Shown: one piece after another, positions 1-7,905 of the stretch | Position numbering within the stretch: the first letter of the stretch is position 1 | How the letters are laid out: every line of letters begins with the position of its first letter | Notes under the pieces: generated by a model | What the model was told of the DNA's origin: nothing | Database searches by the model: none | The model's input: the letters and a program-made list of their open reading frames with translations, nothing else | IMG/VR virus record: IMGVR_UViG_2713896795_000006 | Span: 1 to 7,905 of that record | Length of the DNA: 7,905 nt | DNA from: a virus | Taxonomy: Duplodnaviria > Heunggongvirae > Uroviricota > Caudoviricetes | Strand: one strand, 5' to 3' | Made by a program: the position numbers and the translations under genes

Positions 1-1131
1 TCAAATGACCAGTTTTTTCCACTCCTTGCCGCGTGCATCGTTGTAAATATCGGTCATTTTTTGATTCGAATGACCCAGCAAAATTTGGGTATCAATTCCC
101 TGCTCTCTGAACAATCGCTCTGATAAAGATCTCTGCTCATGGAAAGAGGGTGGGGTGCCATTAGCACGCCAGTTGTAATCCACAGAATCCCGCGCTTTTT
201 TAAATGCAACGGTTAACGTTGCTGGCTTAACCATCCCGCCGCGCTTAGCTGTCCCTTTCGCGTGATGATGGTGCAATAGCCACGGACTAAGAACGCAATC
301 GCGACAGGATGACACCACATCATCCAGGGTGAGATTTAATTTATCGCAACGCAGAGCCAGAGGGATGGCAATCCGGGTTCCTGTTTTTTGCTGTTCGACA
401 TGAAGATAACCATCCCGGATATCCGAAAATTGCATTTTGCAAATATCTGAAAGGCGCTGGCCTGTCATCAGTGCCAGCAGCATACCGCGCTGTAAAAAGT
501 AACCATCCTTTTCCGCTGCGTTATAAATCATCGTCCACTCATCAAAAGTCAGTCGCTGTCTTGATATCCGCACCTGTGGTTTTTTTGCCGATTCTGCAGG
601 GTTAAAGCCTGGCGGGACATCGCCCGTTTGCTGAGCCTCCCGGAAAACATCGATCAGTACCTTCCTGAAAATTTGTCCCATTCTGTTATGTCCTCTGGAC
701 TTGTACTCTTCCAGCACCGATACCACATCCTTTACGGTTATGGCATCTAACGGTCTGGTGCCAAAACGTTCATCAAAAACCCTGAGAGGGGCCGCTTTCT
801 GTTTCAGCGTGTTGAGTTTGATTTCTCCGTTTTCATATCTTTCCTGTTGAATTTTTCTGTAATTATTCAGAAAAATGGAAACGGTTGATGAACCGCCGGT
901 ATCATTAATAATTTTCTCCTGCAGACTGAGCATTTGCTCCATTTGTTGTCTGGCAAGACGGCTGTTCGCTTCTGCTGCAATGGTTTCCGCCAGTTTCTGG
1001 TCAATACTGCCGAGTCCATGATTTTTACCTGTGATGGGATGCCTGTAACGCCAGTAAACTTTGTTATTTCTTTTGTCAAAATACGGAGATAATCCCGGAA
1101 CAGCGGTTTTATATTTTCGCGGGCGTGCCAT
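1..1131 (-). CDS. int: Phage tyrosine integrase (lambda Int-like), 376 aa, complete; stop codon at window positions 1-3
   Basis: ORF track 1..1131 (-). C-terminus ...LLGHSNQKMTDIYNDARGKEWKKLVI closely parallels the lambda Int C-terminus (LLGH...Y..DRG.EW) carrying the catalytic Tyr. N-terminus MARPRKYK...KVYWRYRHPITGK resembles the arm-binding domain of lambda-family integrases. SD-like AGAGGA about 9 nt upstream of the ATG at 1131. The 5' end overlaps the upstream excisionase gene by 23 nt, the typical xis-int arrangement. Confidence 0.9.
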   Translation of the reverse strand: MARPRKYKTAVPGLSPYFDKRNNKVYWRYRHPITGKNHGLGSIDQKLAETIAAEANSRLARQQMEQMLSLQEKIINDTGGSSTVSIFLNNYRKIQQERYENGEIKLNTLKQKAAPLRVFDERFGTRPLDAITVKDVVSVLEEYKSRGHNRMGQIFRKVLIDVFREAQQTGDVPPGFNPAESAKKPQVRISRQRLTFDEWTMIYNAAEKDGYFLQRGMLLALMTGQRLSDICKMQFSDIRDGYLHVEQQKTGTRIAIPLALRCDKLNLTLDDVVSSCRDCVLSPWLLHHHHAKGTAKRGGMVKPATLTVAFKKARDSVDYNWRANGTPPSFHEQRSLSERLFREQGIDTQILLGHSNQKMTDIYNDARGKEWKKLVI

Positions 1132-1357
1132 CTTCCAGTATCCTCTTTAAAGCAGGGTGATCTGTGGCGATCACCTCCGGCTTGTTTACCATTCCGACAA
1201 AGCGAGCTCGCGGATCCACTCGCCAGTGTCTTCCAACTTTTTTGGGGAGAGGAAATATCATTCCGGCTTTAGCGTATTTACTTAACGTGCCCGGAGTAGG
1301 GACCGGATCGCTGAATTCCTCTTTTGCCCACTCAGTGAGCAGAATAAGTCTTGCCAT
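1109..1357 (-). CDS. xis: Excisionase (lambda Xis-like), 82 aa
   Basis: ORF track 1109..1357 (-). N-terminal segment LILLTEWAKEE...GMIFPLPKKVGRHWRV aligns by eye with lambda Xis (LTLQEWNARQ...CRIFPPPVKDGREY). Sits immediately upstream of and overlapping int. No strong SD before the ATG at 1357, so the start is slightly uncertain. Confidence 0.75.
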   Translation of the reverse strand: MARLILLTEWAKEEFSDPVPTPGTLSKYAKAGMIFPLPKKVGRHWRVDPRARFVGMVNKPEVIATDHPALKRILEDGTPAKI

Positions 1358-1420
1358 GAGTATCGTTCGCTAATCATGGTCGCCGCCACTATAGCTGGGG
1401 GCGACGACCGGGGTTGAACA

Positions 1421-3892
1421 TTAAAAATCAGACTGATTCGGGATCAGTTTTTGCCAGATTGCTGAAACGTATTTCGCCTGGTGACGGGCATCATCCAGCG
1501 CATTGTGGCGTATGCCTTCGAATTGAATAGGCGTCCTGGCATCGAAGTCTATGGATTTTCCCAGTTCAATGATTGTGCGTACATCGCGATCGTTGTAGTA
1601 GCGCCACGGGCAGGGGATACCCTGCCGTTCATATGAACGGCGTAAAATCACGTTGTCGAAGTTGGCTCCATTTCCCCAGACCTGAACAAAAAATTCACCG
1701 GAGTTTTCGTCGATAAATTCCCGCAATTGCAGTAGTGCATCATCTAACGGAATTTCATCGGTCAGAATGGCAGATTGCGCCTCACGTGATTGCTTCAGCC
1801 ACCATTTAATGACGTCACGATCAATGACTCCGCCAGCAGTATCCAGATCGATGGTCTTGCTAAATTCCGGTCCCATATCTCCGGTTTGTGGATCGAAAAA
1901 TATTGCGCCTATTGAGATAATCGGGGCATCGGGATTTTTTCCCATGGTTTCAAGGTCGATCATCAGATGAATCCCCGCTCTGCTGGTGGATGTGAGTTTA
2001 TGATGACCGTTCACCTCAATTAAGGGATCTGTCGCCTCGCCAGTTTTATTATCGCTGGCGTGATGCTGATTGCCGCCAGGGTTCTCCTTGTGTGGATGTT
2101 CAGCGCCTTCCATTTCCTCCGGATCATTTTCCTGAACTTCAACCTGATTCTCTTCATCGAATGTTTCCTGGTATGTTGCGTCGCCCATCACCGCGCCACA
2201 ATCAGGGCAGTTGCCGCCACAGCTCTGACCGCAGGCGGTGCAGACTTTTTCCGGTTCCTGTTGCGCTACTGGTTCGGATTGTTTCGTTTCTGGCTCGTTT
2301 TGTAACGCATTTGGGCTGTTTTGTTCCGCTTTTTGGTCGTTCTGTTCCGATTCTTGCTGGTTCTGGTTTACAGAATCGCGGGTTTCAATCCCCTTCACCC
2401 ATTTCGGATCATTCGGGTCGCTAATCCCTGCAACAAATTCTCCGCGAGAGGCAGCAAGCAACTTATCGGCGTCAGGCTGGCTGATATTGGCTGCCTGCAT
2501 AATTTTGTTTACTTCTTCAGCGGTAACTTTTACCGGCTCTGGTTGTGCGGTCGTGTCAGATGCACCAGTATTTTGTTGTGAGCCTGAGTATGTACCGTTT
2601 TTGCGGGCAAAATATTCTTCTTTCGTGATTTCAGTAGCCCCTGCAGTCAGCGCCTTATTCAGACCAGAAAGTTTGTTTGCACGACCATATTTTTCGCCAT
2701 CTTTATCTGTGAAGAGGAAGTAGAACGGCCCCTCACGCTCTACAGATGGTTCGACTTCCACTTTGCATTCGGTTTTTTCGTTGTCCGGAATTGCCGTTTC
2801 CACTGCATCAGTTTCTGGTACTGGCGACGAGAGAGTATCAGTTGCGCTCTGATTTGTTCCTTCATCTTCAAACACGCCCTTTGTAGTCAGGTATTCAGTA
2901 ATGTATTTGTTCAGTGCCACAGGGTCTTTGTGAATGTCGATCGGACGTTCACGGACAAGGCCAAAAATAGTCTGGCGGTCGTAGCGAAGGGCATCAGGCT
3001 GTTTGCGCATTGATGCCGAGATACGCTTCCAGTCTTCGCGGTCGTTGTCGATAACTTCATTTTTTGCCCAGCGATGGATGCTGCCGTCAATGTTTCCGGC
3101 ATCAATGTCATCAGGCCACAGAGCGTAGGCCAGTTCATCATCCAGTGTTTTCCATGTCTGCTTGTATTCGCGACGAATGGTGGCAGTGGCTGGGGGGATT
3201 TTCGCTACTGAGTTTTCAGTGTTCTGCCGGTTGACTCTGGCGCGGGCAAGATCAACAACAGACATGTATTTCCCGGTTTCTTTGCGTTCGGCTTCGCGAC
3301 GTTTTTTCCAGGTGCGTAATTCTGTCTGGATCTCAGGCCATTTTGCACCCGGCTTACATTTATGTTTAACCCACCCGATGGCGAGCAGCTTAAGCTCTGA
3401 ATACATGACGTTAACTTCAGGCATTTTCATCAATGCCTCAACGATATGCCCATCGAATGTTGCCATGTCTTCCTGCAGTAATTCCTGAGCACTAATCACC
3501 ATATCAACGGTGATGTTTTCACATGTACCGAACTTAACCAGGACCGCGTTCTGTACTTCAAGGGACAGCTTGTCAAAATTGACGTTCATCGGATCGGATT
3601 CTGGTTCGACCGGAATAAAGGAAGCGGATTCCTCATCCCAGCGGTTTTCCTGCATATATTCGGTATCCCAGGAGTCGATAGCAGGGCGGGGCATGCCGGG
3701 TTTATCCTCGCAGACAAGAAATTTATAAGCGCAGTCCTGAGCAGCCGGATATTGCTCCAGGAATTGCCAGGTAAATTTGGCACGGGCGCGGCGTTCGTCA
3801 CCGGCTTCAATGGCAGTGGCTACAGCAACTGCACCTTCTTCCTTTATTGCCTGTTCGTCCGGAATGGCGGCGCAAATAAAGACTTTACTCAT
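1421..3892 (-). CDS. Large prophage exonuclease, 823 aa: C-terminal DnaQ/Orn-like DEDDh 3'-5' exonuclease domain, Cys-rich zinc-knuckle, acidic Q/E/N-rich linker; commonly annotated in prophages as exodeoxyribonuclease VIII-like
   Basis: ORF track 1421..3892 (-). The C-terminal about 190 aa carry the three DEDDh motifs: motif I LMIDLETMG, motif II VWGNGANFDNVIL (Orn-like GNSxxxD), motif III IRHNALDDARHQAKY (Orn-like HxALDD...Y). Upstream are a Cys cluster CTACGQSCGGNCPDCG and a low-complexity acidic stretch (NQNQQESEQNDQKAEQNSP...EPETKQSEPVAQQEPEK). It sits between xis and the dicB-like module, where lambda has exo/bet and Rac has recE/recT. SD GAGG about 10 nt upstream of the ATG at 3892. 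Confidence 0.8.
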   Translation of the reverse strand: MSKVFICAAIPDEQAIKEEGAVAVATAIEAGDERRARAKFTWQFLEQYPAAQDCAYKFLVCEDKPGMPRPAIDSWDTEYMQENRWDEESASFIPVEPESDPMNVNFDKLSLEVQNAVLVKFGTCENITVDMVISAQELLQEDMATFDGHIVEALMKMPEVNVMYSELKLLAIGWVKHKCKPGAKWPEIQTELRTWKKRREAERKETGKYMSVVDLARARVNRQNTENSVAKIPPATATIRREYKQTWKTLDDELAYALWPDDIDAGNIDGSIHRWAKNEVIDNDREDWKRISASMRKQPDALRYDRQTIFGLVRERPIDIHKDPVALNKYITEYLTTKGVFEDEGTNQSATDTLSSPVPETDAVETAIPDNEKTECKVEVEPSVEREGPFYFLFTDKDGEKYGRANKLSGLNKALTAGATEITKEEYFARKNGTYSGSQQNTGASDTTAQPEPVKVTAEEVNKIMQAANISQPDADKLLAASRGEFVAGISDPNDPKWVKGIETRDSVNQNQQESEQNDQKAEQNSPNALQNEPETKQSEPVAQQEPEKVCTACGQSCGGNCPDCGAVMGDATYQETFDEENQVEVQENDPEEMEGAEHPHKENPGGNQHHASDNKTGEATDPLIEVNGHHKLTSTSRAGIHLMIDLETMGKNPDAPIISIGAIFFDPQTGDMGPEFSKTIDLDTAGGVIDRDVIKWWLKQSREAQSAILTDEIPLDDALLQLREFIDENSGEFFVQVWGNGANFDNVILRRSYERQGIPCPWRYYNDRDVRTIIELGKSIDFDARTPIQFEGIRHNALDDARHQAKYVSAIWQKLIPNQSDF

Positions 3893-3972
3893 TTTGTTTT
3901 AACCTCATTACAGATTTAAGGGTGAACAAATCCCTGCCATTGCTGGCATCTAAAAATGAAACCGGATATTAA

Positions 3973-4176
3973 TTACGGTGCTGCTTTAAGTCCTGCCGGG
4001 ATTTCGTTATTGTCCATGCGAATAACTTTATCAACCGGATAACAGTTGCCGGGAATTTTCTGTTCCGCTGCGGCAGCCATGCATTCTTTCATTGAGTCAT
4101 GTATACCAATAACAAGATCGACTGGTTCGCCTGTATTAAGAAAAACTGTCAGAACGAGTGCAAATGCTGTATTCAT
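3973..4176 (-). CDS. ydfD: Small hydrophobic-N-terminus protein, 67 aa, YdfD-like (DUF1482-type prophage protein)
   Basis: Internal ATG of ORF-track ORF 3973..4230, giving MNTAFALVLTVFLNTGEPVD...IPGNCYPVDKVIRMDNNEIPAGLKAAP. SD AAGGA 8 nt upstream. The ATG lies 2 nt after the dicB-like stop (TGAcaATG), suggesting translational coupling. Same position as ydfD downstream of dicB in Qin. Family assignment is from memory, not searched. Confidence 0.65.
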   Translation of the reverse strand: MNTAFALVLTVFLNTGEPVDLVIGIHDSMKECMAAAAEQKIPGNCYPVDKVIRMDNNEIPAGLKAAP

Positions 4177-4178
4177 TG

Positions 4179-4361
4179 TCAGCGTCCTTTTTGCATCAGG
4201 CGTAAACGGGCCAGCATTGAAACAATGCATATTTTATTTAATAACTCCCGTTCGTGTTTTCTCTTATTAATGGCATCTTCAGTAAATACAGGGTTACTGA
4301 TTCTGACACCAATTTCAAAACAACCTTCAGACGTATTAACGTTTGGTAATAACGTTTCCAT
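4179..4361 (-). CDS. dicB: DicB-like cell-division inhibitor, 60 aa
   Basis: ATG-initiated part of ORF-track ORF 4179..4466: METLLPNVNTSEGCFEIGVRISNPVFTEDAINKRKHERELLNKICIVSMLARLRLMQKGR, which closely matches my recollection of E. coli DicB (MKTLLPNVNTSEGCFEIGV...). SD GAGGA 7 nt upstream of the ATG at 4361. The longer track ORF begins with GTG at 4466 and has no support. Lies downstream of DicF, as in the Qin dicB operon. Confidence 0.8.
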   Translation of the reverse strand: METLLPNVNTSEGCFEIGVRISNPVFTEDAINKRKHERELLNKICIVSMLARLRLMQKGR

Positions 4362-4530
4362 TATCGCGTCCTCAACAATGAATTTTGTGATGCGGTGCCT
4401 GGTGCCTCCAGGTGACGTTAACCAGTTAACAATTAACGCCGGATACAGAGAATCCACCCATAACACTGTTTTTGGTTTTAACTGTTCCGCGTGCGCTTAG
4501 CCGCATTCACCACATCACAAAATTCACTTT

Positions 4531-4570
4531 AAAAAGGGCGGCAGAGCAGTCACGGAGTAAAACTGATACC
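4531..4570 (-). terminator. Intrinsic terminator forming the 3' end of DicF
   Basis: On the minus strand, GGCGGTA...(loop)...CTGCCGCC stem followed directly by TTTTT (plus 4531-4535 AAAAA). The stem is about 7 bp including one G-U pair. Confidence 0.6.
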
Positions 4571-4588
4571 GCCAAACGTCACCAGAAA
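4536..4588 (-). ncRNA. dicF: DicF small regulatory RNA (53 nt, ftsZ-targeting, Hfq-dependent family)
   Basis: The reverse complement of 4536..4588 reads TTTCTGGTGACGTTTGGCGGTATCAGTTTTACTCCGTGACTGCTCTGCCGCCC and is followed by TTTTT (plus 4531-4535). This matches the DicF sequence as I remember it, including the 3' GC-rich stem (GGCGG...GCCGCC) and U-tract. Position between the ydfB-like and dicB-like genes matches the Qin dicB operon. Confidence 0.85.
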
Positions 4589-4924
4589 ATTGATAACAGA
4601 GGGCGTTGCAGCGAGGTTGTCACTTAAGCGTATGGTCAACCTGACAACCCGGTGTCCTCAACGGGGGAAGGAATAACCCCGCCATACTTACCGCCGCGCC
4701 ATTTCGCGGATTGCCACAACCGGAAGCGCACGGTCGAAGTAATTTAACGACAAACCTCATAGGTGAAGGCCTTCGCCGTACGCTTTTGTGTTATGCCCTG
4801 ACTTTTCAGGGAAATATCCTTTCAGTAAACTGTCAGTGCCGGATTCTTATCCGTGTCCGGCGCACGACCACACGTAGCAGCGTGTTGGTCTCCATTTTTA
4901 ATTCAGCCCTTAATGGAGGATAAA

Positions 4925-5192
4925 ATGGCAAAATTTACAGTCAGGATCGAACTTCGCGATTCCAGTTCCGCTGATTACGATAAGCTTCATGGGATTCTCC
5001 AGAACGATTACAACCTCTTTAGGGAACACCTACCGTCTTCCTAATGCCGAATATATATATTCAAGCAAGAATGAAGACAAAGAATCTGTTGCTGACCTTG
5101 CTGAATCAGTGGCCTCAAAAGTTAAGAAAAATCCCGGAGTTCTTGTTACCGAATCTAATGGGCGCTATGTAAAAAACTTAGATGATGCTTAA
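4925..5192 (+). pseudogene. Small plus-strand gene split across two frames (39-aa ORF 4925..5044 with strong RBS, plus overlapping 67-aa ORF 4989..5192 with no RBS); probably a single gene of about 90 aa disrupted by an indel, or a coupled pair
   Basis: Strong SD GGAGGA (4915-4920) 4 nt before the ATG at 4925 gives MAKFTVRIELRDSSSADYDKLHGILQNDYNLFREHLPSS*. The second frame is open from 4914, but its only start is the ATG at 4989 with no SD; it encodes MGFSRTITTSLGNTYRLPNAEYIYSSKNEDKESVADLAESVASKVKKNPGVLVTESNGRYVKNLDDA. The frames overlap over 4989-5044. Orientation is opposite to all flanking genes. Confidence 0.4.
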
Positions 5193-5335
5193 CCTTCATC
5201 ATCACGACCTGACTCAATAGCGTGCAATGCCAGCCAGATGCGGGCTTCAGTGCCTGCATTTGGTTCCAGTTGCTGGAGGCGTTTTGCATCCTCCAGAAGC
5301 AGAGCGATAACGTGTTTTAATTCTGTTTCGTTCAT
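5189..5335 (-). CDS. Small hypothetical protein, 48 aa (YdfB/YdaG-type position in the operon)
   Basis: Not in the ORF track (below its length cutoff). ATG at 5335 (plus 5333-5335 CAT) preceded by SD AGGTG; the start lies 1 nt after the ydfA-like stop (TAAaATG). Translation: MNETELKHVIALLLEDAKRLQQLEPNAGTEARIWLALHAIESGRDDEG*. Stop at 5189-5191. Confidence 0.55.
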   Translation of the reverse strand: MNETELKHVIALLLEDAKRLQQLEPNAGTEARIWLALHAIESGRDDEG

Positions 5336-5336
5336 T

Positions 5337-5492
5337 TTATTCACCTGAATGTCTTACCAACCAACGACGCGCGCCAGATTCGGTTTTAAACGTTTTGCTT
5401 TTTGTATACGTCATCGCCGTGAACGTTCCGTCCTGGTTGGGAAACACGCCGCACACCAGAGATTCGTTGTTGCCAAGATCGATAGTTTCCAT
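5337..5492 (-). CDS. ydfA: Small prophage protein, 51 aa, YdfA/YdaF-like; first gene of the leftward (dicB-type) operon
   Basis: Not in the ORF track (below cutoff). ATG at 5492 with SD GAGG 4-5 nt upstream; stop TAA at 5337-5339. Translation: METIDLGNNESLVCGVFPNQDGTFTAMTYTKSKTFKTESGARRWLVRHSGE. The length (51 aa) and first-gene position match YdfA of Qin. Homology is recalled, not searched. Confidence 0.6.
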   Translation of the reverse strand: METIDLGNNESLVCGVFPNQDGTFTAMTYTKSKTFKTESGARRWLVRHSGE

Positions 5493-5671
5493 GTTGACCT
5501 CATTTCCCCTTATCGCCGGGGTAGCGGAACAAAAACCTGCTGCATAGTTAAAAGTTGAACCCTGCCGTCACTTTCGAATGCCTCGGGCTGGCTACATTGA
5601 CCCCTGATCACCTGCCGGGTAACTCGAAGTATTGCCCTGCGTTCTGTGGGGCGGGGTGGGTTGGTATTTGT

Positions 5672-5699
5672 AGTTTAATAAACATTAAACATAAGTCAA
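5672..5699 (-). promoter_or_regulatory. Candidate early-left promoter (PL-like) for the ydfA-ydfB-dicF-dicB operon: -35 TTGACT (plus 5694-5699), 16-bp spacer, -10 TAAACT (plus 5672-5677)
   Basis: Minus-strand hexamers are identical to those of the candidate rightward promoter at 6687-6716. An operator-like motif AAAACTAAAC at 5703-5712 resembles the AAACACTAAAC repeats in the divergent region. Sequence-based prediction only. Confidence 0.4.
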
Positions 5700-5722
5700 G
5701 CAAAAACTAAACCACAGAGCAC

Positions 5723-5761
5723 AACAACCGCAACGCTTTTGATAAAGTCGTTGCGGTTGTT
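5723..5761 (-). terminator. Strong hairpin 22 nt downstream of the parE2-like stop; probable terminator or insulator of the repressor-antitoxin-toxin operon
   Basis: Perfect 13-bp stem AACAACCGCAACG (5723-5735) with CGTTGCGGTTGTT (5749-5761), loop 5736-5748, extendable by CTTT/AAAG with one bulge. Flanking U-rich stretches on both strands are imperfect, so this may act as a weak or bidirectional terminator. Confidence 0.45.
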
Positions 5762-5783
5762 ATGTTTCTATTGGTGGTGAAAG

Positions 5784-6062
5784 TTAGGGAAACTGGCGTC
5801 TTGCGTGGATCACGTTTACTACTTCAACGCTTGATGTTGTTACGCGGTATAGAACTATATAGTTAGGGTGGGCCACAATCTCACGCAAGCCAGGAACTCT
5901 GTCGCTTGGTGGGTATAAATACGGGTGTTCGGATAACGGTAACACACAACCCCTTAATCGCTGCCATAAGCGCTCTGCCGCATCTATGTCGAAACGAGCA
6001 ATATAACTAGTTATATCATCTAGGTCGGTATCTGCGCTTTCAAGCCATAACACGGGTAACAT
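5784..6062 (-). CDS. parE2: ParE/RelE-family type II toxin, 92 aa (ParE2-like)
   Basis: Internal ATG of ORF-track ORF 5784..6158: MLPVLWLESADTDLDDITSYIARFDIDAAERLWQRLRGCVLPLSEHPYLYPPSDRVPGLREIVAHPNYIVLYRVTTSSVEVVNVIHARRQFP. The C-terminus (YIVLYRV...VEVVNVIHARR) is typical of ParE/RelE toxins. The start lies 1 nt after the antitoxin stop (TAAaATG). Confidence 0.9.
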   Translation of the reverse strand: MLPVLWLESADTDLDDITSYIARFDIDAAERLWQRLRGCVLPLSEHPYLYPPSDRVPGLREIVAHPNYIVLYRVTTSSVEVVNVIHARRQFP

Positions 6063-6063
6063 T

Positions 6064-6255
6064 TTACTGCTTGCTCCGTTCCTTGCGCATTTTAGCAAAG
6101 CGTTCTGCCATTCTGCGCTCAACTTCGTCATGGGGAATTGCTGGGCGCGGATCTGCAAGGCTCGTTGCTACTTTCGCACGCAGCCATTCGTTGTAACTGT
6201 TTTCTTGTTCAATGGTATCAAACTCAGAAACCATTGGTGAAAGGGCTCTATTCAT
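6064..6255 (-). CDS. paaA2: Small antitoxin, 63 aa (PaaA2-like)
   Basis: Internal ATG of ORF-track ORF 6064..6309: MNRALSPMVSEFDTIEQENSYNEWLRAKVATSLADPRPAIPHDEVERRMAERFAKMRKERSKQ. Strong SD GGAGGA 5 nt upstream of the ATG at 6255. Matches my recollection of the 63-aa PaaA2 antitoxin of the E. coli O157 paaR2-paaA2-parE2 system. Sits directly upstream of the ParE-like toxin. Confidence 0.85.
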   Translation of the reverse strand: MNRALSPMVSEFDTIEQENSYNEWLRAKVATSLADPRPAIPHDEVERRMAERFAKMRKERSKQ

Positions 6256-6275
6256 GTTTCCTCCGGTTTTATAAC

Positions 6276-6647
6276 TCAGGCGCGGCGGCATTTTTGCGCC
6301 GCAATCCATCTCGCTATGAGATCTTCCATTGATTCTTTTTTCTGTTTTAACTCGCTGATTATCTGGCGTTGCTCATCCTCAGGGAAGGCTGAAAAAATCT
6401 GCAATAATTCCAGTTGATTAGACGTTAATCCTGCATGCGGTGGAGAAACCTCTGGTTGTTCTGCGTATTCCGCATCCAGATACCCCTCCGGCATCCCGTA
6501 TGTTTGCTCTATTCTTCTGGCTGCCTTTTCTCCAAACGAGGCTCTCCCACTCATTAGCTGAGATAGGTAGCTCTTCTCTTTGGGTGGCAGAGTTTTATCT
6601 TTAAACCACTCCTTGAGACGTAAACGGCGAATTTCTTTTTTTTGCAT
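6276..6647 (-). CDS. paaR2: HTH (XRE/cI-like) transcriptional repressor lacking a peptidase domain, 123 aa (PaaR2-like; C-terminal region DicA-like)
   Basis: ATG at 6647 within ORF-track ORF 6276..6710 (the track start at 6710 is GTG). N-terminal HTH-like segment KSYLSQLMSGRASFGEKAARRIEQTYGMPEGYLD. C-terminal LTSNQLELLQIFSAFPEDEQRQIISELK resembles the DicA C-terminus (LSPKELELLELFNALPESEQ...). No SD before the ATG, and a -10-like GATAAT lies 7 nt upstream, consistent with a leaderless, cI-like transcript. First gene of the three-gene operon. Confidence 0.8.
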   Translation of the reverse strand: MQKKEIRRLRLKEWFKDKTLPPKEKSYLSQLMSGRASFGEKAARRIEQTYGMPEGYLDAEYAEQPEVSPPHAGLTSNQLELLQIFSAFPEDEQRQIISELKQKKESMEDLIARWIAAQKCRRA

Positions 6648-6744
6648 GTGGTAATTATCTTTAGTAATCACTAAACAAGCAAATACTTGACTTAATGGTT
6701 TATTAAACACTAAACTTGCAAAAAAACACTAAACCGAGGAAGGT
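6648..6744. promoter_or_regulatory. Divergent promoter/operator region between the repressor and the cro-like gene: three direct repeats AA(A/T)CACTAAAC, candidate PR (-35 TTGACT 6687-6692, -10 TAAACT 6711-6716) and candidate leaderless PRM-like promoter (minus strand; -35 TTGCTT = plus 6677-6682, -10 GATAAT = plus 6654-6659)
   Basis: CACTAAAC occurs at 6669-6676, 6708-6715 and 6727-6734 (spacings 39 and 19 bp); the second copy overlaps the PR -10 and the third the predicted start region. The 97-bp AT-rich interval lies between divergently oriented regulator genes. Sequence-based prediction only. Confidence 0.5.
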
Positions 6745-7047
6745 ATGACATTAAAAGAGTTTATTAAATCATTGAGGGTTGGTGATGCCAAGAAATTCGC
6801 GGCCAGACTTGGTGTATCGCCATCTTACCTATCGCAAATGGCGTCTGGACGAGCAGCGATATCTCCAACCCGCGCCCTTATGATCGAATCTGCGACGGAA
6901 GGCCAAGTAAGTAGGGCGGAGCTACGGCCCCATGATTGGGAGATTATTTGGCCTGAGTATGCGCGCGGTATTCGTTTGGGGCAAACGCATGTAGCTCATG
7001 CTGAAGGTGATTGTAGTGCATGCTTATCTGATGGAGTTGATTCATGA
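6745..7047 (+). CDS. ydaS: Cro-like HTH regulator, YdaS family, 100 aa
   Basis: ORF track 6745..7047 (+). Strong SD GAGGAAGG 4 nt upstream. Segment LGVSPSYLSQMASGRAAISPTRALMIESATEGQVSRAELRP matches the YdaS-type HTH pattern (LGVSP...P...IE.AT.G.V....LRP). Stop overlaps the next gene start (ATGA). Confidence 0.85.
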   Translation: MTLKEFIKSLRVGDAKKFAARLGVSPSYLSQMASGRAAISPTRALMIESATEGQVSRAELRPHDWEIIWPEYARGIRLGQTHVAHAEGDCSACLSDGVDS

Positions 7048-7469
7048 AAATCAAGCATGAACACATCCGCATGGCGATGAATGCCTGGGCGCATCCGGAC
7101 GGCGAGAAAGTTCCGGCTGCAGAGATTACCAAAGCGTATTTTGAACTGGGAATGACGTTTCCGGAACTGTACGACGATTCACACCCAGAAGCCCTGGCTC
7201 GCAATACTCAGAAGATTTTCCGCTGGGTGGAGAAAGATACTCCTGATGCGGTTAAAAAAATTCAGGCGTTGTTACCAGCGATCGAAAAGGCAATGCCGCC
7301 ACCGCTGGTGGCCCGAATGCGTAGTCACAGTTCGGAGTATCACCGGGAGATTGTCGAGCGACGGGATCGGCTGGTGAAAGATATCGATGAGTTCGTTGCA
7401 TCAGCGATCGTTCTGTTCGACCAGATGAATCGCGGTGGTCCGGCAGGAAATGCCGTGGCGGTGCATTGA
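7044..7469 (+). CDS. ydaT: YdaT-family protein, 141 aa (putative CII-like regulator or toxic protein of Rac-type prophages)
   Basis: ORF track 7044..7469 (+). N-terminal MKIKHEHI... is characteristic of YdaT as recalled. Start codon overlaps the ydaS stop (ATGA), indicating translational coupling. Confidence 0.8.
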   Translation: MKIKHEHIRMAMNAWAHPDGEKVPAAEITKAYFELGMTFPELYDDSHPEALARNTQKIFRWVEKDTPDAVKKIQALLPAIEKAMPPPLVARMRSHSSEYHREIVERRDRLVKDIDEFVASAIVLFDQMNRGGPAGNAVAVH

Positions 7470-7539
7470 CTGGCAATATTTATACTGGATCGCTTCCGGT
7501 AGTGCGTGATTAAGAGATTCGGTATCAGAAGAGGCAATT

Positions 7540-7905
7540 ATGGCCGCATTACCATACATGCAACTGTACATAGCTGATTACCTGGCCGACACCATGCATT
7601 TGTCAGCAGAGGAGCATGGTGCGTATTTGTTGCTGATGTTCAATTACTGGCAAACAGGAAAGCCAATACCTAAAAACAGGCTGGCAAAAATTGCCCGTCT
7701 GACTAACGAGCGATGGGCTGATGTTGAACCATCCTTGCGGGAGTTTTTTTGCGATAACGGCGATGAATGGATGCACCTTCGGATTGAGGAAGATCTGGCA
7801 TCAGTCAGGGAAAAATCAATAAAAAAATCGGCTGCGGGAAAAGCATCTGTTCAGGCCAGGAGAAACAGAAAGGAATCATATGCTCAAACAAAACACGAGC
7901 GAAAT
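7540..7905 (+). CDS. ydaU: DUF1376/YdaU-like prophage protein, N-terminal 122 codons; 3' end beyond the window
   Basis: Not in the ORF track because no stop lies in the window. ATG at 7540 with SD GAAGAGG 5 nt upstream; open to the window end. Translation MAALPYMQLYIADYLADTMHLSAEEHGAYLLLMFNYWQTGKPIPKNRLAKIARLTNERWADVEPSLREFF... fits the DUF1376 signature (Y.aDYL.DT.HLS..EHGAYLLL...YW..G.P.P). Confidence 0.8.
   Translation, partial: MAALPYMQLYIADYLADTMHLSAEEHGAYLLLMFNYWQTGKPIPKNRLAKIARLTNERWADVEPSLREFFCDNGDEWMHLRIEEDLASVREKSIKKSAAGKASVQARRNRKESYAQTKHERN

Follow-up and report, generated by a model that had tools for sequence, protein, structure and literature searches.

Within the window (the whole 7,905-nt stretch of viral DNA that was analysed), the gene directly upstream of the excisionase and integrase genes encodes an 823-aa protein that is almost certainly a RecE-family mosaic in which a DEDDh domain replaces the PD-(D/E)XK domain at the exact nuclease boundary. 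The domain swap follows from a near-identity to RecE that ends at this boundary, together with combinatorial domain mosaics among the relatives. A domain-swapped RecE relative had been one of three options in the original prediction, and it is the option that the comparisons support.

The 823-aa ORF is clearly a genuine gene, because every folded block evolves under purifying selection (dN/dS 0.03 to 0.27 against relatives from three other loci; 0.17 to 0.28 over the whole ORF). It is full length in 120 cluster representatives, where the catalytic and Cys residues are invariant except for one E to K substitution, and it occurs also in phage genome records of GenBank. PHROG 2082 spans the protein from end to end, and in a prophage 99.6% identical to the window the PGAP label is "exonuclease" (WP_049595149.1). 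The reading frame and its motifs had been placed correctly from the start (DLET at residue 646, GNGANFD at 740, HNALDDARHQAKY at 796 and CTACGQSCGGNCPDCG at 551). The first protein search was swamped by near-identical E. coli proteins, and the precomputed Pfam identifiers PF27430 and PF27432 were reported. The features of the locus are collected in Table 1.

Table 1. Features of the exonuclease locus, in window coordinates
Feature	Residues	Position	Strand	Basis
Integrase		1..1131	(-)	ORF, PGAP
Excisionase (xis)		1109..1357	(-)	PF07825; PGAP "excisionase"
Whole gene, RecE-scaffold / DEDDh exonuclease, intact ydfE-type	1-823	1421..3892	(-)	823-aa ORF, PHROG 2082, PGAP
Stop codon of exonuclease gene		1421-1423	(-)	
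Predicted DexA/Rv2179c-type DEDDh 3'-5' exonuclease domain	642-823	1424..1969	(-)	PF16473
Acidic disordered linker and 16-aa junction (626-641)	567-641	1970..2194	(-)	dN/dS, pLDDT, homology limits
Chi site (GCTGGTGG), antisense to gene, in the domain junction	codons S635-T636-S637	1982..1989	(+)	
Four-Cys CxxC-x7-CxxC knuckle	551-566	2195..2242	(-)	conservation; same motif in RecE
Most conserved RecE-shared block	471-550	2243..2482	(-)	DKLLAASRGEFVxGISDPNDPKWVKGIxTRD...
RecE-like middle region	218-470	2483..3241	(-)	NF007259, BLASTP, AF2 model
N-terminal alpha/beta block (1-100) and helical block (105-205)	1-215	3248..3892	(-)	remote RecE N-terminal domain homologue
ydfD-like DUF1482 gene, immediately upstream of exonuclease		3973..4176	(-)	PF07358; PGAP coordinates
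dicB (cell-division inhibitor)		4179..4361	(-)	PF05358 (E 4.5e-37); PGAP
DicF sRNA		4536..4587	(-)	Rfam RF00039, 76.7 bits

The RecE-type scaffold and its exchanged nuclease

The N-terminal region, for which no family could be named at the outset, does have one: over about 625 residues it shares homology with RecE outside the nuclease domain, and with K-12 YdfE. Residues 1–215 match the RecE N-terminal domain (PF06630 region) with hhalign probabilities of 96–99% when bridging sequences are included, while PF06630 itself gives no Pfam match on the 823-aa protein; this is the part that survives in K-12 YdfE. The middle region is modelled by AF2 as helical (245–340), disordered (346–383) and a small beta-hairpin and helix (386–435). 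The NCBIfam RecE model NF007259 aligns residues 218–625 to its positions 242–602 with 277.8 bits, which is below its equivalog cut-off of 1269, these residues alone being matched. By BLASTP, residues 262–625 align to K-12 RecE 278–591 and are near-identical from 475 to 625, the one stretch where similarity to Rac recE is also seen at the DNA level (76% over 450 nt). Conservation peaks in the block at 471–550, near-identical to RecE 455–520, with a dN/dS of 0.09 to 0.21. The predicted scaffold model (pLDDT 82) resembles neither an annealase nor a Gam, OB or nuclease fold. The sole PDB match to the N-terminal profile, RecE itself (3H4R), was rejected, as it was caused by C-terminal columns from PD-(D/E)XK relatives.

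The Cys motif expected at residue 551 is present, although it is better described as CxxC-x7-CxxC than as the five-Cys knuckle first proposed. C551, C554, C562 and C565 are kept in 120–121 of 121 sequences, whereas 119 of 120 close relatives, and RecE as well, have Gly at position 558, so that C558 is specific to this allele. The knuckle is a putative zinc-binding site, modelled with low confidence. It is followed by the acidic linker, which the model places in the disordered range as anticipated (pLDDT below 50) and which evolves with little constraint (dN/dS 0.74 to 1.5). Homology to RecE stops at residue 625, and homology to standalone DEDDh proteins starts at about residues 641–643.

Two further observations concern the junction between these limits. 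Its single Chi site lies at the identical place in 6/6 DEDDh-variant genes checked, and Chi is absent from K-12 recE and from a variant with a PD-(D/E)XK end (L014). An origin of the junction by read-through of a standalone DEDDh gene's former 5′ UTR was also considered and rejected, because the DNA similarity begins at about the standalone start codon.

Residues 642–823 are probably a 3′–5′ DNase. PF16473, the Rv2179c-like 3′–5′ exoribonuclease domain, matches residues 642–813 across model positions 2–177 of 177 (E 2.5e-65; 219.9 bits, with the cut-off at 27), and the catalytic set D646, E648, D746, H796 and D801 (D-x-E; D; H-x4-D) aligns in full with T4 DexA and is invariant among 120 relatives, bar one E to K. 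The DEDDh assignment of the original prediction is thereby upheld, and its suggested 3′–5′ polarity remains probable by homology to DexA and the PF16473 family. A PD-(D/E)XK C-terminus, the finding that would have overturned this assignment, is not seen here by Pfam, which does find PF12684 in K-12 RecE. The best PDB relative by sequence is DexA (8kel), and there is a weak Pfam match to PF00929 (RNase_T). The AF2 model of residues 436–823, where the RNase H-like alpha/beta fold of the family would be expected, was built on a shallow alignment, has a mean pLDDT of 51 and was left out of the fold search. DNA as the substrate is our inference, because the PF16473 family includes an RNase, Rv2179c.

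Comparison with known systems places these two halves. Rac RecE (exodeoxyribonuclease VIII) shares the early-left operon slot near xis-int, the knuckle and the acidic linker, but it carries a PD-(D/E)XK domain (PF12684; PDB 3H4R) of opposite predicted polarity to the DEDDh domain found here, and its exonuclease gene adjoins recT, which this one does not. T4 DexA (exonuclease A; 8KEL/8KEN) belongs to the DEDDh family, but is only 27–29% identical and has extra loops that are missing here. Both DexA and EcD, an E. coli homologue, are free-standing proteins of about 190–230 aa, whereas here the domain forms the C-terminus of a much longer chain. Rv2179c of Mycobacterium tuberculosis, the namesake of PF16473, is related via Pfam only (a 177-position model) and differs as a small standalone bacterial exoribonuclease rather than a phage DNA-metabolism protein.

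The nuclease domain also has relatives among standalone phage proteins. Sb30 of ST64B, a PhiR40_1 gene product and g341c gp29 are 55–61% identical to residues 642–823, the upper value being reached by a 190-aa E. coli prophage protein, but they differ in having no RecE-type scaffold. The EcD accession HAK9828821.1 was not found in the clusters of standalone homologues. In ST64B and PhiR40_1 the standalone gene lies immediately upstream of xis-int, as here. The g341c gene differs in place and sits within an erf-ssb-DEDDh-abc2 recombination module; therefore, the family is tied to recombination functions in some phages.

Operon position and the search for an annealase

By its position, the exonuclease gene closes the repressor-controlled dicBF (early-left) operon, and xis-int comes directly after it. 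The order of the features in Table 1 reproduces the K-12 Qin dicBF operon (ydfA..dicF-dicB-ydfD-ydfE), and the placement between xis and a dicB-type module holds, with xis on one side and the ydfD-like gene and dicB on the other. The excisionase gene follows 63 bp after the stop codon of the exonuclease gene, with no gene between, and the prophage insertion adjoins ompW in matching genomes. A scan for promoters and terminators found no separate signal for the exonuclease gene above chance.

Judged by sequence and position, the pseudogene ydfE (b1577) of the K-12 Qin prophage is a broken form of the gene that is intact here. The two share 86% identity over residues 1–256 and the place in the operon after dicB-ydfD, but in K-12 an IS2E element cuts the gene after residue 256, and everything downstream, including the nuclease, is missing.

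The claim that no annealase partner is present is borne out at each scale. Neither a gene nor a domain of the RecT/Redβ, Erf, Sak or Sak4 type was found in the window. Its only ORFs above 150 aa are int, the exonuclease gene and a 161-aa antisense ORF inside the latter, and therefore there is no room for an annealase. The order dicB-ydfD-exo-xis-int recurs in 9/9 DEDDh loci, and in a complete 47-kb prophage with an identical gene no annealase is annotated, nor does scanning the hypothetical proteins against PHROG reveal one. The genome-contig scan yielded only 8 loci, all from Escherichia or Shigella or assigned to contaminated MAGs, a narrow taxonomic sample. The variant L014 has the same N-terminal scaffold with a PD-(D/E)XK end, and there recT follows directly (PF03837, E 2.7e-44). 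RecT thus accompanies the PD-(D/E)XK cassette, not the scaffold. This divergent L014 RecT was caught by Pfam but missed by single-sequence phmmer with K-12 RecT, so the case against an annealase is built mainly on the order of the genes and the room left for ORFs, not on phmmer negatives.

What the exonuclease may do

We tentatively favour a role in the lytic cycle as a 3′–5′ DNA end-processing exonuclease, as opposed to a single-strand-annealing recombinase. From what is known of the family, the enzyme would be Mg2+-dependent and act on DNA in the 3′–5′ direction; it would be made on prophage derepression or infection. With less certainty, it may process DNA ends during lytic growth, cutting back free 3′ ends or making them blunt. 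Its RecE-type scaffold would anchor the nuclease to whichever partner the RecE N-terminal region binds. This phage would rely on host RecBCD and RecA and its own RusA, a dependence that we suggest because it has no Rec module or Gam and carries Chi in the active orientation.

Zheng et al. (2025, PMC12315714) liken the early-left operon of LLS, type phage of their class that lacks a Rec module and is rich in Chi sites, to that of ST64B. The ST64B genome carries a standalone homologue in the same slot and 20 Chi sites, 17 of them on the top strand. As a speculative extension, and an improbable one, a DEDDh exonuclease next to int, either on a RecE scaffold or free-standing like that of ST64B, could be the characteristic end-processing factor of Rec-less, Chi-rich lambdoid phages. 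It would ready ends for host RecBCD-Chi-RecA as a one-gene alternative to exo-bet-gam or recET, and the junction Chi would be a hotspot for nuclease-cassette exchange on the RecE scaffold. The association between Chi and the DEDDh gene has two genomes behind it.

Several considerations argue against end processing. Lambda-type cos ends are 5′ overhangs, which a 3′–5′ enzyme would not blunt. According to Lovett (2011), as cited in PMC12315714, 3′–5′ exonucleases usually antagonise homologous recombination, and PMC13048471 concerns an xonA mutation and RecET-mediated assembly. The standalone E. coli homologue EcD behaves as an anti-T4 nuclease and points to a different role (PMC12153337).

Following that lead, the protein could be an EcD ("HREX")-like nuclease for superinfection exclusion or defence, which degrades the DNA of competitor phages, for example cytosine-modified DNA, and spares that of the host. 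We regard this as rather unlikely, even with the C-terminal domain being a DexA homologue that shares 61% identity with standalone DEDDh proteins of E. coli prophages and the gene being kept intact in thousands of lysogens. The neighbouring dicB reportedly has a phage-exclusion role, which counts in the same direction. According to Kang et al. (2025, PMC12153337), EcD carried on a plasmid breaks down T4 DNA and confers protection on E. coli. However, the present gene comes last in a lytic operon under repressor control, no promoter of its own is detected, and PADLOC yields only a weak, generic match to a Cas-associated DEDDh protein. Neither of the residues with which DexA is proposed to read 5hmC is conserved (Tyr stands opposite W152, and opposite D169 there is Ser or Phe, according to the alignment used), while the equivalent of the "tetramer" residue Asp90, lost in EcD, is retained. 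A defence role would also leave the 640-aa RecE scaffold unexplained.

The other documented role of DexA, degradation of host DNA with nucleotide salvage during lytic growth, is unlikely to apply here. T4 dexA is annotated as a 3′–5′ DNA exonuclease that takes part in breaking down host DNA (PMC12153337). The early operon is shared with the host-takeover genes dicB and dicF, and ST64B-type phages carry a deoxynucleoside 5′-monophosphate phosphatase in the same operon, both of which would suit such a function. Temperate lambdoid phages, however, are not known as degraders of the host chromosome; the window holds no companion endonuclease, and the RecE scaffold would be superfluous.

We find it less likely again that the protein is a RecE-like recombination exonuclease of opposite polarity that passes 5′ overhangs or trimmed ends to host RecA/RecFOR, or to an annealase acting in trans from another resident prophage. 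Retention of the RecE scaffold under selection, the family's presence inside the g341c erf-ssb-abc2 module and the multiple DEDDh copies in some genomes, fitting several resident prophages, are consistent with this. Against it, recT goes with PD-(D/E)XK and not with the scaffold, and an annealase was found in 0/9 loci. Exonuclease–annealase pairs reportedly need specific contacts with the nuclease domain, and RecT, Bet and RecA work on 3′ tails, which a 3′–5′ enzyme would destroy.

Activity on RNA or small nucleotides, as in Rv2179c or oligoribonuclease, with a part in processing RNAs such as the transcripts of its own operon or in the degradation of host immune signalling nucleotides, appears very improbable. 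The Pfam family takes its name from an exoribonuclease, PGAP often calls close relatives "3'-5' exoribonuclease", and the weak RNase_T match agrees, but among solved structures the DNase DexA is closest in sequence, the scaffold comes from a DNA exonuclease, and no sign of a signalling system is seen in the window. Finally, a non-functional deletion relic, with a recE remnant fused to a downstream DEDDh gene, would have the observed architecture and finds parallels in the IS2 truncation in K-12 and in a Shigella flexneri locus where frameshifts break the gene, but this is extremely unlikely for a gene whose full length and invariant catalytic and Cys residues recur across 120 cluster representatives, and which is present in GenBank phage genome records and constrained in its folded blocks (dN/dS 0.03 to 0.27) and not in its linker (about 1).

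Prevalence and meaning for lambdoid prophages

The initial view of the arrangement as unusual is not supported. DNA coding for the DEDDh domain is present in 4061 of 5426 complete E. coli genomes (75%), in up to 7 copies per genome, and the gene is named by PGAP, falls into PHROG 2082 and corresponds to a full-length ydfE. Lambdoid phages without a Rec module make up 22% of the panel of Zheng et al. (2025, PMC12315714), which as a secondary source credits Bobay et al. (2013) with about half of 275 lambdoid (pro)phages having no annealase, and DnaQ-type nuclease genes next to int in lambdoid phages were already recorded there in 2025. The gene is thus already annotated and catalogued (PHROGs, Pfam), and as a discovery it is modest.

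It is also among the commonest uncharacterised E. coli prophage genes, so that any function it has, whether end processing or phage exclusion, would apply very widely. The N-terminal two-thirds of RecE has been termed a domain "of unknown function" (PMC11611040), yet it improves linear-linear recombineering. In nature, the RecE scaffold is combined with two or more unrelated nucleases whose predicted polarities are opposite, and the scaffold with its two nuclease types would provide ready domain-swap material for probing what the scaffold does.

Nuclease domain and RecE-like scaffold

We found a complete Rv2179c-like 3′-5′ exonuclease domain (PF16473, residues 642–813, E 2.5e-65 in Pfam) at the C-terminus of the 823-aa protein. 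The Pfam match and the window's ORFs confirm the core of the original prediction, a DEDDh exonuclease between xis and a dicB module with no annealase, and its motifs were located at residues 646 (DLET), 740 (GNGANFD), 796 (HNALDDARHQAKY) and 551 (CTACGQSCGGNCPDCG). Among solved structures, T4 exonuclease A (DexA, PDB 8KEL) is closest to the domain in sequence, and in alignment with it D646, E648, D746, H796 and D801 match the DexA catalytic residues; these five are unchanged across 120 cluster representatives, save for one E to K substitution. Judged by its sequence, the domain is a genuine DEDDh enzyme, and homology supports a metal-dependent, 3′-5′ exonuclease activity.

The N-terminal region had been thought to belong to no nameable family, which does not hold: homology to RecE was detected by an equivalog model, BLASTP and profile-profile comparison. 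The NCBI RecE equivalog model covers residues 218–625, with a score far under its whole-protein cut-off, and residues 262–625 pair with K-12 RecE 278–591 in BLASTP, the last 150 residues being almost identical and including the CxxC-x7-CxxC knuckle and an acidic stretch. DNA-level similarity to Rac recE is confined to a single block of 450 nt (76% identity), running up to residue 625 of our protein and 591 of RecE; the PD-(D/E)XK domain, crystallised as RecE residues 606–866 (PMC11611040), lies just beyond. Residues 1–215 have no Pfam match, but profile-profile comparison shows them to be distantly homologous to the RecE N-terminal domain (probability 99.4%; still 96.3%, E 1.9e-9, with sequences common to both profiles removed). 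Therefore, the protein resembles RecE throughout its non-nuclease part and departs from it in the nuclease cassette alone. Among the options first offered, a domain-swapped RecE relative was the right one: the protein is RecE-like up to the nuclease boundary, with a DEDDh cassette in place of PD-(D/E)XK. Of the five knuckle cysteines originally counted, four are conserved, while the fifth, Cys558, is peculiar to this allele (Gly in RecE and in 119/120 close relatives, Ser in one), which explains that count.

An AlphaFold2 model of residues 1–470 was confident (mean pLDDT 82.5) and contained four folded blocks; no fold of the annealase, Gam, OB or nuclease kind was found in it, and thus no sign of an annealase concealed in the N-terminal region. 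A second model, of residues 436–823, was of low confidence (pLDDT 51) and suggests that residues 500–640 may be largely disordered.

Domain exchange at the nuclease boundary

We searched residues 1–640 against 1.84 billion representative proteins, found 255 relatives and mapped reference domains onto the long ones. These are combinatorial mosaics, in which an N-terminus of this type or of the RecE type is followed by the middle region and knuckle and then by a variable C-terminus (DEDDh, PD-(D/E)XK or an end without a Pfam match). Nine relatives of ~700–790 aa (P0126, P0130, P0134, P0135, P0150, P0167, P0179, P0184 and P0253) share the N-terminal scaffold; their C-terminal ~300 aa matched nothing in Pfam and resembled neither nuclease cassette. 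Scaffold relatives with such C-termini may be the 'RecE-2' proteins, which by the account of Zheng et al. 2025 (PMC12315714) have no nuclease domain.

Over residues 1–540, L014 shares 79% identity with the protein, yet this relative has a PD-(D/E)XK C-terminus, and a RecT-family gene (PF03837, E 2.7e-44) directly follows it. The order dicB-ydfD-exo-xis-int, with nothing intervening, was found in 9/9 DEDDh-ending loci, which take in two with a RecE-type N-terminus, two integrase types and one degraded locus (Shigella). Consequently, the annealase travels with the PD-(D/E)XK cassette and not with the scaffold. The L014 RecT is divergent (345 aa), being missed by single-sequence phmmer with K-12 RecT and caught by Pfam; its record bears the label of a soil 'Proteobacteria bacterium' MAG, yet the sequence looks like Escherichia. 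Another contig (L010), labelled 'MAG: Veillonella parvula', carries a RecE-N-type DEDDh exonuclease with dicB, ydfD, xis and an IntR-type integrase; it is clearly an enterobacterial prophage, its placement probably being a binning error.

Standalone 189–190-aa proteins of ST64B and PhiR40_1 are 57–61% identical to the C-terminal domain and occupy the same slot directly upstream of xis-int, and DNA similarity to standalone DEDDh genes starts at about their start codon. The ST64B genome record annotation had already noted the similarity of Sb30 to CP-933 prophage proteins. The gene could have arisen simply, by an in-frame deletion within an early-left operon of recE type: loss of the PD-(D/E)XK domain and recT would have fused the RecE linker to a DEDDh gene close to int.

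Operon context, Chi sites and prevalence

The flanking genes were as originally described, with xis-int downstream and a dicB-type module upstream. Beyond int, the exonuclease gene and one antisense ORF inside it, the window has no ORF longer than 150 aa, so no annealase gene can fit there, and the claim that none lies beside the exonuclease was borne out. The gene order is that of the K-12 dicBF operon (...dicF-dicB-ydfD-ydfE), which adjoins the regulator dicA in the K-12 annotation and in which the exonuclease gene is last. DicA represses this operon in K-12. No signal for a promoter of the gene's own was evident; based on this, its terminal position and the repression by DicA, expression is expected on infection or after derepression.

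Coordinates of features in the window and in comparison loci
Feature	Sequence	Positions (strand)	Detail
Exonuclease gene	window	1421-3892 (-)	823 codons without interruption
Codon 558	window	2221-2223 (-)	Cys
Chi site GCTGGTGG	window	1982-1989 (+)	antisense to exonuclease gene; Ser-Thr-Ser codons
Excisionase gene	window		begins 63 bp downstream of exonuclease gene; then integrase
DUF1482 (ydfD-like) gene, dicB, DicF sRNA	window		upstream of exonuclease gene
ParE toxin (PF05016) and PaaA2-type antitoxin (PF21217)	window	5784-6309 (-)	between ydfA-like DUF1391 gene and cI-like repressor
PD-(D/E)XK relative and the RecT gene after it	L014	8001-12013	987 aa (relative); 345 aa (RecT)
Recombination module with standalone DEDDh homologue	Salmonella phage g341c (L021)	2772-4852	homologue 55% identical to C-terminal domain; between ssb and abc2, adjoining erf
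Three adjoining hypothetical genes	L004 prophage	11395-15031	226, 183 and 713 aa; downstream of replication genes

The prophages nearest to the window match it over just 83% of its length, at 99.5–99.6% identity outside this region; where the ParE/PaaA2 pair lies, their annotation has a LexA-family repressor in place of these genes. The region of the toxin-antitoxin pair and immunity therefore has the look of an exchanged module.

The gene's single Chi falls in the 16-aa junction linking scaffold to DEDDh domain, and lies at the identical spot in 6/6 DEDDh-variant genes checked (window, L006, L007, L008, L009 and L010), a 72%-identical copy included; K-12 recE and the L014 variant contain none. 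Its conservation may stem from common ancestry or from a recombination hotspot where the two modules meet.

A complete 47-kb E. coli ST2350 prophage at ompW (L004), whose exonuclease gene is identical, carries a RusA resolvase; annealase, Gam and Abc2 were not found in it. Its 12 Chi (9 in the lambda-active, top-strand orientation and 3 bottom-strand) all lie within the early/nin/lysis half, with 0 in 26 kb of late genes, and ST64B has 20 in 40 kb (17 top-strand, 3 bottom-strand). In these two genomes only, the abundant oriented Chi fit the class that Zheng et al. 2025 (PMC12315714) characterise by many Chi and no Rec module; these authors place the ST64B early-left operon closest to that of LLS, their type phage without a Rec module. 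None of the three L004 hypothetical genes matched a PHROG at E<=1e-5, and together they may form an island of cargo or defence genes.

Absence of an annealase is ordinary, since 22% of the phages studied by Zheng et al. 2025 have no Rec module (PMC12315714) and 134/275 lambdoid (pro)phages have no annealase in the figures of Bobay et al. 2013 cited there. DnaQ-like nucleases are likewise known in lambdoid Rec modules, sporadically 'very near int' (Zheng et al. 2025, PMC12315714). Of 5426 complete E. coli genomes, 4061 contain the gene's DEDDh-coding DNA, at up to seven copies per genome; the protein is PHROG 2082, PGAP names it 'exonuclease' or '3'-5' exoribonuclease', and 17 GenBank phage records, one of an Stx2a-converting phage, cover at least 80% of the gene. 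The K-12 Qin pseudogene ydfE is 86% identical to the first 256 residues and is cut there by IS2E. The feature is, on sequence grounds, a RecE-family protein with a DexA-type nuclease, extremely widespread and already annotated, its biological role being a prediction; in the literature searched, we saw no statement that this particular protein is built on a RecE scaffold.

Predicted role

Our best, tentative reading is that the exonuclease would process DNA ends in the lytic cycle of a phage relying on host RecBCD/RecA for strand exchange, and would not act as a single-strand-annealing recombinase. A recombination-linked role stays plausible because the same DEDDh family occurs inside the canonical P22-type recombination module (erf-ssb-abc2) of g341c. 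The main rival, a phage-exclusion nuclease of the HREX type, draws on the experiments with EcD, the E. coli DexA homologue, and seems unlikely given the gene's operon position, the retention of DexA Asp90 and the lack of conservation of W152 and D169 in the C-terminal domain; it would also leave the scaffold unexplained. Salvage of host DNA and recombination with an annealase supplied in trans are further rivals. Against an RNA-directed activity, DNA is the likelier substrate, since the nearest characterised relatives by sequence, DexA and EcD, are both DNases (PMC12153337) and the scaffold derives from a DNA exonuclease.

A relic is opposed by dN/dS, which in pairwise comparison with three other full-length copies was 0.03–0.27 in all folded blocks, N-terminal ones included (0.12–0.27 in the DEDDh domain), versus about 0.7–1.5 in the acidic linker, the pattern expected of a functional multidomain protein whose parts are joined by a flexible tether.

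This protein is chiefly valuable as a natural domain swap with which to address the unsolved role of the RecE N-terminal region, and it is also a candidate accessory of Chi-dependent phages without a Rec module.

Follow-up and report, generated by a model that had tools for sequence, protein, structure and literature searches.

Which circuit governs a Qin-like dicF–dicB module that is joined to an immunity region of another type, and do transcripts from that region reach the small RNA? We addressed this question in a 7,905-nt stretch of Caudoviricetes DNA (IMG/VR record IMGVR_UViG_2713896795_000006, positions 1–7,905; hereafter the window). As read from the sequence, the region 3973–5492 is very likely the promoter-proximal portion of a lambdoid prophage's leftward early (PL) operon, with the whole module, from a ydfA-like to a ydfD-like gene, on the minus strand. 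Sequence comparison establishes what each part is, the match between promoter and operators and the mosaic boundaries. As lambdoid mosaics go, the window is routine: it carries the PL operon of an ordinary lambda-like E. coli prophage.

DicF and the flanking module genes

DicF (53 nt, positions 4536–4588, minus strand) matches RF00039 over its full length (1–52 of 52; 76.7 bits against a gathering score of 48; E = 4.5e-16). Aligned to E. coli K-12 dicF, it is identical at 53 of 53 positions, with zero mismatches in the ftsZ-pairing region, and its other target-pairing regions (manX, xylR, pykA, pchA) are likewise as in the characterised K-12 RNA. No broken or non-canonical pairs were flagged in the stem, and the G+C terminator stem with the following CUUUUU (U-run at 4535–4531) is intact, confirming the claim of an earlier note on this DNA that DicF appears intact with its terminator.

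The DicF precursor region (4589–4866, minus strand), defined by alignment with Qin and O157, is structured (z = −3.2) and nearly identical to both from ~4740 on; the ~190-nt RNA that RNase III produces in Qin has its counterpart at ~4725–4536. The 5′ end of this 190-nt form depends on RNase III in K-12, and in Qin DicF arises only via processing of the transcript from dicBp, the Qin equivalent of PL, with no internal promoter found (bioRxiv 10.1101/2023.04.14.536235). The dicF–dicB spacer, which forms the dicB 5′ leader (4362–4535, minus strand), differs from its Qin and O157 counterparts by 2–5 mismatches in ~175 nt. It folds at −72.3 kcal/mol (z = −5.6) and contains a perfect ~21-bp helix (5′ arm ~4528–4508) with three hairpins inside. 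RNase III probably cuts in this helix to give the 72-nt form of DicF, a species described as an RNase III product (PMC9438474). A sub-threshold match to STnc100 in the same spacer (37.7 bits; threshold, 47) was rejected as a separate sRNA gene, since the folded dicB leader with its RNase III site explains it better (PMC9438474).

Following dicF on the same strand, in Qin-type order, are a dicB-like gene (60 aa, 4179–4361; PF05358, 128 bits), whose product is identical to K-12 DicB at 55 of 59 residues, and a ydfD-like gene (DUF1482, 67 aa, 3973–4176; PF07358, 81 bits). Farther downstream, the exonuclease gene (823 aa) is intact, as are xis and int. At the other end of the module, the ydfA-like gene (DUF1391, 51 aa, 5337–5492, minus strand; PF07151, 99.9 bits; 46/51 residues identical to K-12 YdfA) is the first gene after PL, 173 nt downstream of the predicted transcription start.

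Replacement of ydfB and ydfC

The Qin operon order proposed earlier holds for the ydfA-like gene, DicF, dicB-like and ydfD-like, and fails for the ORF that had been called ydfB-like. This short ORF (48 aa from its ATG, 5189–5335, minus strand; also given from 5344) has no similarity to YdfB: a tblastn search of the window with K-12 YdfB gave no hit at E ≤ 10, ruling out a divergent YdfB. It matches phrog_30817 (E = 2e-25) and has 33 of 42 residues in common with the N-terminal end of YmfJ from e14, and RefSeq annotates its counterpart as a partial pseudogene. On these matches the ORF is an N-terminal ymfJ-like fragment, which replaces ydfB by position and not by homology. Its ATG is placed 1 nt past the ydfA stop, a junction that Qin shares between ydfA and its next gene.

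The absence of ydfC, also noted earlier, was verified with K-12 YdfC (tblastn against the window, no hit at E ≤ 10). Its place is occupied by a convergent, inactivated GhoS/DUF2622-like (YmfI-like) gene (4925–5192, plus strand), in which a 17-bp deletion after ~4991 splits the reading frame. An intact 94-aa version is present in E24377A, and PapM-36-2 carries the identical 17-bp deletion. The name GhoS is taken from the RefSeq annotation; even the unbroken homologue in E24377A reaches 19.2 bits with PF11080 GhoS, short of the cut-off of 21, and the gene of the window matches phrog_8894 (E = 3e-23) and, weakly, YmfI_phage. Where Qin has ydfB and ydfC, the window thus has the ymfJ-like fragment and the convergent GhoS-like pseudogene. 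The e14 ymfI–ymfJ genes of K-12 likewise form a convergent pair downstream of a CI-like repressor gene; YmfJ of e14, however, has 102 aa against 48 aa for the ORF here, and the plus-strand partner in the window, unlike that of e14, is frameshifted and only distantly YmfI-like.

As a result of this layout, ~600 nt between the ymfJ-like stop (5189) and dicF (4588), including the GhoS-like antisense, are without a credible minus-strand ORF, compared with an untranslated gap of 340 nt before dicF in Qin. In the untranslated interval, rut-like C-rich, G-poor stretches were sought, and none was seen past the leader's first 80 nt. Less DicF and DicB could be made if Rho-dependent polarity or convergent transcription comes into play.

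A PaaR2-type immunity region and its PL-type promoter

The assignment of the immunity region to the PaaR2 type, and not to DicA/DicC, was upheld: it encodes PaaR2/PaaA2/ParE2 together with YdaS/YdaT. The repressor operon with its embedded toxin–antitoxin pair (5784–6647, minus strand; paaR2 6647–6276, paaA2 6255–6064, parE2 6062–5784) diverges from ydaS (Cro analogue, 6745–7047) and ydaT (CII analogue, 7044–7469) on the plus strand (6745–7469), with the OR/PRM/PR region between paaR2 and ydaS at 6650–6744. Identities to the O157 CP-933P-type proteins are 121/123 for PaaR2, 62/63 for PaaA2 and 91/92 for ParE2; YdaS and YdaT agree with O157 at 96/100 and 127/141 residues, and OR agrees with that of O157 CP-933P at 110 of 111 positions. 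Pfam matches comprise PF21217 (PaaA2), PF05016 (ParE), and PF15943 and PF06254 in ydaS/ydaT. No DicA or DicC homologue was detected in the window by tblastn; the C-terminal third of PaaR2 weakly resembles DicA (E = 9e-7).

By consensus scan, the only sigma-70-like minus-strand promoter between parE2 and dicF is a PL-type promoter at 5672–5699 (−35 TTGACT at 5699–5694, 16-nt spacer, −10 TAAACT at 5677–5672), with a predicted start near 5665. Its hexamers are the same as those of PR (TTGACT-18-TAAACT, 6687–6716; consensus scan) and of O157 PL933P, to which PL is near-identical. The −10 hexamer and spacer are overlapped by the OL operator element GTTTAATAAACATTAAAC (5673–5690), an 18-mer from OR that matches the window only at 5673–5690, 6659–6676 and 6698–6715 (three hits, with none expected in 200 shuffles), and repeat families D1, D2 and I1 connect the OL and OR regions. 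The PR-like hexamers, the confinement of the operator to OL and OR, and the CP-933P identity together bear out the earlier view that a promoter under PaaR2 control probably drives the module.

The untranslated leader from PL to ydfA (5493–5665, minus strand) is common to prophages with other immunity types. A structured put-like or nut-like PL leader was considered and rejected, the leader being less structured than shuffled controls (z = +1.8). Neither an N-like antiterminator nor a put-like structure turned up, so we assume from the Qin example that transcripts read past the DicF terminator into dicB. A strong hairpin (5720–5764, minus strand; −36.6 kcal/mol, z = −8.3; inverted repeat I2) separates the parE2 stop from PL and is probably the terminator of the paaR2 operon, though no U-run directly follows it.

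PL933P is active and is repressed ~100-fold by PaaR2 and also ~100-fold by YdaS, both of which leave footprints in the OR/PRM/PR region of CP-933P; PaaR2 is without an autocleavage domain, and ParE2 release is uncoupled from the switch state (PMC8630535). That 2021 study used a plasmid with the immunity region only, gave the ORFs downstream of PL933P no function and nowhere named DicF (PMC8630535). Since YdaS represses PL933P too, loss of PaaR2 alone need not switch the operon on (PMC8630535), and the earlier prediction that derepression yields both DicF and DicB is too simple. The repression by YdaS, the missing autocleavage domain and the uncoupled ParE2 leave the suggested link between toxin–antitoxin state and cell division a matter of inference.

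Relatives and mosaic boundaries

Compared with Qin, the cryptic K-12 prophage with ydfABC-dicF-dicB-ydfDE, the window has an identical DicF, a nearly identical precursor, terminator and spacer, and homologous dicB, ydfD and ydfA, with 88.9% nucleotide identity over 3126–4866 and 5333–5530. In both, the dicBF operon lies downstream of a CI-like repressor gene, as the PL-equivalent. The two differ in their regulators, DicA with DicC in Qin and PaaR2 with YdaS in the window, acting at different operators, and in that ydfE and intQ of Qin are pseudogenes whereas the exonuclease gene, xis and int of the window are intact.

Prophages of the CP-933P/Sp12 type in O157:H7 share with the window DicF, dicB, DUF1482, exonuclease, xis and int in order, and DicF and dicB have already been placed behind the same immunity region there (PMC5069750). 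A dicF module behind a PaaR2 immunity region is hence not an unusual arrangement, being on record in O157:H7; EHEC has four dicF copies (PMC7873438). The prophage of strain Z563, which served as the O157 relative in this comparison, lies beside ompW. From PL to the DicF precursor it carries ECs_2282 (opposite strand) and ydfC, in contrast to the window with its ydfA, ymfJ-like ORF and inactivated GhoS-like gene; elsewhere the DNA is ~93% identical. In another locus (L012), an identical PaaR2 protein is encoded upstream of the full ydfABC-dicF-dicB set.

Prophages inserted beside ompW in E. coli PapM-36-2 and C8 have a left arm 99.7% identical to window positions 1–5671, including the GhoS-like 17-bp deletion, DicF and dicB, whereas the repressor in their immunity cassette is an autocleavable one of the LexA family and the Cro is another. 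Identity to these prophages breaks at 5671/5672 on the left and ~7038 on the right. The heteroimmune boundary falls exactly at 5671/5672, just past the −10 hexamer, indicating that promoter and operators are exchanged as part of the immunity cassette and that the transcribed leader stays attached to the left arm. In its closest relatives this prophage type is integrated beside ompW. The parE2–PL–ydfA junction occurs in 238 of 5426 complete E. coli genomes; the full mosaic was found in none of the complete E. coli genomes, and a 43-nt pattern across the 5671 junction had no match in genome contigs.

Expression of the module

In our preferred reading, transcription would begin at the PL-type promoter (5699–5672, minus strand), with its operators bound by CI-like PaaR2 and Cro-like YdaS, both supplied by the adjacent CP-933P-type immunity cassette. 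The transcript would cross ydfA, the ymfJ-like ORF and the GhoS-like antisense strand before entering the conserved DicF precursor, where RNase III, RNase E and termination at the DicF hairpin would free the 53-nt RNA for pairing with ftsZ and other mRNAs. Read-through RNA would be cut by RNase III in the long spacer helix and would express dicB (MinC-dependent division inhibition), ydfD, exonuclease, xis and int. Repression of PL by PaaR2/YdaS and processing of Qin DicF have been shown by others on near-identical DNA; we infer that transcription from PL extends to dicF and dicB in this phage, and that PaaR2/YdaS switching alters the DicF/DicB level.

The exchange of ydfB and ydfC might instead have left a module that is present but transcriptionally uncoupled from PL, with DicF and DicB silent whatever the state of PaaR2, if Rho or interference stops most PL transcripts in the long untranslated, antisense-overlapped stretch. 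The ORF-free 600 nt (5189–4588), a convergent GhoS-like gene that still has its upstream region and the lack of any recognised antitermination element would fit such a block; we nevertheless consider it improbable, as the interval shows no pronounced excess of C over G of the kind seen at rut sites and a scan found no intrinsic terminator-like site on the minus strand anywhere between PL and dicF. Moreover, the same cassette precedes DicF in two other complete genomes at 99.7% identity, the tight conservation of the DicF precursor would be unexpected for a dead module, and Qin makes DicF from dicBp despite its own 340-nt untranslated gap (bioRxiv 10.1101/2023.04.14.536235).

Less credible still is an internal promoter for DicF and possibly dicB, located either in the spacer or in the conserved 280 nt that precede dicF, that would make expression independent of the immunity switch (for example, stationary-phase or low-oxygen induced): block 4589–4866 persists in every mosaic, with all that lies upstream of it exchanged, and an older study, as cited in bioRxiv 10.1101/2023.04.14.536235, proposed a promoter upstream of dicB, but the consensus scan gave no minus-strand promoter between 5672 and 4362, K-12 primer extension and Northern blots gave none either (bioRxiv 10.1101/2023.04.14.536235), and RNase III/RNase E processing signals suffice to explain the conservation of the block.

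Implications

Beyond annotation, the window itself matters little. What it illustrates is that DicF/dicB is a portable PL-operon cassette of lambdoid prophages, pairing freely with differing immunity cassettes and small-gene 'filler' cassettes. We tentatively raise the possibility, which we hold to be rather doubtful, that the bistable PaaR2/YdaS switch in its native prophage context drives heterogeneous bursts of DicF and DicB from PL, and that the toxin–antitoxin pair stabilises a circuit whose physiological output is the dicBF module. If so, a subpopulation of cells would filament, rewire its metabolism or turn phage-resistant. Independently of this particular window, the PaaR2/YdaS switch should set DicF and DicB levels in CP-933P-type prophages, O157:H7 included, a prediction that owes its interest to the effect of DicF on virulence gene expression in EHEC.

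Organization of the dicB operon

The module at 3973-5492 is real and was correctly located, and the whole of it lies on the minus strand. The earlier note, which had described a Qin-type order of ydfA-like, ydfB-like, DicF, dicB-like and ydfD-like, misnamed one gene and missed both the strand and a convergent pseudogene. Four of the five elements stand by Pfam, Rfam or K-12 identity, the protein-coding ones being a ydfA-like gene (5492-5337, minus strand; DUF1391, 99.9 bits; 46 of 51 residues identical to K-12 YdfA), dicB (4361-4179, minus strand; 60 aa; Pfam DicB, 128 bits; 55 of 59 identical to K-12 DicB) and a ydfD-like gene (4176-3973, minus strand; DUF1482, 81 bits). Downstream on the same strand follow an intact 823-aa exonuclease (1421-3892), then the excisionase and integrase. 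At its C-terminus the exonuclease has an Rv2179c-like 3'-5' exoribonuclease domain (220 bits), and its middle region is Cys-rich and of low complexity. What survives of the gene in Qin is the pseudogene ydfE, with the alignment reaching window position 3126. The window starts exactly with the integrase stop codon (gene at 1-1131, minus strand); in the closest relatives ompW lies ~45 bp past that stop, which makes the neighborhood of ompW the integration site of this prophage type.

The exception is the ORF at 5335-5189 (minus strand), called ydfB-like in the earlier note. Relationship to YdfB was rejected: local alignment gave nothing, and tblastn of K-12 YdfB and YdfC against the window returned no matches at E<=10, a result that also upholds the absence of ydfC. 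The ORF occupies ydfB's place, with its ATG one base past the ydfA stop, and is ymfJ-like, matching phrog_30817 and sharing 33 of its first 42 residues with YmfJ of the e14 prophage (102 aa); its counterpart in a near-identical prophage is labeled a partial pseudogene in RefSeq. In ydfC's place lies a GhoS/DUF2622-like (YmfI-like) gene (4925-5192, plus strand), convergent with the PL operon. A 17-bp deletion relative to the intact 94-aa gene of E. coli E24377A and strain 'numer 3' shifts its reading frame, and PapM-36-2 and C8 carry this deletion too. The GhoS name is taken from RefSeq; even the intact homologue scores 19.2 bits with Pfam GhoS, under the cut-off of 21, and no GhoT-like toxin gene is evident adjoining 4925-5192.

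DicF and its processing signals

DicF (4587-4536, minus strand) matches its Rfam model over the full length with no base pairs broken (76.7 bits, gathering score 48; E = 4.5e-16). With base 4588 included, the sequence agrees with E. coli K-12 dicF at 53 of 53 positions, including the ftsZ-pairing region, where a mismatch would speak against the assignment, and its GGCGG...CCGCC stem is followed by CUUUUU, bearing out an intact RNA with its terminator. In Qin, DicF originates solely from processing of the transcript of the PL-equivalent promoter, into a 190-nt form via RNase III and a 53-nt form via RNase E, and an internal promoter was not found (bioRxiv 10.1101/2023.04.14.536235). An alternative 72-nt form arises when RNase III cuts read-through RNA (PMC9438474).

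From ~4740 to the dicB start codon, near-identity with Qin and O157 exceeds the conservation of the flanking genes, and the region of the DicF precursor is more stably folded than its shuffled versions (z = -3.2). In the dicF-dicB spacer (4362-4535, minus strand), almost invariant among Qin, O157 and the window, three hairpins are enclosed by a perfectly paired long-range helix of ~21 bp (z = -5.6). RNase III probably cuts here to make the 72-nt form, since a distance of 72 nt, counted from the 5' end of DicF, reaches into the 5' arm of the helix, in agreement with the known cut. The same structure accounts for a sub-threshold Rfam match to STnc100 in the spacer (37.7 bits, threshold 47); in Salmonella, STnc100 may represent the homologous dicB/kil leader.

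Promoter and immunity region

A consensus scan of 3900-6800 gave two minus-strand sigma-70-like sites, one within parE2 and the other at 5699-5672 (TTGACT-16-TAAACT), a PL-type promoter that probably drives the module and whose hexamers are those of PR (6687-6716, plus strand; TTGACT-18-TAAACT). With <=3 mismatches allowed, the 18-bp element GTTTATTAAACACTAAAC at PR has two further copies and no others, one at 6659-6676 and one at 5673-5690 that overlaps the leftward promoter (three matches in all against 0 expected). From PL to dicF, the scan detected no further promoter and no terminator-like site on the minus strand. In CP-933P of O157, PaaR2 (121/123), PaaA2 (62/63), ParE2 (91/92) and YdaS (96/100) are nearly identical to those of the window, as is the OR region (110/111), and the PL region aligns with few substitutions. 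Jurenas et al. reported that the -35/-10 elements of PL933P are identical to those of PR933P, that three OL operators are present, and that PL933P is repressed ~100-fold by PaaR2 and also by YdaS (PMC8630535).

A strong hairpin (5720-5764; -36.6 kcal/mol, z = -8.3), located after the parE2 stop and before the -35 hexamer of PL, probably ends the paaR2 repressor operon; the minus strand has no U-run directly after it, and a bidirectional terminator is a possible alternative. The C-terminal third of PaaR2 (residues 70-119; gene 6276-6647, minus strand) is similar to the DicA C-terminus (NCBIfam PRK09706, E 9e-7), with the common motif LELLxxFxAxPExEQ in local alignment. By this similarity an oligomerisation domain may be common to both repressors, whereas their DNA-binding regions and operators differ.

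Mosaic structure and distribution

Qin matches the window at 3126-4866 and 5333-5530 (88.9% identity), the O157:H7 CP-933P-type prophage adjoining ompW at 1-4866 (92.6%) and 5503-7465 (93.9%), the ompW prophage of PapM-36-2 (and C8) at 1-5671 (99.7%) and 7038-7905 (98.4%), and strain 'numer 3' at 4611-7465 (97.0%). From this pattern of identities, two known phage types seem to have recombined to give the window. In the heteroimmune PapM-36-2/C8 prophages, a LexA-family repressor sits between the two matching segments. The left boundary, 5671/5672, falls directly downstream of the PL -10 hexamer, so that promoter and operators are part of the immunity cassette, with the leader that is transcribed belonging to the left arm; the right boundary (~7038) lies at the ydaS end, making YdaT common to both immunity types.

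The full combination occurs in none of the complete E. coli genomes in the collection, and species-representative genomes, scanned for the exact pattern, gave no match. The parE2-PL-ydfA junction occurs in 238/5426 complete E. coli genomes, and the DicF precursor plus spacer in 4080/5426, at a median of two places per genome. The dicBF locus is on record in CP-933O, CP-933M and CP-933P (PMC5069750), EHEC strains carry four dicF copies (PMC7873438), and dicB or kil 3' of paaR2 was noted by Jurenas et al. (PMC8630535). At the O157 locus, DicF was confirmed downstream of PL933P and ydfC. A PaaR2 identical to the window's occurs in a very large number of assemblies, next to left operons of differing content, one of them a complete ydfA-ydfB-ydfC-dicF-dicB set (locus L012). 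Among the other loci with this PaaR2, L007, L008, L011 and L013 carry dicB without a DicF reaching the Rfam threshold, and L014 carries DicF followed by kilR; with L005 and L006, these loci present DicF and dicB as separable cassettes. E24377A and 'numer 3' retain the precursor region to ~4611 and lack DicF itself, which in E24377A is replaced by isrK and C4 antisense RNAs with a Rha protein.

Possible coupling of the immunity switch to DicF and DicB

That derepression would produce DicF and DicB, tying toxin-antitoxin state to division, is a reasonable inference, yet simpler than the known circuit permits: YdaS also represses PL933P, PaaR2 lacks an autocleavage domain and is thus not SOS-inducible, and ParE2 activity is uncorrelated with the switch state (PMC8630535). 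From the ymfJ-like stop to dicF there are 600 nt (340 nt in Qin) that go untranslated and overlap the dead GhoS-like gene in antisense, and polarity or convergent transcription over this interval could lower the DicF/DicB yield. No rut-like C-rich stretch was seen in the interval, and no antitermination structure was found in the PL leader. Architecturally, the region joins known modules in the way usual for lambdoid mosaics, and for the putative link between the PaaR2/YdaS switch and DicF/DicB output, CP-933P itself is the better object of study.

Follow-up and report, generated by a model that had tools for sequence, protein, structure and literature searches.

The closest described relative of the locus analysed here is the immunity locus of the cryptic prophage CP-933P of Escherichia coli O157:H7 EDL933, whose left promoter was named PL933P by Jurenas et al. 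2021 (mBio, PMC8630535). The authors report that either PaaR2 or YdaS lowers the expression of a PL933P-gfp fusion about 100-fold, as measured on plasmid reporters with the regulators overexpressed, and that both proteins leave footprints on 18-bp palindromes with the consensus GTTTAGTAA located between paaR2 and ydaS. They further describe paaR2 as leaderless, give the sequenced N-terminus of its product as MQKKE, and report that PaaR2 octamerises, like CI. Their 5' RACE covers PR and PRM only, and they state that no function was assignable to the ORFs downstream of PL.

Phage lambda has the same layout at OL/PL as the window studied here (7,905 nucleotides of a Caudoviricetes record, the whole stretch of DNA that was analysed), namely a repressor operon located between two operator sets of the same consensus, which overlie outward-facing promoters; its early-left genes are likewise kil-type, exo, xis and int. 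In contrast, the lambda repressor and operator sequences are unrelated to those of the window, lambda has three full OL palindromes where two OL sites are recognised in the window, the position of rexAB is taken by a toxin-antitoxin pair, and nutL and the N gene have no counterpart. The Qin prophage of E. coli K-12 carries the same type of operon (ydfA-ydfB-ydfC-dicF-dicB) behind a cI-like repressor gene, with a TTGACC-17-TAATCT promoter and palindromes in the dicA-ydfA gap. However, its repressor and operators (DicA/DicC) differ from those of the window, and of the leader it has only about 37 nt at the ydfA end, without the structured hairpin described below. A further point of comparison is the lambdoid phage HK022, which lacks N and has put sites, whose read-through activity depends on the zinc-binding domain of the beta-prime subunit of RNA polymerase.

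In sequence, the window almost duplicates the immunity region of the lambdoid prophage CP-933P. With the O157:H7 genome L001 as the reference for PaaR2, PaaA2, ParE2, YdaS, YdaT and the intergenic region, its minus strand encodes a PaaR2-like repressor of 123 aa that starts with MQKKE (6276-6647; 121 of 123 residues identical, with no difference among the N-terminal 65), a PaaA2-like antitoxin (6064-6255; Pfam PaaA2 PF21217; 62/63 identical) and a ParE2-like toxin (5784-6065; Pfam ParE_toxin PF05016; 91/93 identical). On the plus strand follow the Cro-like YdaS (6745-7047; Pfam YdaS_toxin/HTH_3; 96/100 identical) and the CII-like YdaT (7044-7469; Pfam YdaT_toxin; 127/141 identical), and the 97-bp intergenic region between paaR2 and ydaS, which holds OR, is identical to that of CP-933P at 96 of 97 positions. 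Pfam matches and 98-99% identity to the CP-933P proteins show that the three-component paaR-paaA-parE toxin-antitoxin module is present, with antitoxin, toxin and upstream regulator in a single operon. The sequence-only reading of this DNA had placed a repressor-antitoxin-toxin operon between two operator sets, which is the arrangement reported for CP-933P (PMC8630535); the bistable switch published for CP-933P is thus present in the window, its toxin-antitoxin pair lying between OL and OR. Of 5426 complete E. coli genomes, about 595 have this immunity type; the nearest match to the window, at 99.5% identity, is an E. coli isolate from a pigeon.

Early-left functions lie 3' of PL, all on the minus strand according to the ORF listing and Pfam. 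The ydfA-like gene (DUF1391; 5337-5492; PF07151, E = 6e-29) is the first gene of the PL operon and is followed by a ydfB-like gene (5189-5344), the DicF sRNA inside the operon (4536-4587; Rfam RF00039, 76.7 bits), a dicB-like gene (about 4179-4367), a ydfD-like DUF1482 gene (3973-4176), the gene for an 823-aa exonuclease (1421-3892), xis (1109-1357) and int (1-1131). CP-933P of O157 differs here in that its leader is followed by unrelated DNA with ECs_2282 on the opposite strand, where the window has ydfA and the ydfB-like gene.

The left promoter and its operators

Beyond the repressor operon, past the parE2 stop at 5784, a pair of sigma-70-type hexamers on the minus strand points away from the operon, with the -35 hexamer TTGACT at 5694-5699, a 16-bp spacer and the -10 hexamer TAAACT at 5672-5677. 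Both are the hexamers of PR, which runs in the plus direction with TTGACT at 6687-6692, an 18-bp spacer and TAAACT at 6711-6716, and the -35 is the same in CP-933P of O157:H7. The sequence-only reading had called a second promoter here that shares both hexamers and the flanking contexts CTTGACTTA and GTTTATTAAAC with PR, and we confirmed both the hexamers and the two contexts. No other minus-strand site between parE2 and ydfA looks like a promoter, and the -10 of PL matches the consensus at four of six positions. Transcription is predicted to start 7 nt past the -10, at about A5665 (5663-5667). We infer the exact position, about 5665, from sequence comparisons: in heteroimmune prophages similarity starts at the predicted PL start, at ATACCAACCC, and the published PL933P-gfp fragment ends at a position equivalent to 5666, near the predicted start. 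Counted from near 5665 to the ydfA ATG at 5492, the leader of about 170 nt that had been proposed measures 173 nt.

Between the parE2 stop and PL lies an inverted repeat (5720-5764) with 21-nt arms that are 86% complementary and that probably forms the end or an insulator of the paaR2-paaA2-parE2 transcript. On the minus strand no U-run immediately follows the repeat; a T-run terminator occupies the equivalent position in other immunity classes.

Operators were scored as 18-bp sites with 7-bp arms (GTTTAGT) and a 4-bp centre, out of a maximum of 14. Four sites in the window score at least 11 (5673-5690, 5695-5712, 6659-6676 and 6698-6715), compared with 0.36 expected and a maximum of two in 200 shuffles, and all four are in promoter regions. 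The strongest, which was absent from the sequence-only reading, is OL site 1 at 5673-5690, an 18-bp palindrome (GTTTAAT-AAAC-ATTAAAC) with perfect 7-bp arms that lies over the -10 and the spacer, scores 12 of 14 against the operator consensus, and has the core GTTTAWTAAAC in common with the PR region (6698-6708). OL site 2 at 5695-5712 is only half-symmetric, with a perfect right half, ACTAAAC (5706-5712), and a weak left half over the -35 (arm scores 4+7 of 14). The operator-like motif that had been noticed as the fourth of its kind, AAAAACTAAAC at 5702-5712 with one mismatch to AAACACTAAAC, is real and corresponds to the right half of this second site. The OR operators lie within 6659-6734, at 6659-6676, at 6698-6715 and as a half-site at 6728-6734, and overlap the PR region. 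OL and OR are of one consensus type, and the OL sites overlap both PL hexamers. At up to two mismatches, the 11-mer AAACACTAAAC has five matches, all on the plus strand (5680, 5702, 6666, 6705 and 6724), a count that is not significant alone (2.4 +/- 1.6 expected; 23 of 200 shuffles reach five). All five sit at the two promoters, in two patches of at most 70 bp, and 10 of the 30 half-sites scoring at least 7/9 fall within 2% of the window. For the 11-mer it is thus the placement that counts.

We are highly confident that 5672-5712 holds PL/OL, the early-left promoter and operators of a lambdoid prophage of the CP-933P type, and is repressed by PaaR2. The anatomy, the near-identity to a tested element and the +1 boundary come from the present analysis, and promoter activity and repression are taken from the literature. 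We propose the following scenario, in which (i) sigma-70 RNA polymerase would initiate near 5665 on the minus strand; (ii) the resulting transcript would comprise the leader, ydfA, the ydfB-like gene, DicF, dicB, ydfD, the exonuclease gene, xis and int; (iii) in the lysogen, PaaR2 would occupy the palindrome at 5673-5690 over the -10 and spacer together with the site at 5695-5712 over the -35; and (iv) it would block initiation at PL and PR alike, since OL and OR, which are about 1 kb apart, share one type of site sequence. The Cro-like YdaS would also be able to repress PL; which protein sits on which OL or OR site is our reading of the site positions. The early-left set 3' of PL (DicF, dicB, exonuclease, xis, int) supports the assignment. 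The element is the same as PL933P with OL1-3 of CP-933P in O157:H7 EDL933, which likewise lies 3' of paaR2-paaA2-parE2, belongs to the same operator family and has the hexamers of PR, with a repressor 98% and an OR 99% identical. The cloning primers for PL933P (PMC8630535) map to 5666-5782 of the window with one mismatch each, and the promoter core (GGTTTAG...TAAACTA) differs between the window and O157 at three positions, none of them in the hexamers or the 7-bp operator arms. The proposal that one repressor controls a PR-like and a PL-like promoter is supported by these data and is published for CP-933P on a near-identical fragment (PMC8630535). The octamerisation of PaaR2, which resembles that of CI (PMC8630535), and the four-of-six match of the -10 would also suit a region 5660-5720 that is solely a distal operator set for looping or octamerisation of the repressor with OR and fires no promoter, with ydfA and the later genes depending on a different promoter or on transcripts that run on from the paaR2 operon; but this is highly improbable, given that a near-identical fragment is reported to drive repressible gfp expression (PMC8630535), that the minus strand between parE2 and ydfA has no other promoter-like site, that a long hairpin separates parE2 from PL, and that a consensus -35 stands at an equal distance from the same leader in a dozen other immunity classes. 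The observation of PL/OL and its interpretation are already in the literature, and the promoter and operators by themselves are nothing new.

Distribution and structure of the leader

The PL leader (5493-5665, minus strand, 173 nt, 5' of ydfA) is much commoner than the CP-933P immunity type: with 5493-5670 as the query, 3695 of the 5426 complete E. coli genomes match at 80% coverage or more, with up to eight copies per genome, versus the 595 or so that carry this immunity. The E. coli copies are 83-99% identical, and at least 50 loci each have one copy, always at PL. When five prophages with four different repressors were aligned, one of them Rac of K-12 with the leader in its racR-ydaG gap, similarity started abruptly at ATACCAACCCACCCC, 8-14 nt past each -10. 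Comparison of the 70 nt upstream in 119 IMG/VR contigs with a leader 22-mer revealed at least 12 unrelated promoter/operator classes, all joined at about +1 to the same leader of about 165 nt. In each class a -35 of the form TTGACx or TTTACx is followed by a 16-18-bp spacer with its own palindrome and by a -10, and in most of them 8-mers of PL are found again, densely clustered, 0.6-1.5 kb upstream at the divergent repressor/cro promoters. Because unrelated classes meet the leader at one junction, PL/OL cassettes have been swapped there many times; this junction falls on the predicted +1 (about 5665), which lends support to the assignment of PL as a promoter and to its start position.

Both edges of the leader are mosaic junctions. 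The first gene past it varies, being ydfA in the window, ydaG/ydaF in Rac, the gene for a Kil-like protein in L249 and unrelated DNA in O157, and a division inhibitor and an exonuclease are encoded further downstream in every context examined. The leader would represent a single folded RNA module that is joined at the transcription start to at least 12 immunity systems and placed before division poisons (KilR, DicB, Kil, DicF).

Diverged homologues were found by genome scan and blastn in four more genera, Serratia, Arsenophonus, Symbiopectobacterium and Superficieibacter. A 16-mer scan of genome contigs gave 120 matches, mostly due to chance, and blastn recovered about a dozen real homologues; further ones came from viral contigs, and scans of metagenomes and additional viral sequences gave four sequences. 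All follow a common plan, in which each leader has its own promoter, followed by the 5' arms of P3, P2 and P1, the loop GCAAUACYNCGAGUUAC, the 3' arms and an invariant tail, (U)AAGUAGCCAGCCCGAGGC-N4-GAAC-AUG-ACGGC. In the window, the covariance model R1 has its sole hit, with filters off, at 5558-5675 on the minus strand (98.9 bits, E = 6e-28). The predicted three-helix hairpin (P3-P2-P1) spans 5600-5657, with the conserved apical loop GCAAUACUUCGAGUUAC at about 5619-5635; it begins about 9-10 nt past the predicted start, and its long stem is imperfect, with about 17 bp. The helices vary by compensatory changes. By lineage, the arms of P1 read GCAGGG/CCCGGC, CACGAAG/CUUCGUG, UACGAAG/CUUCGUA, ACUGAG/CUCAGU, CGGCAGG/CCCGCCG, CACCAGG/CCCGGUG and CGCCAGG/CCCGGCG, and those of P2 read CCAC/GUGG, GGCAGAA/UUUUGCC, GGCAAU/AUUGCC, CGCAU/AUGCG and CGUA/UACG.

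Two alignments quantify this pattern. In the MAFFT alignment A3, 68% of cells are paired versus 56% after shuffling (0 of 500 shuffles as high), covariation is 0.37 versus 0.18 (0 of 500) and 0.14 or less when the partners are slid, and 13 of 19 pairs have changed on both sides. The model-guided alignment A4 of 51 distinct sequences, which is biased towards the model by construction where A3 is free of that bias, gives 74% versus 60% of cells paired (0 of 500), covariation of 0.333 versus 0.115 (0 of 500) and 0.08 or less with slid partners, and changes on both sides at 17 of 19 pairs. The G-U pairs that are present are compatible with the PL-sense strand only. Folded individually, 17 of 20 sequences adopt the same architecture, the exceptions being the window copy and two copies from Arsenophonus. 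The minimum-free-energy fold of the whole window leader is no more stable than that of shuffled sequences (z = +1.65); the structural signal emerges only with divergent homologues, because two 1-nt insertions in the window copy alter its own fold. On the strength of the covariation, we consider it very likely that a conserved structured RNA forms the 5' end of the PL transcript. The leader matches no family in Rfam 15 at E values up to 1, the matches in the window being DicF and a sub-threshold STnc100, both elsewhere. A coding role was considered as well and dropped, as both long ORFs across the leader are broken by indels.

The region 5548-5595 holds the near-invariant tail GUAGCCAGCCCGAGGC-N9-start together with a short ORF of seven codons, with GUG at 5571-5569 and the stop at 5550-5548. 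The window copy alone has GUG, and all other variants seen have AUG; the Shine-Dalgarno sequence and the start are otherwise invariant across the five genera. The first codons, M-T-A, are kept, but beyond them the ORF differs in sequence, reading frame, stop position and length (from 6 to over 38 codons) and is sometimes fused to ydfA. The ORF is presumably translated, and its translation may matter; the peptide itself probably does not. Closer to the gene, a small putative hairpin (CCCC-GGCGAUAA-GGGG, 5506-5521) lies just 5' of the ydfA Shine-Dalgarno sequence (GAGG, 5501-5498). Its arms, compared by eye, read CCCC/GGGG, GCCG/CGGC, GCCAG/CUGGC and GCC/GGC across variants, and it is kept in K-12 Qin.

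What would be new at this locus is the leader, as a widespread structured RNA with covariation support. A limited literature search with leader sequence strings, rac/kilR and HK639/put returned no description of it.

Possible functions of the leader

The sequence-only reading had suggested that the leader could hold an antitermination or processing element and that nut-like boxA/boxB sequences should be sought. Of this, the conserved structured RNA with covariation fits, and the nut-like boxes and an N gene are missing. Within 5493-5665, no minus-strand boxA (CGCTCTTA-like) occurs at up to two mismatches and there is no boxB, and neither Pfam nor PHROGs detects an N-type gene among the ORFs from PL to int. 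Since both boxA and an N gene are lacking, a nutL site is rejected. An ops/RfaH element, a sigma-70 pause element and a pseudoknot between loop and tail were dropped by eye, their key bases being absent or the geometry implausible. In place of a nut site, we tentatively suggest, as a possibility short of an even chance, that the part of the leader at 5558-5675 (about 115 nt) belongs to an undescribed cis-acting class for elongation control in the early-left operons of N-less lambdoid phages, acting by antitermination or as a Rho-linked switch. By analogy, it may fill in Rac, CP-933P and their relatives the slot that nutL has in lambda and putL in HK022.

One possible mode of action, which we regard as tentative, is translational or Rho-linked attenuation, in which the hairpin would gate translation of the short GAGG-N9-AUG ORF, and this translation would control whether Rho gains access or else the first gene's ribosome-binding site, so that leaky PL transcripts would be kept from yielding toxic Kil or DicB. 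Such a role is consistent with the invariance of the Shine-Dalgarno sequence and the start in five genera, from which only the GUG of the window departs, with differences between two of the E. coli types at wobble positions of codons 3-4 (GCA/GCG, GGG/GGA), and with a toxic kil, kilR or dicB gene 3' of the leader in every context examined. Rho and NusG are moreover known to silence kilR of rac (PMC4150792, PMC5793797). The variable length, frame and stop of the ORF and its occasional fusion to ydfA argue against it, however, as does the GCAGCAGG...ACGUUCC block, which is read in differing frames. The Rho terminator of rac, trac, was also considered as a leader element and discarded; it lies inside racR, not in the leader (PMC4150792), which weighs against attenuation here.

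Somewhat more doubtful is that the leader acts as an elongation modifier like nutL or putL, allowing RNA polymerase to read through the DicF terminator and Rho-dependent sites to dicB, exo, xis and int without N. HK022, an N-less lambdoid phage, offers the closest parallel: its putL and the leader are both folded RNAs within a few nt of the PL start, and its PL/OL resembles that of the L004/L106 class, which carries the leader where HK022 has putL. The N-terminal domain of HK022 CI is 46% identical over 99 residues to the repressor of this class. The conservation of the structure with compensatory changes, its beginning at about +10 of the transcript, the lack of an N-like gene and the presence of the intrinsic DicF terminator within the operon would all suit such a modifier. 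In contrast to HK022 put, which consists of two stem-loops, the leader forms one long three-segment hairpin with a Shine-Dalgarno/AUG tail; model R1 scores 10.1 bits at best in HK022, and blastn of the leader against phages gives no HK022 match. As RNAs, the leader and put are, on sequence and predicted fold, unrelated. An elongation modifier is also harder to reconcile with the PR side, 3' of which no second copy occurs (one copy at each of the 50 or more loci, and a window hit at PL only), and with K-12 Qin, whose operon does without the hairpin.

A role of the hairpin in processing or stability, for instance as a cleavage site for RNase III or RNase E or by stabilising the 5' end of the dicB-type transcript, is unlikely. 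DicF is released from such operons by RNase III and RNase E, and an imperfect stem of about 17 bp would be compatible with processing of this kind, but RNase III needs no conserved loop of 15-17 nt, and a 5' stabiliser would be expected closer to the end than the roughly 10 nt seen here. Least plausible is a leader without any function of its own, a mere linker kept alike by recombination between prophage modules, which we consider very unlikely: the mosaic junctions at both edges and the high identity among E. coli copies would agree with it, but the other genera have diverged in sequence and yet preserve the helices, both partners of a pair having changed, the G-U pairs fit the sense strand only, and the shuffled and slid controls are far lower.

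Control of elongation, termination or translation by the leader would, if real, help to explain the timing and silencing of early-left genes in N-less lambdoid prophages, and also why defects in Rho and NusG unleash these genes. The leader would, in addition, contribute a widespread RNA element to E. coli K-12, in the gap between racR and ydaG of the Rac prophage.

A structured RNA in the leader of the PL transcript

The leftward early promoter PL, predicted to start on the minus strand near position 5665, is followed by a conserved structured leader RNA that forms the 5' end of its transcript (5558-5675, minus strand), with a further example in the Rac prophage of a K-12-like strain (L003 2492-2607). 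Its architecture comprises a three-helix hairpin and a conserved loop, followed by an invariant Shine-Dalgarno/AUG tail. No family in Rfam matches this RNA. The leader carrying it was recovered from 3695 of 5426 complete E. coli genomes, and prophages of Serratia, Arsenophonus, Symbiopectobacterium and Superficieibacter also harbour homologues. Only in an Arsenophonus-type prophage did a locus hold several copies of the RNA; there, two copies lie on the same strand about 2 kb apart (L143 5902-6020 and 7942-8000; L252 2641-2759 and 4681-4799).

After the hairpin comes a short ORF of seven codons (5548-5571, minus strand), which starts with GUG in the window but with AUG in all other variants. 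Elsewhere its length ranges from 6 to more than 38 codons, and in some prophages it is joined in frame with ydfA, as in the 78-aa CDS of phage Tritos (L126 4089-4325).

Other elements in the window

Within the PL operon, a full-length DicF sRNA with its terminator (4536-4587, minus strand; Rfam, 76.7 bits) is located 5' of the dicB homologue. Immediately 3' of DicF, and overlapping the 5' region of dicB, is a sub-threshold Rfam match to STnc100 (4329-4538, minus strand; its 37.7 bits fall short of the gathering score, 47). Antisense within the operon are two overlapping plus-strand ORFs of 39 and 67 aa (4925-5192), which look like a single frameshifted gene; the equivalent place in related prophages holds a hypothetical gene on the opposite strand (O157:H7 CP-933P, L001 4941-5105; prophage locus L005 3199-3477).

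Upstream of PL, between it and the parE2 stop, lies an inverted repeat with 21-nt arms (5720-5764); on the minus strand no U-run comes directly after it, but on the plus strand it has a U-rich tail. It may mark the end of the toxin-antitoxin operon transcript or block antisense transcription. On the ydaS/ydaT side, a further operator-type near-palindrome, GTTTATTAAAT (6759-6769), is situated within the ydaS start, about 45 bp downstream of the -10 of the rightward promoter PR, and an exact copy of the YdaT box, TTGATT-N6-AATCAA (PMC9986795), spans the ydaS stop and the ydaT start (TTGATTCATGAAAATCAA, 7037-7054).

Module junctions at the leader edges

K-12 Qin has its own PL-like promoter in the dicA-ydfA gap (L002 2343-2508; TTGACC-17-TAATCT) with TGTTAG-type palindromes; it lacks the large leader hairpin, and its similarity to the leader is confined to roughly the final 37 nt, which include the small hairpin. 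In phage HK022, the PL/OL sequence (L255 8270-8380, minus strand) resembles that of the L004/L106 promoter class, which carries the leader, but putL, the HK022 antiterminator RNA, follows the start where this class has the leader. Modules appear to have been exchanged here at +1. In O157:H7 CP-933P, ydfA and ydfB are absent directly 3' of the conserved leader; the DNA found there is unrelated, and its opposite strand encodes a member of the ECs_2282 family (L001 4220-4720). Because this downstream DNA is unrelated, the 3' edge of the leader is a mosaic junction too.

Follow-up and report, generated by a model that had tools for sequence, protein, structure and literature searches.

Positions 5784-7469 of the 7,905-nucleotide stretch of viral DNA analyzed here (the window) raise the question of whether a toxin-antitoxin (TA) pair is embedded in a prophage immunity region and, if so, whether the arrangement is a known one. 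A sequence-only reading had proposed that the cI position is held by a three-gene operon encoding an HTH repressor, a 63-aa antitoxin and a ParE-family toxin, that YdaS- and YdaT-like genes hold the cro/cII positions, and that the whole corresponds to the paaR2-paaA2-parE2 system of a cryptic prophage of E. coli O157:H7, leaving it to be confirmed whether the copy is intact and whether its operators differ. In that prophage, CP-933P (Sp12), the repressor and the TA pair lie at cI and ydaS/ydaT at cro/cII, with a 97-bp divergent promoter region (PMC8630535), and the layout at 5784-7469 agrees with this description. We are highly confident that the region is the lysis-lysogeny (immunity) switch of a lambdoid prophage adjoining ompW, and that it represents an allele of the paaR2-paaA2-parE2/ydaS-ydaT region characterized in CP-933P. 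The system is already known, in that its proteins, operators and bistable behavior have all been published, and the present copy is an intact, slight variant of it.

Identity and integrity of the five genes

Each of the five products has a match among the PDB chains of O157:H7 proteins (E from 1.2e-36 to 2e-85), and because of this the five-gene correspondence is not a chance one. The operon proposed in the sequence-only reading was recovered as paaR2, paaA2 and parE2 on the minus strand at 5784-6647, in the order repressor-antitoxin-toxin with gaps of 20 nt and 1 nt, and the cro/cII positions are occupied on the plus strand by ydaS and ydaT (6745-7469), likewise as proposed. The five genes equal those of CP-933P in order, orientation and lengths, and both prophages adjoin ompW.

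The ParE-family toxin encoded by parE2 (5784-6062, minus strand; 92 aa) is identical to PDB 5cw7_B at 91/92 residues (E = 1e-59), passes the Pfam ParE_toxin model (PF05016; 60.5 bits vs a cut-off of 23) and shows no difference from WP_049595151.1 of a pigeon strain, I70V being its sole change relative to O157. The antitoxin gene paaA2 (6064-6255, minus strand; 63 aa) yields a protein identical to PDB 3zbe at 62/63 residues (E = 1.2e-36; the difference is E13D), which passes the Pfam PaaA2 model (PF21217; 70.7 bits vs a cut-off of 27); no HTH or RHH model of Pfam matched PaaA2, as befits an antitoxin with no DNA-binding domain. The third member, paaR2 (6276-6647, minus strand), encodes a CI-like repressor of 123 aa with 121/123 residues identical to O157. 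No difference from PDB 7nkv ("Phage repressor protein CI") occurs in its residues 1-65, and the two changes relative to O157, G66E and G67V, directly follow the crystallized N-terminal domain. The C-terminal part is weakly similar to DicA, and the search of PaaR2 against Pfam returned no match whatever, including none to a C-terminal S24 peptidase domain; for the CP-933P protein, absence of the self-cleavage (S24) motif and of a mitomycin C response has been described (PMC8630535). Near-total identity of the three proteins thus bears out the claimed match to the O157:H7 system.

For CP-933P PaaR2, the N-terminus MQKKE and a transcription start at the ATG were found experimentally (PMC8630535). 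Positions 6620-6716 are identical to the copy with the mapped start, with a GATAAT hexamer 6 nt upstream of the paaR2 ATG, and we infer that paaR2 is leaderless here as well, transcribed from its ATG at 6647. A mechanical ORF list gave longer forms of parE2 (124 aa, TTG), paaA2 (81 aa) and paaR2 (144 aa, GTG); on comparison of the predicted proteins, the shorter starts are preferred because they match solved and N-terminally sequenced proteins. Tight coupling of start and stop codons, claimed for the operon as a whole, holds for paaA2 and parE2, where the paaA2 stop (6064-6066) and the parE2 ATG (6060-6062) are one base apart, but not for paaR2 and paaA2, which are separated by 20 nt containing a GGAGG ribosome-binding site. 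The ydaS/ydaT junction is also tightly coupled, through an ATGA overlap at 7044-7047.

On the plus strand, ydaS (6745-7047) encodes a Cro analogue of 100 aa, identical at 96/100 residues to PDB 8c7k ("Phage antirepressor protein Cro"; E = 2.4e-61) with four substitutions relative to O157:H7 strain Z563; it matches Pfam YdaS_toxin and HTH_3, and its PHROG annotation is transcriptional repressor. The CII analogue encoded by ydaT (7044-7469; 141 aa) matches PDB 8bt1 (E = 2e-85) and 3c4r (6e-81), as well as Pfam YdaT_toxin and a PHROG annotated "CII-like transcriptional activator".

Base by base, we aligned the region with the Z563 copy, and identity was 97.1% for parE2, 98.4% for paaA2, 97.6% for paaR2 and 96.4% for ydaS, amounting to about 3% divergence across the core cassette. 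There are eight base differences in parE2 (seven silent), three in paaA2 (one amino acid change) and nine in paaR2 (two changes), and since most of them are silent, the pattern fits purifying selection. A decayed remnant was considered and ruled out because all five ORFs are full length, with none truncated or frameshifted, and the substitutions are mostly silent; the copy is thus intact, which the earlier reading had left to be confirmed. For ParE2 V70, PaaA2 D13, PaaR2 E66/V67 and the four substitutions in YdaS we assume neutrality, as they are conservative, located in a linker or recurrent in other copies.

Promoters, operators and a hairpin beyond parE2

The control region OR between paaR2 and ydaS (6648-6744) has the same length as in CP-933P, 97 bp. 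It agrees with O157 at 96/97 bases, and the one mismatch, a T in place of C at 6717, avoids both the promoter hexamers and the conserved half-sites of the operators. A promoter consensus scan located PR on the plus strand (-35 TTGACT, 6687-6692; -10 TAAACT, 6711-6716). Opposite to it we place PRM on the minus strand (-10 GATAAT, 6654-6659; -35 TTGCTT, 6677-6682), and we read four 18-bp operator repeats at 6659-6676 (IR1), approximately 6679-6696 (IR2), 6698-6715 (IR3) and 6717-6734 (IR4); these coordinates are our own, with IR1-IR4 and the PRM hexamers positioned from the published half-site and mapped transcription start (PMC8630535). The repeats were found in an inverted-repeat search and fit the published half-site GTTTAGTAA (PMC8630535).

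Beyond the operon, a PL-type leftward promoter (5672-5699, minus strand) consists of -35 TTGACT (5694-5699), a 16-nt spacer and -10 TAAACT (5672-5677); in the consensus scan its hexamers are the same as those of PR. This is also the case for PL933P, whose -35/-10 elements are identical to those of PR933P and which has three operators (PMC8630535). Overlapping the promoter is a putative 18-bp operator palindrome at 5673-5690, reading GTTTAATAA followed by ACATTAAAC, with one more ACTAAAC half-site at 5706-5712. ACTAAAC occurs four times in the window (0.59 expected), only at the PL site and in OR. The PL/OL differences from O157, at 5670, 5691 and 5701, all fall outside hexamers and conserved half-sites. 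To the question of whether the operators differ from the known ones, the answer is therefore essentially no: one base in OR and three around PL/OL, none within these elements.

The high-affinity YdaT operator OM, TTGATTCATGAAAATCAA, spans the ydaS stop and the ydaT start (7037-7054). It matches the published site, TTGATT-N6-AATCAA (PMC9986795), exactly, is unique in the window even when one mismatch is allowed, and is identical in the copies of O157, the coliphage Evi and the pigeon strain.

Between the parE2 stop and PL lies a strong hairpin (5720-5764, minus strand), an inverted repeat with 21-nt arms and, for the minus-strand RNA, a folding energy of -36.6 kcal/mol (z = -8.25). The O157, Evi and pigeon-strain copies all retain a hairpin, but the present one is more perfect than that of CP-933P, and the O157 and Evi versions fold less stably (-21.7 and -16.2, respectively, vs -32.4). 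No compensatory changes were found among the four copies; in the O157 and Evi alleles the stem is weaker whichever strand is considered. The element is probably a terminator or a 3' stabilizer of the paaR2-paaA2-parE2 transcript, both its function and the strand on which it acts being inferred, and by position it would be the counterpart of lambda t_imm.

Predicted control circuit and proposed role of the TA pair

Extrapolating from the CP-933P experiments, PaaR2 and YdaS would compete, as CI and Cro analogues, for overlapping operators in OR and at PL, and this competition would give rise to two heritable states, with either the paaR2 operon or ydaST on. Bistable, heritable expression of the CP-933P region was shown on a reporter plasmid (PMC8630535), and by homology the present copy would be expected to share both bistability and immunity. 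YdaT, as the CII analogue, would bind OM and activate a leftward PRE-type promoter feeding the paaR2 operon; PaaA2 and ParE2 would be expressed from the repressor transcript, occupying the place that rexAB has in lambda. To this scheme we add that the 5720-5764 hairpin may end the operon before PL. Because PaaR2 lacks a LexA-type self-cleavage domain, the switch should ignore RecA.

The architecture resembles that of lambda in its putatively leaderless repressor gene divergent from cro, in having accessory genes that follow the repressor gene and share its transcript, in the repressor operators at PR/PRM and PL, and in the CII-type activator site at the cro/cII junction. Cassette swaps among related phages (as in the imm434/imm21 hybrids) and a cII analogue outside the cassette are further common features. 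Sequence similarity to lambda is, however, not detectable; there are four 18-bp repeats rather than three operators, PaaR2 has no domain for RecA-dependent self-cleavage, and the cargo is a ParE-type TA pair instead of rexAB. YdaT, moreover, is a POU-like tetramer reading an inverted repeat, whereas CII reads direct repeats (PMC9986795). The K-12 regions racR-ydaS-ydaT (Rac) and dicA/dicC (Qin) share a repressor divergent from ydaS-ydaT, with the PaaR2 C-terminus weakly DicA-like, but RacR and DicA have no TA pair downstream. Between K-12 and CP-933P, identity is just 26% for YdaS and 31% for YdaT (PMC8630535).

With parDE of RK2, Vibrio cholerae and Caulobacter, the TA pair has in common the ParE fold and family, a toxin wrapped by its antitoxin, and post-segregational killing. 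It departs from canonical parDE in that PaaA2 has handed regulation to a separate CI-like repressor, and in that ParE2 is reported not to bind GyrA59. O157 ParE2 is toxic and is neutralized by PaaA2, which is degraded by ClpAP/ClpXP (PMC8630535); given that I70V and E13D are single, conservative changes, toxicity, neutralization and turnover would carry over to the present allele by homology. Lacking a DNA-binding domain of its own, PaaA2 would leave control of the pair to PaaR2, and since it is labile to ClpAP/ClpXP, loss of the cassette would free ParE2, which in CP-933P terms would associate with the nucleoid and induce the SOS response, so that the immunity region would be addictive. Post-segregational killing by the CP-933P immunity region has been demonstrated, and the same work detected no ParE2 activity in either transcriptional state (PMC8630535). 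For the latter reason, what the TA pair does biologically has so far only been proposed.

Defense cargo accounts for many of the TA pairs found in prophages, and paaA2-parE2 takes the place of rexAB, downstream of the repressor and co-transcribed with it in the lysogenic state; it might therefore serve mainly in abortive infection or exclusion of other phages rather than as an addiction module. We consider this unlikely. PADLOC models gave no convincing match to any of the five proteins, the only marginal one being YdaS to HTH_VI (E = 0.0072), and it is post-segregational killing that has been demonstrated, a defense phenotype being unreported (PMC8630535). An anti-phage function would in any case bear on the role of the TA pair alone and would not conflict with the remainder of the switch.

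A proposed exchangeable immunity cassette

The region is present in 593 of 5426 complete E. coli genomes (~11%) and in the isolated coliphage Evi, and the same cassette occurs in a Rac-type prophage of the pigeon strain (with intR, recET and kilR). The window itself shows 100% identity to the end of contig LFKC01000010.1 (assembly GCA_001077955.1), reached through an exact match of its YdaS protein, and a 40-mer specific to the present paaR2 allele had no match among contigs representing one genome per species. A single plasmid match was found, in a 1.4-Mb record of evidently chromosomal scale, so this is no plasmid-borne element. Its limits are set by comparison with the PapM-36-2 and C8 prophages, which occupy the same ompW site: 5672-7037 forms a discrete cassette, with flanks 99.7% and 98.4% identical to theirs, and at this spot these prophages have a repressor of the LexA family together with another cro, in contrast to PaaR2, which has no S24 domain. 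Relative to CP-933P, the dicB-to-PL stretch differs, the replication module is of the YdaU/DUF1376 type here vs an HTH O-like protein in O157, and ydaT, owing to its origin in another backbone lineage, reaches only 85% identity. At the protein level, YdaT matches O157 at 127/141 residues (14 differences) and the PapM-36-2 protein at all but two; ydaT lies outside the recombination module that holds the other genes.

These comparisons also bear on whether the operon could be a self-contained tripartite TA module, in which a split antitoxin combines PaaR2 (DNA-binding) and PaaA2 (neutralizing) and PaaR2 has no immunity role. The authors of the CP-933P study themselves raised the split-antitoxin idea, and the division of labor between PaaA2, with no DNA-binding domain, and PaaR2, which down-regulates the operon, is in line with it (PMC8630535). 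We nevertheless regard it as very improbable: PaaR2 operators are also found at a PL-type promoter ~950 bp away that controls other prophage genes, ydaST is the published primary target of PaaR2 repression, the cassette is carried by an isolated coliphage, and in near-identical prophages a LexA-family CI and cro sit exactly where the cassette does, so that it occupies the repressor slot. That ydaS-ydaT is itself a TA pair, making the locus two opposed TA modules instead of a switch, is suggested by the Pfam names, the RefSeq product "toxin YdaT family protein" and a 4-nt gene overlap common in TA pairs, but is the least credible reading and already largely refuted, as CP-933P YdaT showed no toxicity, YdaS binds operators, YdaT turns on PRE and recognizes a defined inverted repeat (PMC8630535, PMC9986795) present here without change, the solved structures are entered in the PDB as Cro-like and as a tetramer that binds DNA, and the PHROG assignment is to a CII-like activator.

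Retaining the immunity switch, we suggest that 5672-7037 would behave as an exchangeable immunity cassette without ydaT. Tentatively, and with less than even confidence, we propose that this TA-bearing cassette moves as a unit among lambdoid backbones, with crossovers at the PL -10 and inside the YdaT operator.

As the system is published and the region is present in about one-ninth of complete E. coli genomes, the locus carries little weight as a discovery. It can, however, be annotated with confidence, with paaR2 as a 123-aa CI analogue in place of the 144-aa GTG ORF, and ydaS and ydaT as Cro and CII analogues, not toxins. The modest new point lies in the sharp cassette boundaries and in the existence of a near-isogenic prophage whose repressor is of the conventional LexA type. 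If the cassette does move as a unit, the present prophage and those of PapM-36-2/C8 would be a natural near-isogenic pair differing solely in the immunity cassette, contrasting a RecA-insensitive PaaR2 and a ParE2 addiction module with a cleavable repressor of the LexA type. Such a pair could test the published idea that paaA2-parE2 guards the immunity region against replacement, or could equally show that it aids cassette invasion, and would thus let experimenters ask what the embedded TA pair does for the prophage.

Identity and layout of the immunity region

The immunity region comprises three co-directional minus-strand genes, parE2 (5784-6062; 92 aa), paaA2 (6064-6255; 63 aa) and paaR2 (6276-6647; 123 aa), opposite plus-strand ydaS (6745-7047; 100 aa) and ydaT (7044-7469; 141 aa), as delimited from the ORF list and the sequence and as claimed in the sequence-only reading. 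The tight coupling of start and stop codons also proposed there holds for paaA2 and parE2 (stop and ATG 1 base apart) and for ydaS and ydaT (shared ATGA), but not for paaR2 and paaA2, which are separated by a 20-nt gap containing a GGAGG site. The upstream, longer starts of the mechanical ORF list were set aside because the shorter ones fit the solved and N-terminally sequenced proteins. We likewise rejected a 144-aa paaR2 from a GTG at 6710 (6276-6710, minus strand), the start chosen by automatic gene calls in several assemblies (comparison sequences L007-L012), since this ORF would cross the operators and PR; in CP-933P, the O157:H7 cryptic prophage, the start determined experimentally is a leaderless ATG, here at 6647, yielding 123 aa (PMC8630535).

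The products were matched to the sequences of O157:H7 chains with solved structures, and then directly to the corresponding locus in strain Z563 (O157:H7). ParE2 is identical to 5cw7_B at 91/92 residues (I70V relative to Z563), and PaaA2 shows a single difference from 3zbe (E13D relative to Z563). Over residues 1-65, PaaR2 matches 7nkv (entered in the PDB under the name 'Phage repressor protein CI') without a difference, and its G66E and G67V substitutions relative to Z563 fall immediately past the crystallised N-terminal domain. YdaS matches 8c7k ('antirepressor protein Cro') at 96/100 residues, with T37A, L67I, S74R and V84A relative to Z563; YdaT matches 8bt1 with E = 2e-85 and carries 14 differences from Z563. 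The Pfam models ParE_toxin, PaaA2, YdaS_toxin/HTH_3 and YdaT_toxin were all passed, and a Pfam search of PaaR2 returned no domain, S24 peptidase included. In PHROGs, PaaR2 and YdaS fall among the transcription regulators, YdaT is assigned to 'CII-like transcriptional activator', and the C-terminal part of PaaR2 was weakly DicA-like in NCBIfam. RefSeq labels PaaR2 a 'hypothetical protein' and YdaT a 'toxin'.

Relative to O157, 8 base differences in parE2, 3 in paaA2 and 9 in paaR2 change only 1, 1 and 2 residues, respectively; being mostly silent, they indicate genes under purifying selection, without decay. With all five genes full length, the copy is intact. The suggested identity with the paaR2-paaA2-parE2 / ydaS-ydaT system is thus borne out by near-identity to the O157:H7 proteins, and both the initial observation and its interpretation are correct: the system is already known, as the sequence-only reading had itself recognised.

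Operators, promoters and the proposed switch

Whether the operators differ had been raised as a question, and they hardly do. The paaR2-ydaS spacer, 97 bp as in CP-933P (PMC8630535), shares 96/97 bases with O157. The sole change is a T in place of C at 6717, 1 base downstream of the PR -10 (6711-6716); within the fourth repeat it occupies the outermost position of the left, non-conserved half. Using the half-site GTTTAGTAA published for the four 18-bp operator repeats of CP-933P (PMC8630535), we placed four 18-bp repeats at 6659-6676, ~6679-6696, 6698-6715 and 6717-6734. Our PRM (TTGCTT-17-GATAAT, minus strand) ends 6 nt before the paaR2 ATG, in agreement with the leaderless start mapped in CP-933P (PMC8630535). 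Beyond parE2, a PL-type promoter (5699-5672, minus strand; TTGACT-16-TAAACT) has the same hexamers as PR, as does PL933P (PMC8630535), and overlaps a palindrome at 5673-5690. Across the whole window, ACTAAAC is restricted to OR and OL (4 matches versus 0.59 expected), and the 3 OL differences from O157, at 5670, 5691 and 5701, lie outside the hexamers and conserved half-sites. A strong predicted hairpin between parE2 and PL (5720-5764; -36.6 kcal/mol, z = -8.25) probably terminates the operon. The published high-affinity YdaT site, TTGATT-N6-AATCAA (PMC9986795), is present exactly at 7037-7054, overlapping both the stop of ydaS and the start of ydaT.

By homology with the CP-933P experiments (PMC8630535), PaaR2 and YdaS would oppose each other at shared operators to give two heritable states, and YdaT, from the ydaS/ydaT junction site, would activate a leftward PRE-type promoter. 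PaaR2 would not be subject to RecA cleavage. PaaA2 and ParE2 would share the repressor transcript, and the lability of PaaA2 to Clp proteases may render the region addictive; ParE2 is reported not to bind GyrA59.

Other features of the window

On the minus strand, the DicF small RNA (4536-4587; full-length Rfam RF00039 match, 76.7 bits, gathering score 48) precedes dicB (4179-4361; Pfam DicB, 128 bits) in the usual cell-division-inhibitor arrangement of Qin-like prophages. An 823-aa 'exonuclease' (1421-3892, minus strand; 92.7% DNA identity to the CP-933P gene) combines YdfE_N, YdfE_C and Rv2179c-like 3'-5' exonuclease domains with a long, acidic, Gln/Glu-rich middle bearing a CxxC...CxxC motif (CTACGQSCGGNCPDCG). 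A GhoS-like / DUF2622 gene (4925-5192, plus strand) has a 17-bp deletion after ~4990 relative to its intact pigeon-strain counterpart (94 aa, annotated 'GhoS antitoxin'), splitting the frame and leaving a 67-aa ORF at 4989-5192; the PapM-36-2 annotation also includes an ORF of this length, 67 aa. The replication module (7540-7905, plus strand, running past the window end) encodes a YdaU/DUF1376 protein (93.5 bits); in related contigs the next gene is for a DnaC/IstB-like ATPase. The module differs from that of CP-933P: an HTH O-like protein takes its place in both O157 and the pigeon strain.

Exchange of the immunity cassette

The window matches the end of contig LFKC01000010.1 (GCA_001077955.1), adjoining ompW, at 100%, and several other sequenced samples have the same arrangement at >=99.6% identity. 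Same-site prophages in the E. coli strains PapM-36-2 and C8 are 99.7% identical to window 1-5671 and 98.4% identical to 7038-7905, whereas between these flanks they have another cro and a repressor of the LexA family (window 5672-7037 versus 6674-7738 of L002, the comparison sequence). The near-identical flanks and different middle therefore define 5672-7037 as a discrete immunity cassette, ending on the left at the PL -10 and on the right inside the YdaT operator, which reads ATGATT-N6-AATCAA in the PapM copy. The exchange follows the known pattern of lambda imm434-type hybrids.

Judged by residue differences (2 from PapM-36-2 versus 14 from O157), ydaT belongs to the backbone. Its 7300-7469 stretch (codons ~87-141), encoding the C-terminal tetramerisation helix, exists as two allele types, one in the window, O157 and PapM-36-2 and the other in Evi, the pigeon strain and PDB 3c4r. 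Base identity falls to 68-80% there from about 85-100% in the 5' part, so ydaT is itself mosaic; a further joint lies at its end, ~7465.

The cassette is also present in CP-933P, in a coliphage from infant stool (the isolate Escherichia phage Evi) and in a Rac-type prophage that carries intR, recET and kilR; the latter encodes ParE2, PaaA2 and PaaR2 proteins with no difference from the window's. Its paaR2-OR segment was found at >=95% identity in 593/5426 complete E. coli genomes.

The window copy should be homoimmune with CP-933P. The sole addition, a mildly useful one, is a near-isogenic prophage pair with alternative immunity cassettes, and this swap bears on the proposal that the toxin-antitoxin pair guards the immunity region from replacement (PMC8630535).

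What the first reader, a model, noticed from the sequence alone, without database searches (positions are those of the whole stretch)
6648..6744. Compact divergent switch region with a triple AA(A/T)CACTAAAC repeat and a probably leaderless repressor gene
The 97 bp between the repressor start (6647, minus) and the cro-like start (6745, plus) contain three direct copies of CACTAAAC (6669, 6708, 6727). One overlaps the predicted PR -10 (TAAACT) and one the predicted transcript start. The repressor ATG has no SD and sits 7 nt downstream of a GATAAT -10 with a TTGCTT -35 at 17 bp, implying a leaderless mRNA like lambda cI from PRM. The repeats are direct rather than the inverted half-sites typical of cI/Cro operators, which suggests a different binding geometry.
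Basis: seen in the sequence. Interest (0 to 1): 0.5.

Follow-up and report, generated by a model that had tools for sequence, protein, structure and literature searches.

The report
Published CP-933P prophage PaaR2/YdaS switch
This 97-bp stretch is the on/off switch of a common E. coli prophage (CP-933P type) whose leaderless repressor gene and protein-binding repeats were mapped experimentally in 2021, so the finding is a correct rediscovery, not something new.

Summary
The three CACTAAAC copies are real (6669, 6708, 6727; none of 200 shuffles reached 3). The region is already characterised. The 97-bp spacer differs by one base (T6717 for C) from the paaR2–ydaS intergenic region of an E. coli O157:H7 prophage. 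Jurenas et al. (mBio 2021, PMC8630535) studied that region in CP-933P. They mapped both transcript starts by 5' RACE. N-terminal sequencing (MQKKE) showed that paaR2 is translated without a leader. EMSA and DNase I footprints showed PaaR2 and YdaS binding.

The claim "direct rather than inverted" is not. Copies 1 and 2 are the right halves of 18-bp inverted repeats, CTTTAGTAATCACTAAAC (6659-6676) and GTTTATTAAACACTAAAC (6698-6715), each 13/14 to GTTTAGT-N4-ACTAAAC. Only copy 3 lacks a partner.

In 64 related loci from other genera, the conserved features are the two inverted repeats (37-39 bp apart in 37 loci) and the leaderless layout (32 loci). The same-orientation look is specific to this lineage: the 18-mer at 6698-6715 lies flipped relative to 10 relatives, and copy 3 is degenerate or reoriented in the closer relatives.

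Verdict: already known, low interest.

The parts
6276..6647 (-). paaR2, the CI-like repressor (123 aa, MQKKE...). It has an N-terminal HTH domain and no S24 peptidase domain. It is the first gene of the paaR2-paaA2-parE2 operon and is translated from a leaderless mRNA.
   Evidence: 121 of 123 residues match the PaaR2 of O157:H7 strain TR01. It matches PDB 7NKV/8C3K 'Phage repressor protein CI' at E=1e-39. The N-terminus MQKKE was determined experimentally (PMC8630535). It has no Pfam hit.
6654..6682 (-). PRM-type promoter: -35 TTGCTT (6682-6677), 17-bp spacer, -10 GATAAT (6659-6654). The A of the ATG at 6647 lies 7 nt after the -10 and serves as both transcript start and start codon.
   Evidence: Read from the sequence. 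5' RACE on 96/97-identical DNA placed the start on the start codon. The same layout occurs in 32 of 64 related loci. The consensus scan did not call it, because the -35 matches TTGACA at only 3 of 6 positions.
6659..6676 (.). IR1 operator, CTTTAGTAATCACTAAAC. It fills the PRM spacer.
   Evidence: 13/14 match to GTTTAGT-N4-ACTAAAC. It is conserved at -29..-12 from the ATG across genera. The paper's IR1 overlaps PRM933P.
6679..6696 (.). IR2, a degenerate unit. Only a right half TGACTTAAT is recognisable. It overlaps the PR -35 and is centred about 40 bp upstream of the PRM start.
   Evidence: Read from the sequence. The paper describes IR2 as lacking its left half. The coordinates are my inference from the 19-20 bp spacing.
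6687..6716 (+). PR-type promoter: TTGACT, 18-bp spacer, TAAACT. It drives ydaS-ydaT.
   Evidence: Promoter scan. The paper states that PL933P has the same hexamers as PR933P, and the PL site in this window also reads TTGACT/TAAACT.
6698..6715 (.). IR3 operator, GTTTATTAAACACTAAAC. It covers the PR spacer and -10. Its right half is repeat copy 2.
   Evidence: 13/14 match. The same 18-mer occurs in 10 relatives at the equivalent place but on the other strand.
6717..6734 (.). IR4, a half-site-only unit, TGCAAAAAAACACTAAAC, covering the start of the PR transcript. Its right half is repeat copy 3.
   Evidence: It is degenerate (GGCTAGT) in an 89%-identical relative, reoriented in a 66%-identical one, and no counterpart is seen upstream of the distal repeat in most distant relatives.
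6745..7047 (+). ydaS, the Cro-like HTH regulator, with the SD-like GAGGAAGG at 6735-6742.
   Evidence: Pfam YdaS_toxin E=3e-12 and HTH_3. PDB 8C7K 'Phage antirepressor protein Cro' E=2e-61. 96 of 100 residues match the O157 protein.
5672..5712 (-). PL/OL-type region. The promoter is TTGACT (5699-5694), 16-bp spacer, TAAACT (5677-5672). It carries the 18-bp repeat GTTTAATAAACATTAAAC (5673-5690) and a half-site ACTAAAC (5706-5712).
   Evidence: PL933P with OL1-3, repressed by PaaR2 and YdaS, is described.
7037..7054 (.). YdaT (CII-like) box, TTGATTCATGAAAATCAA, at the ydaS/ydaT junction.
   Evidence: Exact match to the published TTGATT-N6-AATCAA (PMC9986795).

Best explanation
The region is the OR-type operator/promoter block of a CP-933P/Sp12-type lambdoid prophage. 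Two back-to-back sigma-70 promoters share one set of operators. PRM runs leftward into paaR2-paaA2-parE2. PR runs rightward into ydaS-ydaT.

The operators are 18-bp dyad sites, GTTTAGT-N4-ACTAAAC, of the kind bound by dimeric HTH proteins. IR1 sits in the PRM spacer. IR3 sits over the PR spacer and -10. Two weaker, half-site-only units (IR2, IR4) complete a row of four sites spaced 19-20 bp apart.

PaaR2, the CI analogue, is reported to form octamers. It protects about 78 bp, which is roughly the 76 bp from IR1 to IR4. It shuts PR and PL, stimulates PRM at low levels and represses it at higher levels. YdaS, the Cro analogue, binds the same DNA with the opposite preference, PRM first. The result is a bistable switch.

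The paaR2 mRNA starts at the A of its ATG, so the repressor is translated without a leader or SD, like lambda cI from PRM.

What is shown: the published experiments on 96/97-identical DNA, the sequence anatomy, and the family-wide conservation found here. What is inferred: the coordinates I assign to the paper's IR1-IR4, one PaaR2 dimer per unit, and activation through a dimer at the IR2 position (about -40).
For: Identity with the published system:
- The intergenic DNA matches O157:H7 at 96 of 97 bp. The single change lies outside the hexamers and repeats.
- PaaR2 matches at 121/123 residues, YdaS at 96/100 and YdaT at 127/141.

Published experiments:
- 5' RACE, N-terminal sequencing and mass spectrometry for the leaderless start.
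- EMSA and DNase I footprints: PaaR2 protects about 78 bp, YdaS protects 27 + 32 bp.
- gfp fusions for PR, PRM, PL and PRE, and the reported PaaR2 octamerisation.

- Three 18-bp dyad sites with 2 or fewer mismatches, against 0.01 expected.
- Gene content paaR2, PaaA2, ParE, YdaS and YdaT.
- PDB matches for the PaaR2 N-terminal domain and for YdaS.
- The N-terminal HTH domain (residues 1-58) is 60-85% identical to that of S24-type CI/LexA-like repressors.
- 59 of 64 related loci have at least one such dyad site upstream, and 48 have at least two. The two promoter-proximal sites are 37-39 bp apart in 37 loci.
- 32 loci have a -10-like hexamer ending 7 nt before the ATG and no SD.
Against: - No experiment was done on this exact sequence. 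T6717 lies immediately 3' of the PR -10 and could change PR strength.
- The paper states that the precise bases contacted by PaaR2 and YdaS are not yet determined, and that direct repeats might also be used.
- IR2 and IR4 lack a left half, so a dimer there would rely on cooperativity.
- The PRM -35 TTGCTT is weak, and the consensus scan did not call this promoter.
- My mapping of the paper's IR1-IR4 onto coordinates comes from its text. The figures were not available.
Confidence: 0.9

Rival explanations
1. One reading: the functional units are three or four same-orientation (direct) repeats. PaaR2 and/or YdaS bind them head-to-tail along one face of the helix, a geometry unlike that of the dyad operators of lambda.
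For: - Three exact same-strand 8-mers and a 24-nt direct repeat, 6660-6683 versus 6699-6722, at 83% identity.
- The 19-20 bp phasing is about two helical turns.
- IR4 and IR2 have only the same-strand half.
- PaaR2 is reported to form octamers.
Against: - Copies 1 and 2 each have an inverted partner and match the dyad consensus at 13/14.
- In relatives with a nearly identical HTH domain, the dyad is conserved and the direct pattern is not.
- The stronger half of the PR-proximal site lies on either strand, depending on lineage. The exact 18-mer is reverse-complemented in 10 loci.
- Copy 3 is GGCTAGT in an 89%-identical relative and appears in the opposite orientation in a 66%-identical one.
Confidence: 0.08
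2. The repressor starts at the upstream GTG (6710), giving a 144-aa protein. On this reading the 'intergenic' repeats are coding sequence, as some database entries annotate.
For: The mechanical ORF list gives GTG 6710 as the first start. Database clusters of 144-150 aa exist (P0001, P0002).
Against: - The N-terminal sequence MQKKE and the intact mass were measured.
- Family alignments begin at this Met.
- In relatives the upstream stretch is conserved as promoter/operator DNA, not as protein.
- A start at 6710 would overlap PR and leave only 34 bp before the ydaS start.
Confidence: 0.02

Closest known systems
PRM933P/PR933P operator region of cryptic prophage CP-933P (Sp12) of E. coli O157:H7 (Jurenas et al., mBio 2021, PMC8630535)
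   Same: - 96 of 97 bp are identical to the paaR2-ydaS intergenic region of an O157:H7 strain (TR01). The paper studied CP-933P of strain EDL933.
- The gene order is the same: parE2-paaA2-paaR2 divergent from ydaS-ydaT.
- The same PL/OL region and the same YdaT box are present.
- The repressor start is leaderless.
- Four 18-bp repeats with half-site GTTTAGTAA are present.
   Different: - One base differs (T6717 here, C in O157), just after the PR -10.
- There are a few amino-acid changes. PaaR2 has EV for GG at residues 66-67, outside the HTH domain. YdaT matches at 127/141 residues.
- The best complete E. coli genome match over 1.9 kb is 97.4%, so the window comes from a different strain or variant prophage.
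Bacteriophage lambda OR (PRM/PR, CI/Cro)
   Same: - Divergent promoters share the operators.
- The repressor mRNA from PRM is leaderless.
- The repressor activates its own promoter at low level and represses it at higher level.
- The Cro-like protein binds with the opposite site preference.
- A distant OL/PL exists, and a CII-like activator acts on a PRE-like promoter.
   Different: - Four 18-bp units spaced 19-20 bp apart, against three lambda operators (described as 18-bp palindromes in PMC8630535).
- Two of the units are half-sites only.
- PaaR2 lacks the S24 autocleavage domain and is not SOS-inducible (no Pfam hit).
- The rexAB position is occupied by a ParE-type toxin-antitoxin pair.
[quoted passage not shown]
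S24-peptidase CI/LexA-like prophage repressors of Serratia, Yersinia, Erwinia, Proteus and Burkholderiales that share the PaaR2 N-terminal domain (found here)
   Same: - The HTH domain is 60-85% identical.
- They have the same GTTTAGT-N4-ACTAAAC dyad sites at about -29 and -67 from the ATG.
- They have the same TTGCTT -35 and the same leaderless layout.
   Different: - They carry a C-terminal PF00717 domain in place of the short PaaR2 C-terminal domain.
- They usually have two dyad sites, and no IR4-like unit is seen upstream of the distal one.
- The PR-proximal site is often in the opposite orientation.
Rac prophage racR / ydaS-ydaT region of E. coli K-12
   Same: It has the same position in a Rac-like prophage, YdaS/YdaT-family genes, and a nearly identical YdaT box.
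   Different: RacR is a different repressor. According to the paper, CP-933P YdaS and YdaT are only 26% and 31% identical to the Rac proteins. YdaT binds inside the Rac intergenic region but not in that of CP-933P.

Membership tests
CP-933P/Sp12-type PaaR2-YdaS immunity switch | A paaR2-paaA2-parE2 operon divergent from ydaS-ydaT, with a 97-bp spacer. | tested here: met
   ORFs and Pfam hits PaaA2, ParE_toxin, YdaS_toxin and YdaT_toxin. The spacer is 6648-6744, which is 97 bp.
CP-933P/Sp12-type PaaR2-YdaS immunity switch | Sequence identity of the spacer and regulators with the O157:H7 element. | tested here: met
   96/97 bp are identical. PaaR2 matches at 121/123 residues, YdaS at 96/100 and YdaT at 127/141.
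CP-933P/Sp12-type PaaR2-YdaS immunity switch | Four equally spaced 18-bp repeats with half-site GTTTAGTAA. IR1 and IR3 are palindromic. IR2 and IR4 lack the left half. | tested here: met
   IR1 (6659-6676) and IR3 (6698-6715) each match at 13/14. IR2 (about 6679-6696) and IR4 (6717-6734) have right halves only. The starts are 19-20 bp apart.
CP-933P/Sp12-type PaaR2-YdaS immunity switch | The transcript start of paaR2 coincides with its start codon. | not testable with these tools
   The sequence signature is present: GATAAT ends 7 nt before the ATG and there is no SD. The experiment was published for 96/97-identical DNA.
CP-933P/Sp12-type PaaR2-YdaS immunity switch | PaaR2 and YdaS bind the spacer. 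| not testable with these tools
   Published EMSA and DNase I footprints. All operator bases here are identical to those of the O157 sequence.
CP-933P/Sp12-type PaaR2-YdaS immunity switch | A second operator/promoter (PL/OL) beyond parE2, and a YdaT box at the ydaS/ydaT junction. | tested here: met
   5672-5712 and 7037-7054.
Lambda-type CI/Cro switch (strict family membership) | A repressor with an N-terminal HTH domain and a C-terminal S24 autocleavage domain. | tested here: not met
   PaaR2 is 123 aa and has no PF00717 hit. Homologues that share its N-terminal domain do carry PF00717.
Lambda-type CI/Cro switch (strict family membership) | Divergent PRM/PR with shared dyad operators and a leaderless repressor mRNA. 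| tested here: met
   with experimental support.
   Two of the three units are 13/14 dyads. Relatives conserve the dyads, while the orientation of the stronger half varies and copy 3 is not conserved.

The most novel reading that the evidence does not exclude
The same-orientation layout may be a lineage-specific adaptation and not an accident. It consists of strong halves all on one strand, a flipped PR-proximal site, and the extra half-site units IR2 and IR4 at 19-20 bp phasing. It would have arisen when the S24 domain was replaced by the short oligomerising PaaR2 C-terminal domain. One octamer would then lie along one face of about 76 bp, with some dimers touching only a half-site.
Probability: 0.15. 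Interest if true: 0.4.

Novelty: already known. Interest (0 to 1): 0.12.

Why it matters
For the scan, it matters mainly as a calibration point. A reader using sequence alone correctly recovered a leaderless repressor and the operator repeats of a switch that has been dissected experimentally.

The element itself is common. 593 of 5426 complete E. coli genomes carry the 201-bp core at 95% identity or more. It controls a ParE-type toxin-antitoxin pair in O157:H7 prophages.

The modest new content comes from the comparison made here. The operator dyad and the leaderless layout are shared by a wide family of repressors in Gamma- and Betaproteobacteria. Many of these repressors are S24-type and therefore probably inducible. 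Operator predictions could be transferred to them, and over-long start-codon annotations could be corrected.

Tried and rejected
- Reading the repeats as purely direct units was rejected, because the dyad partners are present and conserved.
- The GTG 6710 start from the mechanical ORF list was rejected on the published N-terminal sequence and the family alignment.
- Supplementary Table S1 of the paper (promoter sequences) is held only as a caption, so the published hexamers could not be read directly. I relied instead on the paper's statement that PL and PR share hexamers, and on the matching TTGACT/TAAACT pairs in the window.
- The control region for dyad sites (400-560 nt into or after the repressor gene) was not clean. 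10 of 64 loci had hits there, possibly OL-type sites after short repressor genes. The chance expectation is therefore taken from Markov simulations of the window.
- Literature searches found no open paper with a PaaR2-DNA or YdaS-DNA structure. PDB entries exist (7NKV, 8C3K, 8C3L, 8C7K, 8CO2), but no paper describing them turned up in the library.
- One literature search failed because a term was too short.

Full report
**1. What is in the sequence**

The 8-mer CACTAAAC occurs three times in the window, all on the + strand, at 6669, 6708 and 6727. The expected count is 0.14, and none of 200 dinucleotide-preserving shuffles reached three. Extended, the copies read AATCACTAAAC, AAACACTAAAC and AAACACTAAAC.

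A minus-strand gene has its ATG at 6647 (MQKKEIRR...). A plus-strand gene has its ATG at 6745 (MTLKEF...). They are 97 bp apart.

On the minus strand the order is TTGCTT (6682-6677), 17 bp, GATAAT (6659-6654), TACCAC, ATG. No Shine-Dalgarno motif is present. On the plus strand the consensus scan finds TTGACT-18-TAAACT at 6687-6716.

**2.

The repeat finder shows that copies 1 and 2 belong to longer units. These are TTTAGTAATCACTAAACAAGCAAA (6660-6683) and TTTATTAAACACTAAACTTGCAAA (6699-6722), which are 83% identical. The two units are also related as inverted repeats.

Each CACTAAAC has an inverted partner 4 bp to its left. The sites are CTTTAGT-AATC-ACTAAAC (6659-6676) and GTTTATT-AAAC-ACTAAAC (6698-6715), each 13/14 to GTTTAGT-N4-ACTAAAC. 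With 2 or fewer mismatches the window holds three such sites: these two and 5673-5690. The expectation from 300 first-order Markov simulations is 0.01.

Copy 3 (6727-6734) has no left partner. A degenerate unit, TGACTTAAT at about 6688-6696 (read from the sequence), fills the 39-bp gap between copies 1 and 2. The result is four units whose starts are 19-20 bp apart.

**3. Identity of the locus**

Pfam identifies the neighbouring genes as PaaA2, ParE toxin, YdaS and YdaT. The repressor matches PDB chains 7NKV/8C3K, named 'Phage repressor protein CI', at E=1e-39. The YdaS-like protein matches 8C7K, 'Phage antirepressor protein Cro', at E=2e-61.

A 201-bp core of the switch is present at 95% identity or more in 593 of 5426 complete E. 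coli genomes, including many O157:H7 strains. It is also present in Escherichia phage Evi.

I aligned the window with O157:H7 strain TR01. The 97-bp spacer differs at one base: T6717 here, C in O157, immediately 3' of the PR -10. PaaR2 matches at 121/123 residues, YdaS at 96/100 and YdaT at 127/141.

**4. What is already published**

Jurenas et al. (mBio 2021, PMC8630535) studied exactly this 97-bp region in prophage CP-933P of strain EDL933.

- *Leaderless start.* 5' RACE placed the PRM933P start on the paaR2 start codon. N-terminal sequencing gave MQKKE, and the intact mass agreed. The authors draw the comparison with lambda cI explicitly.
- *Binding.* EMSA and DNase I footprinting showed that PaaR2 protects about 78 bp, and YdaS protects 27 + 32 bp. 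YdaS fills PRM first.
[quoted passage not shown] IR1 lies on PRM and IR3 on PR. IR2 and IR4 lack the left half. They also describe three pseudosymmetrical 'OR1-3' units, and remark that both direct and inverted repeats might be used.
- *Other promoters.* They found PL933P, with OL1-3 and hexamers identical to those of PR, repressed by both proteins. PaaR2 is reported to form octamers. A PRE-like promoter is activated by YdaT.
- *YdaT site.* A later paper defined it as TTGATT-N6-AATCAA (PMC9986795).

All of these elements are present in the window. PL/OL lies at 5672-5712. The YdaT box lies at 7037-7054. The span from the start of IR1 to the end of IR4 is 76 bp, which fits the 78-bp PaaR2 footprint. 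That fit is my inference.

**5. Comparative test of 'direct versus inverted'**

The first 58 residues of PaaR2, the HTH domain, are 60-85% identical to the N-termini of about 212-aa repressors that carry an S24 peptidase domain. These come from Serratia, Yersinia, Erwinia and other genera.

A scan of species-representative genomes returned 65 loci, and I analysed 64 of them. Anchored on the repressor ATG, more than 30 loci from Enterobacterales and Burkholderiales share one layout:

- a dyad site at about -67;
- GTCAAG, the complement of the PR -35;
- TTGCTT;
- a dyad site at -29..-12;
- a -10-like hexamer (CAAAAT, CACAAT or TAAACT) ending at -7;
- six bases, then ATG.

The counts are as follows.

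| Feature | Loci (of 64) |
|---|---|
| At least one dyad site (3 or fewer of 14 mismatches) within 160 bp upstream | 59 |
| At least two such sites | 48 |
| Two promoter-proximal sites 37-39 bp apart | 37 |
| Leaderless signature (-10-like hexamer ending 7 nt before the ATG, no SD) | 32 |

Photorhabdus and Xenorhabdus loci have the same block about 48 nt further upstream. Pasteurellaceae and Orbaceae loci have a short leader, several with a GGAG-type SD motif. So the leaderless layout is frequent but not universal.

The direct-repeat appearance is not conserved.

- In 10 loci the PR-proximal site is the exact 18-mer GTTTATTAAACACTAAAC read on the repressor-sense strand. In the window the same 18-mer reads on the opposite strand.
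- In a 75%-identical E. coli relative the stronger half is again on the other side.
- In an 89%-identical relative copy 3 is GGCTAGT.
- In a 66%-identical relative the half-site at that place points the other way.

A site that works in either orientation is what a symmetric dimer would recognise.

**6. Mechanism**

The most likely mechanism is the published one. It is a lambda-like bistable switch in which PaaR2 (CI analogue) and YdaS (Cro analogue) compete for shared dyad operators that overlap PRM and PR. PL/OL provides a second operator set, and YdaT provides a CII-like input.

The steps shown by experiment elsewhere are the transcript starts, leaderless translation, the footprints and the reporter responses.

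The steps I infer are these: one PaaR2 dimer per 18-bp unit; weak units filled by cooperativity within the octamer; and activation of PRM by a dimer at the IR2 position, whose centre is about 40 bp upstream of the start. That position is reminiscent of the site from which CI at OR2 activates lambda PRM.

**7. Rivals**

The direct-repeat model keeps a small probability. The exact contacts are not published, and two units are half-sites. The alternative GTG 6710 start is excluded by the published N-terminal sequence and by the family alignment.

**8. Verdict**

The leaderless and promoter interpretation is correct but already demonstrated. The inference of a different binding geometry is not supported. 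Novelty: already known. Interest is low.

The only new content here is the family-wide conservation of the dyad operator and the leaderless layout, and the lineage-specific flip of the PR-proximal site.

Noticed in passing
window 5672-5712: A PL/OL-type region lies downstream of parE2. The promoter on the minus strand is TTGACT-16-TAAACT, the same hexamers as PR. It carries the 18-bp dyad GTTTAATAAACATTAAAC (5673-5690) and a half-site ACTAAAC (5706-5712). This matches the published PL933P/OL1-3.
   Followed up: partly
window 5720-5765 (minus strand RNA): A long perfect hairpin (ACAACAACCGCAACG...CGTTGCGGTTGTTGT) lies just after the parE2 stop and is followed by UUUAGUUUUU. The folding energy is -36.2 kcal/mol with a z-score of -6.8. 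It is probably the terminator of the paaR2-paaA2-parE2 operon, placed between that operon and PL.
   Followed up: partly
window 7037-7054: The exact YdaT box TTGATTCATGAAAATCAA spans the ydaS stop and the ydaT start. It is the published OM site of the CII-like activator.
   Followed up: yes
window 6648-6710; proteins P0001, P0002, P0004, P0005: Because the gene is leaderless, gene callers extend it upstream: GTG 6710 here, and 130-150-aa database entries elsewhere. These N-termini run through the operators and are very likely mis-annotations.
   Followed up: partly
window 6637-6649 and 6714-6726: A 13-nt inverted repeat, TTTTTTTGCATGT / ACTTGCAAAAAAA, is 92% complementary. Each arm lies over or next to a transcript start (the PRM start at 6647; the predicted PR start near 6723) and reads TGCAAAAAAA on its own strand. 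The T6717 variant improves the match relative to O157. Its meaning is unknown.
   Followed up: no
L020, L021, L023, L025-L028, L030, L036, L056 (about -67 from the repressor ATG; -94 from the tblastn match start in L056) versus window 6698-6715: The PR-proximal 18-mer GTTTATTAAACACTAAAC is identical in these distant genera but sits on the opposite strand relative to the promoters. The operator is flipped in the CP-933P lineage. One Gilliamella locus (L041) shares the window's orientation.
   Followed up: partly
L002, L003, L005-L010, L017 (Xenorhabdus and Photorhabdus): The same promoter/operator block lies about 48 nt (about 79 nt in L003) further from the repressor ATG, which implies a leader in these genera. 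No clear SD is visible in several of them.
   Followed up: no
window 1-3892: The left part of the window has a Rac-like layout: an integrase (1-1131, minus), an excisionase-like ORF (1109-1357, minus) and an 823-aa ORF (1421-3892, minus). An exonuclease pseudogene is annotated at the left edge of the O157:H7 locus L001 fetched for comparison, beyond the dicB/ydfC/ydfD genes. These calls rest on reading the ORFs and that record's annotation, and were not checked by searches.
   Followed up: no
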